From sequence record NC_100371.1: 64,000 bases of DNA, one strand, 5' to 3'. The position numbers and the translations under genes were made by a program. This DNA comes from a phage. The notes under the pieces are model-generated. The model had not been told where the DNA came from, ran no database searches, and saw only the letters and a program-made list of their open reading frames with translations. Shown here in pieces: positions 1 to 64,000 of the stretch. Within the stretch, counting starts at the first letter, position 1; each line of letters begins with the position of its first letter.

Positions 1-68
1 AGGAGGAGTTCTCTATCTCAAAGCCAATCTTGTTGACTGTTGTGGCAACTATTTTGTTTGTAGCCATG
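1..68 (-). CDS. 5' end of a gene running off the window edge (possibly tail tape measure protein, partial)
   Basis: ATG at 68 on minus strand preceded by GAGGAAAGC RBS; frame open to position 1 (MATNKIVATTVNKIGFEIENSS...); lies downstream of tail chaperone ORFs. Confidence 0.35.
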
Positions 69-121
69 CTTTCCTCATAATAAAAAGGGCCAGATCCCAG
101 AAAAGGAATCCGGCCCTTAGA

Positions 122-370
122 TTATCCTCTCCTGCGCTTAGCTTTCGCAGCAGCTGCGGCAGCCTTCTGCTCCCGCTCCATTTCCCTGTTTTGGACGGTA
201 TCTAGGAATTCTTCGATATCAAGATACTCACAGAGCTTCAGGAAATACGCCATATCTGCAAGATTTAGCGATTCAAAATTTTCCCCTTTGAAATTCTTGA
301 GCACCCTGCACCAAAGAAAGTCGAACCAGTTAAGTGAACTGTTCTTGGCTGCCCACTCACTGGCCCTCAC
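122..370 (-). CDS. hypothetical protein; possibly the -1 frame extension of the upstream tail chaperone
   Basis: 82-aa ORF in the -1 frame relative to ORF 382-855, its frame stays open upstream across that ORF's stop; Ala/Lys/Arg-rich C-terminus. Confidence 0.35.
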   Translation of the reverse strand: MRASEWAAKNSSLNWFDFLWCRVLKNFKGENFESLNLADMAYFLKLCEYLDIEEFLDTVQNREMEREQKAAAAAAKAKRRRG

Positions 371-381
371 AACAACCTTGC

Positions 382-855
382 TTATTCCTGCTCTTCCGGA
401 GTCTGATCCAGATTGTTCACCTGCTGGATCATACCCATCTGCTGTAACATCTCCAGAAGGCTTCCTAAACCGTCTTGTGTGAAAAAACAGCCGTAGTTAA
501 CCTCCAGAACCTTACCTGCCAGCTTAATCATCTCCAGCAGATGCCCTGCAAACACAACATCAGGGTTAAGCTTATCCACACCATCCACGGTAATATCTTC
601 GAACAAGATTTTAAATAACTCTTCAATAGAGTTATCATCAAGTTCTTGGAACAGGTAAGCCAGGGCTGTAGGAAGGACCTCTGCCATATTCTGACCGCCT
701 GAGAGAATAGATCCACCGATAGCACCTAGTGGGACAGCCACAATCTTACCGATTTTAGGCATGTTTTTCATTGCTTTCATCGGTCCCCAGTGAGTGATCA
801 CAAAGTTGTGCCCTGCTAAATCAATCTCTGTTGTAGGTCTAAAGTTTATAGCCAT
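382..855 (-). CDS. putative tail assembly chaperone
   Basis: 157-aa acidic protein immediately downstream of tail tube gene, own RBS (AAGGA) and promoter; assignment by gene order only. Confidence 0.4.
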   Translation of the reverse strand: MAINFRPTTEIDLAGHNFVITHWGPMKAMKNMPKIGKIVAVPLGAIGGSILSGGQNMAEVLPTALAYLFQELDDNSIEELFKILFEDITVDGVDKLNPDVVFAGHLLEMIKLAGKVLEVNYGCFFTQDGLGSLLEMLQQMGMIQQVNNLDQTPEEQE

Positions 856-898
856 TTTATAGCATCCTTATTAGTCATGTTGTGCACCATATTTGTGT

Positions 899-927
899 AT
901 TTTACCATGATTATAATGCATTGTCAA
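899..927 (-). promoter_or_regulatory. sigma70-like promoter (TTGACA-N17-TAAAAT) upstream of tail chaperone gene
   Basis: minus-strand TTGACA at 927-922 and TAAAAT at 904-899 with 17-nt spacer. Confidence 0.5.
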
Positions 928-971
928 TTTAACCTTTCAAGCAATCCAAAAATGGTGTGTCAAAACCATAA

Positions 972-1001
972 AAGCAAAAAGCCCCACCCGAAGGTGAGGC
1001 T
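972..1001 (-). terminator. Rho-independent terminator after tail tube gene
   Basis: minus-strand hairpin GCCTCACC-ttcg-GGTGGGGC followed by TTTTTGCTTTT. Confidence 0.6.
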
Positions 1002-1018
1002 TATACTAAAGTGTGCCC

Positions 1019-1492
1019 TTAGATAATGCCTGCAAGACCTGCGAGGCCAGTGAGAGCACCAGTGATGTTGTCACGGTTGAGCCATGCATCCAGAATACCG
1101 ATATCCCAGTCCAGCTGACCTACTTCGGTTCCGTAAGTGAGGTCAGGCTGTTTTTGGATCCAACCGATTGTAGCAATACCAGGACCCTGGCTACCTTCCA
1201 GCAGAACCGGGAAGAATACCAGACCAGTAATAGATGCCTGTTTCTGCCAGTCAGAAAGGTAAGCGTTCCATACAGAAGTGTTCTGCAAAGACACAGTCAT
1301 AACACCGGATTGGTTACGAGACAGGGCCGCAGACATTTCGCCATCCACACCAACATGAGGGTAGATGTTGTCTTCGTTTCTTGAAACAACGATCTTGGTG
1401 TCAGCAGCGAAGCCAGTGACACGCTGCTGCATCAGGTACAGTTTGACCTTTTTAGGGTCATAAGCATAAGGAGTTAAAATTTGAGTTTCCAT
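1019..1492 (-). CDS. tail tube protein
   Basis: 157-aa ORF directly downstream of the sheath gene in the sheath-tube order typical of contractile tails. Confidence 0.55.
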   Translation of the reverse strand: METQILTPYAYDPKKVKLYLMQQRVTGFAADTKIVVSRNEDNIYPHVGVDGEMSAALSRNQSGVMTVSLQNTSVWNAYLSDWQKQASITGLVFFPVLLEGSQGPGIATIGWIQKQPDLTYGTEVGQLDWDIGILDAWLNRDNITGALTGLAGLAGII

Positions 1493-1502
1493 CTAGTCTT
1501 CC

Positions 1503-2879
1503 TTATTCAGTCATTGCAACAGCATTGGTGGATTTAGAACCAACTTTGTCCAGAAGGACGTTGATCCGGATACGAACGAAGTGCAGGGCGTTGTTATACA
1601 CCAGTTCTACTTTCACACCTTCCAGAACACGAGCAGCCAACTGATTGGTTGGGATCTCTGCACGTTTAGGAACTGTGATAATCGGGTCGTAGAACACATT
1701 GTTGTCTTCGTCAAAACCTGTCAGGATCGCGCCATTCTTAATGCCAGTATTGATCGGGTTGTTCATCAGAACAGACTTGATAACCGGAAGATCATCATCA
1801 GACATCTTCATGCTTAAACCCATATTGGAGCGGCGATGCATGTACCCAAACATGGATTCTTCAGATCTGAACTTGATCCAGTGTGCAAAACGAATAGCGT
1901 CTGCATACTGACCTGAAGCACACTTACCTTCCCAGAAAGCGCCAACACCGTTAATCATTCTGTAGAAGTTAACGTGGTTTTCCCAAATCGCCATACGCTG
2001 AGTTAAAGTCAGAGATGGTGCAATCACACCCGGCATCTGTTTTAAGTGCAAGCTGTCACCGTAGGACGGATCGTTGGATGCCATAGCACCTATGATACCA
2101 CCCTCCGGGAAGTCCTTATCTGCACGAGGATCGTACATGCCAACACTGTCATATTGTGCAGCTTTCAGTTTGGTAGCGATGTTGCTATCTTTGCCAGTCA
2201 CATCTTCTGCAGTAGAGTAGACGTGCAGCTTGTAGTTGGCCTGAGCCCACTTAGCACATGCTTCAATGTCGGTGTGGTCTTCATGGCACAGGAAGTACCA
2301 ATTGTCCCGCTCAGCATTGATCTTATCAACTACTGTAGAAGGTTTTTCAGAATTGGCGATATTCTTGATTGTATAGTTACCAGTATGATAACCAACAGTG
2401 CAGTTACCAGTGATGGTGATAACACCTTCTTCAGCCTCTACAGTGATACCGTCCAAATTATCATCTGCTTCGATTTTAGTCTTCATTGACTCTGCAATCT
2501 GAGTTGCACCTGTTCCACCAGAGATAGGCACTATCAGAGAGGTATTGTAGCCACCTTTTGCAATAGTCATTACGACATCGGTATCGGCTGCGGCAGCAAT
2601 ACCTTTAAAGTCTACAGTGGTTTTTTCTTTGGCCTGTCTGCCGATCATAACATATTGTGGAGGGAATACACCACCAAAAGCTTTTGCTGCAAACTCATAC
2701 GCTGCAGAGCCTTGTGCGAAACCATCTTCCACCATCTGATCCAGCTCCGCATATACGCGAGCTCGCTCAGTAAAGTTGTTGTGGATAGCGATGAACAGGG
2801 GAGTTTCGAAACCTACAGTGTCAATAGGTTGGGTTCCGAGGTTAACTGTAACATCTACCACTTTATCTAAATATGGCAT
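1503..2879 (-). CDS. tail sheath protein
   Basis: 458-aa ORF of sheath-like size and composition, followed by the tube gene, strong RBS. Confidence 0.7.
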   Translation of the reverse strand: MPYLDKVVDVTVNLGTQPIDTVGFETPLFIAIHNNFTERARVYAELDQMVEDGFAQGSAAYEFAAKAFGGVFPPQYVMIGRQAKEKTTVDFKGIAAAADTDVVMTIAKGGYNTSLIVPISGGTGATQIAESMKTKIEADDNLDGITVEAEEGVITITGNCTVGYHTGNYTIKNIANSEKPSTVVDKINAERDNWYFLCHEDHTDIEACAKWAQANYKLHVYSTAEDVTGKDSNIATKLKAAQYDSVGMYDPRADKDFPEGGIIGAMASNDPSYGDSLHLKQMPGVIAPSLTLTQRMAIWENHVNFYRMINGVGAFWEGKCASGQYADAIRFAHWIKFRSEESMFGYMHRRSNMGLSMKMSDDDLPVIKSVLMNNPINTGIKNGAILTGFDEDNNVFYDPIITVPKRAEIPTNQLAARVLEGVKVELVYNNALHFVRIRINVLLDKVGSKSTNAVAMTE

Positions 2880-2951
2880 TTGTTTCCTCTTAATATCTGT
2901 GCACGGATATCAAACACGCAGTGTAATCATTACACTACACAATTATAACGA

Positions 2952-3503
2952 TTACTGACCACTGTCTGTAACCGCTTTACCAGAATTGGGTGAAGGGAAG
3001 TGTGTGGTTATTTCAGCCTTAATTCCCTGAAGATCCTCAAAAGCCCCAATGTCTGTCTCAACAAACCTTACGTTAAATGTCAGCATTACGGTGGCTCTAT
3101 TTTCATACGTCTGCTTATTCAACGGCACCCTTTGAGGTGAAATTGTTGAATTGTTAGAGTAGGCAAAGCACGATCCCAGAGGGAAATACTTGTCATAAAA
3201 CATTGGAAGGTTTATTGCTTGCAATACTCTGCTAAGTGCAGCATATGCCCTGCCGCGATAAGCTGTTAACAGATAAGAAACAGTGTAACTGTGGGTGACG
3301 TAAGCATTACCCTCCGCATCTTGAAACTCATTATCTTCCCAAGTGGTGGGATTGATCGCCAGGGTTTGCAAAAGTACAAACTCACCTTCCGGCTTCGGTA
3401 TGGTAGAGCTTTCTGCCAGAACTACAGTTCTTCCTGTGGCAACCTTGACAAGCTTAGCGATGGTTGTTTCAAGATCAGAAAAAACTTTTTCGAAAGCTTC
3501 CAT
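2952..3503 (-). CDS. hypothetical virion protein (tail completion / sheath terminator region)
   Basis: 183-aa ORF between neck genes and sheath; function by position only. Confidence 0.4.
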   Translation of the reverse strand: MEAFEKVFSDLETTIAKLVKVATGRTVVLAESSTIPKPEGEFVLLQTLAINPTTWEDNEFQDAEGNAYVTHSYTVSYLLTAYRGRAYAALSRVLQAINLPMFYDKYFPLGSCFAYSNNSTISPQRVPLNKQTYENRATVMLTFNVRFVETDIGAFEDLQGIKAEITTHFPSPNSGKAVTDSGQ

Positions 3504-3928
3504 CAGTTTTCTCCTTCAGGCTCTTCTACCACAAAAAATCTATATCTTCCACCACCAGACGTGACATAAGCATCACATTTTAAAACGGTAAACCACTTCA
3601 GGTCACCACGGATGTCAGGCAGTTGAATTTGATCAGCCATTGCATATGTTCCTTCGTCTGGACTATACAACCTGGTTGAGGAGTAAACTGTAAAAGCCTC
3701 GTACTGTCTGTCACCCTCAGGATTTATTTGAGAGGAGTAATCTTTAGCTGCCCTTCCTGTCAACGGCTGCACAACACATTCTAAGACATCAAACTCTTCA
3801 TACTCAAGTTCTAACCCCTCGTTAGCAAAAGGACCACCAACTGTTTTGTTATACACTCTGTGGCGACCTTTGAATGTTTTGCGAGGTATTAGCCTGTTCT
3901 TTCCTATCAGCTTATAACCTGCTGCCAC
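3503..3928 (-). CDS. hypothetical virion protein (neck/tail connector region)
   Basis: 141-aa ORF, start overlaps upstream stop in structural operon. Confidence 0.4.
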   Translation of the reverse strand: MAAGYKLIGKNRLIPRKTFKGRHRVYNKTVGGPFANEGLELEYEEFDVLECVVQPLTGRAAKDYSSQINPEGDRQYEAFTVYSSTRLYSPDEGTYAMADQIQLPDIRGDLKWFTVLKCDAYVTSGGGRYRFFVVEEPEGEN

Positions 3929-3943
3929 TCAACCCCCTTATTT

Positions 3944-4414
3944 TTACTGTCCAATTTTAAAGGTTGCAGATTCAAGCAGCACATCGTAATGCCGCATAGC
4001 CTCGTTGAAGCCCTTCTCTTGTGCCCACTGCTCACTAACAGTGGGGTTACTAAACTGACCAGCCTCAATAACAAACTGGATAGCTTTGGCCCCTGTATCC
4101 CCCATCTGCCTAAGAACAGCCTCTGCACTTGATCCTCTAGCCATAGCTCTCAACAATTTTTCTGTTAAGGTCTGCAGTTGCGTGCTGTGAAATGCAAAGG
4201 CCGTCTCCATGAAATTGCGAACAGGCAGCCCGTTCCAACCGAAGTTGTGAATAGCTGCCAATGTTGCCATATTTAAGCCTGACGGGTGAGGTTCATCATA
4301 AAAGCCGTAGGTTATTGTTTTGCTTTCAAGTTTCACAAGGTCTTTATAAAAGCGATCTAAACGCTTTAGGTTGAACCTTGTTTGACATTTAACCTTTAGC
4401 ATTATATTCCTCAC
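3944..4414 (-). CDS. hypothetical virion protein (head-tail joining region)
   Basis: 156-aa ORF in structural operon. Confidence 0.4.
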   Translation of the reverse strand: MRNIMLKVKCQTRFNLKRLDRFYKDLVKLESKTITYGFYDEPHPSGLNMATLAAIHNFGWNGLPVRNFMETAFAFHSTQLQTLTEKLLRAMARGSSAEAVLRQMGDTGAKAIQFVIEAGQFSNPTVSEQWAQEKGFNEAMRHYDVLLESATFKIGQ

Positions 4415-4455
4415 TAATGTATTTTACCACAAAGATACATCAAAAGCAACAATTT

Positions 4456-5133
4456 TTAAAAACTGCGTTTGCGTCTTGGGTGGCGAGGAGGTTGATTATT
4501 TAGACCACTGATAGGTGTAATCCCTTGAACATCGAACGGGCCGTTACTGTTTTCATTAAATTTAACCCGAATTCCCTCGTCTACACGAACACCGCCGATG
4601 ATAATCATTCTGCTATAAGCATCTAGCTCAGAGTCTACATAATCTGGGTGTGCCAGCAGCCAATCAAGAAAATCTTTCCACTGGGCGTAGGAAGATCCAC
4701 CACGAATCTCTATGGTCTCATCACCTATTTTTTCCAGACGAGAAGTTATACTTGCATTACCACTAGAAACTTCCTGCATCATCAGCCACCGCACAAGCTG
4801 CACAAGCACATTGTACTTAAGCAGGGGTAGCTTATCGGGGTCTGCCGGATAGTTTAGTTTCAGCTTCTCCATGTCAAGGAATGTTTTAATTACCTCATCA
4901 GGGAGTGTTTCCTCATCAACATTGCCAAGCAATAACCTCATAATATCGATAAGAGGTTGGTCTGGATCAGGTTCCGGAGGCACAGGATCTTCTTTTGGTG
5001 GTTCTTCTGGGGTATCGACTACACCATCATGGTTAGGCGGTGACGGGATAATCTCTTCATCTTCATACCATGCCATTTGAAAATACCTCGTAAAAATAAA
5101 GCCCCATTCCTGATTTGGAAGGGGCCTTAACAA
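4456..5133 (-). CDS. hypothetical virion protein
   Basis: 225-aa ORF, acidic Pro-rich N-terminus, in structural operon. Confidence 0.4.
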   Translation of the reverse strand: MLRPLPNQEWGFIFTRYFQMAWYEDEEIIPSPPNHDGVVDTPEEPPKEDPVPPEPDPDQPLIDIMRLLLGNVDEETLPDEVIKTFLDMEKLKLNYPADPDKLPLLKYNVLVQLVRWLMMQEVSSGNASITSRLEKIGDETIEIRGGSSYAQWKDFLDWLLAHPDYVDSELDAYSRMIIIGGVRVDEGIRVKFNENSNGPFDVQGITPISGLNNQPPRHPRRKRSF

Positions 5134-5135
5134 AA

Positions 5136-5990
5136 TTATGCCAGTGCAGCCTCAAAATCTTTCATCATATTTTGGAAAGTTTTTGCCTTACTTAAGGTAA
5201 CACCGTGCTCTTTAGCGAAGGTTTGGAGTGCATCTTTCGAACCACTCTTGTCATCTTCGTTGTTAAGAGCTGCGGCTTGCTGCAGTATGGCATCAACATC
5301 GCCGTGAGAAGATCTTGATTCTTGTGCCTGTTCAGGATCCTGCTCAGTACCTTCCGTACCCTCCGGTGCGGTCGGACCCGGTGATTCCTCACTGCCACCA
5401 CCAGGTTCAGTAGGGCCTACAGGTGGCTCCGGCTCTGGTTCAGGTTCTGGGGCTACTGTAGAAGTCAGACCAAGATTTACAACCTGAGAACGTTTCTTAG
5501 GCCACTCAATGGTGAAAGTCTGGGTATCTTCTGCATAAGCAACATCGCATTGCTCATCGTTTATGGTCACTTTTTTGGGCATCCCTTCAGGGTCCCACAG
5601 ATGACCTTCTGCCACTGAAACTTTGAAAGCGGCATCTACCTCTTTAAACACTGACGGGGTGAGTGTGATATTGACATCACCGCTTTGCAGTGTTAAAGTG
5701 CTTTCATCAAGGTTCTCTGTGAAGAACAGAAGAATAACACCCATACGGATAGTTGAGATACCAGTATCAATTGGCAGGCCTGTGTGTTTTGCAATCTTCT
5801 CGAAGAAGTCTACAATCGTTCTGCACGGATAGTGAACACTGCCAATAACGAATTCTGTTGGTGGCAGCAGGGCTGATAAACCAACATTGATTTCTGGATT
5901 GTATTGTGCTAAAAATTGATAAAAACTTAACTGATTGTTGAAAACTCTTAATAGAGGATCATACTCGACTGGATATACGGCTCTCTTCAC
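5136..5990 (-). CDS. hypothetical structural protein with low-complexity PEPEPEPEP/PGPT linker
   Basis: 284-aa ORF downstream of capsid gene; Pro/Glu-rich linker between two domains. Confidence 0.45.
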   Translation of the reverse strand: MKRAVYPVEYDPLLRVFNNQLSFYQFLAQYNPEINVGLSALLPPTEFVIGSVHYPCRTIVDFFEKIAKHTGLPIDTGISTIRMGVILLFFTENLDESTLTLQSGDVNITLTPSVFKEVDAAFKVSVAEGHLWDPEGMPKKVTINDEQCDVAYAEDTQTFTIEWPKKRSQVVNLGLTSTVAPEPEPEPEPPVGPTEPGGGSEESPGPTAPEGTEGTEQDPEQAQESRSSHGDVDAILQQAAALNNEDDKSGSKDALQTFAKEHGVTLSKAKTFQNMMKDFEAALA

Positions 5991-6014
5991 GGGACACTCC
6001 TGTTAAACCCTAAT

Positions 6015-6047
6015 AAGTAAAAAGGGGAGGGGAGAACCCCCTCCCCA
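6015..6047 (-). terminator. Rho-independent terminator after major capsid gene
   Basis: minus-strand hairpin GGGGAGGGGG-ttct-CCCCTCCCC followed by TTTTTACTT. Confidence 0.65.
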
Positions 6048-6070
6048 TATGGGATGAATCACATTAGTGA

Positions 6071-7093
6071 TTATTCACTTTTCAGAGTTACTTTAACAAC
6101 CAGCTCTGGGCGGGTGTTAACTGCCAGCATGGAAGTTTCAGATTCGATTTTCTGTTCTCTCAGGTAGGCAGAGTGTTTATACCACATATACAGCTCTTGA
6201 GCTGGGGTATTTGCATCTTCCAGAGTGTCAGCCGGAGCAAAGTGCAGCTGGAACATCTGATCGATACCCATAGGCATCAGACGAGCCTCACCGTCCGGAA
6301 TGTTGCCAGAGATGTCTTCGATGAAGGTCATACCCTTGTGTTCAAACACACGGTAAATGCTCTGTTCACCACCTGCACCCAGACGACGACGCAGCGGTTC
6401 CTGAGAAGAGCTGTAGTAGGTGTAAGCCAGCTCTACCAGCGGGTGATGAACCAGTGCTGAGAAGAATTTCGGAGAGCACAGCGCGATGATGTTGTAAGCA
6501 CCAGCGTTGTCACCAGCCTGCAGAGCAATGTGCAGACGTGCATCTTCGATTACTTCCATCGGGTCCTGTGCTGCATTTTTAGGATCGATTTCGATAGATT
6601 TCTGGGAAACGCCCCACAGTTTGTAATAGTCATACTGACAGGTGGTGTCGCCAGGGGCATATGATTTACCCAGAACTGCAGCAAACAGTGCTTTTTCACG
6701 CAGAGTTTCGTGGGTCAGACGGATACGACGAACCACACGGGTAACTACGTCCTGAACAGTTTTCGGTGCATCAGGGGTGAAGTAGCGACGGAAGTTCTGA
6801 ACATCCGCAGCGGTGATGCCTTTATCCAGCGGGAAGAACGGGATGTTCAGGTTTTTGATCTGAGCACGTTCGCTACCAACGTAGTTACGTTCACCACCAC
6901 GGCGACGTGCAGCAATATCACCAACCACTTCATCTACACGTTCAATCTGTGCGATTGTTGAGGTGCCTAGATGAGTTTCAAACAGATCCATACCAGTGAT
7001 CAGTCGGAATTGGCGCGGAACCAGTTCAAGAGTAGCACCTAAATCAACAATACCAAAATCATCTTTACGGGTGTTAGCCATTATTTTCTCCAA
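6071..7093 (-). CDS. major capsid protein (lambda gpE-like)
   Basis: 340-aa ORF following a gpD-like decoration gene and scaffold, strong terminator downstream; size and composition typical of E-family capsid proteins. Confidence 0.75.
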   Translation of the reverse strand: MEKIMANTRKDDFGIVDLGATLELVPRQFRLITGMDLFETHLGTSTIAQIERVDEVVGDIAARRRGGERNYVGSERAQIKNLNIPFFPLDKGITAADVQNFRRYFTPDAPKTVQDVVTRVVRRIRLTHETLREKALFAAVLGKSYAPGDTTCQYDYYKLWGVSQKSIEIDPKNAAQDPMEVIEDARLHIALQAGDNAGAYNIIALCSPKFFSALVHHPLVELAYTYYSSSQEPLRRRLGAGGEQSIYRVFEHKGMTFIEDISGNIPDGEARLMPMGIDQMFQLHFAPADTLEDANTPAQELYMWYKHSAYLREQKIESETSMLAVNTRPELVVKVTLKSE

Positions 7094-7127
7094 ATAACTT
7101 TAAAATTTATTTCCCAAAGATCTAGGA

Positions 7128-7502
7128 TTATTCCTGAACTTTGTTGCCTTTGGCTTCAAGCTCTGCCAGAACTGCTTCAGCTGCCGCTGTGCCGCCAGCA
7201 ACTTTCAAATGAGCTTTAGCGAAGGTTACACCGCGAACAGCAACAACCAGCTTGTACTTCTCGCCAACTTTCAGCGGTTCTGCAAGATTTACACGACCAG
7301 CAGAGTCGGGCAGAAGCGCACGGTCAACCAGCACACCAAAGGTGTCTGAACCATCTTGATTAGCCAGAGTACCGGTTTTGGTAACTACTGCGCCAGCAAC
7401 GTGATCAGCAGTGAGAGTGATTTCAATTTCTTTAAAGTTGAAACCTGCATCGCTAGAATCAACTTTGCCGAGCACGATATCAGAATATTGAGTGGTGATC
7501 AT
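7128..7502 (-). CDS. head decoration protein (lambda gpD-like)
   Basis: 124-aa Gly/Ala/Val-rich ORF immediately upstream of capsid gene. Confidence 0.6.
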   Translation of the reverse strand: MITTQYSDIVLGKVDSSDAGFNFKEIEITLTADHVAGAVVTKTGTLANQDGSDTFGVLVDRALLPDSAGRVNLAEPLKVGEKYKLVVAVRGVTFAKAHLKVAGGTAAAEAVLAELEAKGNKVQE

Positions 7503-7523
7503 TATTTTCCCCTATTAAACAAA

Positions 7524-8504
7524 TTATTTATTGGATTCTTTACGTGCGCGAGCCAGAGCTTTAGCGACGTTTTCAGCAATAATGTCTTCAGCAGATTTAG
7601 CAATGTCGTCCACCACGACATCACCATCTTTACCTTGCTCTGTGGTTGCGAACTCTTCTTTAGCTTTTTCAACTTTAGCTTCCAGTTCAGCAATACGAGC
7701 TTGAGCTTTTTCCAGCAATTCAACAACAGGGGCGTTAGCTTTATCCAGCATGAATTCGACCAGAGATGCGTGGTCTTCTTCAGTGGTGAAGCTTAACGCC
7801 TGAGCTTTTTCCAGCATTTTAGCTTTTTCAACTTCTACCTGAGCCTTGATGATTTCTTCAGCTTTTTCATTGGTAGCTTTCAGTTCTTCGAACTGTTTCA
7901 GCAGGTCCAGGTACTCTTGAGACTTGGTTACGTCTTCCACCGGATTCTCCTCGGTATTTGCGGATTTATCAACATTGTCCACAGCGTCTGTAACAACTTC
8001 TTCTGTGGTTTCCTGTGCCGCTTTAATAAGTTTCCCTTCTTCATCGAAGAGATCAGCGGTCATCTGCTCAAAAACTTGTTGGGTTTTCAGCAGAGTGTAT
8101 TGGTCAACAATACTTAAATCTTTACCTTCTTTAGCAGCTTTGTGAATGGTTACGTTATCACAACGTTCTTCTAACCACTGCACACAAGCCTCTGCATCAG
8201 CCTGTGCCCACTCCCAATCTGGGTGTTCTTTTGCCCAAGCTTCTTCCTCAATCTCGAACCCAAGCAGGTGAGCCAGTGCCTTAGCATCGTCATACCACAT
8301 ATCGAAAAAACGACGCAGGTATTCTTCAAAGCTAAGTTCAACAGTAACTTGGCGAAGAGCCTTAACGATATCCTCTGTTAACTGCTCAGGCTTAAGATCG
8401 CTCTTCATTAAAAGAGATACAGGTCTGTTGTTAGCGCTATAACCTTGCGCCTTATGGCACAGGGCAATCCCCTTCTCTTTAATAGTGATTGTTTTTTCAG
8501 ACAT
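7524..8504 (-). CDS. head scaffolding protein
   Basis: 326-aa highly charged Glu/Lys/Ala-rich ORF with long predicted coiled coils between portal and decoration genes. Confidence 0.55.
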   Translation of the reverse strand: MSEKTITIKEKGIALCHKAQGYSANNRPVSLLMKSDLKPEQLTEDIVKALRQVTVELSFEEYLRRFFDMWYDDAKALAHLLGFEIEEEAWAKEHPDWEWAQADAEACVQWLEERCDNVTIHKAAKEGKDLSIVDQYTLLKTQQVFEQMTADLFDEEGKLIKAAQETTEEVVTDAVDNVDKSANTEENPVEDVTKSQEYLDLLKQFEELKATNEKAEEIIKAQVEVEKAKMLEKAQALSFTTEEDHASLVEFMLDKANAPVVELLEKAQARIAELEAKVEKAKEEFATTEQGKDGDVVVDDIAKSAEDIIAENVAKALARARKESNK

Positions 8505-8935
8505 TATTCATTGCCCTCTTCTACAACACTGATCCCGAAATTTACGTTGGTAATTTCGCCCGTCTCTTCATCAACATTGCCTGTTGCCTGAATGCTTAGG
8601 CCACCAACAATGCCAGCCTTCTTAGCTTCCCATAATTCAGGATTATTGTATTTAACTTTAGCAACCCAAGAGCCAGCCTTGATGACCTGCTCAGTACCAA
8701 TTACTACAACATCAAACTCTTCTTGAATCCACGTCTTTTCAATAGTGAAAGCATCTGTAGAGGTCAAGTGGAAAAGGTTTTCAGAAACTAGGCCTGCGGC
8801 GTATGCTGCGTCCCAATTATCTTTAGCCTTTTTGATGGTGTCTTTACTCATCCACTCACCGTGAGCGTCTTTAGTGTCCGGTTCGTAGATGATTTCGTAG
8901 GAAATCATTTCTTCCTGTGGCATCTTATTCCCCAT
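8504..8935 (-). CDS. head morphogenesis protein (function uncertain)
   Basis: ORF 8504-9076 overlaps the portal gene; internal ATG at 8935 (MGNKMPQEEM...) is the likely start. Confidence 0.4.
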   Translation of the reverse strand: MGNKMPQEEMISYEIIYEPDTKDAHGEWMSKDTIKKAKDNWDAAYAAGLVSENLFHLTSTDAFTIEKTWIQEEFDVVVIGTEQVIKAGSWVAKVKYNNPELWEAKKAGIVGGLSIQATGNVDEETGEITNVNFGISVVEEGNE

Positions 8936-8990
8936 GTGGATTATTTTATCACGCCAAAGGAGGTTTTGCAACCCCCTGTGTTGATAATTT

Positions 8991-10547
8991 TTAATTTTCC
9001 ATGTTGGATATGGAATTATCTCTGGTTGATGACATCTTAGAAGTGCCGTTGCCAGTGGATCCTGCAGCCATTCCATCGCCAGCTCTACTGATGTCCTGGC
9101 CCAAGAGCTTCATTAGCTCTTCCTGATCCATGTCCTCGTCAAATCTTTCATCAAACCCACCTACTTCAAGAATCTTATTAATTACTGCAGGAGTTTTTGG
9201 CAAGTAACCTACAGCACCGATCCTCTGGACAAACTTGGAGAAGCTCTCCATGTCCACCTCTTCAATCAGGCCAGGTTTCAGTTTAGGCATATCATCATCT
9301 TCAAGGATGATACCATTCAATGCCAGAAGCTGTGGAATAAGATCTTTATTGAAGGCCTCAGTGATAATATCTATATCACGCTGAACAAAATGACCATGGA
9401 TAGACTGTTTTGACTCAGACAGAGAGAAGGATCCAACGTTATCGTTACCGAGGTTAATAAAGCCAGCACCGAAACGGTCAAGAATCGCCTTCTTACGGGC
9501 ATCAATCAAATCTTTAGTGGAATACTGCTTACCCATACCGTCAACCCCCTTCAGGGTCATGGAGTAAAGCTCTTTACCAGACTTATCTCTATCAGACGGA
9601 AGTATAAAGAAACTTTGCTCCCCACTATGGGCGTTTGCTGCGTCCAACATAAGATCTGCAACCATTCTCCCTTCCATCGAATTCGGGTCAATGCTGGCCT
9701 TGTTCAAAATATTGGAAGGAATTTTCAGCTCAAGCACACCACCAAGGTCTTTGGAGCAGCCAACAACCTCAAGGTTTTCAATCAAAACTTTCTCACGGAA
9801 AGATCTGTAGCAACCTATCATCGGTGACACACCTGCAGGATTAGATTCTGTTCCTGACAGAGTCATGAGCATAAGCTTTTTAGCAGGGATGAAAATTTCA
9901 GGCTCATTAAAGCCTTTTGAAGGCATTGCAGCGAGAGGTCCAGCCCAGCGTGCATTCTGAGTGTTTAGAAATGCATTAGGTGACTGATAAATACCTGTCA
10001 GTGTTCTGCTATTCTTGTCAAAGACAAACGGCTCTGATCTGGACAAACTGGCCTGTGGTCGGAATGCAATTTTATCAATAAGAAGCATCCCGGCATATTT
10101 ACCTTCTTTCTCTCTGCGGTATACTTTCTCAAACAGTGAAAAACCATACTCGTTAAAGGTAGCTGCGCTTCTTGCAATATCTCGAAGAGTTTGTTGGTTT
10201 GCCAAATTACGCAAAGAATACTCTATAAGCTCGGCGGCTTTCTTAGAGTCTTCACTTTTAACATTATAAAGGATCTTAAAATCATTGAATGCTTTCGTGA
10301 TGAAAACATATTTTGTATCTAAGGCAGTAGCAACTGTGGAATCACATTTCATAGTCTCCACTGTGGCAATCAGCTGAGGCCAACGCAATTCCTCAACCAT
10401 CATAGATTGTGATTCTGCCATAATTTGGGAAAGTGCGCCAGAACCGATCTCACTCATACGAACATTATGAGTTGGTGCGCCTGCGTTCCCAGATTTATTC
10501 ACAGTTTTGGCTGTGGCGTTGTGTTTCCTGCGGTTCTTTTTGGACAC
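8991..10547 (-). CDS. portal protein
   Basis: 518-aa ORF between terminase and head assembly genes; basic N-terminus, acidic C-terminal tail. Confidence 0.7.
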   Translation of the reverse strand: MSKKNRRKHNATAKTVNKSGNAGAPTHNVRMSEIGSGALSQIMAESQSMMVEELRWPQLIATVETMKCDSTVATALDTKYVFITKAFNDFKILYNVKSEDSKKAAELIEYSLRNLANQQTLRDIARSAATFNEYGFSLFEKVYRREKEGKYAGMLLIDKIAFRPQASLSRSEPFVFDKNSRTLTGIYQSPNAFLNTQNARWAGPLAAMPSKGFNEPEIFIPAKKLMLMTLSGTESNPAGVSPMIGCYRSFREKVLIENLEVVGCSKDLGGVLELKIPSNILNKASIDPNSMEGRMVADLMLDAANAHSGEQSFFILPSDRDKSGKELYSMTLKGVDGMGKQYSTKDLIDARKKAILDRFGAGFINLGNDNVGSFSLSESKQSIHGHFVQRDIDIITEAFNKDLIPQLLALNGIILEDDDMPKLKPGLIEEVDMESFSKFVQRIGAVGYLPKTPAVINKILEVGGFDERFDEDMDQEELMKLLGQDISRAGDGMAAGSTGNGTSKMSSTRDNSISNMEN

Positions 10548-10562
10548 AAGCTTTACCCCTCA

Positions 10563-10600
10563 AAACAGTATAACAAAATAGCCCTCGTGTCAGAGGGCTA
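10563..10600 (-). terminator. terminator-like hairpin between terminase and portal genes
   Basis: minus-strand hairpin AGCCCTC-tgacac-GAGGGCT followed by ATTTTGTTAT. Confidence 0.4.
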
Positions 10601-10649
10601 GTATCTCCGATTACTCTATTCTACCACATCTAATTAAGATTGGCAACAC

Positions 10650-11741
10650 TTAGATAAAACGCTTGAACATAGAAGGTGATGAGATTGATGGAATCACACA
10701 AGGCAGCGCTACCTCCTCTTTCTCCAGGAAATTAATCGCAGAAGCTACACAGTCGGCCCAGTCGTCTTTTCTGTTAAATGTTGATCTTTCCCCGTTGAAC
10801 TTTTCAAGTTCAGTCAGAAATGCTTCCAGAGTGTCAGGATGGAAACTGGATTTTACAATCCTCACCATTCCTTGTTGGGCAAGATTGGCAAAAGGTGAGA
10901 ACCTTGTCAGTTTAGATTTGTTGGAAGGCATTGGATCTTCTTCAACCCTGAACCCTTCGGCGAGCAAGGATCTGGACGAGGTTAAGAATTCACTCTTACC
11001 TGCCTGACCGGGGTCCACAGAAAATACGATTATGCAATCATCTCCATCAAACTGCGCCTGTTTCCTGATGATCACATCTCGTTCCCCAGCCTTTTTACAG
11101 AACTTACCTTCCAGACCTGTGGAATACCTACCGTCATCCACGTTCTCAGGACAATAATCTCCGGACAGGTAATAAAAGCCGTCGCTATCTTTACTTACCT
11201 TAACACTGGCGGTAAAGTCAGGAAATTTATTACCGGAAGTTCTCTCGGTTCCTGCTTTATCCCATGCCCTGCAAGATACTGATCCAAGAGGTACTCTATC
11301 GGCATCACGAAGGAAAGATCTTTGGAAATAGTTTGCACCCTCAGGTTTGGCAAACCAGTTGCCATGAAGAAGCTGGGCTTTTTCAAGCTCTGGCAGACCT
11401 TCAAGGAAAGCAAGGTATTCTGGGTTGTCTCTCAAGCAGACAGGGTTATCGAAAATTGTTGCTCCTATAAACGAGAATGACAACGGTCTTGGCTTGATCT
11501 CCACACCCAGTCCGTTAACCGTGGTGTATTTCTCTATTAACTCTTCTTTAGAGTCTCCCCAAATAAATTCACCGTCGCGTCGGATAAAATATCTTTTCTT
11601 ACCACATTTCTCCGGATCTGGATACCCTTCATCGTCCAACCACCACCTGACCAGTTTGGCAAGCATGTGTTCTGAGTCGGGGTTACAACTGATAACCATT
11701 CTTGATGGATACTTTGACTGAGATCGCAGACGAGACATCAA
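10650..11741 (-). CDS. terL: terminase large subunit, C-terminal part (exon 2, nuclease domain)
   Basis: Begins ...MVISCNPDSEH (ATPase coupling motif) and continues through a nuclease-like domain; frame is open upstream to about 11774 (TTQFEWEQIDYL). Confidence 0.7.
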   Translation of the reverse strand: MMSRLRSQSKYPSRMVISCNPDSEHMLAKLVRWWLDDEGYPDPEKCGKKRYFIRRDGEFIWGDSKEELIEKYTTVNGLGVEIKPRPLSFSFIGATIFDNPVCLRDNPEYLAFLEGLPELEKAQLLHGNWFAKPEGANYFQRSFLRDADRVPLGSVSCRAWDKAGTERTSGNKFPDFTASVKVSKDSDGFYYLSGDYCPENVDDGRYSTGLEGKFCKKAGERDVIIRKQAQFDGDDCIIVFSVDPGQAGKSEFLTSSRSLLAEGFRVEEDPMPSNKSKLTRFSPFANLAQQGMVRIVKSSFHPDTLEAFLTELEKFNGERSTFNRKDDWADCVASAINFLEKEEVALPCVIPSISSPSMFKRFI

Positions 11742-11774
11742 ATAGTCTATCTGCTCCCATTCGAATTGCGTCGT

Positions 11775-12651
11775 TTATGTTCGGGCAAGGTCGCTAGTCT
11801 TGCCCCGCCATTTTCAGGCAGCTGCATGTCTCCATGCAGACCAGACTATATCTTATGAATGTGCAAATACTCTGCTGCTCTAAGAATGGTTTCCTCATCC
11901 TCTTGGAAGAAACCTAAAGCTCTGTTGCATTTATCACAAAGCAACCCTCTTACAGCACCAGTTTTATGGTCATGATCAACACAAAAGAAATCTCTGTACC
12001 CTTGCGTCCTATACTCATCAAGAGATATTCTACAAATGGCACACTTATGATCTTGATCTGAGAGTAAGCGATAGTATTCATCTTTTGTTATGTGAAATTT
12101 CTTCTCAATCTGATAAAACTTTTCACACATCTTACACCTGTTCGTAACCAGATACACTTTACCATAGTCACGTTTTGTGTAAAAACTATCAGCAAGCATA
12201 CTTTCATGACAAGATTTACATTCAAAAAGCTCACCTTTCTTCAGTAAGTCTTGAATAAAAGATGCTGCATCATCTCTCTTAACCATATTTTTGTTTCTAC
12301 GAGATCCATTCTTCCTGTAGTACATATAGCATTCCTTGCATGTACCGGAGTATCCATCCTTGCTCTTAGATGATAAAAAGAAATCATCAAGAGGTAGAAC
12401 TCTTTGGCAATCCATACATTTTTTAGTATTACACATTCACCCTCCCGTTTCGAATCGCTTGATTCTACGTCTTTCGACTAGTCGTTGAACGTTCATCCTT
12501 TCGGATGCTTCGCTGCGGATTATCTAAATTAACACACTGTTACCATACCTTCGATCTCTCTTCGAAGCCTCTATCATGTTACCATGACAGGTTGGTGGTG
12601 TCAATAATAAAGATTTCCCCGCAATTAGGGAGGTTTTACGAGAGCTACAAA
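11775..12651 (-). mobile_element. putative group I intron (with homing endonuclease ORF) interrupting the terminase large subunit gene
   Basis: About 0.9 kb separates the two TerL parts; exon 1 ends GGU followed by in-frame UAA; contains HNH ORF 11846-12436; boundaries approximate. Confidence 0.5.
11846..12436 (-). CDS. HNH homing endonuclease (Endonuclease VII family)
   Basis: 196 aa; N-terminal Cys-rich zinc finger (CMDCQ...CKEC) and C-terminal CVDHDHKTGAVRGLLCDKCN motif. Confidence 0.75.
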   Translation of the reverse strand: MCNTKKCMDCQRVLPLDDFFLSSKSKDGYSGTCKECYMYYRKNGSRRNKNMVKRDDAASFIQDLLKKGELFECKSCHESMLADSFYTKRDYGKVYLVTNRCKMCEKFYQIEKKFHITKDEYYRLLSDQDHKCAICRISLDEYRTQGYRDFFCVDHDHKTGAVRGLLCDKCNRALGFFQEDEETILRAAEYLHIHKI

Positions 12652-13080
12652 TTAACCCTCATCGAAGCAAACCATGGTGTACTCAAGTCCTTGATGGTTA
12701 AGCTTATCTTGGACATACTCCATGTGGCAGTATTTTACAACAGCTCCTTTTTTGCTCCTGTCCCACTTGCCAGTGCTCGGATCAAACCGTGGAAAAATAA
12801 ACTTATGATCCTTCTCTCTGAACTTTGGTTTAATGTTTTCAGGCAGATCACTGTAAATAGCTACTGCTTTAGGCCATAGCCCACCCTCACCTTCCAACTG
12901 TGGAGTTGTTCTTCGGAACATAACCACAGAGCTGTGTGGGTCATCAATAATTTTAAGCGGCATCAACTGCAGGAGGAACGACTTACCTGACCCAGCCGCA
13001 CCACCAATGACAAGAATGTCTGCATCGTTTTCCAGGATCATCTTCTGCTTTTCAGAACACGGTCCGTAAATCTTAGACAT
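12652..13080 (-). CDS. terL: terminase large subunit, N-terminal ATPase part (exon 1)
   Basis: Walker A GGAAGSGKS, Walker B-like MVCFDEG immediately followed by a stop codon. Confidence 0.75.
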   Translation of the reverse strand: MSKIYGPCSEKQKMILENDADILVIGGAAGSGKSFLLQLMPLKIIDDPHSSVVMFRRTTPQLEGEGGLWPKAVAIYSDLPENIKPKFREKDHKFIFPRFDPSTGKWDRSKKGAVVKYCHMEYVQDKLNHQGLEYTMVCFDEG

Positions 13081-13367
13081 TAACCTCTCTCCTTTGGAAA
13101 CAGTGTTCTAATATAGTCTTGCAAAATGATCAATTTAGCCCTATCATTACTGCAAGACAGGTTATTATCCCTCATAATGCCAGAATTCACCGCATCAGGC
13201 GCACCTTTCTTTAAAGGTATAGCTTTAGCAGGAGGCTTCATAGCACCCTCGGGAGGTTTAACAATCAACCTTCCTACATCCGGAGGGTCAATCTTGTATT
13301 CTCTCTCAACGCTGGTTGCACACCCACACAATAACAAGCACAAAACAACCAGTGCAGTAACTCTCAT
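13080..13367 (-). CDS. o-spanin (Rz1-like outer-membrane lipoprotein)
   Basis: Signal peptide with lipobox-like LLCGC, Pro-rich mature region, 95 aa, start overlaps stop of upstream i-spanin. Confidence 0.55.
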   Translation of the reverse strand: MRVTALVVLCLLLCGCATSVEREYKIDPPDVGRLIVKPPEGAMKPPAKAIPLKKGAPDAVNSGIMRDNNLSCSNDRAKLIILQDYIRTLFPKERG

Positions 13368-13762
13368 CGAACCTCCTGATTGATACTCTCATTATAAATA
13401 TCTATTAGCTGATCAGGAAGTGTTGACTTCTTACCTTCAGGAGATTGGAGGTAGATAATCTGCTTTTCTTTGCCTGCCTTCTCAGCCATATTTAATTTAT
13501 CCTGTAGATCAGAAAGAGATTTTTCAAGGTTTTTAACCTCCTCTGCGTGGCCCATTTTAATTTTGTCGGCCTGCTTTTGTTGTTGGTCAAGGATCCGTTC
13601 CCACTTTAACTCTGTTGCTGACACACCTTCTTGATAAGCATCATTGAGCTTAGAGTTAAACCAATACACGGCCCCAAGATAAGCCATACCTATAGCCGCT
13701 GCAAAAACTAAACCTTTTATGATCCCTCTGTGTTTACTCATCAATGTTAAAACTGAAATCAT
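13364..13762 (-). CDS. i-spanin (Rz-like)
   Basis: N-terminal transmembrane helix (LVFAAAIGMAYLGAVYWF) followed by charged coiled-coil region, 132 aa. Confidence 0.55.
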   Translation of the reverse strand: MISVLTLMSKHRGIIKGLVFAAAIGMAYLGAVYWFNSKLNDAYQEGVSATELKWERILDQQQKQADKIKMGHAEEVKNLEKSLSDLQDKLNMAEKAGKEKQIIYLQSPEGKKSTLPDQLIDIYNESINQEVR

Positions 13763-13779
13763 TTTTAAGGCTCCAGAAA

Positions 13780-13817
13780 CGAAAAAACCCCGCAGCTATA
13801 CAGCTAACGGGGCGGGT
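13780..13817 (-). terminator. Rho-independent terminator
   Basis: minus-strand GC hairpin (CCCGCCCCG...CGGGG) followed by TTTTTTCGTTTC. Confidence 0.5.
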
Positions 13818-13868
13818 TAAAATTGAGTAACCTAAATAGATCGAAACTAACTAAAAGGAGACTAATAC

Positions 13869-14138
13869 TTATCGAGGCACTCGGTGGATGATTCTGACAG
13901 TAACCGCATTCTCATTCATCAAGTAAGCATCCACATCTCTGTAAATATAAAACTTCTGCTCGCTATCAACAACACAAGCTACTGCCCCTTCAGAGTTGTC
14001 TTCAAAGAAGACCACAACTGCATCGCAGCTTAGTTCATGATACGACTCTCGAAGATTTACAGCAAGAGGGTTGAAATCGTCACGAAGATCTAAAGTATGG
14101 GTTGGATTTACACGTTCTACAATTTTAAGTGTATACAT
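13869..14138 (-). CDS. hypothetical protein
   Basis: 89-aa ORF with RBS AAGGAAC; N-terminal 20 aa resemble those of ORF at 55950. Confidence 0.4.
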   Translation of the reverse strand: MYTLKIVERVNPTHTLDLRDDFNPLAVNLRESYHELSCDAVVVFFEDNSEGAVACVVDSEQKFYIYRDVDAYLMNENAVTVRIIHRVPR

Positions 14139-14184
14139 TTTAAAGGTTCCTTTTGTGTGTATATATTTAAAGTATAACTAAAGG

Positions 14185-14261
14185 TGGTCTCCACGGAGTG
14201 ATTCGAACACTCGACCTCCTGATCCCAAATCAGGCGCTCTACCAAGCTGAGCTACGCGGAG
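14185..14261 (-). tRNA. tRNA-Pro (anticodon UGG)
   Basis: Cloverleaf by eye: acceptor CTCCGCG/CGTGGAG (C1-G72 typical of Pro), anticodon loop TTTGGGA, T-loop GTTCGAATC, CCA encoded. Confidence 0.75.
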
Positions 14262-14272
14262 TATTTATTATT

Positions 14273-14347
14273 TGGTGGCCCTGGGTGGAATTGAACCACC
14301 GTCTGGCGATTATGAGTCGCTTGCTTGAACCTTCCAGCTACAGGGCC
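14273..14347 (-). tRNA. tRNA-Met (anticodon CAU; initiator/elongator/Ile-lysidine not distinguished)
   Basis: acceptor GGCCCTG/CAGGGCC, anticodon loop CTCATAA, T-loop GGTTCAATTCC, CCA encoded. Confidence 0.75.
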
Positions 14348-14348
14348 A

Positions 14349-14424
14349 TGGTGCTGATGGCAGGACTTGAACCTGCAACCTATTGATTACAAATCAATTG
14401 CACTGCCAATTGTGCTACATCAGC
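14349..14424 (-). tRNA. tRNA-Thr (anticodon UGU)
   Basis: acceptor GCTGATG/CATCAGC, anticodon arm ATTGA-TTTGTAA-TCAAT, T-arm GCAGG-TTCAAGT-CCTGC, CCA encoded. Confidence 0.75.
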
Positions 14425-14428
14425 AAAA

Positions 14429-14527
14429 GGTGCTAGGTGATGGAATCGAACCATCTATGTATTCAACGACTACCTCGTCTATTTTCAGGATTAAAAATCC
14501 TCGCCCTTGCCAAAGGGCTTACCTAGC
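14429..14527 (-). tRNA. atypical tRNA-like gene (99 nt; anticodon loop reads UUU; possibly degenerate or insert-containing)
   Basis: perfect acceptor GCTAGGT/ACCTAGC, D-arm GCCC-TTTGGCAA-GGGC, canonical T-arm GATGG-TTCGATT-CCATC, but about 30 nt between anticodon arm and T-arm. Confidence 0.4.
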
Positions 14528-14625
14528 TCAGCATGTTGACCATGTTGCTAGTCGGCGATGACGACTGTAACATTTGATAATCCGGTTCTGCTTCCGGCTT
14601 TCGCTTAATTACAAGGTCAACAATA

Positions 14626-14716
14626 TGGCAGAGGATAATGGAATCGAACCATCATCGAGTCATCCTCAACGGGACGGTTTTCAAGACCGCTTGAGCACCA
14701 TTGCTCCCTACCCTCT
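14626..14716 (-). tRNA. tRNA-Ser (anticodon UGA), type II
   Basis: acceptor AGAGGGT/ATCCTCT, anticodon arm GCGGT-CTTGAAA-ACCGT, long variable arm TTGAG-GATGA-CTCGA, T-loop GGTTCGATTCC, CCA encoded. Confidence 0.7.
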
Positions 14717-14830
14717 TTTATAAACAATACTGATAATGACACTGATTTTCGAGCAGTTAGTGACTAGTATAAACGACGATAAATATCAATGCCATTATCT
14801 GTATGATTTATGCATTTAAAAATATAAATT

Positions 14831-14918
14831 TGGTGGTGAGTGATGGAGTCGAACCACCCGAATCGCAATGATAACAGATTTACAGTCTGCCCCGCTACCC
14901 CTACGGAATTAACTCACC
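14831..14918 (-). tRNA. tRNA-Tyr (anticodon GUA), type II
   Basis: acceptor GGTGAGT/ACTCACC, anticodon arm GCAGA-CTGTAAA-TCTGT, long variable arm, T-loop TTCGACT, CCA encoded. Confidence 0.7.
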
Positions 14919-15048
14919 TAAATACTAATATTTAAATTCTTTTTAAAATAGCTAGTGTTCTAACCACTAACTATGAGGTATCGGTAAAGTGGTTACCGCC
15001 ACTTGCCGAAGATTTACTCTGCTAAAGTAAGCTACATTAAAAAGAACT

Positions 15049-15123
15049 TGGCACCCCGTACTGGACTCGAACCAGTGTCAACGGCTTAGAAGGCCGCTGC
15101 TTTATCCACTAAGCTAACAGGGC
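15049..15123 (-). tRNA. tRNA-Arg (anticodon UCU)
   Basis: acceptor GCCCTGT/ACGGGGT, anticodon arm GCGGC-CTTCTAA-GCCGT, T-arm ACTGG-TTCGAGT-CCAGT, CCA encoded. Confidence 0.7.
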
Positions 15124-15219
15124 ACTGGGTGGCTTTCTTTTACACCTGAGCCGCCAGAAAAGGTGGGAGACCATGTTTATAATATTACACTGTTAGGCAA
15201 AGTTTGTCAAGAAAATATT

Positions 15220-15558
15220 TTAACTATTGCCAACAGGCTGTATTTCTGTGGTAAATGGCATAAAAGGTGCTGGTTTTTCAGCCTCTTCCACTACCACCTC
15301 TTCCTCTTCACCAAACATCTCATCATATTCTTCCTGCATTCTGTCTGCCTTATCAAGAACATACTCTGCAATGCTTTGACGAATATTTTGTTTGGTTTTC
15401 GGGTCCAACATCAGCTCTCTTAAAACTTTGTGAGCTTCTGGAACCATCGCTATAAAAGATTCCTTCATATCAAGAATGTTCTTCTCTAGCTGAATGGCGT
15501 TGGACTCCTCTTTCAGAGGTCTGCCTCTACGGCGACGCTTTTTAGTTGTATCCGCCAT
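15220..15558 (-). CDS. hypothetical protein with basic AT-hook-like N-terminus
   Basis: Likely start at internal ATG 15558 with GGAGG RBS (MADTTKKRRRRGRPLKEES...); acidic C-terminus; the 12-bp palindrome TATCACGTGATA sits just upstream. Confidence 0.45.
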   Translation of the reverse strand: MADTTKKRRRRGRPLKEESNAIQLEKNILDMKESFIAMVPEAHKVLRELMLDPKTKQNIRQSIAEYVLDKADRMQEEYDEMFGEEEEVVVEEAEKPAPFMPFTTEIQPVGNS

Positions 15559-15903
15559 GTTTCCTCCATTATCACGTGATAGGTGGATTTTATCACGGCA
15601 AATACTGATTGTCAAGTTCGCCGCAGGGTGGTATTCCCTGCGACTTGCCCAGCGTCCTGGACCAGCAAGACCCAACAAGTGGGTTACCAGATACCCATTA
15701 CCGCGCTCTGGCTCGACCTTATTACAGGTTGGCTGGGGTCACATCGTCATGTGCTGGCTGCCCCTACCATTTTAAGTGTGGTGCACTATCAAGCCCTCTA
15801 AGGGGAACTCAGCCTTCTCCGAACCCTGTTTCAAAGCATCCGGAGATAAAGCCATCAAACTCATCTTTAAATTGGATATTCATCATGATACACGAAAACA
15901 ACC

Positions 15904-16146
15904 TCATTGTAAAGCACAAATAAATAAAACATACTTAATTTGTTTGTTATCAGGCTCAGGGTAGAAGTAGAAGATCTTGCTATCACCGATCTGAACACCA
16001 CCATCCCAACAGCATAACCCATAACCAGTATTCATACAAGCTAAGTCGTTGGCAAAATCTATTGCATCATCTAGTGCACGAAATTCACCTTCATCTTCTA
16101 AATAATCCTCATTCATGGAACGGAAAACGAGCTTAACCTTAAACAT
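15904..16146 (-). CDS. hypothetical protein
   Basis: 80-aa ORF, minus-strand small-gene block. Confidence 0.35.
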   Translation of the reverse strand: MFKVKLVFRSMNEDYLEDEGEFRALDDAIDFANDLACMNTGYGLCCWDGGVQIGDSKIFYFYPEPDNKQIKYVLFICALQ

Positions 16147-16222
16147 AGCATTACCTGTAGACCTCGTAAGTTAAAATTGTATCACATCATATTGCAGATC
16201 TTATCAGGTAACATTATTTTTG

Positions 16223-16411
16223 TCAACAGATTCCGGCCTTATCCCTCCTGTCTGCGTATTCTTTAATCGCAACCTCACCTGCATTGGTAACCAGATCTTC
16301 AAAGTAATTCTCAAGCTCCTCGTCAATGTCCGGTGACCAGCTCTTTTTCCTGTCAGTGTGAATTGCAGACTTGTTGAACTTATTACAATTCTTTGCTACC
16401 GGATTGTTCAT
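16223..16411 (-). CDS. hypothetical protein
   Basis: 62-aa ORF, start adjacent to stop of upstream gene. Confidence 0.3.
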   Translation of the reverse strand: MNNPVAKNCNKFNKSAIHTDRKKSWSPDIDEELENYFEDLVTNAGEVAIKEYADRRDKAGIC

Positions 16412-16421
16412 TAAGCTCTCC

Positions 16422-17000
16422 TCAACGTTCGTAGTAAATCTTATTCAACATTACCTCATCGTTTGCAGAAAGGATATCAAGATATGCATCACCAAATCTG
16501 CCTGCAACAACCTCTGCATGATACATCACTTCGTTAACATCGTCAAGAGTGATAACCGGATGACCATATCTTTCTGAATATTGTCTCAGTGTGCGATGTA
16601 ACGAGTCGTCATCATATGCAGACTTTTTAATATCACAAACACGACGAATGGCCTTGATGTCGAAAAAACCTGTGCGATACCACCCAAGAAAAAAGTTCCG
16701 TGTAGTGTCAACATCTACATCAATACCATTAAGAACCTTATCTACAAGATAGCTGTCATCCTTTGGACTAGCGTCCTTAGTGCGAATGTAGTTGCCATCT
16801 TTTCCAGGTGATAGCTCCTTCTCATCACCAACCTGCATGCCATCATTTGGCGGTGTTAGCCACTTATCAGGATGCTTACGATCACGAGCGTTAGAATGAT
16901 TACGCTGGAAACCTGGCTTCCACTTGAAAGTTTTCTCCATCTGTTCTTCATTCTGATAACGTTTTGCAATCTTTTCACTGGCATCTTTGCGTGAACTCAT
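16422..17000 (-). CDS. hypothetical protein
   Basis: 192-aa ORF, first gene downstream of the iteron/AT-rich region. Confidence 0.45.
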   Translation of the reverse strand: MSSRKDASEKIAKRYQNEEQMEKTFKWKPGFQRNHSNARDRKHPDKWLTPPNDGMQVGDEKELSPGKDGNYIRTKDASPKDDSYLVDKVLNGIDVDVDTTRNFFLGWYRTGFFDIKAIRRVCDIKKSAYDDDSLHRTLRQYSERYGHPVITLDDVNEVMYHAEVVAGRFGDAYLDILSANDEVMLNKIYYER

Positions 17001-17504
17001 AGCAGACTCCTCTTCAAGTTATAGAAAAACTCACTGTATCGCTTTGTAACGAGCTTTTCTATCAAACTGGTGCGATTGCCTTACTTGGTATAGTTTATAT
17101 AGCTGTGGAGCGATTTAGGGGCCTTCTTGTCAGTTTCCACACATAAACTTTATCCGAACTCGCGCGGGAGGCTCTCAACCGACTCCTTCCGGCGCTGGCA
17201 AGCTTTCGTCGGTGGTCCACATTAGTGCTCGGCCTTTGGCCTGCGCTATCGCTTCGCTCCCACACATGTTAACAGTCCTGCATGTATGCACTTCTGTTAT
17301 TGTGTGCACTATGGAGGCCCGGCATCTCGCCCCTCGTAGGCGAGTGCCAATGAAGGGCCGACACTACCCATAATAAGTAATAAATTTAAAACATGGTACT
17401 TAGGATCTAGTATATTCTACATAAGTTAAGTATATGTACTTTAGTACCATAAGTACTAGATCTTTTATTTTTTATTATTTAGTTATTTTAGTTATATTCT
17501 TTAT

Positions 17505-17587
17505 GTGTCCGTATCACGGACAGTTAGTGTCCGTATTACGGGCAGATGTGTCCGCGTGACGGACAGTAGTGTCCGTATCACGGACAG
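17505..17587. repeat. array of four 19-bp direct repeats, each an inverted-repeat palindrome (TGTCCGT-N3-ACGGACA), candidate operator/iteron array
   Basis: GTGTCCGTATCACGGACAG at 17505 and 17569; variants at 17528 and 17548; spacing 20-23 bp; AT-rich tract 17400-17500 adjacent. Confidence 0.7.
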
Positions 17588-17661
17588 TTACTAACCTCTG
17601 TTCCAGAGTGAACATAAAACATACAAATCCTTATAGTACAGATGTTTAAGTTTTTACTGGT

Positions 17662-18012
17662 CTAACCAGTTGTTGACATTCGAATAACTTCTTCTGGTGG
17701 CAAAACTTTGGAAAATGTGCATCTTTTACCTCTCCCTTGTGTGGATATTTCAACCACTCCTGCACATTCTAAAGTTTTAACGCACGCTGCTGCTTTTGTT
17801 TTCTTTATCCCAACATCTGCTGCAATTTTCCTGGTGCTGGGTGTGAAGCGTGAATTTTCTCCAAGCTTATACCAGTTGTGCAGGTAGCAGTATACGATCT
17901 TGTCATATAAGTCAAGAACAATAACCTCCCCAGTTGTGCCATTCAAAACTTTTGACATAGACAGTATTTCAAGGGGGACTTTAAGATATAGCAGCTTATC
18001 CCCATCTTTCAT
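17662..18012 (-). CDS. putative helix-turn-helix DNA-binding protein
   Basis: 116 aa; HTH-like segment TRKIAADVGIKKTKAAACVKTLECAGVV; adjacent to the palindromic repeat array. Confidence 0.45.
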   Translation of the reverse strand: MKDGDKLLYLKVPLEILSMSKVLNGTTGEVIVLDLYDKIVYCYLHNWYKLGENSRFTPSTRKIAADVGIKKTKAAACVKTLECAGVVEISTQGRGKRCTFSKVLPPEEVIRMSTTG

Positions 18013-18059
18013 ATCTCCTGATTCTCCTTGTGTGGCAATTTTCTTTAAAATAGCAGGGA

Positions 18060-18614
18060 TTACTCCCCGCTGTCAATAGCAAGACTCATTGCAATACGGT
18101 ATGCCTCTTCTAATGGTAAGAGTCTCCCCCACACATCCCAACCGACATCAAACTGCCTGCCAAACAACTGCTGTGTGGTTCCGTGAGCATGACCGAACAG
18201 TTGGACTGATCCGTGAGGCTTTCTGTTCCACTTTGCAAACTGGTAATGGCTCATACAGATCAAATTCTTGTTGTGGCGAAGCTCGTAATAATCTACAACC
18301 TCATGACCGAACTCTTTCATAATTCTGACAGTCGTCCTTGTGTCATGGTTACCACGAACAAGAATAATATGTCCGTTCAACATATTTAGAACATCTGGAA
18401 GCAATTTGTTGATATTCTTATCATTAGTGCACGCAATATCCCCCAAGTGAAACACAGTGTCTGCAGGTGACACAACAGAGTTCCACTTGGTGATGATTCC
18501 CGCATTCATACTGTCAAGATTGTGATCATACTGAGATCTGTGTTTTTGACATGAGTCGAACTCCATTACCCGCTGGTGGAGAAAGTGTGTGTCGCTTGTT
18601 ACAAAGTATTTCAT
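18060..18614 (-). CDS. calcineurin-like metallophosphoesterase (candidate polynucleotide 3'-phosphatase)
   Basis: Motifs DTHF, GDIACTND, GNHD, GHAH; start at internal ATG 18614 with GAGGA RBS (MKYFVTSDTHF...). Confidence 0.6.
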   Translation of the reverse strand: MKYFVTSDTHFLHQRVMEFDSCQKHRSQYDHNLDSMNAGIITKWNSVVSPADTVFHLGDIACTNDKNINKLLPDVLNMLNGHIILVRGNHDTRTTVRIMKEFGHEVVDYYELRHNKNLICMSHYQFAKWNRKPHGSVQLFGHAHGTTQQLFGRQFDVGWDVWGRLLPLEEAYRIAMSLAIDSGE

Positions 18615-18621
18615 ACATTCC

Positions 18622-19032
18622 TCATTTAAGTTTAATGCAGTTTTTAAGCTGGCGTTCCATACGATCCACAACCCTGTCTGGAACATCATGAATGCTTTTA
18701 TTACCATGGCGGTTTTCAACCACGATCACGGTATAACTATATCCATGACTGATCGCCATGTCAATATATTCTTGCACATATTTTTCTTTTGTAAACGTAT
18801 TACTTACCACGATACGGTCGTAGCCCATACGCATCATATCTTCTACGTTATCTTTGCACCATTTTGCTGCAAGTGTTACTTTACTTGCATCCCAATTGTA
18901 ATTGCCGTCATCGTCGTACCAGAACATATCGTTCTCAAAATGTGGATACAGACCTTCTAAAGATAGCGCATTTGCCAGTGTTGATTTGCCAGACCCTGGT
19001 AGACCACGCACGATATATAGCATTTTAGACAT
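18622..19032 (-). CDS. P-loop polynucleotide 5'-kinase-like protein
   Basis: Walker A GLPGSGKST as in T4 Pnk kinase domain (GCPGSGKST); start at ATG 19032 with GGAG RBS (MSKMLYIVRG...). Confidence 0.6.
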   Translation of the reverse strand: MSKMLYIVRGLPGSGKSTLANALSLEGLYPHFENDMFWYDDDGNYNWDASKVTLAAKWCKDNVEDMMRMGYDRIVVSNTFTKEKYVQEYIDMAISHGYSYTVIVVENRHGNKSIHDVPDRVVDRMERQLKNCIKLK

Positions 19033-19060
19033 AGTAACTCTCCGTTTTAATTTTAATGAT

Positions 19061-19089
19061 AGTATACCTAACTGTTTTGTTAATTTCAA
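19061..19089 (-). promoter_or_regulatory. sigma70-like promoter (TTGAAA-N17-TATACT) for kinase/phosphoesterase operon
   Basis: minus-strand TTGAAA at 19089-19084 and TATACT at 19066-19061. Confidence 0.5.
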
Positions 19090-19092
19090 GTG

Positions 19093-19121
19093 TTGACACC
19101 AGGTTATTTGTGTGGCAGAAT
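19093..19121 (+). promoter_or_regulatory. candidate divergent sigma70-like promoter (TTGACA-N17-CAGAAT) for RNA ligase gene
   Basis: TTGACA at 19093-19098; weak -10. Confidence 0.35.
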
Positions 19122-19132
19122 AAAGGGACAAA

Positions 19133-20068
19133 ATGACAAATGAGGAATGTATGATGAAGTATTTTAATGCAGACGACCTGGTTGACAAAGGTCTTGTAAC
19201 CAGCAGATATTACCCAGATCTTGGATTAAAGATCTACAAATATGCCAGAAAAGTATTCTACAACAATTTATGGCATTTGTCTCCGCGTTTACTAGAGTGC
19301 CGAGGCATTGTTGTCGGTAATGAAGGAAATGTTGTGGCATGGCCCTTCACAAAAGTGTTTAATTTGGGAGAAAACTCCACCAACCTGCCTGACAATAAAC
19401 TTGTGACGGCGGTAGAGAAAAAGAACGGATTCCTTGGTGTGGTATCATCTCATAAAGGTGAACTATTGTTTTCAACAACCGGGTCTCTTGATTCTCCATA
19501 TTGTAACCTTGCAAAGGAAACCATCCAGGAGCAATGTGGTAATTTAGATCTTATCAAGAAGGTTATGGGCCATGAAAACATGACATTCATGTTTGAAATT
19601 TGTCACCCTTCAGATCCGCATATTGTTCAGGAAGATCATGGCGCATATTTGATAGGTTGCAGATATAATGATTCTGGAATAATGCTACCAGAAGCAGCTT
19701 TAGATGGGATTGCCAAATACCTTGGTGCAAAACGTCCTCACACTGTGCGTGAAATTCCGTTCAGCTATGCAAAAGAATTAGCTGCAGAAACAAGGGGTGA
19801 AGGGTATATGATCCGTAAGCCTTACTACCCTTATGACCTGCAACTAAAGATCAAGTCTCCCTACTATCTGGCACGGAAGGCCGTAATGAGGTGTAGAGCT
19901 TGGAAGATTTGGGATGATGATATCTTTAAACGTGTTGACGAAGAGTTTTACGGCATGGTAAACTTCATTCGTAGGAACTACACAGAAGATGTGTGGAATT
20001 GCCTCCTGGAGCAGGAACGCCGTGAGATACTTGACTGCTATTTCCACAACGAGGACTATATGCAATGA
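19133..20068 (+). CDS. RNA ligase (T4 Rnl1/RnlA-like)
   Basis: Collinear with T4 Rnl1: LECRGIVVG, KVFNLGEN, adenylation lysine motif EKKNGFL, LKIKSPYY; likely true start at ATG about 19151 after GAGGA. Confidence 0.8.
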   Translation: MTNEECMMKYFNADDLVDKGLVTSRYYPDLGLKIYKYARKVFYNNLWHLSPRLLECRGIVVGNEGNVVAWPFTKVFNLGENSTNLPDNKLVTAVEKKNGFLGVVSSHKGELLFSTTGSLDSPYCNLAKETIQEQCGNLDLIKKVMGHENMTFMFEICHPSDPHIVQEDHGAYLIGCRYNDSGIMLPEAALDGIAKYLGAKRPHTVREIPFSYAKELAAETRGEGYMIRKPYYPYDLQLKIKSPYYLARKAVMRCRAWKIWDDDIFKRVDEEFYGMVNFIRRNYTEDVWNCLLEQERREILDCYFHNEDYMQ

Positions 20069-20415
20069 AGAAGTTGATTGTGTGGCTTGATGATTTTAGA
20101 GATCCGTCAGATTATGGACTACCAGACGCTCTGTGGCTGAAGAATTCTTCTGAGTTTATGGATTTTCTTAATGATAAGAGAAAGCTCTACAGACGCGTAT
20201 CTGAGTGGTATTTTGACAATGATCTAGGGGAAGTGCTTGAAGGGTACGACTGCTTCTCTGCGCTAGAGGAGAAACTTGTATTCGGAAAGCCACCACTTAT
20301 TGACAACGTGATTATTTTCGTGCATACTTCTAATCCATCGGCAGCTCGTAAATTTATGCTTGCTGCTGACTCATTCAAGAAGTTTGGAATAGAGATCAAA
20401 CAAAACATCTACTAA
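20065..20415 (+). CDS. hypothetical small alpha/beta protein, possible partner of the downstream Sir2 gene
   Basis: 116 aa; alternating beta/alpha segments (LIVWLDD, YFDNDLG, IIFVHTSNP); start overlaps RNA ligase stop; no family recognised. Confidence 0.4.
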   Translation: MKKLIVWLDDFRDPSDYGLPDALWLKNSSEFMDFLNDKRKLYRRVSEWYFDNDLGEVLEGYDCFSALEEKLVFGKPPLIDNVIIFVHTSNPSAARKFMLAADSFKKFGIEIKQNIY

Positions 20416-20423
20416 GGACATTT

Positions 20424-21185
20424 ATGCGACGACTTATTGTTATTTCTGGTGCTGGCTTGAGCGCAGAATCTGGGATCCCAACTTTTCGTTCTGGTCAAAC
20501 TGCAATGTGGGAGAATTTCAGCATCGATGAGGTGTGTAACATCCACACCTTTGCCAAGAACTACTATAAGGTGCATGACTTTTACAATGCACGGCGTGTA
20601 GCTCTGGGCAGTGTTGATCCTAACCTTGCACATCTCCGGATCGCTGAGTGGTATTCACGTTGGTCTGGTCGTGTGATCAACCTGACAACCAATGTAGATG
20701 ATTTGCTGGAGCGTGCTGGTGTTAAACATGAAGATATCTTACATGTCCACGGGTATTTGCCTGAAATCACCTACGAAGATGCTGAAGGTAATGATGTAAT
20801 TAAAAATATCGGATACACGGAGGTAGATACAGGCAAGTATACTTGGGTTAAGCCCAATGTGGTGTTCTTCGGTGAGGTTGCTCCTAAGTATACAGACATG
20901 TATGACCTATTGACATCTCTTACCAGCAATGATATGGTGATCCTGGTGGGTTGTTCTAACACAGTTATTAATTTTAACTGGGAATTGTTTCCTGCTACTT
21001 GTAAAGGCACAAAACTACTGATTGTAAACAAGTATGATTCGCAGAGTGCAGATGGAAGCGGCATTTCACGTAGCGACCTTTATCAATATGAGGATCGCGG
21101 GATCCCGGTTTGGTTTAACGGGGCGGTTGATGCTTTCTCTGATAAAACATTCATTGAGACCGTAGAAAACTTTATGGAACTTTAA
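20424..21185 (+). CDS. Sir2-family NAD-dependent protein deacylase / ADP-ribosyltransferase
   Basis: Sirtuin motifs GAGLSAESGIPTFR, TTNVDDL, catalytic His in LHVHGYL; canonical Zn-binding CxxC pairs not evident. Confidence 0.75.
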   Translation: MRRLIVISGAGLSAESGIPTFRSGQTAMWENFSIDEVCNIHTFAKNYYKVHDFYNARRVALGSVDPNLAHLRIAEWYSRWSGRVINLTTNVDDLLERAGVKHEDILHVHGYLPEITYEDAEGNDVIKNIGYTEVDTGKYTWVKPNVVFFGEVAPKYTDMYDLLTSLTSNDMVILVGCSNTVINFNWELFPATCKGTKLLIVNKYDSQSADGSGISRSDLYQYEDRGIPVWFNGAVDAFSDKTFIETVENFMEL

Positions 21186-21198
21186 AAGGAGACCTTTA

Positions 21199-21912
21199 AT
21201 GCTGAATACCAAATTAATTGACAACCTGGAAAAACTGTCCCAGCCTGAAAACTACCTTTGGTCTGCCAACTGGGTGGAAAACTGGAACCGTGTAGCAGCT
21301 AAAGTGAAAAAATCATACACACCATTCGAACTTCAGCTGAGTTTCATTGAGGAAGAGTTCAATGAGGTTTTGGAAGAGTTGGAGAAAGGTGATGGTGGGG
21401 ATCATCTCCTAAAAGAGGCCTGCGATCTTCATGTTGTCACAAGTTATGCCGCTTATCTTGTTAACGATAACCATGAAAAGTGGTCAAACCTGTTTGATAA
21501 TCCGCGAGGTCTTAAGTTTAAGATCGGTGAATTTTATGATACACTGATCGCTGCGAAAAATACCTCTAAGCAAAGAGCGTCTGCTTACCGCTTAGCAGAG
21601 TTGTCAACAGCTTTGCTGTTCCAGCTTCGCGGTGATGTGTGCGGGATGATGCGGAAGGTTCTAAAATCTAATGACAGCAAGTTTGCACGCGTCAACCATC
21701 TGCGGTATTCACACGGTGCCAGTGCAGATATGCCTGCTGAACAACTCATCGAGTTGGAGATTAAAGATCTTGAGCGACGCTTTGATGGTCGCTATGAAGG
21801 TTTTGTTGCTAAAGAAGAATTCTACAACGGAAATAAAGTTATCATATTCCTTGACAGTAAAGGTAAGATTATGAAGCCTTCAAGCTTCAAAGATGTAACA
21901 GAATATATTTAA
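21199..21912 (+). CDS. MazG-like nucleoside triphosphate pyrophosphohydrolase
   Basis: All-alpha NTP-PPase style acidic motif EEEFNEVLEELEKGD...EACDLHVV. Confidence 0.5.
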   Translation: MLNTKLIDNLEKLSQPENYLWSANWVENWNRVAAKVKKSYTPFELQLSFIEEEFNEVLEELEKGDGGDHLLKEACDLHVVTSYAAYLVNDNHEKWSNLFDNPRGLKFKIGEFYDTLIAAKNTSKQRASAYRLAELSTALLFQLRGDVCGMMRKVLKSNDSKFARVNHLRYSHGASADMPAEQLIELEIKDLERRFDGRYEGFVAKEEFYNGNKVIIFLDSKGKIMKPSSFKDVTEYI

Positions 21913-21976
21913 TAACATAGCCGGGGCGATCCCGGCTTTACTTGTTTCGGAAAGTATGCAAGTGAGGTAGAAAGTT

Positions 21977-22285
21977 ATGTACAAGCACTCCAGAGATCTT
22001 GAAAACGATGATGTGTTTGGGGATCAGATGAAAGAATTGGTTAAACTTATAGGTAGGATAGAGGATAAGTTTGACACTAAGATCTACATCGACAGTAAAG
22101 TATTCAACCACAAAATATGGACAAATCTGTGTGTTGGACTGCATGGAGATAAAGATGTGGTAAATTTGGTTGTAATTAAGTTCATAGTGTGGCAGAATAA
22201 AACTATAAATTATTACGATCCACACCCACTTGTTTACCCGATAAAAGACCTATTAGAGAAGGAGGACTGCAATGCAGTTATTTAA
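21977..22285 (+). CDS. hypothetical protein
   Basis: 102-aa ORF with RBS. Confidence 0.35.
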   Translation: MYKHSRDLENDDVFGDQMKELVKLIGRIEDKFDTKIYIDSKVFNHKIWTNLCVGLHGDKDVVNLVVIKFIVWQNKTINYYDPHPLVYPIKDLLEKEDCNAVI

Positions 22286-22541
22286 TCTTGCTAAACCTGT
22301 AGAAGCACACCAGTTTGACGGAAGCTCTTCATCAGTATCTGATCTGCAACGGTGGATTGATACAGGTGTGTTTACACCGTCACCTGTTCGGACCAGAGAT
22401 ATTCTTCGCATGTGTGAGCTTGTCGAGCCGTTTGGTAACCTGGTCTTGTACCAAGGGGATTGGTTAGTTGACTTTATGGGAGACTGGTTGGTAATTAGCA
22501 AAGAAGAGATGTTTAAAATTTTTAAGGAAGAGGCTGAGTAA
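22272..22541 (+). CDS. hypothetical protein
   Basis: 89-aa ORF, RBS AAGGAGGA upstream. Confidence 0.4.
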   Translation: MQLFNLAKPVEAHQFDGSSSSVSDLQRWIDTGVFTPSPVRTRDILRMCELVEPFGNLVLYQGDWLVDFMGDWLVISKEEMFKIFKEEAE

Positions 22542-23824
22542 TGCATCAGATCAAAACAACACTGTACGCACTGAACAAAGATGGCAGCTACCAACAGTGG
22601 AAAGTATTCACGGATGGTGATAAGGTTATCGTAGAGTTTGGCAAGCTTGATGGTAAACTGCAATACAAAGAGACGATCTGCACACCTAAGAACGTGGGTC
22701 GTGCCAATGAAACTACAGCTGAGCAACAGGCTGAGCTGGAAGCGATCAGTAAGTGGGAAAAACAAGTCCGTCTGGGGTATGTTGAAAATATGGAAGATTG
22801 CGAGCAGGGTGTTGACCTTTTACCCATGTTGGTGCATGACTACCTGAAGCGTGGAAAGGCACTTAAATTACCTTGCTGGATTTTGCGTAAGTTAGATGGC
22901 CTTCGTCTACTGGTTGTTTTCCAAAACGGTGAGCCTAAATTTATTTCCCGTGGTAATAAGTCCTACCCTATTCAAGGAAAGCTTCTGGAGCAACTTCGTT
23001 CTTTCCACTTCACCACCGGGATTAAACAGCTCGACGGAGAGATCTATATTCATGGTCTGCCTCTGCAGAAAATAGTGTCTCTTGCTAAACGGTGGCGCAC
23101 ACAGGAAGAGATTCAGGCCGAGATCGATAAAGACTACGAGGCAGATAAAAAACGCCGTCATGCCGCAATTAAGGCAGGCTTATCAACATACAAAAACTTC
23201 AATAAGGTAGATATTCCTGTTGATGTTGAGCCTGTTCGTGATGATTTGCGTTACGGAGGGTACTGTAGCTATGACTTAGAGTATCATATTTTCGACATCC
23301 CTAGTGACAAGGTATGGTGGGATCCAGAAACAGAATCTGGACGATGCAAGGATCTTATGGATGCAGAAGATACCATTACCACCCTGATGCTTGACCATAT
23401 CAAGGTTGTTGACGCAGAGCTTGCGTACACAGTTGATCATTGCGAAGAATCTGTTGGTGTATTCATGTCCGAAGGATATGAAGGTACTATCATGCGTAAC
23501 TTCTGTGGTAAATATGAATATGGTCAGCGAACATCTGAAGCATTGAAATGGAAAAAGTTCAACGATGCTGAGGTGAAAGTTATTGACGTTGAGAAAGATA
23601 AGAATGATGAAGGTGTTCTTATCTGCGTTGACAAGGAAGGTATCGTTGTTAAAATGAAGATGAAAGGCACGCACGAGGAGCGTAGCTATGACAGGATGCA
23701 GGAAATGATCGGCAAGTTTATCACCTTCAAATATCAAGCAAGGACAGAAGACAACAACTACCAATTCCCTGTCGGCATCTGCGTCCGAAATGTTAACCCT
23801 GACACTTGGGAGGTTCTGGAATGA
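22541..23824 (+). CDS. ATP-dependent DNA ligase
   Basis: Nucleotidyltransferase motifs: I RKLDGLR, III LDGEIYIHG, IV YEGTIMR, V LKWKKF. Confidence 0.7.
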   Translation: MHQIKTTLYALNKDGSYQQWKVFTDGDKVIVEFGKLDGKLQYKETICTPKNVGRANETTAEQQAELEAISKWEKQVRLGYVENMEDCEQGVDLLPMLVHDYLKRGKALKLPCWILRKLDGLRLLVVFQNGEPKFISRGNKSYPIQGKLLEQLRSFHFTTGIKQLDGEIYIHGLPLQKIVSLAKRWRTQEEIQAEIDKDYEADKKRRHAAIKAGLSTYKNFNKVDIPVDVEPVRDDLRYGGYCSYDLEYHIFDIPSDKVWWDPETESGRCKDLMDAEDTITTLMLDHIKVVDAELAYTVDHCEESVGVFMSEGYEGTIMRNFCGKYEYGQRTSEALKWKKFNDAEVKVIDVEKDKNDEGVLICVDKEGIVVKMKMKGTHEERSYDRMQEMIGKFITFKYQARTEDNNYQFPVGICVRNVNPDTWEVLE

Positions 23825-23948
23825 TGTAGGAATGTTTAGTAGATAATGGTAGCCAATTGAATGATGGTTTTTCAATTGGCACCTACATAACCACATTATG
23901 CAGTGTTGTTGATCTGGTTAGTTATGAGTAAACTGGAGAGTATGAAAA

Positions 23949-24419
23949 ATGAAACTTGATAAAAATGTTCAACGAAAAGCTTTCTTGGATATGATCGCAT
24001 ATTCAGAAGGTACAGATAATGGTAGACAACCTACCAAGGATCGGGGCTATGATGTCATAGTCGGTGGCAAGCTGTTTAGCGATTACAGTAAGCATCCAGG
24101 TGTTTACGTTAAGCTAAATGCTAAACTTACCTCCTCTGCTGCTGGGCGTTACCAGATTTTGGAGAAGTTTGCTAAACACTATATGGAACAGTTAGGATTA
24201 CCAGATTTTGGCCCTGCCAGTCAGGACAAGATTGCATTGCAACTGATCCGTGAGTGTAAGGCTCTCACTGACATTGACGAAGGTCGCATCCACGAAGCTA
24301 TCCGCAAATGCCGTTCCCGCTGGGCTTCGTTACCCGGTGCCGGATACGGTCAGCATGAACAGAAGATTGAGAAGTTGATCGAGGTGTTTAAAAAGGCAGG
24401 CGGCATTGTCCTAGATTAA
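23949..24419 (+). CDS. endolysin (phage lambda R-like lytic transglycosylase)
   Basis: Signature FLDMIAYSEGTD with catalytic Glu, about 156 aa, typical lambda-lysozyme size. Confidence 0.75.
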   Translation: MKLDKNVQRKAFLDMIAYSEGTDNGRQPTKDRGYDVIVGGKLFSDYSKHPGVYVKLNAKLTSSAAGRYQILEKFAKHYMEQLGLPDFGPASQDKIALQLIRECKALTDIDEGRIHEAIRKCRSRWASLPGAGYGQHEQKIEKLIEVFKKAGGIVLD

Positions 24420-24482
24420 TCATTGACATGACCACATGGACGTGGTATTGTTACCTAGTAAAATGTTAAGAAGGGTTTAACC

Positions 24483-24689
24483 ATGAAAGATTTTCTGTTG
24501 GCAATTTTGTTCATGGCAGCATGTCTGGCCTGTGGTGTCGTGTTTGCAGGTGAAACAGCGTATCTTGTCGATGTATATCGGGACAATGGTAAACGTATTT
24601 GCCTTTATGAAACAAGCCAAGGTGAGCTCTACGAGCTTGTTAAACAAGGCGAGGCTGGATCTTGTCCTCGGACTCACTTCTTCGAATAA
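24483..24689 (+). CDS. small secreted/membrane protein
   Basis: 68 aa with N-terminal hydrophobic signal-like segment (LLAILFMAACLACGVVFA); directly downstream of endolysin. Confidence 0.4.
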   Translation: MKDFLLAILFMAACLACGVVFAGETAYLVDVYRDNGKRICLYETSQGELYELVKQGEAGSCPRTHFFE

Positions 24690-24699
24690 GGTTGGTAGT

Positions 24700-24918
24700 A
24701 TGGCTTTAGAAGGCACTGATTATATTCACGATTACCGTGGGAGTGCAGTGTATGTGGGCGATACTGTTGCAGTATACTACGGTTATGGTTCCCTAGAAAC
24801 AGCGAAGGTCATACAGATCAAGAATGACCGTGCTAAGCTTGAAGTTTATTACTCTAATGGTGAAAGATCGATTTCTAAGTGGAAAGATGGTCATTGTATG
24901 GTCAAATTGGAGGGCTGA
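24700..24918 (+). CDS. hypothetical protein
   Basis: Internal ATG at 24700 with GGTTGG RBS (MALEGTDYIHDYRG...), 72 aa. Confidence 0.35.
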   Translation: MALEGTDYIHDYRGSAVYVGDTVAVYYGYGSLETAKVIQIKNDRAKLEVYYSNGERSISKWKDGHCMVKLEG

Positions 24919-25382
24919 TGGAAGACGGACGTTTAATGAAGTCTGAACGCAGGCTTATTGTGCAGCTGATCCCAGAAACAGCTTGGTATAATAATCTCCG
25001 AAACGCTGTGAAGAAGAGTGAGTGGGATAAGATCCGTAAGAAGTGCTACAGAGAAGCCAACTATACTTGTGAGGTGTGCGGCGGTAAAGGCAGCAAACAT
25101 CCGGTGGAGTGTCATGAACTTTACACTTTCGAAGAGGGAGTGATCCGGCTTGTCGGACTGATAGCGTTGTGCCCAGATTGTCACACATCGGTGCATCCTG
25201 GGTTAGCAAATATCCGTGGAAAGTATGCTCAGGCAGTTAATCAGTTGGCTAAGGTGAATAAGATCACCAAGGGTATGGCAGAGGCCTATTACCGAGACTG
25301 CTTTGCAGAATGGCGGGAGCTTAGCAAAGTTCCTGAATGGAGAACTGACTTTTCGTGGATAGAGGGTTACCTTGATGGCTAA
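24918..25382 (+). CDS. HNH endonuclease
   Basis: Cys/His motif CEVCGG...HPVECHEL...CPDCHTSVH; ATG at 24918 overlaps upstream stop (ATGA), GGAGGG RBS. Confidence 0.6.
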   Translation: MEDGRLMKSERRLIVQLIPETAWYNNLRNAVKKSEWDKIRKKCYREANYTCEVCGGKGSKHPVECHELYTFEEGVIRLVGLIALCPDCHTSVHPGLANIRGKYAQAVNQLAKVNKITKGMAEAYYRDCFAEWRELSKVPEWRTDFSWIEGYLDG

Positions 25383-25665
25383 GAAACCTGTAAAAGAGAA
25401 ATTTGATAAGACAGCTTTTGTATTCGATACACCTCTGGACGACATTATTAGAGGTATGCAAGCACTGTATCGAAAGGCTGAATCTGAGCAGTTGTCTGAA
25501 TCAGAACTTTACTGGCTTGGTTGGTGGGAGTTAAACCTGCCTAAAGCTGAAAGTTCTTGTCTGAGAACTGTTAAAACGTGCGCCCAAGAAAACGCCGCAC
25601 TTGGAATCTACCACAAAAGGAAAAGATCAACAAAAAGCTCTCCAAGAAAGACTAAAAAGTCTTGA
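25372..25665 (+). CDS. hypothetical protein
   Basis: 97-aa ORF, basic C-terminus. Confidence 0.35.
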   Translation: MMAKKPVKEKFDKTAFVFDTPLDDIIRGMQALYRKAESEQLSESELYWLGWWELNLPKAESSCLRTVKTCAQENAALGIYHKRKRSTKSSPRKTKKS

Positions 25666-25691
25666 CAAAAGTGCTATTAATCTGATATTAT
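25662..25691 (+). promoter_or_regulatory. sigma70-like promoter (TTGACA-N17/18-TATTAT)
   Basis: TTGACA at 25662-25667, TATTAT at 25686-25691. Confidence 0.55.
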
Positions 25692-25724
25692 CAGTCAGAT
25701 ATTTATAAACTAGGAGAACTAGAC

Positions 25725-26033
25725 ATGCTTAAAATTTTTATTGTTGAAGATAAAGATATTGTCCAGTTGTATGCAAACGAGAATCATAAAGGTATGATCC
25801 TGAAGAAGGCAAGCAACCTTCATGAAAACACCATTCAACCTGGCGATGTAATTAAGATCTGTGGCTATCTGATACCAGACTCCTTGATGAAAATAACCCA
25901 CCACTGGGGGTCTAATCCGTTCCTTTTTGAAAAATATTGGGATGTTGAGTCGCTTATTGCAGAGAGTGATGATGCATTCCATTACAGCATCCAACCATCT
26001 TGCAGAGTAACTAACAGGAGGGTCTTTGAGTAG
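25725..26033 (+). CDS. hypothetical protein
   Basis: 102-aa ORF with TAGGAGAA RBS downstream of promoter. Confidence 0.45.
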   Translation: MLKIFIVEDKDIVQLYANENHKGMILKKASNLHENTIQPGDVIKICGYLIPDSLMKITHHWGSNPFLFEKYWDVESLIAESDDAFHYSIQPSCRVTNRRVFE

Positions 26034-34513: not shown

Positions 34514-36825
34514 TCACCAAGGTAATTAAAAGCAACGGATGTGAAGTGGCATTCGATCCGGAACGTTTAAATAAGGCAGCTATTTTCGGTGACGACGGTA
34601 ACGGCAATTGGTCACATATTGCACTTGATGCATACAAACGGCTGTATGATGGATGCACAACCAAAGAAGTTAACCAAGCTATTATAGACTCCTGTGTTAG
34701 CCGTAAGGACGAAGCACATTCTCGTATGGCTGGTCGTGTTCTTATCGGTCAGATTTATAAAGAGGCTTTTGGAGGATTCACAAAGATCCCTTCCTTACCA
34801 TCATTTTACAATACCATGGTTGATAAAGGGTATTGGGAGGATATGGGCTATAGCTTTACCGAGTTAAACACTTTAGACACTGTTATTGATCACAGTAAAG
34901 ACCTTGGTTATGGCTATGCAGTCCTTAAACAGTTTCGAGACAAATACGGGATCAAGGATACTCTTAAAGACACCCTGTTCGAATCTCCACAGATGATGTT
35001 TATGGGGATAGCGATGGCTGTCATGAAAAATATGCCGAAAGAACGCCGTATTGACGATGTTGTAAAATTATACACTTATCTGTCAGACTTAAAGATCAAT
35101 GCCCCGACACCGTACTTAAACGGTCTACGCACAGGCAAGACAGGGTATGCATCTTGTTGTGTAATAAAAGCTGACGATACAGCAAAATCTATTGGTGTGG
35201 CACGTGAAGTTGCATACACAATGACGGTTAACCAAGCAGGTATTGGCTACTATTTATCATCAAGATCTGCAGGTGATGGTGTTCGTGGTAACACTATTAA
35301 ACATATGGGCAAGATTCCATATTATCGAGGTATTGATGCTGGGGTTAAGGAGAACAGACAACAATCACGTGGCGGTTCTGCAACAGTATCATTCCTTGCA
35401 CTGGACCCGCAGATTGATGAGCTAATCCGTTTGAGAAACCCTATGACTGTTGCTTCAAAAAGAATCAACACCATGGACTACTCTATAGGTATTAATAGGT
35501 CGTTTATCAACCGTGTGGCTAAGAATTTAGATTGGATGCTTGTTTCTTATAAGCACGCGCCTCAACTGCATGAGGGTATCTTCACCATGTCTATGGAGGA
35601 GTTTGATGCAGAGGTTGATCGTATCGCTAAAGATGACAGTATTCCTAAAACATGGATCCGAGCTAGAGATCTTGCTGTTGAGCTGATCACTCAGCGTACC
35701 GAGGTTGGAAGGCTGTACGTATACTGGACAGATGAGATGAATAGACATACACCTTTTAAAGATGTAATCTATTCAAGTAACCTGTGTGCAGAAATAGCCC
35801 TCCCGACAAAAGGCTATTCAGATATGCGTAATATCTTCAAGTACGATGTTGATGATGGCGAAGTTGCATTGTGCTTCCTGTCATCTCTTGTAGCCGGAAG
35901 GGTTACCCCAGAGGAGTATGAGGATGTTGCATACTACACGGTGCTTATGATTGACAATGTTATGGAAATCATGACATATCCGTATGAAAATATGGAGAGC
36001 ACTGTTAAAAAACGCAGATCCATTGGGGTTGGCCTTACTAATGTTGCACATTTTATTGCCAGCCACAAGGTTACTTACGGATCTCCTGAAAGTAAACAGC
36101 TTGTTCACGATCTTGCAGAACTTCACAGCTACAGCTTGCATAAGGCAAGTTTACGATTGGCAAAAGAGCGTGGTGTCTGTGAGTGGATGCATAAAACAAA
36201 ATACCCGGAGGGTTGGTTACCAATCGACACCTATAACAAAGAGGTCGATAGTGTGGTGAAAGATCCTTCTCTTAAGCAGGATTGGGAAGGGTTACGTAAA
36301 GAAATCATTGAAAATGGTGGGCTACGTAATAGCGTTCTTGAAGCATATATGCCTAATGAAAGCTCTTCGCTGGCAACAAACACCACTAACGGGGTTTATC
36401 CTGTCCGTGAACACATTATCTTTAAAAAGTCACCACAAGGGCAGGTGCTGTTTATCGTTCCTGAATATGATGAACTGAAAGAGTATTATACCTCGGCTTG
36501 GGACGTTGATACTAACGACATGATTGATATGTATGCTGTGATTCAAAAATTCACAGGACAGGCAATCAGTGCTGACCTATATATTGATTACACCAAGTTG
36601 AAAGATGGTAAAATTTCAATGAAAGAGCAGCTGGGGTATCTTATCCGTGCTACTAAATTCGGGATGAAGACATGGTATTACTTAAACTCTCGGGTTGGTG
36701 CTGGTGACTCTTTGACAGAGGAGCTTCACGCGAAGAAACAGGCTGAAGATGAAACCAGAAAGAACTATCCTTTGATTGCAGATAGTTCAGTTGAAGATCC
36801 GTATTGCGAAAGTTGTGCACTGTAA
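34510..36825 (+). CDS. nrdA: ribonucleoside-diphosphate reductase large subunit (class Ia)
   Basis: 771 aa; N-terminal ATP-cone (VIKSNGCEVAFDPERLNKA), active-site NLCAEI, PNESSS, C-terminal YCESCAL tail. Confidence 0.9.
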   Translation: MITKVIKSNGCEVAFDPERLNKAAIFGDDGNGNWSHIALDAYKRLYDGCTTKEVNQAIIDSCVSRKDEAHSRMAGRVLIGQIYKEAFGGFTKIPSLPSFYNTMVDKGYWEDMGYSFTELNTLDTVIDHSKDLGYGYAVLKQFRDKYGIKDTLKDTLFESPQMMFMGIAMAVMKNMPKERRIDDVVKLYTYLSDLKINAPTPYLNGLRTGKTGYASCCVIKADDTAKSIGVAREVAYTMTVNQAGIGYYLSSRSAGDGVRGNTIKHMGKIPYYRGIDAGVKENRQQSRGGSATVSFLALDPQIDELIRLRNPMTVASKRINTMDYSIGINRSFINRVAKNLDWMLVSYKHAPQLHEGIFTMSMEEFDAEVDRIAKDDSIPKTWIRARDLAVELITQRTEVGRLYVYWTDEMNRHTPFKDVIYSSNLCAEIALPTKGYSDMRNIFKYDVDDGEVALCFLSSLVAGRVTPEEYEDVAYYTVLMIDNVMEIMTYPYENMESTVKKRRSIGVGLTNVAHFIASHKVTYGSPESKQLVHDLAELHSYSLHKASLRLAKERGVCEWMHKTKYPEGWLPIDTYNKEVDSVVKDPSLKQDWEGLRKEIIENGGLRNSVLEAYMPNESSSLATNTTNGVYPVREHIIFKKSPQGQVLFIVPEYDELKEYYTSAWDVDTNDMIDMYAVIQKFTGQAISADLYIDYTKLKDGKISMKEQLGYLIRATKFGMKTWYYLNSRVGAGDSLTEELHAKKQAEDETRKNYPLIADSSVEDPYCESCAL

Positions 36826-36828
36826 TTT

Positions 36829-36855
36829 AAAAAAAGGGGCTTCGGCCCCATTTTA
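36829..36855 (+). terminator. Rho-independent terminator after nrdA
   Basis: AAAAAAA-GGGGC-ttcg-GCCCC-ATTTT. Confidence 0.65.
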
Positions 36856-36866
36856 GAGGTAGAATA

Positions 36867-37955
36867 ATGGCAGTATTTAATACTGAGAACACTGCTCATA
36901 AAACTGGTGATTATCCGCTGTTTTTAGGACAGCAGATGGGGATGTACGACTCTATTAACAAAAAGTACCCACAGCTGTTTGAACTATACAAAAAACAAAA
37001 AGAACAAGATTGGGCAGAGGACGAAGTAGATTTGTCACAGTCTATTTCGGATTTCGTAACATGCTCAAAGTCAACTTACGATGTAATGGTGCAGACACTG
37101 ATGTGGCAATGGGAGGCAGACAGTGTTGCAGCAAGATCTATCATTTGTCTGTTTTCACCATTTATCACTAATAGTGAACTTTTCACCTTGTTGATGAAGC
37201 AGTCTGAGATCGAGGTTCTTCATGCACTAACTTACTCAGAGATTGTTAGACAATGCCTTCCTAATGCTCGTGAGATTATAGAAGAGATTCAGGAAAACCA
37301 GAACGTGCTAAGCAGGTCTGGAGTTATTGTCAAATATATGCAAGAGCTTGAGGTTATTGGTGCAAAATACCGACTGGATCCTTCCAGTGTTGAAGAAGAT
37401 GTTGTACGGAAATGTATCCTTAGAGCACTTTTTGCACTTTTAGCTCTAGAGAGTATTGAGTTTATTGCAAGTTTTGCATGTACGTTCGCAGTAGCTGAGC
37501 AAGGTATTTTTGTTCAAGTTGCACAACTCGTTCAAAAAATTATGCTTGATGAGATGCTGCATTCGAAAGGTGATTTTGCTATCATCGATATCCTGCTTGA
37601 TGATCCTACATGGGAGCAAAGCTTTCTTGAGATTAAGGGAGAGTTAAAAGAGATTCTTGACGAAGTACGGATCAAGGAGTACGGTTGGAGTGACTATATT
37701 TTCAGCGAAGGAAGGGCGATTATAGGGCTTAACTCACCATTACTTAAAGAATGGGTTGACTATAACTGTTCACCGATTTATGATTATTATAACATCGACA
37801 AAGACTTTGTGCCGCCAACAAAAGACCCGTTACCGTTTATGCAGGTGTGGATGAAACCTTCACTGCAACAGACGGCTAACCAGGAAATGTCTAACACCGA
37901 CTATCGCGTCAACACAACTGTTAATGACGCTGAAGAAGAAATTTGGGAGTTTTAA
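36867..37955 (+). CDS. nrdB: ribonucleoside-diphosphate reductase small subunit
   Basis: 362 aa ferritin-like; iron-ligand style motifs SEIEVLHALTYSE, ESIEFIASFA, DEMLHSKGDF; directly follows nrdA. Confidence 0.85.
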   Translation: MAVFNTENTAHKTGDYPLFLGQQMGMYDSINKKYPQLFELYKKQKEQDWAEDEVDLSQSISDFVTCSKSTYDVMVQTLMWQWEADSVAARSIICLFSPFITNSELFTLLMKQSEIEVLHALTYSEIVRQCLPNAREIIEEIQENQNVLSRSGVIVKYMQELEVIGAKYRLDPSSVEEDVVRKCILRALFALLALESIEFIASFACTFAVAEQGIFVQVAQLVQKIMLDEMLHSKGDFAIIDILLDDPTWEQSFLEIKGELKEILDEVRIKEYGWSDYIFSEGRAIIGLNSPLLKEWVDYNCSPIYDYYNIDKDFVPPTKDPLPFMQVWMKPSLQQTANQEMSNTDYRVNTTVNDAEEEIWEF

Positions 37956-37958
37956 TAT

Positions 37959-38237
37959 ATGAGCTGTGAAAAATCTTTTTTCATTATCATCTACGGTAAG
38001 GATAACTGCCCACATTGTGTAAGAGCAAAAGAATTTGCAGCAAGCAAAGGTATACCTTTCGTATACAAGACGCTCGGTGAAGGATACACAAAAGAAGAGC
38101 TTATTGAGAAGTGTAGTCCATTTGTTCCCAGAACGTTGCCTCAGATCTTCTTGGAAAGCAACCTTGATAGTGTCCACATAGGTGGTGCTGACGATTTCAT
38201 CTCTTTTGTTAAGAATGGTTTTGGAGAGAAAAAGTGA
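37959..38237 (+). CDS. glutaredoxin (NrdH/NrdC-like redoxin)
   Basis: 92 aa with CPHC active site (YGKDNCPHCVRAKEF). Confidence 0.7.
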   Translation: MSCEKSFFIIIYGKDNCPHCVRAKEFAASKGIPFVYKTLGEGYTKEELIEKCSPFVPRTLPQIFLESNLDSVHIGGADDFISFVKNGFGEKK

Positions 38238-40357
38238 AAGTTGTAAAACGGGACGGTAGAGAAGAGGTCTATAACGGAGTTAAGGTAATCAAGGCGGCAG
38301 AGTCCGCCTTACTTGAGTCTGGGCATACTGAAGAAGAAGCTTACCGGATCGCTTGTGCGGTTAATGAAGTTGTTGCCAACAATCTACCAACCGACCAGTG
38401 CACGATCTCTGTAAAAAATATCCATATCCTTGTTGAAGATGCTCTTATGGATATGGGTTTAAAATGTGCAGCCAGAGAATATATCCAGTATAGACAGACA
38501 AGAGATAATAACAGAGAGGCAGGTGGAAAACTGCTTGCAGATATTAGTGGCTTCTTGGATCGAACTTGTGATGAATTTACAAAAGAAAACGCAAATAAGC
38601 CCACTAATCATGTACATACTCATCGTGACCTGCTTGCAGGTATCCTTAGCAAACACCTTGCATCAACACAGATACTGCCAGATCGTGTCTCCGAAGAGCA
38701 CAACAAGGGATTCATCCATGTGCATGATCTTGACTATCTGATCAGTCCGTTAACAAACTGCTGTTTGGTGAATTATCCGGATATGCTGGAAAACGGATTC
38801 AACATTGGCAACGCCCATGTCAGTAAGCCGAAGTCAATAGGGGTTGCAACAACAATCCTCAGCCAAATCTCTAGTGCAGTAGCTAGTGCTCAATATGGTG
38901 GTCAGACCATGAGCCATATTGATCATTATCTGGCGCAGTATGCTGAAGCAACCTATGAGAAGAATCTTAAATTTTGTCAGGAACATTGGTTGCCGGATGC
39001 TGAGACTGTTGCAATGCAAATGACGGATAAAGACGTGTTTGATAGTATGCAAACTTTGCTATACCAAATCAATACGTTAACTTCTGTCAACGGGCAAACC
39101 CCATTCATCACATTAAGTTTAGGACTGGATACCTCAATCTTTGGTAGAATGATTACCAAAAACTACCTGAAAGTCCACAAAATGGGTCTTGGTGAAGAAC
39201 GTATCACACCTGTGTTCCCTAAGGTGCTGTTCTTCCTGGAGGAAGGTATCAACATGAACCCCGGGGATCCTAACTATGATTTGAAACGATTAGCTCTGGA
39301 ATGCTCTGCAGAGCGGATTTATCCTGACTTCGTATCTGTACCACTAAATAGAAAAGTGACAGGTTCAACAGAAGGTAATGTCACAAGCATGGGTTGCCGG
39401 AGTTTTCTTAGCAAATACAATGACTTGGAAACAGGAGAGGAGAAATACCTTGGCAGATTTAACTTAGGTGTTGTTAGCCTTAACCTACCAATGATTGCGG
39501 CAAAAGCTAAAACGGAAGGTGTTGATTTCTTTGCAGTTCTTGACGAGTACTTGGATCTGGCATACGAGGCTCACCTTGTAAGGGTTAACCGTCTAAAAGG
39601 AACAAAGGCAGGGCAGAACCCCATCATGTGGTGTGAAGGAGCTCTTGCTCGCCTGGATCCTGAAGAGAGTATTGATAAACTCTTCTATGACGGGTATGCT
39701 TCCATAAGTATTGGATATATTGGTGTGTATGAAACCTGCCAGATTTTAGGCAGAGAGGGAGACAAGTCCTTAGCTCTTGGGATCCTTCAGCACATGAAAG
39801 ACGCTTGTGATCGGTACAAAAAAGAAAGTGGTCTGGCATTCAGCTTGTACGGCACTCCTTCAGAGAGCTTGTGCTATAAGGCTGCAACATGTCTAGATCG
39901 TGAATATCCTGAAGTGTTGAAGCACGAGCACGAATACCTTACCAACAGTTTCCACCAGCCCGTGTGGATCAATAGCTCACCTTTTGACAAGTGGAAGTAT
40001 GAGGAAGGTTTTGCTATGATCTCTTCTGGCGGTAACATTGGATACATAGAAACACCTAACCTGAAAAACAACCTGGATGCTTTGGAATCCCTTGTCGATT
40101 TCGGGTATAAACACATTATGTATTTTGGTATTAACCAACCTGTGGATAAATGTCTTAAGTGCGGATTCTCTGGTGAGTTCAGTGCAACAGCTAAAGGCTT
40201 TGTATGCCCAGAGTGCGGAAACCATGAAGAGGGAACGATCAGTGTGATTAGACGTGTATCTGGGTATCTGTCCAGTCCAAACTCCCGACCTTACAACAAA
40301 GGTAAGCAAGCGGAAGTTATAGAACGGGTTAAGCACTACGGAAGCTGTGGTTGCTGA
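38234..40357 (+). CDS. nrdD: anaerobic ribonucleoside-triphosphate reductase
   Basis: 707 aa; C-terminal glycyl-radical motif RRVSGYL and Zn-ribbon CPECG; GTG start overlapping upstream stop. Confidence 0.85.
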   Translation: MKVVKRDGREEVYNGVKVIKAAESALLESGHTEEEAYRIACAVNEVVANNLPTDQCTISVKNIHILVEDALMDMGLKCAAREYIQYRQTRDNNREAGGKLLADISGFLDRTCDEFTKENANKPTNHVHTHRDLLAGILSKHLASTQILPDRVSEEHNKGFIHVHDLDYLISPLTNCCLVNYPDMLENGFNIGNAHVSKPKSIGVATTILSQISSAVASAQYGGQTMSHIDHYLAQYAEATYEKNLKFCQEHWLPDAETVAMQMTDKDVFDSMQTLLYQINTLTSVNGQTPFITLSLGLDTSIFGRMITKNYLKVHKMGLGEERITPVFPKVLFFLEEGINMNPGDPNYDLKRLALECSAERIYPDFVSVPLNRKVTGSTEGNVTSMGCRSFLSKYNDLETGEEKYLGRFNLGVVSLNLPMIAAKAKTEGVDFFAVLDEYLDLAYEAHLVRVNRLKGTKAGQNPIMWCEGALARLDPEESIDKLFYDGYASISIGYIGVYETCQILGREGDKSLALGILQHMKDACDRYKKESGLAFSLYGTPSESLCYKAATCLDREYPEVLKHEHEYLTNSFHQPVWINSSPFDKWKYEEGFAMISSGGNIGYIETPNLKNNLDALESLVDFGYKHIMYFGINQPVDKCLKCGFSGEFSATAKGFVCPECGNHEEGTISVIRRVSGYLSSPNSRPYNKGKQAEVIERVKHYGSCGC

Positions 40358-40420
40358 TACTTGACAAAAGCCACAAGGATGTGGCATATTGTTGTTACAC
40401 AGTAAACTAGGAGGTGCAGT

Positions 40421-40537
40421 ATGTCGTCAGGTATTTATAAAATTTGCAAGTGTGGTTGTCATTGCAATCTTCGTTGGTGCAAGGCACTGGATGATTTTAT
40501 TTGGCATTGTCCTAAATGTGATGCGGAGTACTTATGA
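40421..40537 (+). CDS. small Cys-rich zinc-ribbon-like protein (38 aa)
   Basis: GGAGGTG RBS then MSSGIYKICKCGCHCNLRWCKALDDFIWHCPKCDAEYL; stop overlaps nrdG ATG (ATGA). Confidence 0.4.
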   Translation: MSSGIYKICKCGCHCNLRWCKALDDFIWHCPKCDAEYL

Positions 40538-41007
40538 ATATTGTCGGATACACAGAAATATCCTACACCGAAGGGCCAGGTCTCAGGACGGCCTTGTGGG
40601 TATCTGGGTGCCCACACGCTTGTCCTGGTTGCTTTAATCAAGCATTTTGGTCCAAAGATAAGGGAAGAGAATTCACCGAAGAAGATTTGCAGAGAATTTT
40701 GTCAGATTTGGACAATGAATCTATATGCGGTATTTCTTTGCTTGGTGGAGAGCCTTTGGCTACGTATAATGAGCCCGGTATTATTAAACTTATGAGGAGA
40801 ATTAAGGAAAAGTTTGGTGACAAGAAAACTATTCTTGTGTATACTGGGTTCACATTTGAGCATATCTCTAGTGATGTTCTTGAGCTGGCTGATATCATCA
40901 TTGATGGCAAGTATGTAAAAGATTTACCAACAAAGAAATCATTCCGAGGCAGCGATAACCAAAGAATGTTTAAAAAGGTAGCAGGCGGTTGGGTTCAGGT
41001 TGACTAA
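40534..41007 (+). CDS. nrdG: anaerobic ribonucleotide reductase activating protein (radical SAM)
   Basis: 157 aa with CPHACPGC (CxxxCxxC) radical-SAM cluster motif, downstream of nrdD. Confidence 0.85.
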   Translation: MNIVGYTEISYTEGPGLRTALWVSGCPHACPGCFNQAFWSKDKGREFTEEDLQRILSDLDNESICGISLLGGEPLATYNEPGIIKLMRRIKEKFGDKKTILVYTGFTFEHISSDVLELADIIIDGKYVKDLPTKKSFRGSDNQRMFKKVAGGWVQVD

Positions 41008-41009
41008 TC

Positions 41010-41039
41010 GTTGACAAAGCTTTGGTAAGTTGGTTATAA
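41010..41039 (+). promoter_or_regulatory. sigma70-like promoter (TTGACA-N18-TATAAT)
   Basis: TTGACA at 41010-41015, TATAAT at 41034-41039. Confidence 0.55.
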
Positions 41040-41069
41040 TTATCGTAATGAAAGCAGAGGAGGTGCCAA

Positions 41070-41183
41070 ATGGCTAAAAAAGCCTTGAAGAAGGCGTACA
41101 AGAAAGAGATTGCGCTTGAGCTTAAGAAAAAACACAAGCGTGAAAAGAAATATCATGAAGATGTAGAGGGGGTGCAACAGTGA
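41070..41183 (+). CDS. small lysine-rich basic protein (37 aa)
   Basis: GAGGAGGTG RBS then MAKKALKKAYKKEIALELKKKHKREKKYHEDVEGVQQ; stop overlaps next start (GTGA). Confidence 0.35.
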   Translation: MAKKALKKAYKKEIALELKKKHKREKKYHEDVEGVQQ

Positions 41184-41530
41184 CACAAGAGCGTATTGAT
41201 TTAGCCAGTAAGTTTGTAGATCTCATTTTGCCACGGTTGGTTACTCAACATGCAGACGCTATTTCTACTAATCTTGATGGCTTACGCCTAATGCTGAACC
41301 GAACAGATGACCCACGTATTCGGGCCGATTTAGAGGCCTCTGCCAACAAACTGGAAAAGTTCTTGCAAGTAGACACGCAAGAAGCCTTGCACAAGATTAT
41401 GGTGGAAGGTTTCTCTAAAGAATTCACCGTTAAAGAGCTTAAGGAGCTGATCCGCCAAGAAGAGATGAATATCCGAGTTCAGGCTGTTGCAAGCAGCATG
41501 GAAGCGGCTATTGAAAAACTGTTGCAGTAA
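41180..41530 (+). CDS. hypothetical protein
   Basis: 116-aa ORF, GTG start, helical composition. Confidence 0.4.
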   Translation: MTQERIDLASKFVDLILPRLVTQHADAISTNLDGLRLMLNRTDDPRIRADLEASANKLEKFLQVDTQEALHKIMVEGFSKEFTVKELKELIRQEEMNIRVQAVASSMEAAIEKLLQ

Positions 41531-41568
41531 AAGTCCTTGACACATCTCAATCTGAAAGGAGTCCCAAC

Positions 41569-42357
41569 ATGGGTCGAGCTAAAGAAACAAAACGCATGCG
41601 TGATGAAGCCAGAGAGGCTCGCAAATCTGATCGCCTGCGTAAGGCTGCTGAGAAATTTGCTGACGAACGAGAGCACACAGCTCCAGCTCTCCGACCAATG
41701 AACAAAAAGCAGCAAAAGTATCTTGATTATCTAGGATCGCGTAAGATTATTATTGTAAACGGTGTGTTTGGATCCGGTAAGACATTCATGGCATCCGCAT
41801 ATGCAGGTGATCTTTTGCGTAAGAACGAGATTGATAAGATCATTGTTGCACGCCCTTACGTTCAGACAGGAAAGACTTCAGGGTTTAAACCTGGAAACGC
41901 AATGCAGAAACTGTGGCCCTATCTCCGAAGCATGATGGACACGATTTGTCGTCGTGTTGGCAAAGGTGCTTTTGCCGCAATGCTGGGAGATGGTCAGAAC
42001 AGTCGTATCGAGATCTGTGAAGTTGAAAGCATTCGTGGTCGTAGTTTCGATGAGCGGTGCTTTGTCCTAATTGACGAGGCACAGCAAACTAACCCTGAAG
42101 AAATGTTGTCAATTATCACAAGGATCTCTGATCAGGCCACACTTGTAATCATGGGTGATAATAGCCAACGTGACATCCCTGGTAAGTCTGGACTTGCATG
42201 GGTAACGGATTTCTTTACTCGTCATCCAGATCCTGAGGTTGGGATGATTAGCTTTGATAGCCCAGATGATGTCGTTCGTTCCGGGTTGGGTCGTCAGATT
42301 GCACTCAATCTTATCGAGGATCGTGCAAATCATATTTGGACCCCTGTTTCCGAGTAA
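41569..42357 (+). CDS. phoH: PhoH-like ATPase
   Basis: Walker A NGVFGSGKTF, Walker B FVLIDEAQQ, PhoH-type size (262 aa). Confidence 0.85.
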   Translation: MGRAKETKRMRDEAREARKSDRLRKAAEKFADEREHTAPALRPMNKKQQKYLDYLGSRKIIIVNGVFGSGKTFMASAYAGDLLRKNEIDKIIVARPYVQTGKTSGFKPGNAMQKLWPYLRSMMDTICRRVGKGAFAAMLGDGQNSRIEICEVESIRGRSFDERCFVLIDEAQQTNPEEMLSIITRISDQATLVIMGDNSQRDIPGKSGLAWVTDFFTRHPDPEVGMISFDSPDDVVRSGLGRQIALNLIEDRANHIWTPVSE

Positions 42358-42363
42358 TACAGA

Positions 42364-42392
42364 AGGGTGGTTATTCCACCCTTAAATATCTA
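42364..42392 (+). terminator. terminator-like hairpin after phoH
   Basis: GGGTGG-ttatt-CCACCC followed by TTAAATATCT. Confidence 0.45.
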
Positions 42393-42401
42393 AAACAATT
42401 A

Positions 42402-42430
42402 TTGACAAACAGATAAGTTTTAGGTATTAT
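42402..42430 (+). promoter_or_regulatory. sigma70-like promoter (TTGACA-N17-TATTAT)
   Basis: TTGACA at 42402-42407, TATTAT at 42425-42430. Confidence 0.55.
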
Positions 42431-42455
42431 CGAACAAAACAAGGAGAATGACAGT

Positions 42456-42767
42456 ATGGCTACAATACAAGAGAGACTGAATAAGATATACTGCCTATTT
42501 GTCTATAACGGTGAGACAATTTTGGCAAACAAAGGATACAAGAATGTGTGGATTAAGGACAGCGGTGGTAACATAATCAACTTGGCGCTACTACGTGAGC
42601 GAAGACACCGATTCTTCACTGAGTCCCGTGTTATTGAAAGCAACACATTTTACAGAACAGGGGATAAAGTAATTGTTGACAATGACACGTGGTATGTGGT
42701 AGACTGGCAATCGTTGACCTGTGATGCTTCTGACAATTGTAAGTATTCCATGGTAATTGCTAAATAA
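42456..42767 (+). CDS. hypothetical protein
   Basis: 103-aa ORF with AAGGAGAA RBS. Confidence 0.4.
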   Translation: MATIQERLNKIYCLFVYNGETILANKGYKNVWIKDSGGNIINLALLRERRHRFFTESRVIESNTFYRTGDKVIVDNDTWYVVDWQSLTCDASDNCKYSMVIAK

Positions 42768-42828
42768 AGGCAAATGAGAATCAGGTTTAAATAGATCGCT
42801 TTTAACTTTCCAACATTAAGGACCTCAC

Positions 42829-43878
42829 ATGAATTTAACACCTCGCAGCACCATGGTACACGGCATGAAAGAAAAACAGAACGGCTTCGAACCGATGAGT
42901 AATAAAATGTTTGGTATGCCTGGTGGTATTATGGAAACATACAGCTACCCAACGCCAGTTGTTGACCACGTGCTTTATATTGACGATCTTGATGATTTGC
43001 AGGATCATATGTCCCGTTTGCAAACAATTCGTATGGCACAGCCGGAAGAAAGTATCCGTGTAATTGTTAACAGCCCTGGTGGTTGCGTCCACATTGCCAT
43101 GGCGTATTTGCAGGCATTCCGCGAGTCTCAGGCAAGCGTTGTTGTACACGCTGAAGGAATGTGCTGCTCAGCAGGAACAATCTTATGGCTGGGTTGCAAA
43201 GAACGAACTGTGGCTCCGGACACAGAGTTTATGTTCCACTACTATCAAGGTGGCACCTATGGCAACGGTGTGAACATGAATACTCAGGTCAACTACTGGA
43301 AGAAACGTTTTGAACGCCTGATCGAAAAATACTACGGTGGGGTTCTGACAGAAGATGAGATCGCATCCATCACGGCTGGTGGGGAAGTGTGGTTGGATGG
43401 AGAAGAGCTGGCAGCTCGAACTGGTGCTATCATTCTGGACGATGAAAACATTCAGCGTATTCAGAATGGGCAGAAACCGAAAAAGCTTTTGGCAAAAAGT
43501 GATGAAGAAGGTGTGCTAGGCGAAGCAGGCCTGCCAGAGATTCACCAATGCACATCTCTGGACGAGCTGGTTCACGCTGTTGAGTCTGCAAAAGCAAATG
43601 GTCTGAAAGGTGATGTTCACACTGTGTTCCTGAATCTGCAGATGGAGAGTGGTGAGACCGTTAAGATTGCACTGGGTGAGATTACCTCGGAAGATCTGCA
43701 GCGATTCTCTGTGGTAGAGCTTCAGGACATTTTGTCCCAATTGAAAACCACCCTGAACGGAGGTGAAGAAGTTCAGGTTAAAGATAAGACCCGCAAGCGT
43801 CTGGTGGACAATATTATTAAAACAGCAAAAGAGCTCAATGAAAAAATCCTGGGCGCAGGAATTATCGAAGAAGCTTAA
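42829..43878 (+). CDS. ClpP/S14-like serine peptidase with about 150-aa C-terminal extension
   Basis: VNSPGG and Ser nucleophile context MCCSAGT, His in FMFHYYQG; acidic helical C-terminal region. Confidence 0.55.
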   Translation: MNLTPRSTMVHGMKEKQNGFEPMSNKMFGMPGGIMETYSYPTPVVDHVLYIDDLDDLQDHMSRLQTIRMAQPEESIRVIVNSPGGCVHIAMAYLQAFRESQASVVVHAEGMCCSAGTILWLGCKERTVAPDTEFMFHYYQGGTYGNGVNMNTQVNYWKKRFERLIEKYYGGVLTEDEIASITAGGEVWLDGEELAARTGAIILDDENIQRIQNGQKPKKLLAKSDEEGVLGEAGLPEIHQCTSLDELVHAVESAKANGLKGDVHTVFLNLQMESGETVKIALGEITSEDLQRFSVVELQDILSQLKTTLNGGEEVQVKDKTRKRLVDNIIKTAKELNEKILGAGIIEEA

Positions 43879-43891
43879 ACATTAATCTTAA

Positions 43892-43914
43892 AGCCCTCTT
43901 CGGAGGGCTTTTAT
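43892..43914 (+). terminator. Rho-independent terminator
   Basis: GCCCTC-ttcg-GAGGGC followed by TTTTAT. Confidence 0.65.
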
Positions 43915-43929
43915 GATCTGGAGATTTGC

Positions 43930-44463
43930 ATGACTTGTGCTAGAAAACCTGACGAACAACGTAACGCCTATGATGAATATGTGACACCAGAGTGGTGTGC
44001 AGAAGGGTTGTATGACCTCATTCCGTTCCCAGAAGATTGGACCTATTTGGAGCCTTGCAGGAATAGCGCCTCAGGTGTGTTCTACTCCCGTATGCCGTTA
44101 GGATCTGCATGGGGAGAAATCCAAGAAGGTGTTGACTATCTGAATACAGAATACAACCATGTTGACTGTATTATCACCAACCCGCCGTACAGCCTGGCTC
44201 GTGAGTTTGTGGACAAGGCGTTGAAAGATGCCGACGTAGTTATTATGCTTTTGCGTCTTAATTTTCTGGAAAGCAAGGCCAGATTTGAATGGTGGCTTGA
44301 TAATGCCCCTACCACTGTGATCACAATATCTAAGCGTCCATCATTCCAATCGAATGGCAGAACTGACGGGCAAGCATATGCATATTTTGTGTGGGACAAG
44401 AAGAACCGTTTAGACCTACCACCATTTATGTGGTTGGCACCTCCGGAGGCAGACTTGAAATGA
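43930..44463 (+). CDS. phage-type DNA N6-adenine methyltransferase (Dam-like, orphan)
   Basis: 177 aa with IITNPPYS (NPPY) catalytic motif. Confidence 0.6.
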   Translation: MTCARKPDEQRNAYDEYVTPEWCAEGLYDLIPFPEDWTYLEPCRNSASGVFYSRMPLGSAWGEIQEGVDYLNTEYNHVDCIITNPPYSLAREFVDKALKDADVVIMLLRLNFLESKARFEWWLDNAPTTVITISKRPSFQSNGRTDGQAYAYFVWDKKNRLDLPPFMWLAPPEADLK

Positions 44464-44744
44464 AAATGAGTGCTAAGGACAAGTTGCACCAGTTAGCGCT
44501 AAAACGTCCTGTAACTCTCCCTGACGAGCTTAACTCCATTTATGATGCGATTGTAGGGGAGATACAAAATAAGGCGTTAGCAGGCTTTCTGGGATGCGGA
44601 TTTTCGATAAATCTTCCATCACACCTCTCAGACTACTTCCCACACATCGTTGGGGATTTGAGGGCAGGAGGTCTGCAGGTGGATGTTGTTGGCATCTCCC
44701 CGGAGAAAAATAACACAGTTGCCTACTTGACAGTGACCTGGTAG
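44460..44744 (+). CDS. hypothetical protein
   Basis: ATG 44460 overlaps upstream stop (ATGA); MKMSAKDKLHQ... Confidence 0.35.
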   Translation: MKMSAKDKLHQLALKRPVTLPDELNSIYDAIVGEIQNKALAGFLGCGFSINLPSHLSDYFPHIVGDLRAGGLQVDVVGISPEKNNTVAYLTVTW

Positions 44745-44779
44745 TAGTGTATTTTGTTTTCAACAAGAGGGGGTCATCT

Positions 44780-45019
44780 ATGTATAAGTCATTTTCAATT
44801 TACTCAAGACAGGCAAAACACTACACAGAGATTCTGATCACTCAGAAAAAATCTGTGGAAGGTGAGTGGGAATATCATCATAAAATGTTGCGTCCAGACT
44901 GGGTTTTTGATAGGCTTATTGCTATGATCCCTCTTGGAGAAGTATACCCTCTGACAGGTCATAGGGATGCTTGGGATTTAATTGACTATATAGATTCATT
45001 TAAGGAGCCTAGATTATGA
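44780..45019 (+). CDS. hypothetical protein
   Basis: ATG 44780 with AGAGGGGG RBS (MYKSFSIYSRQ...). Confidence 0.35.
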   Translation: MYKSFSIYSRQAKHYTEILITQKKSVEGEWEYHHKMLRPDWVFDRLIAMIPLGEVYPLTGHRDAWDLIDYIDSFKEPRL

Positions 45020-45414
45020 AGATTGAGATTACTGAAGAAGGTAAGAAAGTCTCTGGTAACTATGCAACAGTTATCCGTGATGTAATGTTCGAAGTCACTA
45101 AGATTGGCACATCCAAGGTTGGTCAAACGGTGAGTGTGCAAGGTAATATCACCTCAGGAGAGAAGATATTCATCGTGATAAAAGGCCAGGATCCTGTAGA
45201 AGGGACAGTTGGACGTGGTGGATACTTGTGTATCTCTGAAGAGCCTCGCATGCTAGTTGCTGATAACTCCACAGGTAAAAAGCGAGTATGTAACACGGAC
45301 GAGGTGATGATTATCTATCCAGTCAACCCGGATGATCCGGCAACATGGATTGTGGGAAATGAAATCTTCTCTTTAGAAGAGTTATCCTTCCCAGCTCCGC
45401 GATCTGTTCAGTAA
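45016..45414 (+). CDS. hypothetical protein
   Basis: 132-aa ORF, AAGGAG RBS. Confidence 0.4.
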   Translation: MKIEITEEGKKVSGNYATVIRDVMFEVTKIGTSKVGQTVSVQGNITSGEKIFIVIKGQDPVEGTVGRGGYLCISEEPRMLVADNSTGKKRVCNTDEVMIIYPVNPDDPATWIVGNEIFSLEELSFPAPRSVQ

Positions 45415-45453
45415 TAATTTATCTTACCAGGGACGGTAAAAGCAGGAGGTAGC

Positions 45454-45687
45454 ATGAAAGTTAAATTTCTTACAGATTTAGGGTACCCTTCCTTGGTTGA
45501 CTGCGTTGGTAAAATTGTGGAAGCAAAACGGCTATCTGCAAACGATAATGTTGTCATGGTTAAGGGAAAAGATTTACTAGCTGCAGGTGCAGAGTCTGGC
45601 AGGATCTCTCCTGACTATACGTATTACCTGTCTTTAAGTAATCTACCAGAACGAGGCGGCAAAGGCCTTGAAGTTGTGGAGGAGTGA
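45454..45687 (+). CDS. small acidic protein, paralogous family member
   Basis: MKVKFL... N-terminus, DLLAAGA motif, C-terminal LEVVEE; shared with ORFs at 49111 and 49325. Confidence 0.5.
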   Translation: MKVKFLTDLGYPSLVDCVGKIVEAKRLSANDNVVMVKGKDLLAAGAESGRISPDYTYYLSLSNLPERGGKGLEVVEE

Positions 45688-46229
45688 CAGGTATGCTTCT
45701 GATTAACTGGGAAGACCTCTATGGGGACAAAGACCCTGTTGCGTTTGTTGATCGTAGGTGGAGGTACACTGAAGAACAACTGGCTGCAAAAAATTTAACT
45801 GCAAAACGCAGAAAGATCATCCAGTGCAAGTACAAATACGCACAGTTTGCTGCAAAAGTGTCTCCACAAATCGAGAGTTTTGTACTTAAATTGTATGACG
45901 AGTACCTCAAATTCAAATTGGATTTTGTACAGGTATACCGTGCACAGGTACGTCCAGATACCAACATCTGCAGATGGAAGGTTGTTTGTGATGGTAAAGA
46001 TTTGCCGCTCAGTTTGACAATTGAGTGGCGTTGGGGGTATCATGAGTGCGGTTTGTATGATATTTGGGATGTCATTGTAGATCCTGCTAAGTACCTGAAC
46101 ACAGAGGAGCTGGAATATATCAATAAGGTTATTCTAGATATGTTTTTCAGCTACACCCATGAAAACTCTGAGAAAGAACGGGATAATTTTCTTGACACCC
46201 TCGGCAACCACCTGCAGTGTACAATTTAA
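45684..46229 (+). CDS. hypothetical protein
   Basis: 181-aa ORF. Confidence 0.4.
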   Translation: MTGMLLINWEDLYGDKDPVAFVDRRWRYTEEQLAAKNLTAKRRKIIQCKYKYAQFAAKVSPQIESFVLKLYDEYLKFKLDFVQVYRAQVRPDTNICRWKVVCDGKDLPLSLTIEWRWGYHECGLYDIWDVIVDPAKYLNTEELEYINKVILDMFFSYTHENSEKERDNFLDTLGNHLQCTI

Positions 46230-46247
46230 CCTACAAAGGAGGAGCCA

Positions 46248-46484
46248 ATGAGTATAGATGCTGTGCTGATAGGTTACCTGGTAGTAGCTGTTATAACAGC
46301 AGTAATCTTGGCAGGTATATGCATCGTGTCTACACGAAGGGTGAAGTTTGATGATTTTATCACCATCATCACTGCTGCGCCCTTTTGGCCTGTTGTTATC
46401 TTCATCGTAATAATGTGCCTAGTTGATTACCACAAGAATATCCGTAAGGAGAAAAAGGAGAGTAGGGATGGATACCGCACCTAA
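46248..46484 (+). CDS. small membrane protein (two predicted TM helices)
   Basis: 78 aa, hydrophobic segments LIGYLVVAVITAVILAGICIV and AAPFWPVVIFIVIMCLV, basic C-terminus. Confidence 0.45.
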   Translation: MSIDAVLIGYLVVAVITAVILAGICIVSTRRVKFDDFITIITAAPFWPVVIFIVIMCLVDYHKNIRKEKKESRDGYRT

Positions 46485-46620
46485 AACTGTTTATACTGTT
46501 CTTAAAGAGATTGCGTTCTACGCAGATCTTAGCCGGGCACCTTTATGGGAAAAGAATATGTATTTAAAATGGTGCGTGAAATTAGGGGGGCCTTCTAATG
46601 TTTCAAGCCATGTTTATTGA
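46468..46620 (+). CDS. hypothetical small protein
   Basis: Internal ATG 46468 with AAGGAGA RBS (MDTAPKTVYTVLKE...). Confidence 0.3.
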   Translation: MDTAPKTVYTVLKEIAFYADLSRAPLWEKNMYLKWCVKLGGPSNVSSHVY

Positions 46621-46703
46621 AATGCTCTCTGGGGTATTACTGCTGGTAGCCATTTTGGGTGGCGCGGCACTGATGTATAATTATCTTGAAAAAGGGGACA
46701 GTA

Positions 46704-46889
46704 ATGACAAAAAATAAATCCTTAGAACAGGCTGAAAACCTTCTCCACGAGCTGGTAAAGGAGTGGAAAGTTGAATACTCAGATTTTAATGCAAGAGAGG
46801 GGGAAGATTATTGGCCTACAGAGCGCTCAGAGGGAGAGTGGTATCAAGATTTCATAGAATGGCTATATCAGACGTGCGATGAGGGGTGA
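46704..46889 (+). CDS. hypothetical small protein
   Basis: ATG 46704 after AAAGGGGA (MTKNKSLEQAENLL...). Confidence 0.35.
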   Translation: MTKNKSLEQAENLLHELVKEWKVEYSDFNAREGEDYWPTERSEGEWYQDFIEWLYQTCDEG

Positions 46890-47347
46890 CGATGTTTGTT
46901 AAATATGTAAAAACGTGCCTCAACAACCTTGGTAGAGAGCATTGGTACACACTGCTTGAAAAAGGAGAAATTTTAACAAAATCTGGAAAGATAACTTTGA
47001 TACCTTTGGACGATAAAGACCCGTCACTACTTGTCATAGATGATTACGTTACAGGTGTGTCGTACGAGGTATCTGTGGAGAGGTTAATACGCAGATCTGG
47101 AGGTCCTTATGACCGAAGAGAGTATGTTTTCGATTCCGTTACAGAGAAGGAAGATCCGTCCCTAATGTTTAGAATGGTAATCAGGGATATGAAATCATCT
47201 ATAAATAGGATCGTAAAGGACATTAAGGAGCCTTTTAGGGTAAAAGTTAAGAAGTTTTTTGATTCTAAGATCAACATACTCGCCGTTGTGCTAGGCGTAA
47301 TTCAACTTCTGTTAATTTTGCACTATTTTGAACTGTTGTTTAAGTAA
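46886..47347 (+). CDS. hypothetical protein with C-terminal hydrophobic helix
   Basis: 153-aa ORF; C-terminal ILAVVLGVIQLLLILHYF. Confidence 0.4.
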   Translation: MTMFVKYVKTCLNNLGREHWYTLLEKGEILTKSGKITLIPLDDKDPSLLVIDDYVTGVSYEVSVERLIRRSGGPYDRREYVFDSVTEKEDPSLMFRMVIRDMKSSINRIVKDIKEPFRVKVKKFFDSKINILAVVLGVIQLLLILHYFELLFK

Positions 47348-47407
47348 TGTGCATTATGGCACAAAGGATGTGCCATAATTAAATAAACTAAGAAAGAGGT
47401 AGAGAGA

Positions 47408-47755
47408 ATGTCAAAGATTAAATCGATATTAATGTGGGTGGCTGTTGTAGCTTTTGTAGGATACTGGACTTGGGAAACTGAATTAAAAGATATTGGGTAT
47501 ACCAGCCTTGAGAGCAAGGCGTGCATTGGCATAACCGATGCATTCAGGCAGAATGCTATGGATCACGAATGTGTCGATGCAGATATAGATGAGAAACTGT
47601 CTAAGGACAAAGATTTTTACCATGGTCATGCCTTGCTTGATAGTGGTGACACTGTGGAATTCTGGTCGTGGTTCCGTGAAGATGGGACAATAAAGACAGC
47701 AGTAAAGATTTCCAACAAAGAGTTGATGCTGTTGCAGCAGAAGGAGGTGCAATGA
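47408..47755 (+). CDS. hypothetical protein with N-terminal signal/TM segment
   Basis: 115-aa ORF; N-terminal ILMWVAVVAFVGYW; AGAGGTAGAGAGA RBS. Confidence 0.4.
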   Translation: MSKIKSILMWVAVVAFVGYWTWETELKDIGYTSLESKACIGITDAFRQNAMDHECVDADIDEKLSKDKDFYHGHALLDSGDTVEFWSWFREDGTIKTAVKISNKELMLLQQKEVQ

Positions 47756-48039
47756 TCTGGATATCCTACGCTGATGGCACCATGCTGTATACTGCAGGTA
47801 CTAGATATGAAGTTAAGGAGGACGATAAAAAATTTATCGTAAAAACATTTGACAAGGACGACAACCTTTTGCTAGAATTGACTTACAAGGTTGGGGATGT
47901 ATCTAGCATCCAATTAGATTGCGGTCATAAAGATAACCCGCTCAAGAAACCTGGGGTAGGTAAAGCTTCAGAAGAACGCCTGTCTCGTATTGCAGAAAGC
48001 GTTTCTGCACAAAAATCTAAAAAGGGGACTAGAAAATGA
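47752..48039 (+). CDS. hypothetical protein
   Basis: 95-aa ORF, overlapping stop/start. Confidence 0.35.
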   Translation: MIWISYADGTMLYTAGTRYEVKEDDKKFIVKTFDKDDNLLLELTYKVGDVSSIQLDCGHKDNPLKKPGVGKASEERLSRIAESVSAQKSKKGTRK

Positions 48040-48230
48040 AAAACTTACATTTTAACACTTATTACTACAACACTTTGAATGATTTGTATTATATTGTTCG
48101 AAGTAAAAATCCTGAAACAGTCCTATTCTGCCGCGAACCTTTCAAAGGAGAGGAAGTGGAGTCTGAGATGAATGTTAGCCAGATTACCTCTTTGTTGCTC
48201 TCAGGTGCAATGGAAGAAGCAATATTCTAA
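48036..48230 (+). CDS. hypothetical protein
   Basis: 64-aa ORF, overlapping stop/start. Confidence 0.3.
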   Translation: MKNLHFNTYYYNTLNDLYYIVRSKNPETVLFCREPFKGEEVESEMNVSQITSLLLSGAMEEAIF

Positions 48231-48248
48231 ACCAGGCGGGAGGGTTTT

Positions 48249-48434
48249 ATGAAGCACTATTGTCTGTCTGGTAGGATGGGGGTGGATTGTGATTGGGTTT
48301 TCTTAAAACTTGTCAGCGTTCGAGAGTCCATCCCAGAGGAAGAGCAAGAAAGTGAGCTGATGTCATGGATCAACTATTACGGCAACACTTTCCGGCATGT
48401 CAAAATGGAAGAGCTGCCAAACGAGGCTGATTGA
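48249..48434 (+). CDS. hypothetical protein
   Basis: 61-aa ORF. Confidence 0.3.
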   Translation: MKHYCLSGRMGVDCDWVFLKLVSVRESIPEEEQESELMSWINYYGNTFRHVKMEELPNEAD

Positions 48435-48529
48435 TTATGGTCGCATCAATATTAACGTTTATGGGTGGCGTGGCATTCGGATTCATTCTTTGTCTGTTTA
48501 TAGTTATCATGGCTATGCGAGGCTGAATT

Positions 48530-48814
48530 ATGAAACTGTTCGAGTGGTTTAAAAAGTTTAAATACCAGGCTGTTGCTGTATCGAAATGGACCGTCCGCTG
48601 GGTGGACGATGATGGAACACAAATTCCCGGTGATCAGGATACCGGATACTGGGTTATGATGGAGAACGGATTTGGGAAAAGGAAGTTTAAATGTGTTGGT
48701 GCTCCTACTCTTTTAAATGTTAGAAGTGTGCCAGGGTACAGCACTATGGTTGTTTGGGAGCTATCCGGTGTTCCTCCTGCTAATGTGCAATATCTGCCAA
48801 ACCAAGAAAAATAA
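48530..48814 (+). CDS. hypothetical protein
   Basis: 94-aa ORF. Confidence 0.35.
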   Translation: MKLFEWFKKFKYQAVAVSKWTVRWVDDDGTQIPGDQDTGYWVMMENGFGKRKFKCVGAPTLLNVRSVPGYSTMVVWELSGVPPANVQYLPNQEK

Positions 48815-48826
48815 AAGGAGAAGATA

Positions 48827-49111
48827 ATGAGCAATGGTGTTAGCAATAGTGCTGCAGAGTTTAAAGTGATCTGTAAAGGAACTTATTGGATAGTGAAACA
48901 GAAAGTGTACCTATTCGGTTTCATACCGTTTTGGCAGAGATTTTGCTGGGGAGCTAACGAGCTTAAGAGATACGCAACCAAGGCTATGGCACTTATTGGT
49001 ATAGCTGAATACATTGCTGCCAGGGACAGAGAGGGTAAAACTTGTTACTACACTGCTGACGAGATTCGTAACAGTGTTTACGTTCCACAACCGCCCGATG
49101 GAGACCGCTGA
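48827..49111 (+). CDS. hypothetical protein
   Basis: 94-aa ORF, AAGGAGAAGA RBS. Confidence 0.4.
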   Translation: MSNGVSNSAAEFKVICKGTYWIVKQKVYLFGFIPFWQRFCWGANELKRYATKAMALIGIAEYIAARDREGKTCYYTADEIRNSVYVPQPPDGDR

Positions 49112-49335
49112 TGAAAGTTAAAGTTTTAGATTCAAGCTTCTATATTGGTCAGGAGCCCTTAGTGGGGAAAGTGTTTACCGCTATCCCTAACGAAGATTAT
49201 CCTGACCTTTTAAAAATAAAAGGTGCAGATCTTATTGCCGCTGGTGCATCCCAGGAATGCTTTGACAGTCAGTGGACCTACAACTTTGCCCTAGGAGAGG
49301 ATGTGGAGATAGTGGAGGACGATCATGAAGGTTAA
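49111..49335 (+). CDS. small acidic protein, paralogous family member
   Basis: MKVKVLDSSFYIGQ..., DLIAAGA, C-terminal EIVEDD. Confidence 0.5.
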   Translation: MKVKVLDSSFYIGQEPLVGKVFTAIPNEDYPDLLKIKGADLIAAGASQECFDSQWTYNFALGEDVEIVEDDHEG

Positions 49336-49579
49336 AATTCTTGACTCTAACGTCTACTTGGGACAATCCTTCCTGAAAGGAAAGGTAGTACCTGCTGTAT
49401 ACTTCGAAGGGTTGCCGTGGGACGATCCTGTGCGGCAAAATCACAGCCATGTAGGCCACAATGTGGTGTTCATCTTGGGATCAGACCTGATCGCGGCTGG
49501 TGCCCCGGAATATTATTTCGGAGAGGACTCGTATTATGCCTTTGGGGCAGGGTCAGATGCAGATATTTTAGAGCTGTGA
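49325..49579 (+). CDS. small acidic protein, paralogous family member
   Basis: MKVKILDSNVYLGQ..., DLIAAGA, C-terminal DILEL; tandem to 49111. Confidence 0.5.
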   Translation: MKVKILDSNVYLGQSFLKGKVVPAVYFEGLPWDDPVRQNHSHVGHNVVFILGSDLIAAGAPEYYFGEDSYYAFGAGSDADILEL

Positions 49580-49591
49580 TGGGGAACTGTT

Positions 49592-49990
49592 GTGAAAAAT
49601 AAACTGTTCAAAGTTACAATGAAAATTCGCGGAGCTTGGAGCGTAAAGCAAGGGCGTATCCCCGAATTTGAGAAAGACTTCTACGTAGTCTCCACCTCGG
49701 AGGAGGCTGCATGCTGGCAGGCTGGCTATGCCTATGCAAGAACCTGGTACGAAGGATACCAGACTGGAGGCTATGACGGAGAAATTGTCAGTAAGGGTGT
49801 GGAAGAAATTAATGTGTTGACAAGTGAAAAAGTTTTTGTTATAGTGCATCCAGATTCCAGAGTGAAGCATTACTGGAATGCCAGAACAAAAACCTGGACA
49901 CCGTTTGCAGATTCTGCTACACCACTTTTAAACCAGAAAGCTCTTGACTCTGCCCCAAGCTATGGGGTTGTTGAAGAAAAGATAAGCTGA
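49592..49990 (+). CDS. hypothetical protein (paralogue of 51797-52192)
   Basis: VHPDSRVKHYWNARTKTWTP vs RHPHSNIAYYWDVLNNEWTP in 51797 ORF. Confidence 0.45.
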   Translation: MKNKLFKVTMKIRGAWSVKQGRIPEFEKDFYVVSTSEEAACWQAGYAYARTWYEGYQTGGYDGEIVSKGVEEINVLTSEKVFVIVHPDSRVKHYWNARTKTWTPFADSATPLLNQKALDSAPSYGVVEEKIS

Positions 49991-50007
49991 AATAGTGGGG
50001 TGCTTAC

Positions 50008-50298
50008 ATGATGGATTTAGTTTTGGACGCTGATAACACCGGATCGTTTAAAAAAGATGGTGTAATAAGCATGGACCAATCCTGCGATGTCAAGATTGAC
50101 TCAAAATGGACCTACAAGTTTGACGGTGAGATCTTCGCAAATGATGAGAAGGTCGTGGATGCTGTAGCCATTTTAAACGCTTTAGGGTATGACCCTGTGA
50201 ACTCATTGATCAAGGATCCTGTTGAGTTTGCAGAGTATGTTCGTAAAATGGCAGATCTTGCAGTAGATATTTTAAAAACTATCGACAACAAGTTGTAA
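50008..50298 (+). CDS. hypothetical protein
   Basis: 96-aa acidic ORF. Confidence 0.4.
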   Translation: MMDLVLDADNTGSFKKDGVISMDQSCDVKIDSKWTYKFDGEIFANDEKVVDAVAILNALGYDPVNSLIKDPVEFAEYVRKMADLAVDILKTIDNKL

Positions 50299-50304
50299 AA
50301 ACTG

Positions 50305-50333
50305 TTGACACAACGCTTCAGATTTAGTATCAT
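50305..50333 (+). promoter_or_regulatory. sigma70-like promoter (TTGACA-N17-TATCAT) upstream of hpf-like gene
   Basis: TTGACA at 50305-50310, TATCAT at 50328-50333. Confidence 0.55.
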
Positions 50334-50379
50334 TGTTTTCAAAGAGGGGTTGGTCCCTCTTCTTTAAAAGGAACACATT

Positions 50380-50697
50380 ATGCAAATTGAAATCACTGGC
50401 AACGTAGAGATCACTGAAGGTATGGTGTCTTTCATTTCCAACAAAATGTCCAAGCTGGAGCGTTTGCACCCCTCTGCCAACTATGCACGTGTGAGTGTAA
50501 AAGTTGAAAATGATCACCAGGAAGTTATGGCTTTCATTTTTGACACTTCTGGAAAAGAAGTTATCGCCAAAGCTAAAGGTAGTGATGCTTACGAGGCAAC
50601 TGACCGTATGGTAGATGTTGCAGCACGCCAGTTGGCTAAGTGTGGTGGAAAGAAAGGTAAGGGAAAAGGCAAAGTAAAGATTGACTTTTTAGATTAA
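50380..50697 (+). CDS. hpf: ribosome hibernation promoting factor / RaiA (YfiA) family protein
   Basis: MQIEITGNVEITEGMVSFISNKMSKLERL...AKGSDAYEATDRMVDVAARQLAK collinear with bacterial HPF/YfiA (MQLNITG...DMYAAIDGLIDKLARQL); Lys/Gly-rich tail. Confidence 0.65.
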   Translation: MQIEITGNVEITEGMVSFISNKMSKLERLHPSANYARVSVKVENDHQEVMAFIFDTSGKEVIAKAKGSDAYEATDRMVDVAARQLAKCGGKKGKGKGKVKIDFLD

Positions 50698-50834
50698 GGT
50701 GCTACAATGGGCACGATTAAGAAATTAATCCCAAATGTGGAGATTGCATGCTTTGAAATTATGTTTGCAATCGCAGTTGTAGTTAATGTGTTAGGTTACG
50801 GCTATTAATATCAAATAATTGAGGAGACCTCTAA

Positions 50835-51104
50835 ATGAAAATTAAATTATTCCAAACTGAGCTGGCAGACAAAAACTGTGGACTGGTTGAAGGCATGATC
50901 GTTGAAGCACAACCAGTTGACTACATGAAGGTGGTTCGTGATGCCCTGGGTGAAGGTTTTGATCTGATGGAGCCAGCTCTGCGAGAAGATGTCATCGAAA
51001 TGGCTAAAAAGCACACACCGGAAGGTTTGGTAGTGTTTGTTGCTCCAGGTAATGGAGAGGAGTTGATTGTAACTCCGGATGTGTATGAGGTTGTAGAAGA
51101 GTAA
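50835..51104 (+). CDS. small acidic protein, paralogous family member
   Basis: MKIKLFQ... N-terminus and C-terminal YEVVEE. Confidence 0.45.
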   Translation: MKIKLFQTELADKNCGLVEGMIVEAQPVDYMKVVRDALGEGFDLMEPALREDVIEMAKKHTPEGLVVFVAPGNGEELIVTPDVYEVVEE

Positions 51105-51196
51105 TCCTGCTTGGGTTGGAATACTTTCCTCGACAAGAAAGGTTTATAATTATTTGTGGGAAAGGAATCCCCATCTCTTACCAGAGGTGATACTAT

Positions 51197-51460
51197 ATGA
51201 TTGTTTATTTTAAAACTTCAGGTGGATACCCTGATTCTCAAAGCTTGATTGGAAAAACGTGCACAGCATACTCACCTCTTGATGAGGAGGTAAGTGGTAT
51301 CCTACGAGATATGTATCGGATTGATCCACAAGAAGCTTTTGATCAAAACCTTGTATTTGTCAAGGGATCAGACATAAAGTCTTTGGGGGCATTCCCTGAA
51401 GCAGATGATGATGCTGTTTATTCGTTTATGACACCTTTTGAAGCTATGGTTGTGGGGTAA
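51197..51460 (+). CDS. small acidic protein, paralogous family member
   Basis: VKGSDIKSLGAF motif resembling KGADLIAAGA of 49111. Confidence 0.4.
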   Translation: MIVYFKTSGGYPDSQSLIGKTCTAYSPLDEEVSGILRDMYRIDPQEAFDQNLVFVKGSDIKSLGAFPEADDDAVYSFMTPFEAMVVG

Positions 51461-51464
51461 GAAT

Positions 51465-51797
51465 ATGAAAGTACGCTTTATTGGTGAAACAATTCCTGTG
51501 CATCTCCGGTCTCCTGAAGACTCTGCAGATCTTGCATCTCAAAAGGCGAGAGGGTATGATAAGAAAGTGATCTCAAGCAATGTAGAGCTTGAGGCCACCA
51601 GTCTGCCTGACCCAGCTGCATTCTTCAATCATTATGGCTACTATTTTAGCAATCTGATGAATATTGGTGAGCTTGTGTTTATTAGTGGTGGAGAGATAGT
51701 TAGCAAGCTTGGTGGAGATCCGGATATCTTTCATGAAACCTGTCCTTTTGCATTTGTGGTGGGTTCAGATGTGGAAGTTATTGAGGAGGTTCGGTAA
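51465..51797 (+). CDS. small acidic protein, paralogous family member
   Basis: Start at internal ATG (MKVRFIGE...), C-terminal VEVIEEVR. Confidence 0.4.
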   Translation: MKVRFIGETIPVHLRSPEDSADLASQKARGYDKKVISSNVELEATSLPDPAAFFNHYGYYFSNLMNIGELVFISGGEIVSKLGGDPDIFHETCPFAFVVGSDVEVIEEVR

Positions 51798-52192
51798 TGG
51801 TAAGTCTATACCGTGTTGAGTATAGCTCGGATACTGTATACAACGTAAGAAGCAAAGATCGCAGTGATAGAGTGCAAGAAATGTATGTTCTTGCAGATAG
51901 TCCGTTATCTGCAGCGTTCAAGGCAGGAGCTCTTGCATCTCGTTGGAAATTTGAGGGTGGATCTTTCTATGAAGAAACCCTTGAAGATTCTGTTGTTATT
52001 TCTTCTGTAGAGGTTTCAACCGACTACGAAGGGAAAAAGTTCGTAATGCGGCACCCACACAGCAATATTGCGTACTACTGGGATGTTCTGAACAATGAGT
52101 GGACCCCTGATCTTCAGAAGGCCACTGTTCTAACCCCATTCCTGGCAGATAAGTTCCCACCAGAAGGTAATTTATCTGCACTGTTTCAGTAA
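51797..52192 (+). CDS. hypothetical protein (paralogue of 49592-49990)
   Basis: Shared RHPHSNIAYYWDVLNNEWTP block. Confidence 0.45.
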   Translation: MVSLYRVEYSSDTVYNVRSKDRSDRVQEMYVLADSPLSAAFKAGALASRWKFEGGSFYEETLEDSVVISSVEVSTDYEGKKFVMRHPHSNIAYYWDVLNNEWTPDLQKATVLTPFLADKFPPEGNLSALFQ

Positions 52193-52210
52193 TTTTATGC
52201 CACACAGGTG

Positions 52211-52239
52211 TTGACAACACCAACCCTGTGTGCAATAAT
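52211..52239 (+). promoter_or_regulatory. candidate sigma70-like promoter (TTGACA-N17-AATAAT) inside an inverted repeat
   Basis: TTGACA at 52211-52216; flanked by CACACAGG/CCTGTGTG inverted repeat. Confidence 0.4.
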
Positions 52240-52268
52240 ACCTTCATCTTAACAAGATAGGAGACCGA

Positions 52269-52529
52269 TTGATGAAGATTAAATTGAAAAACCTTGAAAC
52301 GGCAGAGATTCAGGAAGGTGTTGATTTCCGTTCTAAAGATGGAGACATCCTAGAGGCGAATGTCCCGACATATAAGTTGATTAAAGGTTTTGGCAACGTT
52401 CCGGAGGAGGATATTACAGACATTCTTATGATGTTGATCCTTGACGGGACTGTGTTTGTAGGTGAAGGTGAGAACGCTATTGCAATCCCGAGCCATTTTT
52501 ATGAAGTAGTTGACGAAGAGGTGCTGTAA
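52269..52529 (+). CDS. small acidic protein, paralogous family member
   Basis: MMKIKLKNLE..., C-terminal YEVVDEEVL. Confidence 0.45.
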   Translation: MMKIKLKNLETAEIQEGVDFRSKDGDILEANVPTYKLIKGFGNVPEEDITDILMMLILDGTVFVGEGENAIAIPSHFYEVVDEEVL

Positions 52530-52880
52530 ATGAAAGTAGAGATCACAGGTTTTGATATGAATGCGGTTCCGGAAGATATTTTAGCTAAACTCCCGGAAGG
52601 TTTTGGTAACGGTGTTGTGGTTGATGCTGTTCCTCCTACCAAAGACATCCTGCTGCAGTATGGTGTGGCAGAGGAAGATGTTGATAAAGTTCTTACAATG
52701 ATGGCAATCGACCGTGTTGTCGTTGTTAAAGGTCTTGAAGGTTTTGATAACGATCCTCTGATTATTCGTGGTGATGACTATCGCATCATCGACAACGAAG
52801 GCCAAGAGTTCTACGAACCTTCTGCTGAAGATGTTCTTAACTTACTACTGGAAGCAGGCACCGAAGAGGAGGAAGAATAA
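52530..52880 (+). CDS. small acidic protein, paralogous family member
   Basis: MKVEITGFD..., acidic C-terminus TEEEEE. Confidence 0.45.
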   Translation: MKVEITGFDMNAVPEDILAKLPEGFGNGVVVDAVPPTKDILLQYGVAEEDVDKVLTMMAIDRVVVVKGLEGFDNDPLIIRGDDYRIIDNEGQEFYEPSAEDVLNLLLEAGTEEEEE

Positions 52881-53209
52881 TGAAAATTGATCCGTTACTG
52901 AAGGCTCGTGCAGAAAAAGCATACACTATCAAGCTGACCTCTCTGGTCCCTACTTGTCATCCGGATGTAGGTTGGCCTGAAGGCTTGGTAGAGGGGACTG
53001 TAACAGCTGCATACCTTCCTAACATCAAATACCTCATGGAGATCTTGGAGATGGATGAGGAAACGGCAGAACAGTTCCAGTTAGACATGAAGCAAAGTGG
53101 GACTCTGGTTATTCACGGGTGGTATAATACTAAAGATGCAGAAGATCCCCTGGTAACTTCTAATCTGGCATATGAGATCTTAGGGCCTTTGAACTTGGGG
53201 GAAGACTAA
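52880..53209 (+). CDS. small acidic protein, probable family member
   Basis: MKIDPLLKA..., tandem position, similar size and composition. Confidence 0.4.
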   Translation: MKIDPLLKARAEKAYTIKLTSLVPTCHPDVGWPEGLVEGTVTAAYLPNIKYLMEILEMDEETAEQFQLDMKQSGTLVIHGWYNTKDAEDPLVTSNLAYEILGPLNLGED

Positions 53210-53496
53210 TGAAAGATTTGGTTAAGATCAAGATTAAAGACACCAATGGAGAACTCAGCCATTTTGGAATTAACGATGGTGACGAGCTGATCGCCCACCT
53301 GCCTACCAAGGAAGTTGTAAGCAAAGCGGTTGCCGGAGAAGAAGATGCAATGCAGGCTGCAGGTGTGGATGAAAACTATGTAGCAATGTGTATGTGCCGA
53401 GATCAGGTTGTTCTGTATAAAGCGTATCGACCAAATGGAGCACCTGAGTGGCTTGTTTTCCGACCAGAAGGGTATGAAATTTTAGAGACGCTATGA
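53209..53496 (+). CDS. small acidic protein, probable family member
   Basis: MKDLVKIKIKD..., C-terminal YEILETL. Confidence 0.4.
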   Translation: MKDLVKIKIKDTNGELSHFGINDGDELIAHLPTKEVVSKAVAGEEDAMQAAGVDENYVAMCMCRDQVVLYKAYRPNGAPEWLVFRPEGYEILETL

Positions 53497-53585
53497 TAAA
53501 TCCTGCCAAGGTTGCAACGGCACTGTTAATTATTTGCTGGATAGTGACCTTGGCACTATGTCTTGTATTTCATTAAGGGGGCTGT

Positions 53586-53849
53586 ATGAACATCTTGGTG
53601 TGGGTTGTAGCAGTAGCGTTTGTTGCGTGCCTCTCTTGTTGGGTTGCTGTGAGGATTTCTATAGCCACTCTTCGGAAATTAGGGTTCTCAGAGTGGGATA
53701 TTGATATCCTTTCTTTTCGCAATGAGACAATCTCAGCCGCCCTGCTGTGTAAGAAGTTTAAGTGGGAACCTTGTGAGGTCATGAACTATCTAAGAACAGG
53801 AGATATTCCTGAGAGATTTAAAAAAGTTCTTGACGGCAAAGACAAATGA
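53586..53849 (+). CDS. small membrane protein
   Basis: N-terminal TM segment ILVWVVAVAFVACLSCWVAV, 87 aa. Confidence 0.4.
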   Translation: MNILVWVVAVAFVACLSCWVAVRISIATLRKLGFSEWDIDILSFRNETISAALLCKKFKWEPCEVMNYLRTGDIPERFKKVLDGKDK

Positions 53850-54004
53850 TAGTATAGTGACTAACAAGAGGTGAGGAATGACTGATTTTACTGAAGCTTT
53901 AATGATGGCCTTATCTGTTTTAGCGCTATCGGTGTGTTTTGGGGCGTTATTCACATCTCTAGTTAAAGTTTTACATACCATATTCTCACCCAAGGAGCAC
54001 AGTA

Positions 54005-54256
54005 ATGACGAAGATTGACTTAAATGCTGGCGACCATGTTGTTGTCAAATGCATCGGGGATTATCTTGGATTCACAATCGGCAATACTTACGAGGCAGTG
54101 GTGGCGAAGGTTTATCATGATAAAGTCCTTAGCCTTGTATTTGACTGCGATGATGACGGAGATGACCGTTACGTCTGTGAGGTGCTGGCACGTGACGATA
54201 GTGAAGACCAGAAATTCCTGGTTATCGAACTGAACGGTATTTTTGTAGAACGTTAA
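54005..54256 (+). CDS. hypothetical protein
   Basis: 83-aa acidic ORF with AAGGAG RBS. Confidence 0.4.
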   Translation: MTKIDLNAGDHVVVKCIGDYLGFTIGNTYEAVVAKVYHDKVLSLVFDCDDDGDDRYVCEVLARDDSEDQKFLVIELNGIFVER

Positions 54257-54284
54257 TTTAAAACAATATAAGGAGACTCTTACT

Positions 54285-54590
54285 ATGGCTAAATCTAAAG
54301 TTGAACTGTTCACCTCTCTTCCTTCTGACATTGCAGAGCGTGATCGCCTCCGTAAAACAATTGAAGAGCTGGTGGAACTTCAGCTTCAGATTAAAGATCT
54401 GAAAGACGCTATCAAGGATATTATTCTTGTCGAGAAACAGGATCACCTGTACTCTCCTAAGTTTATCAAGTCTTTGGTGGCTACCGAATTCGATATCCGC
54501 TACGAAGCTGAAAAACGTCGGGCTAAAATCGAAGAAGAGGTTGAGCACATGTCTGAAGCAGACATTCTGTTCAAACGCTCTGCAGAATAA
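54285..54590 (+). CDS. hypothetical protein
   Basis: 101-aa charged helical ORF with AAGGAGA RBS, followed by terminator. Confidence 0.45.
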   Translation: MAKSKVELFTSLPSDIAERDRLRKTIEELVELQLQIKDLKDAIKDIILVEKQDHLYSPKFIKSLVATEFDIRYEAEKRRAKIEEEVEHMSEADILFKRSAE

Positions 54591-54594
54591 CGAC

Positions 54595-54622
54595 AAAGAG
54601 GGGCCTTGGCCCCTCTTTTTTA
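54595..54622 (+). terminator. Rho-independent terminator
   Basis: GAGGGGCC-tt-GGCCCCTC followed by TTTTTTACT. Confidence 0.65.
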
Positions 54623-54644
54623 CTATCTATGAAGGAGATCAGAG

Positions 54645-54971
54645 ATGCTAATGCCGGTTACTGTAAAAGAGCTAAATGAACGTGATGCAGGGGGCCTGTG
54701 GCCTGCACGGAAAATACGCTGCGTCTATATGAAAGAGAATCTTGAGCACCTTGATCAGCAGATTGCGGTTGGTGATATTTTCGAAGTTCTCTATTCTAAT
54801 CGTCGCAACTGGGAAACCATTCAACCTTCCGGTTTTGTTCTTGCCAGACTTGATACTGGAGAAGTGATTATCCCTGGGCTGGACATTGTCTTCGAAATTA
54901 TCCAGGAGTGGGATCCTGATAAGATTAAATATGAAGAGTTATTCGGTGAAGGTATTATCAAACCTGTGTGA
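54645..54971 (+). CDS. hypothetical protein
   Basis: 108-aa ORF, GAAGGAGA RBS. Confidence 0.4.
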   Translation: MLMPVTVKELNERDAGGLWPARKIRCVYMKENLEHLDQQIAVGDIFEVLYSNRRNWETIQPSGFVLARLDTGEVIIPGLDIVFEIIQEWDPDKIKYEELFGEGIIKPV

Positions 54972-55279
54972 GGTGGATTATGTCTACAACGACAGCTAAA
55001 TACTCCTATATGCCAGCAACCTCAGCAGAAATAGACTTCAGTTTCGATGTGTTTCCATTGTTTGAGGTGGTTCTGGCATACCCAACAATACTATCTACTC
55101 CTGAATCCCTTGTACCTGTTAAGTTGCAGAACGCTATGCACTCCATGCACTACAACAATAAATGTAGGCACAGATGGTGTCAAGACGAGGAAAAAGATCT
55201 GGAGAGTTTGAAAGATTTTGACAGTCACCTTTTGACACCTTTTAGTTACTCAAACCTAGACAAGCCTTCATGGGTATAG
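54968..55279 (+). CDS. hypothetical protein
   Basis: 103-aa ORF overlapping upstream stop. Confidence 0.35.
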   Translation: MRWIMSTTTAKYSYMPATSAEIDFSFDVFPLFEVVLAYPTILSTPESLVPVKLQNAMHSMHYNNKCRHRWCQDEEKDLESLKDFDSHLLTPFSYSNLDKPSWV

Positions 55280-55492
55280 CAAAGTATCAAATTTAAGGCA
55301 CATAGGACGCTCTGTGGCGTCCTTTTCTTTATCCGGTGAACGATTCCATACCTTAAGCAGTTAATCTCATTACAGAGCGTTTAAGGGCGGCTTACAAGCA
55401 ACTCTCTATTTCGAGCGTAGCGAGAACGCACGTCCGTTTTGACCAAAATCACCATACGCTCGGATTTTAACCAAACCCTCGCGGCGCTTCTG

Positions 55493-55521
55493 TTGACACA
55501 TTACCGCTCCTGTGATAGTAT
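55493..55521 (+). promoter_or_regulatory. sigma70-like promoter (TTGACA-N17-TAGTAT)
   Basis: TTGACA at 55493-55498, TAGTAT at 55516-55521. Confidence 0.45.
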
Positions 55522-55553
55522 CCGCACATCGTTTGAAGAATATGGGATACACA

Positions 55554-55634
55554 ATGAAAACATTGTCAGAGGTTTTAGTGGTGATCCTGATAATCATTGC
55601 GTCCATAGCGGCTGTTGCCGGAATATGCTTATAG
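55554..55634 (+). CDS. small hydrophobic peptide (26 aa, single TM-like helix)
   Basis: MKTLSEVLVVILIIIASIAAVAGICL about 30 nt downstream of the promoter; weak RBS. Confidence 0.3.
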   Translation: MKTLSEVLVVILIIIASIAAVAGICL

Positions 55635-55709
55635 CATCGACACGTTCCAGCCATATGTCGATAAAGTCTTATTTTTTAAACATGTTGCCGGAATACTCAC
55701 GGGTGGAAC

Positions 55710-55895
55710 ATGACCAACACACATGCATCTAAAGAGACATCTGAAGGGGTGACAGAGGAAAACTTCAATTCTGAGGATTCTCTATCTCCGTCCCAGGTGG
55801 ACCCTGAGGCTGATGACCTGACGTGGGAGGATATCATAGCCATCTGGTTCTCTATTATGCCTGAGCACGAAGAGTTCAGAGGTGGGAGACTATGA
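55710..55895 (+). CDS. hypothetical acidic small protein
   Basis: 61-aa ORF. Confidence 0.3.
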   Translation: MTNTHASKETSEGVTEENFNSEDSLSPSQVDPEADDLTWEDIIAIWFSIMPEHEEFRGGRL

Positions 55896-56015
55896 AGCAC
55901 CGAGCCCACATAAGTTTATCATGCTAAAGCATGGCCTGAAGGGGCAAACGTGTATAATTCTAGCGTATTGGAACGTATAAACCCTGTTCACACTCTCATT
56001 TCCAGAGGAGATTTC

Positions 56016-56231
56016 ATGAAAATAGAGATATTTGGTGGGGCTGACAACACTCGTGGCCTGATTTACCTTGAATTTGATGAATCTTATCTGCCAGAGGTGT
56101 TAAATATAGATGCTGTTGCGGAAGCCCTTGATGTAGACCCTAAAGATCTCTACTCTGGTGCTGAGATTGATGGTTGGGAAGAGACTCTGAACATTGATTT
56201 CAGTGAAGTAGTGGGTGAACCTTTGGACTGA
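56016..56231 (+). CDS. hypothetical protein
   Basis: ORF 55950-56231; likely start at ATG 56016 after GGAGA (MKIEIFGG...); upstream 66 nt resemble the 5' end of gene 13869-14138. Confidence 0.4.
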   Translation: MKIEIFGGADNTRGLIYLEFDESYLPEVLNIDAVAEALDVDPKDLYSGAEIDGWEETLNIDFSEVVGEPLD

Positions 56232-56594
56232 CACACAAGTCTGCTTTGCAGGTTTAGCTGCCCAGCTAAGGTTCTGGAGGCACCTATAACATCTTTCAAC
56301 TAAATTTCCTACCAACACAGTTACTTACCCACCACACATAACTGTTTGCTTGTTTAGTGAGCAGTCATCCCTTGACATTCTTGCCTATCTTGATAAAATT
56401 AAGTTCTTCTCTTTTCTTTTACCGAGTAATTCGGGTTTTCTGTTCTCTTCGGTTTGAAGGGGTATGGAGATACACCTGAGTGAACAGGGTGAACAACCGA
56501 ACATTTGGCTATGGCATTAGCATGGCGAAGCGGACGGGTGACGAAAGAGGGGCCGGAGGACACCAGTCACTGCCATATAGTATATGGGTGATAA

Positions 56595-57135
56595 CCTGAA
56601 GAGTCTGAATAAGTGTTTAAGTACCAGTCAGAGGAAAAGGTGAATGGTAGCCGAAGGGGGAGAGGGGGTTTCTTATATCTTTAATTTGTATATTATGTAT
56701 ACACTTGTAAACCAATTCAATTAGGATCTGTTTACCACACAAAGTGGATGGAGACAAATATCACCTATTAAACTTGAATTATTTATAGAAAATACCACAA
56801 CACCTCTTAAGTATTTGATTTTACACACAAATCTTACAAATATCCTACCTCCATATTTAACATACTTGTAACATATTCCATATCCTACCTGCCTGATCAA
56901 TTTACTCCCACCACATCCCCACATTTTCCCTGTCTGTACTACCCCTGCCCCGCCGGGAGTCCCGTCATATCTGGCTTTCCAGCAAATATCGCACCCACAA
57001 ATATCATCACCTGAAGAGGGTTTCATCCCATAATACCTGCCTTACCTGAAGAGCGCTTCATACACCACGTAAATTTTTTAATTGACCCCTCCCCGCCGCC
57101 GGAGAGGTTGGCTTTTCCCACACAGGCCTGAAGAG
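56595..57135. repeat. dispersed CCTGAAGAG motif (4 copies) within non-coding region
   Basis: Copies at 56595, 57010, 57045, 57127, two of them in tandem units ACCTGAAGAG-N3-TTCAT. Confidence 0.6.
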
Positions 57136-57760
57136 TCAGCCAGAAATATCTGAACAGGTCCAGTTATACCCCGATTTTGTGCCTGTCCTACAGGAGTGCT
57201 GCCCTGTCAGGAGCCGGTAGCGACTGGAGTGCTGCCAGGCGGACGGAATGGGAATACTTCTCATTTTTATAATAATTCTCAAATATCGAGGCAGTGAGGC
57301 AAATTAATAGGCCAGGCCGTTCACACAGTGGCACAACATTTGCAATCTATCTTGTGGGAGTGAATGAGAATACCTATCATTGTGAGAATGGTTATCATTA
57401 CGGGCAATTTAACATAATACCCATTATGCGCACCACTGGCGATACATACAGGGATTGATAACATGGGTTACTGTTTACGCATATAACAATTATATTTCTT
57501 ACTATTTGTGTGGGATATAGTTAGCAACCAATAGATTAGATATTGACCTGCAGACTTCTGACCGTCCAGACGTCTAAACGCCCACACAGCAAGGATTATA
57601 CATACACTCCTGCATGTAAACAGGACCGCAAAAATGCTACCATACCAGTTTGTAAATTTTTCATGCAGCACTTGACAAAGAGGAGAAAAACTTGTCTGAC
57701 ACACTGGACACAATGTCCCACAATATGACACAATAACGGCTGTTACTATTCCATATCTCA

Positions 57761-57815
57761 CTGTTTACGCATAGACTGTTTACGCCTGAATAGTTTACGC
57801 AAAAACTGTTTACAC
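57761..57815. repeat. tandem array of four CTGTTTACGC-like 10-mers with 15-bp periodicity
   Basis: Copies at 57761, 57776, 57791 (tagtttacgc), 57806 (ctgtttacac); further isolated copies at 57471 and 58217. Confidence 0.65.
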
Positions 57816-57827
57816 AGAGATGATAAG

Positions 57828-58059
57828 CCATGCCATTCGTTTGCATGAAAACAATTAACAAGCTAACAATCTATGACATAATATAAAAGCAGGGCAACTA
57901 TTAGAAGATCTATAGTTGCCTTGCTTGTTATGTCATGATTAACTAAATACAAGGCAACTATGATCTGAATAATAGATTGCAGACAAACTATCACGGGGGT
58001 GATTGTTACTGCTTTTATATTATGTCGCGACTCCGTCGCGCCATGCCATTCGTTTGCAT
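57828..58059. repeat. pair of 19-bp direct repeats (CCATGCCATTCGTTTGCAT) flanking a palindrome-rich about 190-bp segment
   Basis: Repeats at 57828-57846 and 58041-58059; inside, inverted copies of GGCAACTAT/ATAGTTGCC and GACATAATATAAAAGCAG/CTGCTTTTATATTATGTC. Confidence 0.6.
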
Positions 58060-58682
58060 AGTTGCCTTATTGTTACAGGTAAAACAATTACATTATTAAT
58101 TATTTCTTATCTTTCTCTTAGTCATCTAATGATTCCAGTCAGTATAGTAATGTACAGTAAACATTAGACGACTAAAGATTTCTCTGTGTATAATAACTTA
58201 TCGTGACAATTTCGAACTGTTTACGAAAAATGTTGACACCTGAGCTGATTTATGTTATGCAGTTTACACGAATAATTATTTTATGCAGGTATTGACTATT
58301 CCGTTATTCTGTGGTTGGAATAAATACTTTGCAGACTATAGAATGGCGTGCGTACGTGAATTCTGAGATCTGGCGGCTATAGTTATACTCGATTTTTCGC
58401 GTAGAACACGCTTTCGATGCTGTGTAAGTGTATGACTTATAAAGATTTTTAGTTGTTGACAAGATATTGGAGATGTGCATCAGGTTAAAATTTGTGCAAT
58501 AGCGGCATTACGTGCACTTTTGGGAGAGAAAACGGGTAAAAATGGCCCTGCTACCACACAATGAAAGATTATGCAATAGTTATTTTCCATGTATATTTGT
58601 ACAGTATGTGGGATTGATGGCTAGTCAATTATTCCACTTGCCAGGTAGGGCCGTTTATGGTAGGAGAAGAGCAGACAAAAAG

Positions 58683-58708
58683 AAAGGGGCCTTTAAGCCC
58701 CTTGATAA
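58683..58708 (-). terminator. Rho-independent terminator ending the right-hand minus-strand gene block
   Basis: minus-strand GGGGC-ttaaag-GCCCC followed by TTTCTTTTTGTCT. Confidence 0.6.
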
Positions 58709-58721
58709 TTCAGTTAAGAAA

Positions 58722-59141
58722 TTATAATGATTCGTATATTTCAAAAATCCGATTTGCCAGGTCGTTACGGTAGCGGAATTTTTCATCGCGCTTGATCATT
58801 AAATCCTTATAGCCGTACTCTTTAAGCACTTCATTAACTTTATAGCGGCATACCTGCATATTATCTTGAGCGTCACCAATAAACTTGTTGCTGTGGTGCA
58901 TTGCTTTAATTTCTTCTTCCAGGACCAGGGCAACTACCCGGACCGGATCAAGCTGATAGGCGGTAACATCTATGCGGCATTGTAGACGGCTTTTAACGTC
59001 TGCCACCGGATATACTGCAACCTCTTCCCCGTCAACATTGACAATAATTAGTTTACCATCGATTTCGAATCCTTTCGCCGCCGGACCGTGACAAAAAGCG
59101 TTATCAAAGCTATATGCCGGATTATCAGATTTAATGTTCAT
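58722..59141 (-). CDS. hypothetical protein
   Basis: 139-aa ORF with RBS, last gene before terminator. Confidence 0.45.
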   Translation of the reverse strand: MNIKSDNPAYSFDNAFCHGPAAKGFEIDGKLIIVNVDGEEVAVYPVADVKSRLQCRIDVTAYQLDPVRVVALVLEEEIKAMHHSNKFIGDAQDNMQVCRYKVNEVLKEYGYKDLMIKRDEKFRYRNDLANRIFEIYESL

Positions 59142-59285
59142 GGTGTTTTTACCTCTTAGTTAATTTTCTTACAACTTCCCTTCAAAAAAGAATATAGCAA
59201 AACTGCCGATCCCTGTCAACAAGGGATAGCATAATTTTTATGTGATCAAGGGGCTTTATCGCCCCTGACCATGCAACCTGTTGTA

Positions 59286-59633
59286 TTATTTGTTGCTCAT
59301 CCAGTTTTCCCAAGCTGCCTGATAATCTGCCTCACTACGGCGGATCTCTTCTTGTTCTTCAAGCCGGATCTCTTCTTCCAGGTACCCCAAGATATCGGCT
59401 TTTTTGGTCTGGCGTAACATCCAATCGTCTTTTTTGCGAGTAAAGATCTTGTACGCTTTCTCGCAAACTTCTTTTTTGCTACCTTTTTGGACTTCAAGAA
59501 TTCTGTAAGCCATGTACTGAACTAGTTTGAGCTGGTCAAGACGTTTCATGATGTTTTCCTCTTTATGTGGTCCTGGTTTAGTGGGCCTTTTGGCCCGTGT
59601 CATTATCTTATTACTTACGGCGGCAGAATTCAA
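59286..59633 (-). CDS. hypothetical protein
   Basis: 115-aa basic ORF. Confidence 0.4.
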   Translation of the reverse strand: MNSAAVSNKIMTRAKRPTKPGPHKEENIMKRLDQLKLVQYMAYRILEVQKGSKKEVCEKAYKIFTRKKDDWMLRQTKKADILGYLEEEIRLEEQEEIRRSEADYQAAWENWMSNK

Positions 59634-59883
59634 GCGTTTTTAATTGATAATCTTCCTCAGCCTGGAGTACAACCGCCTCGATCATTTCGTTGGCATTGTT
59701 GAAGCCATACCCTTTAGCGAACTCGTCCGCACCACCTTCGTGATCATGTTCTGCGTTCATCGCTTCCACGAAATGGAATTCAAGATTATTGAGATAAGGG
59801 CTTGATGTTCCGTCCTCTTTTTCGATGAGATCCCAAATAGTATTAAAACGTGATTCGACTTCTTGGTTAATCCAGCTTAACAT
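59611..59883 (-). CDS. hypothetical protein
   Basis: 90-aa acidic ORF. Confidence 0.4.
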   Translation of the reverse strand: MLSWINQEVESRFNTIWDLIEKEDGTSSPYLNNLEFHFVEAMNAEHDHEGGADEFAKGYGFNNANEMIEAVVLQAEEDYQLKTLEFCRRK

Positions 59884-60095
59884 GGCGTTTTCCTCTCTTC
59901 TGGTTGTTGTGTGGGCACTTTTGCCCCTTCAAGATAAATGTTACCCTACCACCTGGCAGGTGTCAACGGTTTTTATAGTTTTTTATATGACAGGCACCCC
60001 CGGTGATTGTCTCCCCCCGTCACCAGGTGCCTGCCGTGAAATAAGTATAACAAAAAACAGGACCATTACAAGCCCTGTTTTATGGTTTATAAAGA

Positions 60096-60287
60096 TTATA
60101 TTTTTTCGCCTATATAGTCCGGTCGGTTTTTCTCTGTCATACGCTTAAGCAATTCTTGCATGTTGCTTATGGCTTGTAGTGTATCCTCTTCAAGGGATGA
60201 ATCGAGATAATCAGGATCATTCTTCACCTTGCAATGATTATGGTAACGTAGTACTGCCAGTACTTTTTTAACTTCTTCTGCTGTCAT
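60096..60287 (-). CDS. hypothetical protein
   Basis: 63-aa ORF. Confidence 0.35.
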   Translation of the reverse strand: MTAEEVKKVLAVLRYHNHCKVKNDPDYLDSSLEEDTLQAISNMQELLKRMTEKNRPDYIGEKI

Positions 60288-60295
60288 TATTCCAC

Positions 60296-60430
60296 CTAAA
60301 ACAATGAGTTAATATATAACATTAGATCGCTGACTACCAGGACAACACTGATCAGCACATACCTAACCATAAGTGGAAAGATCGCCAACATTGCCACCAC
60401 GATCCCCATGGTAATAATTATCTTTCTCAT
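60296..60430 (-). CDS. small hydrophobic membrane peptide (44 aa)
   Basis: MRKIIITMGIVVAMLAIFPLMVRYVLISVVLVV...; start abuts stop of upstream gene. Confidence 0.3.
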   Translation of the reverse strand: MRKIIITMGIVVAMLAIFPLMVRYVLISVVLVVSDLMLYINSLF

Positions 60431-60432
60431 GG

Positions 60433-60717
60433 TTAACGGTTCACGTAAGTTTTCCCGTTTACGGTTATCGGCAGATCCTCCAGGTCTGGATCTTCTTTAA
60501 GGTCGCGAGCAAGTTCACCGCACCGGACGCCCTCGAATCCGTAGTACTCTGTAGTGCCGTCCTTAAAAGTTTTTGCGGCAAGGCATAGGCGATAAGTAAC
60601 CCCGATTTGATTGACGGCATGGATATCAGTTAGATCTACCTCTTTTGCCAACTCTTTAGCCATTACAGGCGCATTAAGTCCAACAACCAGGGCAACCACT
60701 GCGATCATCTTTTTCAT
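60433..60717 (-). CDS. secreted/periplasmic small protein
   Basis: N-terminal signal peptide MKKMIAVVALVVGLNAPVMA, 94 aa. Confidence 0.45.
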   Translation of the reverse strand: MKKMIAVVALVVGLNAPVMAKELAKEVDLTDIHAVNQIGVTYRLCLAAKTFKDGTTEYYGFEGVRCGELARDLKEDPDLEDLPITVNGKTYVNR

Positions 60718-60808
60718 TGTGTCTATCCTCTTTCTGCTACGTTTAAGGCGGCAGTAACCGCCTGTTTATGCTTTGTTGGTTAATTTTCGGGTATCTGTAT
60801 AAATTAAA

Positions 60809-61024
60809 CTATGCTGTACGCTCAACTATAACAACGGCTTGAGGGATCTCACCTTCAACCACTATCAAGGCTTTTTTCTGCGTGATAGATATCTTTACCC
60901 GCTTCAGCGTGGCGGTAAAATCTTTCATTTCGTCACGTGGTGTTTTAGTGCAATACCAGATCTCAGGCTTGCCGATCTGCAAGTTGCGTAAAAATTCTGT
61001 TTTGCCTGTTTTGTTGGTGATCAT
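60809..61024 (-). CDS. hypothetical protein
   Basis: 71-aa ORF. Confidence 0.35.
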   Translation of the reverse strand: MITNKTGKTEFLRNLQIGKPEIWYCTKTPRDEMKDFTATLKRVKISITQKKALIVVEGEIPQAVVIVERTA

Positions 61025-61032
61025 TTGCCCAC

Positions 61033-61137
61033 CTTATCCGATACCGTTGGAAGACAAGATCATATTAGCCATGGTTGCAATCAGGCCAATACCTAGGGCA
61101 ATAACCAGGATCATCGCATCAATTAATTTCTGTTTCA
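61033..61137 (-). CDS. small hydrophobic membrane peptide (34 aa)
   Basis: AGAGGAAAA RBS then MKQKLIDAMILVIALGIGLIATMANMILSSNGIG. Confidence 0.3.
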
Positions 61138-61485
61138 TCTTGTTTTCCTCTTCTTGCTCCAGGTGGCGGACCATTCCACCACCTTATGTATTATGCTTTG
61201 TTAGATAGTGTTGTTTGTTGTCAAACTATTTTAACGATAGTCATCATATGCTTTATTAACCTGGCGAATATAACATTCAAAAGCTAGATCAATAGACTTA
61301 TACTCACGGATATACTCGCCATAGGAAACCACATACATTTCTATAGCTTCCTCATATGCCAGGAGAATAGAATCTAACCCTACAATCTCGGTCTTTGCAA
61401 TAATAGCCATGATTTTTATCCTCTTTGTGGTTGGTGGGGCTTGCCCCTTTGATTTATATACTACAGTCTTATACGGTCATGTCAA

Positions 61486-61719
61486 CTATTTTTCAAAAAA
61501 TTTTTCTGCTGTGATATTCTTCCCGGTCGGATTAGCTACTTTTAAAATTCTATCATGCACCGGACGCCCAAAAGAATACGATCCGTATACAGTAAACCAA
61601 TAATCCCCGTTCGGTTGAACTGTTACCGCAGCGTACGGTGTCCCTCTTTCATTATCACCAATAAAGTGAGAAACATTGCCGTTAACGTTCGGTTTAGTGC
61701 TTTTAATTTGTTCAATCAT
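61486..61719 (-). CDS. hypothetical protein
   Basis: 77-aa ORF. Confidence 0.35.
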   Translation of the reverse strand: MIEQIKSTKPNVNGNVSHFIGDNERGTPYAAVTVQPNGDYWFTVYGSYSFGRPVHDRILKVANPTGKNITAEKFFEK

Positions 61720-61781
61720 GATGATTTACCCCTCTTTATTTTTTCATAATTTCAGGAGGGGCCTTTTCGGCCCCGCCAGGC

Positions 61782-62066
61782 TTATTTATTGATGGCGTGC
61801 AACGGGAAAGGTACGCCAGGTTGATAGATAACTTTTACAACCTCATCAGGGCAAAAGAAGTTGCAAAATTCACCGCAATAGGCTTCGTCTTCTTTTAGCT
61901 CTTCATCAACATACTCAAAAAAGTAGTCGATGCTTGGATAATCCTGGCCGGGATTATAGTCGACCATTGTCAGGACTAGCTCAAGATCGTTGCGTAGGAT
62001 ATGCATACCCGCTTTTAAGTATTTGGCTTCCATTTCTACTACATCGCCAACGGTAACAATAGCCAT
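61782..62066 (-). CDS. hypothetical protein
   Basis: 94-aa acidic ORF with RBS. Confidence 0.4.
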   Translation of the reverse strand: MAIVTVGDVVEMEAKYLKAGMHILRNDLELVLTMVDYNPGQDYPSIDYFFEYVDEELKEDEAYCGEFCNFFCPDEVVKVIYQPGVPFPLHAINK

Positions 62067-62267
62067 AGTTTTAACTCCTATCTATCCGGTTAATGATTGG
62101 GGGCCGCCCCCTGACACGTCCTATTATCCATATTGTAGGACTTGATGCAAGTACTTCTTTAAAAAAATTTTTAAGCGCCTTGGGGCCGCTGTAACGCCAA
62201 AATAATAAAGGCCATGCGGTTGCATAGCCTTTAGATGATTATATCGCTGTAGGCCCTGCTGGGGGCC

Positions 62268-62618
62268 TTATTTTGCATTATTTCCTATATTGCCGCCACG
62301 GTACCAGCGTTTACGGTGAAAATGGTAATAATCGCCATCGGCATTGAACATCAGATGGTTTTCAATAACCAGCTTACGAAGGTGGGCCGGATCTTGTTCC
62401 ATTCTTGCCAGACTCTGGCGGCTGTTACGTAAGCGGATAAATTCCATATTCAGGCCGTTGATTGCAGCATGGATGTCAAAGTAACCACCTTTGAGACGTT
62501 CACGCATGGCGTTAATCTCAACACAATATACAGATTTCTCACAAATCAAGGTATTAGCCAGGGCGCGGACCTGGGCAAGGGGGTTAAGCTCATTAAGGTA
62601 ATATAGTTTTACTTTCAT
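62268..62618 (-). CDS. hypothetical protein
   Basis: 116-aa ORF. Confidence 0.4.
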   Translation of the reverse strand: MKVKLYYLNELNPLAQVRALANTLICEKSVYCVEINAMRERLKGGYFDIHAAINGLNMEFIRLRNSRQSLARMEQDPAHLRKLVIENHLMFNADGDYYHFHRKRWYRGGNIGNNAK

Positions 62619-62635
62619 AAAATAACCTGCTGAAA

Positions 62636-62956
62636 CTAGTTTGAGAAAACATCGTTCACAATAGCGATCACAATGCCGTTCACCTTGTCACGGTCAACAA
62701 TGCACAAATCGCCATAGATCATGTGGTAGTCTGGATGATCTTTCACGGAATAATCAATGAGTGTTTTCTTATCGTCCAGCTTACTAACTTCCATTCTCAT
62801 AACGATATGAGAATCATCGAAGACATTATTCCGAAAAGTCATAACCTGACCGCCAGGGCACCCTGTGATCTCTACTTCCACGCCGTCTACGATCTGACCA
62901 TCAAAGAAATAAAGATTATTAGCCTGGATAAACATGATCATTACTCCTTTTTGCAC
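62636..62956 (-). CDS. hypothetical protein
   Basis: 106-aa ORF. Confidence 0.4.
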   Translation of the reverse strand: MQKGVMIMFIQANNLYFFDGQIVDGVEVEITGCPGGQVMTFRNNVFDDSHIVMRMEVSKLDDKKTLIDYSVKDHPDYHMIYGDLCIVDRDKVNGIVIAIVNDVFSN

Positions 62957-63026
62957 TGATTATTTTAACAGGGTTTAAATTTACTTTATTGATGGCCCTG
63001 GAGTCAAGGCCATCTAAAAATAAATT

Positions 63027-63227
63027 TTACAGGCCTACAATCTCTTTAATTCGTTTTACTGCTGCCTCAGCGCCTTGAGGGTAAAAATTATGGTAACCAA
63101 TCACGCGGGTAATACTGATCGCCACTTGATGATCTTCATAATCGCCTTTGAAGATTTCTTGACCGTCAATCAACACGGCAATTTTTTCTTCTTTTTTGAA
63201 GTTAATAACGCGGATATTGTTGCTCAT
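63027..63227 (-). CDS. hypothetical protein
   Basis: 66-aa ORF with RBS. Confidence 0.35.
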   Translation of the reverse strand: MSNNIRVINFKKEEKIAVLIDGQEIFKGDYEDHQVAISITRVIGYHNFYPQGAEAAVKRIKEIVGL

Positions 63228-63708
63228 TTTGTTTCTCCTTTTGGAACTTTGTCTATGTGGTGAGGAGTGTCTCCCCGTTGATTGTTATTATCCATATTCT
63301 GGATCGGATTGCAACACCCAGGGAGAAAAAAATTTAAAAAGTTAGGCCCCCAGGGATCAGGGGCCGTTATCAGTTACTTACAGCGATAAAATACATCCCT
63401 ACGCCTAACAATATTTCAAGGGCGATGATCTCAAGCCATACCATAGCACGGCTTGCCTTATCGGTGCGGGGCTTATCCTTGGGTGTCATCGTCTCCCCCT
63501 TTCCTCCTGTTAGCAGTTACGTGGTTTGCAATGGTCCCCAGGAGTATTATCACCACGCACATTACAAGAAAAATTATCTCTGTCGTTGTTCGATCCATTG
63601 TTATAAAATTCCTTAAGATCAGGCCTGAAAATAAAGCTTTCGTTATTGAATCCATCCCGCCAGGCGGCTGGCTTCAAATCTTCACTAAATGGATTAATTA
63701 ACGTGGCA

Positions 63709-63972
63709 TTATTTAAACGGCTGGCCCACATATTTTCTATTCCTCTCAAATAAGCGATCCGCCTCAGTTAAACAAATCTCATGGGCGTGATCTCTGGTTT
63801 TAGCTTCATCGAAAACCTGTTGTGCAAGGCTGCAACGTAGGGAGACTGGAAGATCACTATAATAGGCGTTGACAAACGTTTGAGCGTCGTACAGGTCTGA
63901 AAATACTTTACCCTTTCTATTATTCCCCTTGTCAACAATTGCAAGGATAACCAATACAATAGTTGCAACCAC
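63709..63972 (-). CDS. small membrane protein
   Basis: N-terminal TM segment MVATIVLVILAIV, 87 aa. Confidence 0.4.
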   Translation of the reverse strand: MVATIVLVILAIVDKGNNRKGKVFSDLYDAQTFVNAYYSDLPVSLRCSLAQQVFDEAKTRDHAHEICLTEADRLFERNRKYVGQPFK

Positions 63973-64000
63973 TCCCAGGAAGATAGATATAATAAACCAT

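What the first reader, a model, noticed from the sequence alone, without database searches (positions are those of the whole stretch)
10650..13080. Large terminase gene split by a 0.9-kb intervening sequence carrying an Endo VII-type HNH endonuclease (putative self-splicing group I intron)
ORF 12652-13080 encodes only the TerL ATPase N-terminus (Walker A GGAAGSGKS, Walker B-like MVCFDEG) and then hits a stop. ORF 10650-11741 encodes the rest (ISCNP coupling motif, nuclease domain), and its frame is open upstream to about 11774 (TTQFEWEQIDYLMSRL). Between them sits an HNH gene (CVDHDHKTGAVRGLLCDKCN). Exon 1 ends in U (GGU|UAA), as a group I 5' splice site requires, and the three pieces are in three different frames. 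Splicing would restore ...MVCFDEG-TQFEWEQIDYL... Packaging would then depend on RNA splicing or on a two-piece terminase.
Basis: partly seen in the sequence, partly recalled or inferred. Interest (0 to 1): 0.7.

Follow-up and report, generated by a model that had tools for sequence, protein, structure and literature searches.

The report
Known group I intron in rV5-type terminase

Summary
It is not new.

- **The split gene.** On the minus strand, TerL exon 1 (13080-12655) ends in GGU. It is followed by an 883-nt group I intron (12654-11772, terminal G at 11772) and then exon 2 (11771-10650).
- **The intron RNA.** It matches Rfam Intron_gpI at 47.9 bits (curated cut-off 50; E 4e-9 over the whole window). 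A relative carries the same intron without the ORF (phage HMD-6) and scores 81.4 bits.
- **The endonuclease gene.** A 196-aa Endo VII-type HNH gene (12436-11846) replaces the P8 loop.
- **The splice product.** Joining the exons gives a 515-aa TerL that is 515/515 identical to the uninterrupted TerL of phage SYGMH1. That fixes both splice sites to the base.
- **Allele states.** Among about 118 Vequintavirus records, about 66 have no intron, 23 have the ORF-less intron and 29 have the intron with the ORF.
- **Prior work.** Kropinski et al. 2013 (rV5, section "Introns in terminase"), the LL12 genome announcement and the BASEL GenBank records (joined CDS plus "putative homing endonuclease") already cover it. 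A terL intron six bases upstream in Certrevirus phage CB7 was shown to splice by RT-PCR.

Splicing of this particular intron has not been shown experimentally. Interest is low.

The parts
12655..13080 (-). TerL exon 1 (142 codons; Walker A GGAAGSGKS, Walker B MVCFDE; last codon GGT ends in the U required at a group I 5' splice site)
   Evidence: ORF list. Pfam Terminase_6N positions 2-104. Junction fixed by intron-less alleles.
11772..12654 (-). Group I intron, 883 nt, subgroup IA-like (P7.1 and P7.2 hairpins present). It starts with an in-frame UAA (12654-12652) and ends with the terminal G at 11772.
   Evidence: Rfam RF00028 at 47.9 bits, E 4.2e-9. ORF-less allele at 81.4 bits. Boundaries from intron-less alleles. 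99.9% of 801 pair cells are paired, with 6 compensatory pairs across 9 alleles.
12638..12647 (-). Internal guide sequence (3' strand of P1, UAGCUCUCGU). It pairs with exon bases AUGAGGGU plus intron bases UA. G12645 forms the U.G wobble with the last exon base, U12655.
   Evidence: cmscan alignment. Direct reading. P1 is 10/10 paired in 9 alleles.
12441..12633 (-). 5' part of the catalytic core: P3 5' strand, P4, extended P5 (P5a-c), P6/P6a, P7 5' strand (GACUA), P7.1, P7.2 and P3 3' strand (GGGAGG, which also serves as the Shine-Dalgarno sequence of the endonuclease gene)
   Evidence: cmscan alignment. Helix-by-helix pair counts.
11846..12436 (-). Intron-encoded Endo VII-type HNH homing endonuclease gene, 196 aa, occupying the P8 loop. 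Its AUG lies in the 5' strand of P8 and its stop codon UAG (11848-11846) lies in the 3' strand of P7. The N-terminal half carries two Cys-x2-Cys...Cys-x2-Cys modules.
   Evidence: Pfam PF02945 E 2.1e-21. PDB Hpy99I E 1.6e-5 and T4 Endo VII E 7e-4. Alignment with ORF-less alleles.
11772..11855 (-). 3' part of the core: J8/7 (AUAAGAUA), P7 3' strand (UAGUC, 11848-11844), P9, P9.1, P9.2 and tail ...AUAAACG ending in the terminal G
   Evidence: cmscan alignment of the ORF-less allele. Pair counts. Direct reading.
10650..11771 (-). TerL exon 2 (373 codons plus stop): the rest of the ATPase domain (TQFEWEQIDYLMSRLRS, VISCNP) and the RNase H-like nuclease domain
   Evidence: Terminase_6N positions 110-211, Terminase_6C..

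Best explanation
The window comes from an rV5-like coliphage (genus Vequintavirus). Its large terminase gene is interrupted, immediately after the Walker B motif (DEG|TQF), by a mobile group I intron.

Proposed mechanism:
- The gene is transcribed as one pre-mRNA.
- The intron RNA folds into the group I core: P1 with a U.G wobble at the 5' splice site, the P3-P7 pseudoknot, P4-P6, P7.1/P7.2, P8 and P9-P9.2.
- It excises itself by the two guanosine-initiated transesterifications. The exons are joined into a 1548-nt reading frame encoding a normal 515-aa TerL.
- Ribosomes that reach unspliced RNA stop at the UAA formed by the first three intron bases.

The intron's P8 loop holds a 196-aa Endo VII-type HNH endonuclease gene. 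This is most likely a homing endonuclease that cuts intron-less terL alleles of co-infecting relatives and spreads the intron by recombinational repair.

Shown here: the ribozyme core, the exact exon-intron boundaries, identity of the conceptual product to intact TerL, and presence/absence polymorphism among relatives.

Inferred: that splicing really occurs and is autocatalytic; that the endonuclease is active and targets the intron-less site; and that its translation competes with ribozyme folding, because its Shine-Dalgarno sequence is the 3' strand of P3, its AUG lies in P8 and its stop codon lies in P7.
For: (1) Rfam Intron_gpI matches 11822-12664 (-) over the full model at 47.9 bits, E 7.9e-11 locally and 4.2e-9 for the window. 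The same intron without the ORF in phage HMD-6 scores 81.4 bits against a cut-off of 50.

(2) Joining 12655 to 11771 gives 1548 nt / 515 aa. This is 515/515 aa identical to the uninterrupted TerL of SYGMH1, 514/515 to FFH2 and 513/515 to JeffSchatz, all of which are also 1548 nt.

(3) The exon-junction query aligns in one uninterrupted piece to intron-less relatives.

(4) All 12 intron-bearing alleles read (the window plus 11 relatives) end exon 1 in GGT. All 8 intron-less alleles read have GGC. This fits the requirement for U at a group I 5' splice site.

(5) A hand-drawn P1-P9.2 structure including the P7 pseudoknot is 99.9% paired across 9 alleles. It has 6 pairs changed on both sides (P5a x2, P5b x1, P8 x3), against 0-1 in the slid controls.

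(6) The split lies inside a single Pfam domain, with Terminase_6N positions 2-104 in exon 1 and 110-211 in exon 2.

(7) The HNH ORF matches PF02945 at E 2.1e-21 and resembles Hpy99I and T4 Endo VII.

(8) Three allele states exist in GenBank Vequintavirus records: about 66 without the intron, 23 with the ORF-less intron and 29 with the ORF-bearing intron. This is the pattern expected of a homing element.

(9) Precedent:
- The rV5 paper describes terL introns (PMC3606486).
- The rV5 and BASEL GenBank records annotate joined CDSs.
- RT-PCR with Sanger sequencing showed splicing of the terL intron of Certrevirus phage CB7 (PMC7344957). That intron lies 6 nt upstream of this site and also matches Intron_gpI.
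Against: - The window's own copy scores 2.1 bits below Rfam's curated gathering score, because of the penalty for the roughly 590-nt ORF in P8.
- No RNA data exist for this phage or for any Vequintavirus in what I could find. Splicing is inferred.
- P10 is weak: at most 3 bp (exon ACR with intron UGU), offset by one base.
- No P2 helix is evident.
- The alleles are about 97% identical and the structure was drawn from these same sequences, so the covariation evidence is modest and not independent.
- Endonuclease activity and target site are untested.
Confidence: 0.93

Rival explanations
1. Two-piece terminase. The two terL ORFs are translated separately and assemble into a working enzyme without RNA splicing. 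The HNH gene is a free-standing insertion between them.
For: Many GenBank records annotate two separate 'terminase large subunit' CDSs. Exon 2 has a possible TTG/ATG start at 11741/11738.
Against: - The break is inside one ATPase domain.
- No Shine-Dalgarno sequence lies at a usable distance from the internal start (direct reading).
- A complete group I core occupies the gap.
- Removing exactly 883 nt recreates a TerL identical to intact homologues.
- Residues TQFEWEQIDYL, upstream of the internal start, are conserved as coding sequence in intact homologues.
Confidence: 0.02
2. The intron is a decaying or splicing-impaired ribozyme. It needs a protein cofactor (host or phage factor, or the HNH protein acting as a maturase), or it splices only partially and so throttles terminase production late in infection.
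For: The ORF's ribosome-binding site, start codon and stop codon sit in P3, P8 and P7, so translation could disturb folding. P10 is weak and P2 is absent (direct reading). In CB7, one HNH-associated intron in another gene did not splice under the conditions tested.
Against: - All core helices are intact and conserved, with compensatory changes.
- The phages carrying this intron are viable laboratory isolates, e.g. the BASEL phages.
- Endo VII-type HNH proteins are not known maturases (established knowledge).
Confidence: 0.04
3. Inactivated gene. terL is a pseudogene disrupted by a mobile-element insertion, and packaging is provided from elsewhere.
For: None beyond the interrupted reading frame.
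Against: - Exon sequences are under full purifying selection: 515/515 aa identical to an intact homologue despite 24 nucleotide differences.
- 52 phage records, most of them from named isolates, carry the intron.
- I did not search the rest of the window for a second terminase gene, so its absence is not tested.
Confidence: 0.01

Closest known systems
terL introns of Escherichia phage rV5 (Kropinski et al. 2013, Virol J 10:76, PMC3606486; GenBank DQ832317 CDS 'ORF64ABC', joined from 3 pieces)
   Same: Same genus. Same insertion site (after DEG, GGT|ACR). The intron core is nearly identical over the 216 of 218 bases it covers of the window's 5' core (98.6%).
   Different: In rV5 this intron is the 319-nt ORF-less form with a different P8 hairpin (AAGCG/CGCUU instead of GAAUG/CAUUC). 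rV5 also has a second 979-nt intron carrying an unrelated HNH gene, inserted between window positions 11454 and 11453; the window lacks it.
BASEL collection Vequintavirus records (e.g. DrSchubert/Bas50, MZ501060; Maffei et al. 2021, PMC8594841)
   Same: Same 883-nt intron with the same 591-nt endonuclease ORF (96.8% identity). Already annotated as a two-piece joined 'terminase large subunit' CDS with an internal 'putative homing endonuclease'.
   Different: Only point differences, e.g. the first exon-2 codon is ACA rather than ACG. The window is 100% identical in the intron to the unannotated record OX460980.1.
terL group I intron of Pectobacterium phage CB7 (Certrevirus, Vequintavirinae; Buttimer et al. 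2020, PMC7344957)
   Same: Same subfamily and same gene region (Walker B). Matches Intron_gpI at 35.2 bits, carries an HNH ORF, and has a similar P9-P9.2 tail. Splicing was shown by RT-PCR and Sanger sequencing.
   Different: Inserted 6 nt upstream (D|EGTQF rather than DEG|TQF). Its 166-aa HNH protein shows no detectable similarity to the window's.
Group I intron in terL of Lactobacillus delbrueckii phage LL-H (Mikkonen & Alatossava 1995, cited in PMC3606486)
   Same: First described group I intron in a phage large terminase gene, so the same kind of arrangement.
   Different: Unrelated siphovirus of a Gram-positive host. I did not compare sequence or insertion site.
T4 td intron / I-TevI and other subgroup IA phage introns (from established knowledge, not tested here)
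   Same: P7.1/P7.2 extensions, a UAA directly after the 5' splice site, and an endonuclease ORF looped out of a peripheral helix with its translation signals buried in RNA structure. The conserved P6-P7-P3' stretch of the window's core also hits intron-like sequences in Staphylococcus, Bacillus and T7-like phages.
   Different: Different host gene, different ORF position (P8 here), and a different endonuclease family (Endo VII-type HNH rather than GIY-YIG).

Membership tests
Group I intron (Rfam RF00028) | Covariance-model score at or above the curated gathering score (50 bits) | tested here: inconclusive
   The window copy scores 47.9 bits, 2.1 below the cut-off, though E is 4.2e-9 for the whole window. 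The shortfall comes from the roughly 590-nt ORF insertion in P8.
Group I intron (Rfam RF00028) | The same intron lineage without the ORF passes the curated score | tested here: met
   The HMD-6 allele (318 nt; core nearly identical outside P8) scores 81.4 bits, E 5e-20.
Group I intron | 5' exon ends in U, paired as U.G with the internal guide sequence in P1 | tested here: met
   U12655 pairs with G12645, and P1 has 10 bp. 12/12 intron-bearing alleles have GGT and 8/8 intron-less alleles have GGC.
Group I intron | Intron ends in G (the terminal guanosine) | tested here: met
   G11772. The boundary is unambiguous from alignment with intron-less alleles.
Group I intron | Conserved core: P3-P7 pseudoknot, P4-P6 domain, J8/7, P7 guanosine-binding helix | tested here: met
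   P3 has 6 bp, P4 6 bp, P6/P6a 7 bp and P7 5 bp (GACUA/UAGUC); J8/7 reads AAGAUA. All are 100% paired in 9 alleles.
Group I intron | Precise removal restores the host gene's reading frame and product | tested here: met
   515/515 aa identity to the intact SYGMH1 TerL, with the same 1548-nt length.
Group I intron | Guanosine-dependent self-splicing of the RNA | not testable with these tools
   No RNA data. The only experimental support is RT-PCR for the neighbouring-site intron of phage CB7.
Subgroup IA | Extra hairpins P7.1 and P7.2 between the 5' strand of P7 and the 3' strand of P3 | tested here: met
   GUC-GAAA-GAC and GAAUC-AAGC-GAUUC, paired in all alleles. The subgroup assignment is my reading, not a classifier result.
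HNH / Endonuclease VII family (PF02945) | Profile match above the curated cut-off, with the His-Me finger motif | tested here: met
   76.1 bits against a 23.6 cut-off, E 2.1e-21, residues 110-192. DHDH...CDKCN is present. PDB relatives are Hpy99I and T4 Endo VII.
Homing endonuclease (functional class) | Cleaves the intron-less allele near the insertion site and promotes intron inheritance | not testable with these tools
   Only indirect: presence/absence polymorphism of 29 / 23 / about 66 records.
Large terminase, T4-type (Terminase_6N + Terminase_6C) | ATPase domain with Walker A/B plus a C-terminal RNase H-like nuclease | tested here: met
   Terminase_6N matches across both exons (profile positions 2-104 and 110-211), and Terminase_6C matches in exon 2.

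The most novel reading that the evidence does not exclude
The terL intron and its Endo VII-type endonuclease may be more than a passive parasite. It could act as a weapon in competition between co-infecting rV5-like phages. In that reading the endonuclease cuts the GGC|ACG intron-less terL allele of a rival, and the strict GGT (intron) versus GGC (no intron) difference marks target and immunity. The ORF-less form with a swapped P8 would be an 'immune but disarmed' state. The nesting of the ORF's ribosome-binding site, start codon and stop codon in P3, P8 and P7 would time endonuclease production against terminase production. None of this is excluded by the data, but none of it is tested, and the general ideas (the homing cycle, intron-mediated interference, translation-splicing antagonism) are already in the literature for other phages.
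Probability: 0.25. Interest if true: 0.35.

Novelty: already known. Interest (0 to 1): 0.1.

Why it matters
It matters mainly for annotation.

Many GenBank records of rV5-like phages still list two separate 'terminase large subunit' genes, or hypothetical proteins, and a few place spurious small ORFs inside the intron. The exact boundaries given here allow a correct joined CDS: exon 1 ends at T12655, the intron is 12654-11772, and exon 2 starts at 11771.

The three allele states (no intron, ORF-less intron, ORF-bearing intron) occur in more than 100 closely related, culturable coliphages. That makes a convenient natural system for studying intron homing and loss. The element itself is a textbook phage group I intron and raises no new question.

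Tried and rejected
- **Rfam at gathering threshold on the whole window** found only tRNAs. The intron appeared only at the E-value threshold, because the ORF insertion costs score.
- **A second intron in the window.** No other Intron_gpI hit at E <= 0.001. The second terL intron of rV5 and HdK5 is absent here.
- **Group II intron or other RNA families in the gap.** Only chance-level hits, E > 1.
- **Whether the HNH proteins of the three terL introns (window, rV5 intron 2, CB7) are related.** They are not detectably similar.
- **A convincing P10 and a P2 helix.** I found only a 3-bp offset P10 and no P2.
- **Two-piece terminase, pseudogene and free-standing endonuclease readings.** Considered and rejected (see the rival explanations).
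- **Not used:** the large protein-database searches, structure prediction and metagenome scans. The GenBank phage collection and the literature already settled the question.
Full report
**What is in the sequence.**
All features lie on the minus strand. The ORF list shows:
- a 142-aa ORF at 13080-12652 (MSKIYG...VIGGAAGSGKSF...MVCFDEG, then TAA);
- a 196-aa ORF at 12436-11846 (...FCVDHDHKTGAVRGLLCDKCN...);
- a 363-aa ORF at 11741-10650, whose frame stays open upstream to 11774 (TTQFEWEQIDYLMSRL...).

The three are in three different frames. Pfam places the first ORF on positions 2-104 of Terminase_6N. It places the third on positions 110-211 of the same 215-position model, followed by Terminase_6C. 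The middle ORF matches Endonuclease_7 (PF02945, 76 bits, E 2.1e-21). The neighbours are a Mu-type portal gene downstream (10547-8991, Pfam match) and two small ORFs upstream (13080-13762) that relatives annotate as spanin genes. The interruption falls in the middle of the ATPase domain, directly after Walker B.

**Where the window comes from.**
A 3-kb query around the locus is 96% identical to many Vequintavirus (rV5-like) coliphage genomes. The intron and its ORF are 100% identical to the unannotated record OX460980.1.

**Is there a ribozyme?**
At Rfam's gathering threshold the window gives only tRNAs. At the E-value threshold the group I intron model RF00028 matches 12664-11822 end to end at 47.9 bits. 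The E-value is 7.9e-11 locally and 4.2e-9 for the whole 64 kb. That is 2.1 bits under the curated 50, because a roughly 590-nt insertion, the HNH ORF, sits in the loop of P8. Phage HMD-6 carries the same intron without the ORF (318 nt), and it scores 81.4 bits, E 5e-20.

Reading the sequence against the model alignment gives the following helices:
- **P1:** exon AUGAGGGU plus intron UA pairs with intron UAGCUCUCGU. The last exon base U12655 forms a wobble pair with G12645.
- **P2:** none evident.
- **P3:** CCUCCC / GGGAGG.
- **P4:** UGCGGG / UCCGCA.
- **P5:** an extended arm with three sub-helices.
- **P6/P6a:** closed by a GAAA loop.
- **P7:** GACUA / UAGUC.
- **P7.1 and P7.2:** two short hairpins between P7 and P3', the mark of subgroup IA.
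- **P8:** GAAUGUG...CACAUUC, enclosing the ORF.
- **J8/7:** AUAAGAUA.
- **P9, P9.1, P9.2:** present.
- **Tail:** ...AUAAACG, ending in G11772.

I wrote this structure, including the P7 pseudoknot, onto an alignment of nine alleles (ORF interior removed) and counted pairs.
- 99.9% of 801 cells are standard pairs.
- Six pairs change on both sides: two in P5a, one in P5b and three in P8.
- Sliding the partners by 1-3 columns gives 34-41% pairing and 0-1 such pairs.

The alleles are about 97% identical and the structure was drawn from them, so this is supporting evidence rather than independent proof.

**Exact splice sites.**
A 600-nt conceptual exon junction (300 + 300 nt) aligns in one uninterrupted piece to several sister phages: SYGMH1, FFH2, JeffSchatz, isim, nom, YN3, bov11CS3 and A112b. 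Their terL is a single 1548-nt gene. Joining window 12655 to 11771 also gives 1548 nt. The 515-aa product is 515/515 identical to SYGMH1 TerL, 514/515 to FFH2 and 513/515 to JeffSchatz, and the junction reads GLEYTMVCFDEG|TQFEWEQIDYLM in all of them. Shifting either boundary by one base would not reproduce the intron-less sequence, so the intron is 12654-11772 (883 nt). Its first three bases, UAA, stop any ribosome that reads into unspliced RNA.

**A splice-site polymorphism.**
All 12 intron-bearing alleles I read (the window plus 11 relatives) end exon 1 with GGT. All 8 intron-less alleles have the synonymous GGC. The U is what a group I 5' splice site needs. The strict association also suggests either co-conversion during homing or a difference in endonuclease target. 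I did not test which.

**The endonuclease gene.**
Alignment with ORF-less alleles shows that the two forms are identical up to ...ACGGGAGGGU and again from UAAGAUAUAGUC. Between these points the ORF-less form has a 19-20 nt P8 hairpin (AAGCG-loop-CGCUU). The ORF-bearing form has a different P8 stem (GAAUGUG/CACAUUC) enclosing the 591-nt ORF, and three of the five aligned P8 pairs differ on both sides.

By direct reading, the ORF's translation signals all sit inside core helices:
- its Shine-Dalgarno sequence (GGAGG, four bases before the AUG) is the 3' strand of P3;
- its AUG lies in the 5' strand of P8;
- its stop codon UAG is the first three bases of the 3' strand of P7.

I infer from this that translation of the endonuclease and folding of the ribozyme compete, as established for T4 td/I-TevI (from general knowledge).

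The protein has an N-terminal half with two Cys-x2-Cys...Cys-x2-Cys modules and a C-terminal His-Me finger nuclease. The nuclease is related to restriction enzyme Hpy99I (E 1.6e-5) and T4 endonuclease VII (E 7e-4). The nuclease domain is common in phages (1882 records). The full-length protein is confined to 29 Vequintavirus records at 95% identity or more, and the next-best hits listed are about 30% identical.

**Distribution.**
In the GenBank phage collection:
- 119 records match the exon junction at 90% or more;
- 52 carry the 5' core of the intron;
- 29 carry the ORF;
- 89 have a junction interrupted by at most the short form.

After setting aside one fragmentary record, this gives about 66 intron-less, 23 ORF-less-intron and 29 ORF-bearing-intron records. 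Some are duplicate RefSeq/GenBank entries. This is the pattern expected of the homing cycle: invasion, loss of the ORF, loss of the intron.

**What is already known.**
- Kropinski et al. 2013 have a section "Introns in terminase". It states that rV5 terL is divided into three segments, one intron containing a homing endonuclease, and it thanks D. Shub for locating the intron (PMC3606486).
- The rV5 GenBank record annotates terL as a three-piece join. By my alignment, its first intron is the ORF-less form of the window's intron at the same site. Its second intron (979 nt, with an unrelated HNH) is inserted between window positions 11454 and 11453 and is absent here.
- The LL12 announcement says terL and the DNA polymerase gene are disrupted by predicted introns (PMC6658697).
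- The BASEL records (e.g. MZ501060) annotate this very intron and ORF as a joined terL CDS plus "putative homing endonuclease".
- In the sister genus Certrevirus, phage CB7 has a terL intron that RT-PCR and Sanger sequencing showed to splice (PMC7344957). I located it 6 nt upstream of the window's site (GVD|EGTQF). It matches Intron_gpI at 35.2 bits and carries an unrelated HNH.
- The first terL group I intron was reported in Lactobacillus phage LL-H in 1995 (cited).

**Rivals.**
A two-piece terminase is very unlikely:
- the split is inside one domain;
- no ribosome-binding site serves the internal start;
- the conserved residues TQFEWEQIDYL lie upstream of that start;
- an intact ribozyme fills the gap.

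A pseudogene is excluded by the perfect conservation of the protein despite 24 silent nucleotide differences from SYGMH1, and because most of the records carrying the intron come from named phage isolates. A splicing-impaired or cofactor-dependent intron cannot be excluded without RNA data, but nothing in the core suggests decay.

**Verdict.**
The element is an already described and already annotated mobile group I intron of rV5-like phages. What remains untested is experimental: splicing of this particular intron, and the activity and target of its endonuclease.

Noticed in passing
window 12655-12657 (last codon of exon 1) and the same site in loci L001-L020: Perfect association in 20 alleles. 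All 12 intron-bearing terL alleles (the window plus 11 relatives) end exon 1 in GGT. All 8 intron-less alleles have the synonymous GGC, and also ACG as the next codon. This could reflect co-conversion with the intron, the need for U at the splice site, or resistance of the target site to the endonuclease.
   Followed up: partly
window 11846-12438 versus L002 1462-1481 and L007 2716-2735: The ORF-bearing and ORF-less forms of the intron differ in more than an insertion. The whole P8 hairpin is different, with three of five stem pairs changed on both sides. The ORF therefore arrived or left together with its own P8 stem.
   Followed up: partly
between window 11454 and 11453 (minus strand, inside exon 2, after codon 248): Relatives rV5 (L007 3138-4116) and HdK5 (L003 2448-3426) carry a second, 979-nt insertion here. 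It has a group I intron match (34.9 bits) and a different HNH gene. The window lacks it.
   Followed up: partly
window 14429-14527 (-): ARAGORN calls a 99-nt 'tRNA-???' with a four-base anticodon (atcc), or alternatively tRNA-Gln(ttg) with a 5-nt 'intron', a long variable arm and a weak anticodon stem. Rfam's tRNA model gives 37.5 bits. It sits next to tRNA-Thr, -Met and -Pro. This is possibly a degenerate or unusual type II tRNA.
   Followed up: partly
window 14834-14918 (-): Rfam finds an 85-nt tRNA (39 bits) that ARAGORN does not call. rV5 annotates an 87-nt tRNA-Tyr in its tRNA cluster.
   Followed up: no
GenBank records MG065635-MG065690 (L020): Eighteen records named 'Campylobacter phage' (some flagged UNVERIFIED, host C. 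jejuni) are about 96% identical to this E. coli Vequintavirus. The host labels look doubtful.
   Followed up: no
L002, L003, L009-L014 (GenBank annotations of relatives): Many records annotate the two exons as separate 'terminase large subunit' or 'hypothetical protein' genes. Mangalyan annotates an 81-nt CDS (26 codons plus stop) with a ribosome-binding site inside the ORF-less intron. These annotation errors could be fixed with the boundaries given here.
   Followed up: no
L015 (Pectobacterium phage CB7) 385-1350: The experimentally spliced terL intron of CB7 sits only 6 nt upstream of the window's insertion site (GAU|GAA, inside the Walker B Asp-Glu). It has a similar P9-P9.2 tail but an unrelated HNH gene. 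The Walker B region of Vequintavirinae terL therefore looks like a hotspot for intron insertion.
   Followed up: partly
window 12441-12485 region; one search hits H117-H140: The conserved P6-P7-P7.2-P3' stretch of the core has 75-90% matches in Staphylococcus, Bacillus, Alteromonas, Vibrio and T7-like phages (e.g. next to an 'endonuclease VII' gene in Pectobacterium phage Jarilo). It also matches elsewhere in the genome of the terL-intron-less phage SYGMH1 (40261-40311). This points to related introns in other genes.
   Followed up: no

What the first reader, a model, noticed from the sequence alone, without database searches (positions are those of the whole stretch)
14185..15123. Seven-gene tRNA cluster including an atypical 99-nt tRNA-like gene
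Six canonical tRNAs (Pro-UGG, Met-CAU, Thr-UGU, Ser-UGA, Tyr-GUA, Arg-UCU) all encode CCA and sit head-to-tail on the minus strand. A seventh element (14429-14527) has a perfect acceptor stem, D-arm and canonical T-arm, but about 30 nt lie between the anticodon arm (loop TTTTTAA, anticodon UUU) and the T-arm. It may be a tRNA with an insertion, an unusual long-arm tRNA, or a decaying pseudo-tRNA.
Basis: seen in the sequence. Interest (0 to 1): 0.45.

Follow-up and report, generated by a model that had tools for sequence, protein, structure and literature searches.

The report
Conserved odd tRNA-like phage RNA
The odd 99-base gene is a real, evolutionarily maintained tRNA-shaped RNA with an extra built-in arm; it occurs across a whole subfamily of enterobacterial phages, has not been described in the papers I searched, and probably does something other than ordinary codon reading.

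Summary
The window is an rV5-like E. coli phage (Vequintavirus) with seven head-to-tail tRNA-type genes on the minus strand.

It is neither a decaying pseudogene nor a recent insertion. I found 29 distinct homologues in five Vequintavirinae genera, one unrelated N4-like phage and metagenomes. All 20 helix positions pair in every sequence. Ten of 21 pairs tested show compensatory changes, including the tertiary G19:C56 elbow pair.

The family departs from canonical tRNA:
- A8:U14 replaces U8:A14.
- The anticodon stem is 4 bp, flanked by an invariant G/G.
- The variable region is 31-40 nt: a covarying hairpin between sequence-invariant A-rich linkers.

The "anticodon" loop is the least conserved part (UCC/GCC in 8-nt loops, UCA after A33, UAU, and UUU here). 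A family model separates members (91-118 bits) from all ordinary tRNAs (27 bits or less).

In this phage the loop and discriminator look like tRNA-Lys(UUU), but the encoded CCA is incomplete. My best reading is a tRNA-processed mimic, not a routine decoder, possibly countering host attack on tRNA-Lys. That function is inferred, not shown. It most resembles allo-tRNAs but fails their defining 8/4 or 9/3 geometry.

The parts
15182..15210 (-). Sigma-70-type promoter-like site (TTGACA-17-TAATAT) upstream of the cluster; likely start of the polycistronic tRNA transcript
   Evidence: 10 of 12 matches. Annotated as a sigma70-type promoter in phage ECML-10. A consensus match only; function not shown.
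15049..15123 (-). tRNA-Arg(UCU), CCA encoded
   Evidence: Rfam 67.8 bits
14831..14918 (-). tRNA-Tyr(GUA), long-arm class II tRNA, CCA encoded
   Evidence: Rfam 39 bits at 14834-14918. Missed by ARAGORN in this window but called in phage ime.
14626..14716 (-). tRNA-Ser(UGA), long-arm class II tRNA, CCA encoded
   Evidence: The Rfam tRNA model misses it; it scores 39.4 bits on tRNA-Sec, below the gathering score.
14429..14527 (-). The atypical tRNA-like RNA (whole element; 100 nt if the U at 14428 is counted)
   Evidence: Family model R1 gives 105.1 bits.
14521..14527 (-). Acceptor stem 5' strand GCUAGGU; pairs with 14432-14438
   Evidence: All 7 pairs are standard in 29 of 29 sequences. Positions 3, 4, 5 and 6 change on both sides.
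14503..14520 (-). A8 A9 plus the D-arm GCCC-UUUGGCAA-GGGC. It can extend to 6 bp with a 4-nt loop. A8 and U14 are invariant, in place of the canonical U8 and A14.
   Evidence: Three of the four D-stem pairs change on both sides.
14487..14502 (-). G26 plus the 'anticodon' arm AGGA-UUUUUAA-UCCU; the UUU triplet is at 14493-14495
   Evidence: The stem covaries. The loop is hypervariable across the family. Positions 30-40 match E. coli tRNA-Lys at 10 of 11 bases.
14480..14486 (-). 5' linker GAAAAUA, single-stranded, A-rich and sequence-conserved
14465..14479 (-). Extra hairpin GACGA-GGUAG-UCGUU inside the variable region
   Evidence: A hairpin is present at this site in all members, with at least 9 different stem sequences. 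A-U changes to G-C at pair 53:59 within the closest clade.
14456..14464 (-). 3' linker GAAUACAUA; AAUACAUA is invariant in all 29 sequences
   Evidence: Later members were found with a pattern containing this motif, but the BLAST-found members have it as well.
14439..14455 (-). Canonical T-arm GAUGG-UUCGAUU-CCAUC
   Evidence: C56 covaries with D-loop G19 (G:C in 20 sequences, U:A in 9).
14429..14438 (-). Acceptor 3' strand ACCUAGC, discriminator A (14431), then CC (14429-14430); the next base is U, so the CCA is incomplete
14349..14424 (-). tRNA-Thr(UGU), CCA encoded; starts 4 nt after the odd element
   Evidence: 77.1 bits
14273..14347 (-). CAU-anticodon tRNA called Met; probably tRNA-Ile2 (AUA reader)
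   Evidence: Best E. coli matches are genes annotated tRNA-Ile, 81.6% over the full length.
14185..14261 (-). tRNA-Pro(UGG), CCA encoded

Best explanation
WHAT IT IS (shown). The element belongs to a conserved, undescribed family of tRNA-shaped RNAs carried in the tRNA gene clusters of Vequintavirinae phages. It has a 7-bp acceptor stem, a 5-bp T stem and a tRNA elbow. It also has a non-canonical core: A8:U14, U15:A48, and a 4-bp anticodon stem flanked by G/G. A fifth arm, a hairpin held between two sequence-invariant A-rich linkers, takes the place of the variable loop.

HOW IT IS MADE (inferred from general tRNA biology). It is transcribed with the neighbouring tRNAs from the sigma-70-type promoter at 15210-15182. 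RNase P cuts its 5' end. RNase P cleavage of the downstream tRNA-Thr leaves the trailer ...ACCUUUU, which exonucleases trim. The host CCA-adding enzyme completes the end to ACCA. The result would be a stable L-shaped RNA of about 100 nt.

WHAT IT DOES (inferred; my committed guess). It is not a routine decoder. It acts as a tRNA mimic that engages host proteins which recognise tRNA shape. The scaffold (elbow, acceptor end, extra arm) provides the binding. The anticodon-like arm is the evolvable specificity element. In this E. coli phage that arm plus discriminator A73 imitate tRNA-Lys(UUU), the tRNA attacked by E. coli defence nucleases (PrrC, RloC, PARIS AriB, Schlafen). The RNA would therefore act as a poorly cleavable competitor or surrogate for tRNA-Lys.

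Confidence that it is a functional tRNA-like RNA family is about 0.9. Confidence in the non-decoding mimic mechanism is about 0.4.
For: Structure under selection:
- All 420 cells of 21 pairs are standard pairs, against 34-46% when partners are slid. Ten pairs have compensatory changes. The covariation score is 0.464 against 0.160 for shuffles, reached by 0 of 500 shuffles.
- The same holds on 29 sequences, including the tertiary pair G19:C56 changing to U19:A56.
- All stem substitutions within the window's own clade preserve pairing.

A distinct family:
- Model R1 scores members at 91-118 bits and every ordinary tRNA at 27 bits or less, with one copy per genome.
- Conservation between genera equals or exceeds that of the adjacent genuine tRNAs.

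Against routine decoding (unless noted):
- 13 of 29 members have 8-nt loops (or 6-nt loops with an extra pair).
- 7 of 29 have A33 in place of the universal U33.
- The loop triplets are UCC, GCC, UCA, UAU and UUU on a single scaffold.
- Phages with the UCC type already carry a canonical tRNA-Gly(UCC) in the same cluster.
- The discriminator differs (U or C) between otherwise identical copies.
- The best-conserved sequence is the linkers, not the anticodon loop.
- This copy lacks a full CCA, while all six neighbouring tRNAs encode it.

Works with host factors: gene-sized transfer into an unrelated Schitoviridae phage.

Lys-like arm: positions 30-40 match E. coli tRNA-Lys at 10 of 11 bases, but 41-43 differ, next to the AriB cut site between 40 and 41.

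Precedents:
- Allo-tRNA-UAU species form five-stem junctions, are inactive in translation, and were suggested to be regulatory.
- Phage tRNAs counteract tRNA-targeting defences.
Against: - No expression, processing, aminoacylation or phenotype data exist for any member. The function is inference.
- The loops keep tRNA-like features: a pyrimidine at position 32, A37, and U or G at the position corresponding to 34 (U in 28 of 29 sequences). All four U-starting triplets would read A-ending codons, which is typical of phage tRNAs.
- Some identity-like combinations co-vary: U73 with G1-C72, C2-G71 and C35C36, the E. coli tRNA-Gly identity set as I recall it; and A73 with UUU for Lys. That pattern is what a real, chargeable tRNA would show.
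- In this phage the loop is a normal 7 nt with U33, and there is no other tRNA-Lys gene in the window.
- tRNAs with hairpins engineered into the variable arm can still be translationally active, according to the abstract of Mukai 2020 seen.
- A stoichiometric decoy is a weak strategy against a multiple-turnover nuclease.
- For the UCC and UCA loop types no matching defence nuclease is known.
Confidence: 0.4

Rival explanations
1. It is a genuine decoding tRNA-Lys(UUU) with an expanded variable arm. LysRS charges it, and it reads AAA/AAG. Its role is either to top up supply for an AT-rich phage or to serve as a nuclease-resistant spare when host tRNA-Lys is cut, as T5 tRNA-Lys does against PARIS.
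For: - The loop is a 7-nt UUUUUAA with U33, A37 and A38, plus discriminator A73. From memory, LysRS identity is the anticodon plus A73.
- A73 and UUU are constant in all 6 distinct Vequintavirus copies.
- Several depositors annotate it tRNA-Lys.
- No other tRNA-Lys gene is in the window.
- The anticodon stem differs from host tRNA-Lys at 41-43, beside the AriB cleavage site.
- The T-arm and elbow are canonical.
Against: - The anticodon stem is only 4 bp plus a G/G. A8:U14 is non-canonical. The variable region is 31 nt.
- Orthologues in other genera have 8-nt loops or A33, which argues that the conserved function is not decoding.
- The sister genus Avunavirus has UAU with U73 or C73 and no CCA, so identity is not held.
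- Its CCA is incomplete, unlike all six neighbouring tRNAs.
- ARAGORN cannot assign it, and the Rfam score is low at 37.5 bits.
Confidence: 0.3
2. It is a recoding tRNA, charged independently of its anticodon, for example by SerRS through the long arm as in allo-tRNAs. Depending on lineage it would cause missense insertion, opal suppression (UCA type) or +1 frameshifting (8-nt loops of form N-UCC reading GGA-N).
For: - One scaffold carries many 'anticodons', which is the allo-tRNA pattern. Allo-tRNAs inserted Ser, Ala and Cys at stop and sense codons in E. coli.
- It has a long variable arm and U73 in most members. Mukai et al. treat G73 or U73 plus a long arm as Ser identity.
- From memory, 8-nt loops are the hallmark of frameshift-suppressor tRNAs.
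- UCA-type members score best on the tRNA-Sec model.
Against: - The hairpin is separated from the core by linkers of 7 and 9 nt, so its orientation is unlike Ser, Leu or Tyr arms.
- A33 occurs in all UCA-type members.
- General mistranslation would also damage phage proteins.
- No recoding is known in these phages. I did not test for GGA-N frameshift sites or in-frame UGA codons.
Confidence: 0.1
3. It is a decaying pseudo-tRNA or a tRNA recently disrupted by an insertion, with no function.
For: - It lacks a full CCA. The discriminator and 3' tail vary within the Vequintavirus/Avunavirus clade.
- Phage V18 has lost it by deletion.
- Many depositors do not annotate it, and the rV5 paper lists only six tRNAs.
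Against: - Pairing is 100% in 29 distinct sequences, with compensatory changes in every helix and in the tertiary 19:56 pair.
- Compensatory changes occur even within the closest clade, including in the extra hairpin.
- The linkers are invariant across genera.
- It was transferred intact into another phage family.
- No 'uninserted' version exists.
Confidence: 0.03
4. Its role lies in cis rather than as a free RNA. It could be a processing or spacing module that helps RNase P and RNase E mature the neighbouring tRNAs, or a DNA-level site such as a promoter, a protein-binding site or a homing-endonuclease target.
For: - It always sits inside tRNA clusters, directly abutting a tRNA.
- The other spacers in this cluster are also strongly structured.
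- The linkers are conserved as sequence, not as pairs.
Against: - Its neighbours differ between genera. It lies before Thr here, and after Thr, Ile or Ser in other genera.
- It moved alone into a Schitoviridae cluster.
- G-U pairs and the tertiary 19:56 covariation show selection on the folded RNA of this strand.
- An encoded CCA in 20 of 29 members points to a free tRNA-like 3' end.
Confidence: 0.07

Closest known systems
Allo-tRNAs (Mukai et al. 2017, PMC5389517), especially the allo-tRNA-UAU group
   Same: - tRNA-Sec-like D-arm (a long stem with a tetraloop is possible here: 6 bp plus UGGC).
- Long variable arm.
- U73 in most members.
- Many different anticodons on one conserved scaffold.
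- Five-stem junctions.
- Some groups are inactive in translation and were suggested to be regulatory RNAs.
   Different: - Allo-tRNAs are defined by an 8/4 or 9/3 acceptor/T arrangement. This family is 7/5, with covariation supporting both stems.
- The long invariant A-rich linkers around the hairpin, the A8:U14 swap, the 4-bp anticodon stem and the 8-nt or A33 loops are not described for allo-tRNAs in the sections I read.
- Allo-tRNAs were reported from Clostridia, Proteobacteria and Acidobacteria. This family is found only in lytic enterobacterial phages.
tRNA-Sec (Rfam RF01852)
   Same: The 6-bp/4-nt D-arm, the long variable arm and, in the UCA-type members, an xUCAAA loop. Those members score best on this model, at 39-40 bits.
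   Different: - Scores are below the gathering score of 47.
- The acceptor/T arrangement is 7/5, not 8/5 or 9/4; mismatches are flagged.
- The discriminator is U73, or A73 here, not G73.
- The window copy has UUU and scores better as plain tRNA.
Class II long-arm tRNAs (Ser, Leu, Tyr)
   Same: An extra stem-loop between the anticodon arm and the T-arm, with a 7/5 acceptor/T arrangement.
   Different: - The variable region is 31-40 nt, with 7-9 unpaired nt on each side of the hairpin. From memory, class II arms are roughly 10-20 nt and emerge directly from the core.
- The phages' own Ser, Leu and Tyr tRNAs score only 18-27 bits on the family model.
Phage T4 stable RNAs species 1 and 2 (rnaC, rnaD)
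   Same: Small stable RNAs encoded in a phage tRNA cluster. rnaC has a canonical T-arm, paired termini and large internal insertions. From memory, their function is still unknown.
   Different: No homology: the family model finds nothing at rnaC or rnaD. They differ in size (139 and 119 nt) and architecture.
Nuclease-resistant phage tRNAs, e.g. T5 tRNA-Lys against PARIS (Burman et al. 2024, PMC11464382; van den Berg et al. 2023, PMC10264068)
   Same: A phage-encoded molecule with a tRNA-Lys(UUU)-type loop whose anticodon stem differs from the host tRNA next to the AriB cleavage site.
   Different: [quoted passage not shown] This RNA has a non-canonical core and a fifth arm.
- Its orthologues carry loops that are not Lys-like and often not anticodon-like.
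- No resistance or rescue has been tested.
Bacillus cereus tRNA-Other (tRNA-like small RNA charged by LysRS1/LysRS2; cited)
   Same: A tRNA-like small RNA outside the normal decoding set that prediction tools label 'Other', as some depositors label this element.
   Different: It is known to me only through the citation. It is a bacterial chromosomal gene, and I made no sequence or structure comparison.

Membership tests
Canonical decoding tRNA (Rfam RF00005) | Cloverleaf with a 7-bp acceptor stem and a 5-bp T stem | tested here: met
   All 12 pairs are standard in 29 of 29 sequences, with compensatory changes in both stems.
Canonical decoding tRNA (Rfam RF00005) | L-shape elbow: T-loop UUCRAnn with G18:U55 and G19:C56 | tested here: met
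   The T-loop is UUCGAUU. The 19:56 pair is G:C in 20 sequences and U:A in 9, a compensatory change.
Canonical decoding tRNA (Rfam RF00005) | Conserved core nucleotides U8 and A14 | tested here: not met
   A8 and U14 are invariant in 29 of 29, and U15 with A48 likewise.
Canonical decoding tRNA (Rfam RF00005) | 5-bp anticodon stem and 7-nt loop with U33 and a purine at 37 | tested here: inconclusive
   The window copy has a 4-bp stem flanked by G/G and a 7-nt loop with U33 and A37. It could equally be 5-6 bp with a 5- or 3-nt loop. Across the family, 13 of 29 have 8-nt loops and 7 of 29 have A33.
Canonical decoding tRNA (Rfam RF00005) | Variable region of 4-5 nt, or a compact long arm | tested here: not met
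   31 nt here and 39-40 nt in other genera, with single-stranded linkers of 7-9 nt on each side.
Canonical decoding tRNA (Rfam RF00005) | Score at or above the curated Rfam threshold | tested here: met
   37.5 bits against 29 for the window copy. However, the Seunavirus, Mydovirus and Avunavirus copies are not detected at E below 0.01, and UCA-type copies score best as tRNA-Sec.
Canonical decoding tRNA (Rfam RF00005) | Aminoacylation and codon reading on the ribosome | not testable with these tools
   No experimental data found.
Allo-tRNA (Mukai et al. 2017) | 8/4 or 9/3 acceptor/T-stem composition | tested here: not met
   7/5, with covariation in both stems.
Allo-tRNA (Mukai et al. 2017) | tRNA-Sec-like D-arm (long stem, tetraloop) | tested here: inconclusive
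   A 6-bp stem with a 4-nt loop is predicted in all 20 folds. The two extra U-A pairs never vary, so covariation cannot confirm them.
Allo-tRNA (Mukai et al. 2017) | Long variable arm and a G73 or U73 discriminator | tested here: inconclusive
   Long arm: yes. U73 in 20 of 29 sequences, C73 in 3, A73 in 6. The window copy has A73.
Allo-tRNA (Mukai et al. 2017) | Diverse anticodons on one scaffold | tested here: met
   UCC, GCC, UCA, UAU and UUU.
tRNA-Sec (Rfam RF01852) | 13-bp acceptor/T branch (8/5 or 9/4), UCA anticodon, G73, score at or above 47 bits | tested here: not met
   The branch is 7/5. The window copy has UUU and A73. The best family members reach 39-40 bits, with mismatches at the extended acceptor pairs.
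T4 rnaC/rnaD stable RNAs | Sequence and structure homology to T4 species 1 or 2 RNA | tested here: not met
   Model R1 gives no hit on T4 70908-71171 (L053 1909-2172). Only T4 tRNA-Thr and tRNA-Leu appear, at 23-26 bits.
Nuclease-resistant phage tRNA-Lys (T5 type) | Lys anticodon loop and discriminator, with anticodon-stem differences from host tRNA-Lys at the nuclease site | tested here: met
   UUUUUAA loop and A73. Positions 30-40 are 10 of 11 identical to E. coli tRNA-Lys, and 41-43 differ. The AriB site is between 40 and 41.
Nuclease-resistant phage tRNA-Lys (T5 type) | Escapes cleavage and rescues infection under PARIS or PrrC | not testable with these tools
   Requires experiments.

The most novel reading that the evidence does not exclude
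This is a new class of phage-encoded 'programmable' tRNA mimic. A fixed non-canonical scaffold (elbow, CCA end, conserved fifth arm) docks onto host tRNA-handling or tRNA-attacking proteins. The anticodon-like arm is swapped between lineages: Lys-like in coliphages, Gly-like in Salmonella and Klebsiella phages, UCA in Erwinia and Salmonella phages. Each version would neutralise a different tRNA-targeting defence. Alternatively, the 8-nt-loop and UCA forms are natural frameshifting or opal-suppressing tRNAs used for programmed recoding.
Probability: 0.25. Interest if true: 0.8.

Novelty: new variant of a known kind. Interest (0 to 1): 0.55.

Why it matters
- About 190 sequenced phage genomes carry this gene, many of them candidates for therapy or biocontrol. 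It is annotated as nothing, as tRNA-Lys, tRNA-OTHER, tRNA-TERM or tRNA-???, or even as a hypothetical protein. A defined family with its own model would fix that.
- Biologically, it is a strongly constrained tRNA-shaped RNA whose most variable part is the anticodon loop and whose most conserved part is an extra arm. That is the reverse of a normal tRNA and suggests a non-decoding job.
- Host tRNA-Lys(UUU) is targeted by several E. coli defence systems, and phage tRNAs are now known counter-measures. A Lys-like mimic on an unusual scaffold is therefore a directly testable anti-defence candidate, using available BASEL phages.
- It also extends the catalogue of natural non-canonical tRNA architectures, which is of interest for tRNA engineering.

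Tried and rejected
1. ARAGORN's fold (A/U stem, 4-base anticodon AUCC). Only 40% of cells pair across the family, the same as shuffled and slid controls. Rejected.
2. Pattern hits L008, L012, L014, L033 and L047. They have no acceptor stem or tRNA features and are chance matches.
3. Host or prophage origin. There is no hit in 5,426 E. coli genomes. Only a chance hit appeared in 185,579 species-representative genomes.
4. Homology to T4 rnaC or rnaD. None found.
5. A normal-length paralogue, or an 'empty site' lacking the insertion. None found: all non-family hits are ordinary tRNAs at 27 bits or less.
6. Kissing interaction between the anticodon-like loop and the extra hairpin loop (UCCA with UGGA, and GCCA with UGGC in L011). 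4-nt matches arise in 30-49% of shuffles, and there is no match in the window copy or most type C copies. Not supported.
7. Watson-Crick pairing between the two linkers. Only the Henunavirus-type copies can pair AUGU with ACAU. Not general.
8. Coding potential. Only short spurious ORFs cross the cluster.
9. D-arm as an intrinsic terminator. It is flagged by the consensus scan, but the U-run lies 5 nt after the stem and exists only in this lineage. Unlikely.
10. Literature searches for a description of this element in rV5, PVP-SE1, Vequintavirinae, phage tRNA-like or anti-defence papers. Nothing found.
11. Not done: I did not check whether these phages encode RNA ligase or polynucleotide kinase. 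The rV5 paper text has no such terms.
Full report
OBSERVATION

ARAGORN finds five ordinary tRNA genes on the minus strand between 14185 and 15123, plus an unassigned 99-nt 'tRNA-???' at 14429-14527. Rfam adds tRNA-Tyr at 14834-14918 and scores the odd element as tRNA at 37.5 bits against a gathering score of 29. The sequence shows that Pro, 'Met', Thr, Ser, Tyr and Arg all encode CCA.

The odd element reads as follows:
- GCUAGGU, acceptor 5' strand
- AA
- GCCC-UUUGGCAA-GGGC, D-arm
- G
- AGGA-UUUUUAA-UCCU, anticodon-like arm
- GAAAAUA, 5' linker
- GACGA-GGUAG-UCGUU, extra hairpin
- GAAUACAUA, 3' linker
- GAUGG-UUCGAUU-CCAUC, T-arm
- ACCUAGC, acceptor 3' strand
- A, then CC, then U

Its minimum-free-energy fold is exactly this five-arm structure (-34.8 kcal/mol, z = -4.0).

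CONTEXT

The window is an rV5-like E. coli myovirus, 99.7% identical to Escherichia phage vB_EcoM_10C2_SA_NWU (genus Vequintavirus).
- A sigma-70-type promoter-like site (TTGACA-17-TAATAT) lies at 15210-15182, just upstream of tRNA-Arg.
- Only spurious short ORFs cross the cluster.
- The rV5 reference paper lists six tRNAs and does not mention this element.
- GenBank depositors label the orthologous sequence as nothing, tRNA-OTHER, tRNA-???(atcc), tRNA-Lys, tRNA-TERM or a hypothetical protein.

A FAMILY, NOT A ONE-OFF

BLAST and motif scans recovered homologues from:
- Vequintavirus, Avunavirus, Seunavirus, Mydovirus and Henunavirus;
- one Schitoviridae phage (Salmonella phage UTK0002);
- metagenomic contigs.

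These come, and give 29 distinct sequences. About 190 phage records match.

There is no relative in 5,426 E. coli genomes. Only a chance pattern hit appeared in 185,579 representative bacterial and archaeal genomes.

A covariance model built from 20 members scores family members at 91-118 bits, including L046, which was not used to build it. Every ordinary tRNA, including the long-arm Ser, Leu and Tyr, scores 27 bits or less. There is one copy per genome.

STRUCTURE IS UNDER SELECTION

On the 20-sequence alignment, all 420 cells of 21 proposed pairs are standard pairs, against 34-46% when partners are slid. Ten pairs show changes on both sides. The covariation score is 0.464 against 0.160 for shuffles, and 0 of 500 shuffles reach it.

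On all 29 sequences the same holds:
- Acceptor position 3 is C-G, U-A or A-U.
- D-stem position 12 has five pair types.
- The tertiary elbow pair 19:56 is G:C in 20 sequences and U:A in 9. That constraint only makes sense for an L-shaped tRNA fold.

The extra hairpin is always present at the same site but has at least nine different stem sequences.

Within the window's own clade (9 distinct Vequintavirus and Avunavirus copies) every stem substitution preserves pairing. Pairs 4:93 and 53:59, the latter in the extra hairpin, are full A-U to G-C swaps.

Between genera the element is 66-74% identical overall and 78-86% in the core. That is at least as conserved as the adjacent tRNA-Thr, Arg and Tyr at 61-76%. 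A decaying pseudogene is excluded.

HOW IT DIFFERS FROM A tRNA

The following are invariant in all 29 sequences:
- A8 with U14, where canonical tRNAs have U8 with A14.
- U15 with A48.
- A G on each side of a 4-bp anticodon-like stem.
- The sequence AAUACAUA immediately 5' of the T stem, and an A-rich 5' linker. This was also true of the members found by BLAST, before that motif was used as a search pattern.

The variable region is 31 nt here and 39-40 nt elsewhere, with 7-9 unpaired nucleotides on each side of the hairpin. The D-arm can form 6 bp with a 4-nt loop, as in tRNA-Sec.

ARAGORN's alternative fold with a 4-base anticodon is not conserved.

THE 'ANTICODON' LOOP IS THE VARIABLE PART

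Loop sequences across the family:

| Loop | Count | Where |
|---|---|---|
| CCAUCCAG | 10 | Seunavirus, Mydovirus |
| CCAGCCAG, CCCUCCAG, CCUUCCAG | 1 each | Mydovirus (Ro1) and metagenomic/IMG-VR contigs |
| CAUCAAA or UAUCAAA | 7 | Henunavirus, the Schitoviridae phage, metagenomes |
| UUUAUAA | 3 | Avunavirus |
| UUUUUAA | 6 | Vequintavirus, including this window |

- 13 of 29 have 8-nt loops, or 6-nt loops if the closing C-G forms.
- 7 of 29 have A at position 33, where tRNAs have a near-universal U.
- The closing position is C-G in 13, U-A in 11 and C.A in 5.
- Phages with the UCC type already have a canonical tRNA-Gly(UCC) in the same cluster.
- The discriminator is U in 20 sequences, but it differs (U or C) between otherwise identical copies.
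- The encoded CCA is intact in all 20 non-coliphage copies and lost in all 9 Vequintavirus and Avunavirus copies.

On the other side, the loops keep a pyrimidine at 32 and A at 37. Some identity-like combinations co-occur: U73, G1-C72, C2-G71 and C35C36, which I recall as the E. coli tRNA-Gly identity set; and A73 with UUU for Lys. Decoding therefore cannot be excluded.

THE WINDOW COPY

- Its anticodon arm matches E. coli tRNA-Lys at 10 of 11 positions from 30 to 40. It differs at 41-43, next to the PARIS AriB cleavage site between 40 and 41.
- It has A73.
- Its 3' end reads ACC followed by UUUU, and then tRNA-Thr begins.
- From general knowledge of E. coli tRNA maturation, RNase P cleavage of tRNA-Thr, 3' exonuclease trimming and the CCA-adding enzyme would generate ACCA.
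- All six neighbouring tRNAs encode CCA, so this gene is under a different constraint.

DISPENSABILITY AND MOBILITY

Phage V18 carries a deletion that fuses the 5' part of tRNA-Tyr to the 3' part of this element. The acceptor strands of the chimera are not complementary, and tRNA-Ser is lost. The element is therefore accessory.

Homology between the Schitoviridae copy and Henunavirus covers only the element itself (1501-1613, 89% identity). It moves as a gene-sized unit and presumably works with host factors rather than lineage-specific phage factors.

COMPARISON WITH KNOWN FAMILIES

- Allo-tRNAs are closest in kind. They share a Sec-like D-arm, a long arm, U73 or G73 and many anticodons on one scaffold. 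Their UAU group forms five-stem junctions, is inactive in translation and may be regulatory. Allo-tRNAs are defined by 8/4 or 9/3 geometry, however, and this family is 7/5, so it is not a member.
- tRNA-Sec is the best Rfam model for the UCA-type members, but only at 39-40 bits (gathering score 47), with mismatches at the extended acceptor stem.
- T4 rnaC and rnaD are analogous tRNA-cluster stable RNAs but are not homologous.
- A review of natural non-canonical tRNAs contains no occurrence of the word 'phage', and the passages I read describe no architecture like this one.

MECHANISM

Shown: a conserved, covarying, L-shaped tRNA-like RNA with a fifth arm, inside a tRNA operon that has a promoter-like site.

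Inferred: maturation like a tRNA, and interaction with host tRNA-binding proteins.

My committed reading (about 0.4) is a non-decoding tRNA mimic whose anticodon-like arm sets specificity. In coliphages it imitates tRNA-Lys(UUU), a frequent target of E. coli defence nucleases.

Rivals:
- A true tRNA-Lys decoder or nuclease-resistant spare (about 0.3).
- An anticodon-independent recoding tRNA (about 0.1).
- A cis-acting processing or DNA-level element (about 0.07).
- A pseudogene (about 0.03).

NOVELTY

The gene's existence is visible in some annotations. The following are not described in any paper I could find:
- the family itself;
- its non-canonical invariants;
- its conserved fifth arm;
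- its hypervariable loop;
- its spread across phage genera.

I rate it a new variant of a known kind (non-canonical tRNA or tRNA-like RNA), of moderate to good interest.

Noticed in passing
Its best E. coli matches are genes annotated tRNA-Ile (81.6% over the full length; 5,336 of 5,426 genomes have a place covering at least 80% of the query). It is probably the lysidine-dependent, AUA-reading tRNA-Ile2.
   Followed up: partly
window 14919-15048 (-): The 130-nt spacer between tRNA-Arg and tRNA-Tyr folds into an 11-bp closing stem (GUUCUUUUUAA/UUAAAAAGAAU) around three hairpins, with MFE -34.5 and z = -4.3. About 125 nt of it is absent from phage ime and many other Vequintavirus genomes, where Tyr and Arg are 5 nt apart. 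There is no Rfam or ARAGORN hit. It could be a small mobile or tRNA-derived insertion.
   Followed up: partly
window 14717-14833 (-) and 14528-14625 (-): The other two spacers in the cluster are also structured. The Tyr-Ser spacer is a long imperfect hairpin (z = -4.6). The Ser-odd spacer has a closing stem UUGUUGACC/GGUCAACAU around three hairpins (z = -2.3). Neither matches any Rfam family.
   Followed up: no
window 14626-14716 and 14831-14918 (-): The two prediction tools disagree on the long-arm tRNAs. The Rfam tRNA model misses tRNA-Ser, which scores 39.4 bits on tRNA-Sec, below threshold. ARAGORN misses tRNA-Tyr in this window although it calls the orthologue in phage ime.
   Followed up: no
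L054 (phage V18, KY683736) 851-946: A deletion joins the 5' part of tRNA-Tyr to the 3' 46 nt of the tRNA-like element and removes tRNA-Ser. The result is a chimera whose acceptor strands cannot pair. JES2013 also retains only a 3' fragment.
   Followed up: partly
phage records MG065644-MG065682: Eighteen records named 'Campylobacter phage' (hosts given as Campylobacter or C. jejuni) are 97-99% identical to this E. coli Vequintavirus region. The host labels look wrong, or the isolates were contaminant coliphages.
   Followed up: no
L004 1579-1698, L022 1486-1687, PP554575 (PMBT16): Several GenBank records place 'hypothetical protein' CDSs over the tRNA-like element. These are spurious calls over a structured RNA gene.
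   Followed up: no
window 21857-21945 (+): Weak match to the family model R1 (18.6 bits, rough E about 0.02, G+C 0.38). ARAGORN and Rfam call nothing there. Probably chance.
   Followed up: no
window 14503-14518 (-): The consensus scan flags the D-arm hairpin of the odd element, followed by GAGGAUUUUU, as terminator-like. The U-run is the anticodon-like loop and lies 5 nt from the stem. Probably not a terminator.
   Followed up: no
L011 and type B members (Seunavirus and some Mydovirus): GC-rich extra hairpins carry UGGA, complementary to UCCA in the anticodon-like loop. The one member with loop CAGCCA has UGGC in its hairpin loop. This looks compensatory, but 4-nt matches are common in shuffles (30-49%) and absent from other subtypes.
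   Followed up: yes

What the first reader, a model, noticed from the sequence alone, without database searches (positions are those of the whole stretch)
17400..18012. Four-copy array of 17-bp palindromes beside an AT-rich tract and an HTH protein gene: candidate operator array or replication origin
Four direct repeats of a near-perfect palindrome (TGTCCGT-ATC-ACGGACA; two exact, two variants) lie at 17505-17587 with 20-23 bp spacing, immediately after an AT-rich run (17400-17500). The small HTH protein gene 17662-18012 is adjacent. Spacing close to two helical turns puts sites on one DNA face, as for cooperative binding. Iterons next to an AT-rich tract are also the classic layout of an origin.
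Basis: seen in the sequence. Interest (0 to 1): 0.6.

Follow-up and report, generated by a model that had tools for sequence, protein, structure and literature searches.

The report
Candidate replication origin of rV5-like phages
Four palindromic repeats beside the most AT-rich spot of this rV5-like E. coli phage genome, next to a small protein folded like the DNA-binding domain of known replication initiators, most likely mark the phage's so far unmapped replication origin.

Summary
Four copies of TGTCCG-N5-CGGACA sit at 17506-17586, spaced 22/21/21 bp, found nowhere else in the ~136-kb genome. They abut the lowest-GC 100 bp of the whole genome. They lie 76 bp downstream of a 116-aa gene on the minus strand.

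The window is a Vequintavirus (rV5-like myovirus), whose origin was sought but not found in the 2013 genome paper.

The 116-aa protein is not a generic regulator. Its only significant PDB sequence match, and its best structural match, is 4RO3, the iteron-binding N-terminal domain of the Vibrio PLE RepA initiator. The next matches are S. aureus RepA_N initiators.

The same half-sites, in arrays of 2-7 copies at about 22-bp spacing, occur in 21 unrelated viral contigs. There they nearly always lie inside a gene with a winged-helix N-terminus, several matching O-like initiator families, usually followed by a GC dip. This is the lambda-O/RepA_N layout.

Across 14 Vequintavirus genomes the half-sites stay fixed while centres, linkers and copy number (2-4) vary.

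Best reading: an iteron-type origin bound by a stand-alone initiator DNA-binding domain. Nothing is shown experimentally, and an operator role is not excluded.

Side finding: an adjacent GC-rich structured element is shared with a 13.5-kb phage-like E. coli plasmid.

The parts
17506..17522 (.). Iteron 1 (TGTCCG-TATCA-CGGACA), next to the AT tract
   Evidence: Its half-sites are unchanged wherever this copy is present among the 14 Vequintavirus genomes examined; it is deleted in FFH2.
17528..17544 (.). Iteron 2 (TGTCCG-TATTA-CGGGCA). The right half-site variant A->G is conserved and not compensated.
17549..17565 (.). Iteron 3 (TGTCCG-CGTGA-CGGACA). The centre differs and varies between genomes (CGTGG, CGTAG).
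17570..17586 (.). Iteron 4 (identical to iteron 1)
17371..17504 (.). AT-rich tract, the candidate DNA-unwinding element. It contains an imperfect inverted repeat (about 17404-17462) with two GATC sites and short A/T direct repeats.
   Evidence: 18% GC at 17405-17504, the lowest in the genome. Only 12% of columns vary among 9 genomes, no more than in the flanking genes. No sigma70-like promoter was found in it. An equivalent GC dip follows the array in most of the other contigs.
17662..18012 (-). Gene for the 116-aa stand-alone RepA_N-type (DUF6945/HTH_36) winged-helix DNA-binding domain, the presumed iteron-binding protein
   Evidence: Pfam DUF6945 28.8 bits (cut-off 28) and HTH_36 24.8 bits. 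PHROG 12838 'replication initiation protein'. PDB 4RO3 by sequence, E 2e-5. AF2 model pLDDT 83.7. Foldseek top 7 hits are all RepA_N initiator N-terminal domains.
18047..18076 (-). Sigma70-like promoter (TTGACA-18-TATTTT with TG) upstream of the 116-aa gene. Transcripts from it would read through the array and the AT tract.
   Evidence: The rV5 GenBank record annotates promoter P76 at the equivalent place. No terminator-like site lies between the gene and the array.
17609..17637 (+). Conserved sigma70-like promoter (TGAACA-17-TATAGT; TGGACA/TATAAT in divergent lineages). It fires away from the array, antisense to the 116-aa gene.
   Evidence: Function is inferred only.
17095..17370 (-). GC-rich (52-61%) ORF-free structured element on the far side of the AT tract. 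It may be an accessory part of the module (ncRNA, leader, or single-strand priming signal). Strand assignment is tentative.
   Evidence: Two blocks are about 86% identical to unannotated DNA of a 13.5-kb E. coli phage-like plasmid, with 5 compensatory base-pair changes. No Rfam family matches. It occurs only in Vequintavirus and that plasmid. The plasmid has the same order: GC element, AT tract, palindromic repeats.

Best explanation
The locus is an iteron-type replication origin of rV5-like phages (Vequintavirus).

Proposed mechanism:
1. Dimers of the 116-aa protein bind the four TGTCCG-N5-CGGACA palindromes. The protein is a stand-alone version of the N-terminal DNA-binding domain of RepA_N/PLE-RepA-type initiators.
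2. The 21-22-bp spacing places all four dimers on one face of the DNA, so they can form a bent nucleoprotein complex.
3. This complex, probably helped by transcription reading through from the upstream promoter, opens the adjacent AT tract. That tract is the lowest-GC 100 bp of the genome.
4. The phage's own helicase-primase is loaded there.

Because the protein lacks the C-terminal recruiting domain of full-length initiators, another factor must supply that step, or the short tail of the protein must.

What is shown: the sequence anatomy, uniqueness, conservation pattern, fold and homology of the protein, and the recurrence of the same iterons inside initiator-like genes elsewhere. What is inferred: binding, melting and origin firing.
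For: 1. Protein identity. The only significant PDB sequence hit is 4RO3 (E 2e-5, residues 12-90). 4RO3 is the N-terminal domain of V. cholerae PLE RepA, which binds semi-palindromic iterons at the PLE origin by EMSA and is needed for PLE replication (PMC7145576). The AF2 model (pLDDT 83.7) aligns over 107-114 columns with 4RO3 (E 4e-6) and with S. aureus RepA_N initiators 4PQL, 4PT7, 5KBJ and 4PTA. Generic HTH regulators score lower and align over shorter stretches. PHROG hits are all 'replication initiation' families.

2. Recurrence. 21 unrelated IMG/VR contigs (48-70% GC) carry arrays of 2-7 copies of the same half-sites at 20-25-bp spacing. In 19 or more of them the array lies inside, or at the 3' end of, an ORF with a winged-helix N-terminus. 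5 of 9 representative array ORFs match PHROGs 'replication initiation O-like' or 'replication initiation protein'. In most contigs GC dips in the 40-160 bp right after the array. This is the layout of ori-lambda, with iterons plus an AT tract in the middle of gene O (PMC7466680), and, from my own knowledge, of RepA_N plasmids.

3. Anatomy. The site is unique in the 136-kb genome. It abuts the lowest-GC 100 bp of the genome. It lies 1.45 kb from the circular GC-skew minimum and divergent transcription point at 19043.

4. Selection. In 14 Vequintavirus genomes, with the protein down to 84% identity, the half-sites are unchanged except for one recurrent uncompensated transition. Centres and linkers vary. 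Copy number is 2-4 through whole-unit indels. For lambda, two iterons plus the AT tract are the minimal unwinding unit.

5. A 13.5-kb circular E. coli plasmid has the same module order, GC-rich element then AT tract then palindromic repeats at 23-bp spacing. It also has a 288-aa initiator-like protein whose N-terminus aligns with the 116-aa protein (E 8e-6).
Against: - There is no experimental binding, melting or marker-frequency data for any Vequintavirus.
- The protein is only the DNA-binding domain. No helicase- or primase-recruiting domain is present, and no partner was identified. The downstream 192-aa ORF has no informative homology.
- The Pfam RepA_N and Phage_rep_O models do not hit. 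DUF6945 is just at its cut-off and HTH_36 just below.
- Similarity to the N-termini of the array-bearing ORFs is weak (hhalign probability 77%, 35 columns). A shared half-site is therefore not explained by close homology.
- The IMG/VR scan was conditioned on the half-site sequence.
- The gene-plus-array module is confined to one genus. Sister genera (PVP-SE1, phAPEC8-like and phi92-like phages) lack it, so it is not a conserved essential feature of the wider group.
- The GC-skew minimum coincides with a switch of transcription direction, as the rV5 paper already noted, so it adds little.
Confidence: 0.58

Rival explanations
1. Operator array. The 116-aa protein is a transcription factor. Four dimers bound at the array would do one of three things: control the adjacent plus-strand promoter (17609-17637), which makes an RNA antisense to the protein's own gene; act as a roadblock to read-through from the early leftward operon into the downstream tRNA, lysis and late genes; or control a promoter in the AT tract.
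For: A sigma70-like promoter lies about 20 bp from iteron 4. It is conserved, and its hexamers move closer to consensus in divergent lineages. The array sits between early-type genes and the long leftward unit. Most GenBank records call the protein a 'putative transcriptional regulator'. Initiators of this class often also autoregulate (my own knowledge).
Against: The closest sequence and fold relatives are replication initiators and an origin-directed nuclease, not regulators. No palindrome overlaps a promoter hexamer, and no promoter was found in the AT tract. Elsewhere the same arrays lie inside coding sequences of initiator-like genes, which is not where operators sit. A single genomic site is compatible with this reading but not indicative. 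This rival is not exclusive of the origin model.
Confidence: 0.2
2. Conflict or relic module. The gene plus array is a remnant of, or a weapon against, another replicon. It could be a truncated initiator captured from a satellite or plasmid, with the DNA-binding domain acting as a competitor or handcuffing factor. It would not be the phage's working origin.
For: The same domain is used by a satellite initiator (PLE RepA) and by a phage anti-satellite nuclease, ICP1 Odn, in a phage-satellite arms race (PMC8263062). The distant sequence relatives of the 116-aa protein include fusions of this domain to GIY-YIG or T5orf172 nuclease domains. The module is restricted to one genus. A 13.5-kb E. coli plasmid with Vequintavirus-like structural genes carries a full-length homologue and the homologous GC-rich element.
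Against: The palindromes are in the phage's own genome, in cis with the gene, and are conserved in all 118 GenBank Vequintavirus records that carry the gene. Their half-sites are under visible constraint. The plasmid's repeats have a different sequence, CGGWAATATTTACCG, so the phage protein is not obviously aimed at them. No nuclease domain is present.
Confidence: 0.12
3. Packaging (pac) recognition region. The repeats, with or without the neighbouring GC-rich element, would be bound by a small-terminase-like HTH protein to start headful packaging.
For: Vequintaviruses package by a headful mechanism with partial permutation (PMC13211470; rV5 paper). The large terminase gene is about 4 kb away on the same strand. 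The GC-rich element is shared with a satellite-like plasmid, and satellites typically copy helper packaging signals (my own knowledge). One GenBank record and two metagenomic contigs end at the array.
Against: The protein's fold matches initiator N-terminal domains, not small terminases. The contig ends are more simply explained by copy-number heterogeneity of a tandem repeat. No terminus mapping places pac here.
Confidence: 0.05
4. RNA hairpins. Four stem-loops in the 3' untranslated region of the 116-aa gene's mRNA would act as stabilisers, processing sites or terminators.
For: Each unit can form a 6-7-bp stem. As single-stranded DNA the region folds far better than shuffled versions (z = -6.6). 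Loops vary while stems are conserved.
Against: No U-tract follows any stem, and no terminator was called. The arm variants seen (A->G in the right arm, in iteron 2 and again independently in one lineage) are not compensated. Stem sequence, not merely pairing, is conserved. In other phages the same palindromes are translated as part of ORFs.
Confidence: 0.03

Closest known systems
ori-lambda with the O protein (lambdoid phages)
   Same: Four (six in Stx phages) imperfect palindromic iterons in tandem, directly flanked on one side by an AT-rich unwinding tract. They are located just 3' of the sequence encoding the initiator's DNA-binding N-terminal domain. Two iterons plus the AT tract suffice for unwinding (PMC7466680). 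Roughly 22-bp spacing, and the need for transcription through or near the origin, are from my own knowledge.
   Different: In lambda the origin lies inside a full-length O gene whose C-terminal domain recruits P-DnaB. Here the gene stops 76 bp before the iterons and no C-terminal domain exists. The Pfam Phage_rep_O model does not hit. The iteron sequence is different.
Vibrio cholerae PLE RepA and the PLE origin (RepA_N family, phage satellite)
   Same: This is the closest relative of the 116-aa protein by sequence (4RO3, E 2e-5) and by fold (E 4e-6, TM 0.65). PLE RepA binds semi-palindromic iterons in a non-coding region, and it relies on phage-encoded replication machinery rather than acting alone (PMC7145576).
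   Different: PLE RepA is a full-length protein with a C-terminal domain. It belongs to a satellite, not a phage. Its iterons are about 30 bp, in three copies, and differ in sequence.
Staphylococcal RepA_N plasmid initiators (pSK41, pTZ2162)
   Same: The N-terminal winged-helix dimer fold matches (4PQL, 4PT7, 5KBJ, 4PTA). The iterons are direct repeats with inverted sub-repeats around an A/T-rich centre. That the origin lies within or next to the rep gene is from my own knowledge.
   Different: The Pfam RepA_N model gives no hit here. There is no C-terminal domain. The host range and replicon type differ.
ICP1 Odn (Gp88), the origin-directed nuclease
   Same: It uses the same DNA-binding domain family (BFVD hit F1D1B0, E 1.2e-4). 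It shows that lytic phages carry this domain and use it to recognise origin iterons (PMC8263062).
   Different: Odn fuses the domain to a T5orf172 nuclease and targets a satellite's origin. The rV5-type protein has no nuclease domain, and its presumed sites are in its own genome.
RSF1010-type oriV (iterons, AT-rich tract, then structured single-strand initiation signals). This comparison is from my own knowledge and was not tested.
   Same: The order of elements resembles that found here: iterons, AT tract, then a GC-rich element whose helices are kept by compensatory changes.
   Different: There is no sequence similarity. Whether the GC-rich element acts as DNA or RNA, and whether it belongs to the origin at all, is unknown.

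Membership tests
Iteron-type replication origin (lambda / iteron-plasmid kind) | Two or more tandem initiator-binding repeats with helical-phase spacing | tested here: met
   Four copies at 22/21/21 bp. Related genomes have 2-4 copies.
Iteron-type replication origin (lambda / iteron-plasmid kind) | An AT-rich DNA-unwinding element directly adjacent to the repeats | tested here: met
   17405-17504 is 18% GC, the lowest 100-bp window of the 136-kb genome. It is well conserved.
Iteron-type replication origin (lambda / iteron-plasmid kind) | A cognate initiator gene in cis, encompassing or adjacent to the repeats | tested here: met
   A gene for a RepA_N-type N-terminal domain ends 76 bp from the array in all genomes examined.
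Iteron-type replication origin (lambda / iteron-plasmid kind) | The initiator carries a domain that recruits the helicase or primosome | tested here: not met
   The protein is 116 aa and consists of the DNA-binding domain plus a tail of about 15 residues. No partner was identified.
Iteron-type replication origin (lambda / iteron-plasmid kind) | Replication actually starts there (marker frequency, origin-dependent amplification, 2D gels) | not testable with these tools
   No such data exist for Vequintavirus in the paper library. The GC-skew minimum 1.45 kb away is confounded by transcription direction.
RepA_N / DUF6945 initiator N-terminal domain family | N-terminal winged-helix fold shared with PLE RepA and staphylococcal RepA | tested here: met
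   The Foldseek top 7 PDB hits are 4RO3, 4PQL, 4PT7 and 5KBJ, covering 107-114 of 116 residues. The phmmer match to 4RO3 has E 2e-5.
RepA_N / DUF6945 initiator N-terminal domain family | Passes the curated Pfam model | tested here: inconclusive
   DUF6945 scores 28.8 bits against a cut-off of 28. HTH_36 scores 24.8 against 25. The RepA_N model itself is not among the hits at E <= 0.1.
RepA_N / DUF6945 initiator N-terminal domain family | Binds semi-palindromic iterons as a dimer | not testable with these tools
   Suitable palindromes are present. Binding was not assayed.
Lambda O protein family (Phage_rep_O) | Sequence membership of the O N-terminal domain family | tested here: not met
   There is no Pfam Phage_rep_O hit. 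There are only weak PHROG hits to 'replication initiation' families (phrog_8102, 428 and 270; E 1.8e-5 to 1e-2).
Repressor-operator array | Binding sites overlap or closely flank a promoter that they control | tested here: inconclusive
   A conserved sigma70-like promoter has its -35 hexamer about 20 bp from iteron 4, but no site overlaps a hexamer. No promoter was found in the AT tract.
Intrinsic terminators | A GC-rich stem followed by a U-tract | tested here: not met
   No terminator-like site was called at the array, and no T-run follows any stem.

The most novel reading that the evidence does not exclude
The origin module of rV5-like phages may have three parts: iterons, an unwinding tract, and a previously undescribed GC-rich structured RNA or single-stranded-DNA element. 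It would be run by an initiator reduced to its DNA-binding domain. The structured element, and the initiator family, would be shared with a 13.5-kb plasmid-like mini-relative in E. coli that carries Vequintavirus-type capsid, tail and baseplate genes. That plasmid could be a new kind of phage satellite that taps the helper phage's replication or packaging machinery through this shared cis element.
Probability: 0.2. Interest if true: 0.75.

Novelty: new member of a known kind. Interest (0 to 1): 0.5.

Why it matters
rV5-like phages are among the most often isolated E. coli phages and are used in typing sets and therapy cocktails. Even so, their replication origin is unknown. The 2013 genome paper looked for it by skew analysis and found only transcription switches.

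A concrete, testable origin candidate with a named binding protein would help in several ways:
- It would allow origin mapping.
- It would support construction of phage-dependent replicons and engineering vectors.
- It would open study of how a large virulent phage starts replication with an initiator that has only a DNA-binding domain.

The finding also links this phage genus to the RepA_N/PLE/Odn domain family, which is central to phage-satellite conflicts. It points to a possible satellite-like plasmid related to these phages.

Tried and rejected
- Rfam at gathering thresholds over the whole window, and at E <= 5 over 15100-17700: only tRNAs and one chance-level hit (rli43, 24.6 bits against a gathering score of 100).
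- Single-sequence AF2 gave an unusable model (pLDDT 34). It was rescued with an 11-sequence alignment.
- Protein homologue searches returned almost only near-identical Vequintavirus proteins. There were 5 hits in 5.8e9 proteins and 9 in 1.8e9 representatives. Co-variation between the protein and its half-site could therefore not be tested.
The tandem-pair pattern was the informative one.
- The downstream 192-aa ORF was tested as the 'missing C-terminal domain'. It has no Pfam hit, no PDB hit, and no similarity to any ORF in the array-bearing contigs.
- Syntenic loci in PVP-SE1, a phAPEC8-like phage and a phi92-like phage have a different gene order and lack the module.
- Two Aeromonas phages with weak homologues (E 0.01 and 8) have no array downstream of the gene, only AT-rich repeats about 400 bp upstream.
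- GC skew as origin evidence: the minimum at 19043 coincides with divergent transcription, so I give it little weight.
- Terminator, RNA-hairpin and pac readings were considered and ranked low (see the rival explanations).
Full report
**What the window is.** The region is 99.6% identical to Escherichia phage ECP2303 and 91-99% identical to about 118 GenBank Vequintavirus (rV5-like) myovirus records. The genes around the finding are all on the minus strand. In order they are a polynucleotide kinase-like ATPase, a metallophosphoesterase, the 116-aa HTH gene (17662-18012), a 661-bp intergenic region, a 192-aa ORF of unknown function (16422-17000), small ORFs, a tRNA cluster, spanins, the large terminase and the structural genes. 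Transcription diverges at about 19100.

**Check of the observation.** Four palindromes lie at 17506-17522, 17528-17544, 17549-17565 and 17570-17586. Spacing is 22/21/21 bp. Copies 1 and 4 are identical, copy 2 has CGGGCA in the right arm, and copy 3 has a different centre.
- The pattern with up to 3 mismatches occurs only at these four sites in the 64-kb window, against 0.06 hits expected.
- It occurs nowhere else in the whole genome, which I reconstructed from the window plus ECP2303.
- The AT tract is real, and 17405-17504 (18% GC) is the lowest-GC 100-bp window of the entire genome.
- The conserved core is TGTCCG-N5-CGGACA. The half-site centres are 11 bp apart, as expected for a dimeric winged-helix protein, and 21-22-bp spacing puts all sites on one DNA face.
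- The gene is on the minus strand, so the array lies 76 bp downstream of its stop codon.

**Conservation within the genus.** I compared nine GenBank genomes and five metagenomic contigs, whose 116-aa protein goes down to 84% identity.
- The array is always 76 nt after the stop codon.
- The half-sites never change except for a T/C (A/G) transition at position 3. This transition is uncompensated. It is fixed in copy 2 and arose again in copy 4 of one lineage.
- The central 5 nt and the linkers vary.
- Copy number is 4, 3 or 2 through deletions of whole units: FFH2 and A135 have 3, YN3 has 2.
- The 20 bp flanking the array on the gene side are hypervariable. The AT tract is as conserved as the coding sequence, with 12% variable columns against 15-16%.

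This pattern fits sequence-specific protein recognition of the arms. It argues against RNA hairpins, as does the absence of a U-tract or any terminator call.

**The protein.**
- Pfam gives DUF6945 at its cut-off and HTH_36 just below it. PHROGs place the protein in 'replication initiation protein' families.
- It is nearly an orphan: 9 hits in 1.8 billion representatives. The distant hits are the same domain fused to GIY-YIG or T5orf172 nucleases, or multi-winged-helix proteins.
- The only significant sequence match in the PDB is 4RO3 (E 2e-5). According to PMC7145576, 4RO3 is the N-terminal domain of the Vibrio cholerae PLE RepA. That protein is a RepA_N-family initiator which binds semi-palindromic iterons in the PLE origin and is required for PLE replication.
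- An AF2 model built on an 11-sequence alignment is confident (pLDDT 83.7). Its seven best PDB matches are all RepA_N-type initiator N-terminal domains: 4RO3, and 4PQL, 4PT7 and 5KBJ from staphylococcal plasmids, including a Rep-DNA complex. They align over nearly the whole protein.
- Among viral models the best matches are short DUF6945 proteins of other lytic phages and ICP1 Gp88. Gp88 is Odn, a nuclease that uses this domain to find and cut the PLE origin iterons (PMC8263062).

Both experimentally studied relatives therefore recognise origin iterons.

**The same iterons elsewhere.** A scan of IMG/VR for two adjacent TGTCCG-N5-CGGRCA units found 21 contigs, none of them Vequintavirus, with 48-70% GC. 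They carry arrays of 2-7 copies at 20-25-bp spacing. The central pentamer differs between contig groups.
- In nearly all of the contigs the array lies inside, or at the 3' end of, an ORF with an N-terminal winged helix. The palindromes are translated as repeated peptides. L132 could not be assigned with confidence.
- 5 of 9 representative array ORFs hit PHROGs 'replication initiation O-like' or 'replication initiation protein'.
- In most contigs GC dips in the 40-160 bp just 3' of the array.

This is the arrangement of ori-lambda, with iterons plus an AT tract in the middle of gene O (PMC7466680). In one contig group the winged-helix gene is short (133 aa), ends just after the iterons, and is followed by a separate ORF. 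That split layout approaches the one seen here. Two caveats apply. The scan was conditioned on the half-site sequence. The N-termini of these ORFs are only distantly similar to the 116-aa protein (hhalign probability 77%).

**Transcription context.**
- A sigma70-like promoter lies upstream of the 116-aa gene (18076-18047). It is annotated as P76 in the rV5 record. No terminator lies before the array, so transcripts should read through the array and the AT tract.
- A second sigma70-like promoter on the plus strand (17609-17637) is conserved and becomes TGGACA-17-TATAAT in divergent lineages. It points away from the array, antisense to the 116-aa gene.
- No promoter was detected in the AT tract.

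These features fit transcriptional activation and antisense control as known for other replicons (my own knowledge), but they equally keep an operator reading alive.

**The neighbouring GC-rich element.** Beyond the AT tract lies a 276-bp ORF-free stretch of 52-61% GC (17095-17370) in a 43% GC genome.
- Two blocks of it are about 86% identical to unannotated DNA in small circular E. coli plasmids: NZ_CP020521.1 (13.7 kb) and NZ_CP043822.1, a trimer of a 13.5-kb unit.
- Ten of the 16 differences in the two aligned blocks fall in five compensatory base pairs, for example ACCGAC/GTCGGT against GCTGCC/GGCAGC.
- No Rfam family matches.
- In the phage database the element occurs only in Vequintavirus.
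- The plasmid shows the same order: GC element, AT tract with repeats, then palindromes (CGGWAATATTTACCG) at 23-bp spacing.
- The plasmid also has a 288-aa protein that hits the same initiator PHROGs. Its N-terminus aligns with the 116-aa protein (E 8e-6).
- It also encodes baseplate (50% identity), tail and capsid proteins related to Vequintavirus.

A plasmid-sized replicon with one such region supports reading the module as an origin. It also suggests that the GC element is an accessory cis element. Its role is open: ncRNA, leader, priming signal or packaging signal.

**Verdict.**
- That the 116-aa protein binds the palindromes is likely (about 0.8, inferred).
- That the locus is the phage's replication origin, or one of its origins, is the best-supported reading (about 0.58).
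- An operator or autoregulatory role is second (about 0.2), and the two are not exclusive.
- A relic or conflict role, a pac role and an RNA-hairpin role rank lower.

Points against the origin reading:
- No recruiting domain is present in the protein.
- The module is restricted to one genus.
- The Pfam scores are marginal.
- No experimental data exist.

**Novelty.** The array is annotated only as an unnamed 'repeat_region' in a few GenBank records. The rV5 genome paper states that the origin could not be defined. Searches of the paper library found no description of a Vequintavirus origin. I rate it a new member of a known kind, an iteron origin with a RepA_N-type binding domain. Its unusual feature is an initiator reduced to the DNA-binding domain.

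Noticed in passing
window 17095-17370; L143 4001-4302; L145 about 1240-1540: A GC-rich ORF-free element beside the AT tract is shared, in two blocks of about 86% identity, with a 13.5-kb E. coli plasmid. It differs from the plasmid copy by five compensatory base-pair changes. No Rfam family matches. In the phage database it occurs only in Vequintavirus. It is a candidate new structured RNA or single-stranded-DNA element.
   Followed up: partly
L143 (NZ_CP020521.1) and L145 (NZ_CP043822.1, trimer with unit starts at 1864/15395/28949): A circular 13.5-kb E. coli 'plasmid' encodes a baseplate protein (50% identity), a 152-aa protein (44%), a tape measure and a major capsid protein related to Vequintavirus. 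It also has its own RepA/O-like initiator and palindromic repeats at 23-bp spacing. It looks like a miniature relative, or a possible satellite, of rV5-like phages.
   Followed up: partly
window 17609-17637 (+): A conserved sigma70-like promoter next to the array would produce an RNA antisense to the 116-aa gene. Its hexamers are closer to consensus in the most divergent lineages.
   Followed up: partly
window 15560-15870: A second GC-rich (51-56%) stretch without a credible ORF lies upstream of a small minus-strand gene. Its folding z-score is -2.2. It has no Rfam hit and no similarity to the first element or to the plasmid. It may be the 'non-coding' box of the rV5 paper.
   Followed up: partly
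window 14429-14527 and 14834-14918 (-): ARAGORN calls a 99-nt tRNA with a four-base anticodon at 14429-14527 (annotated 'tRNA-OTHER' in phage naam; Rfam tRNA 37.5 bits). Rfam finds a further tRNA at 14834-14918 that ARAGORN missed; it is annotated tRNA-Tyr in relatives.
   Followed up: no
MG065672.1 start; L151 and L152 ends: One GenBank record starts exactly at the end of the array, and two metagenomic contigs stop inside it. The likely cause is copy-number heterogeneity of the repeat breaking the assemblies.
   Followed up: no
L153 (Salmonella phage PVP-SE1) 2194-2239 and 2300-2338: In the divergent intergenic region of a sister genus, two palindromes (ATTCCC-N4-GGGAAT) lie 24 bp apart, next to a GATC-rich AT tract. 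This could be an analogous site with a different specificity.
   Followed up: no
L015 (IMGVR_UViG_3300020050_011007): Six single copies of TGTCCGG-NNN-CCGGACA are dispersed over 13 kb rather than arrayed. The same motif may serve as a dispersed operator or centromere-like site in some phages.
   Followed up: no
L157 1890-2120; L156 2080-2230 (Aeromonas Plateaulakevirus): Weak homologues of the 116-aa protein in Aeromonas phages sit about 400 bp downstream of a very AT-rich region. In phiA019 (L157) that region carries repeats with 23-bp spacing. There are no repeats after the gene.
   Followed up: partly
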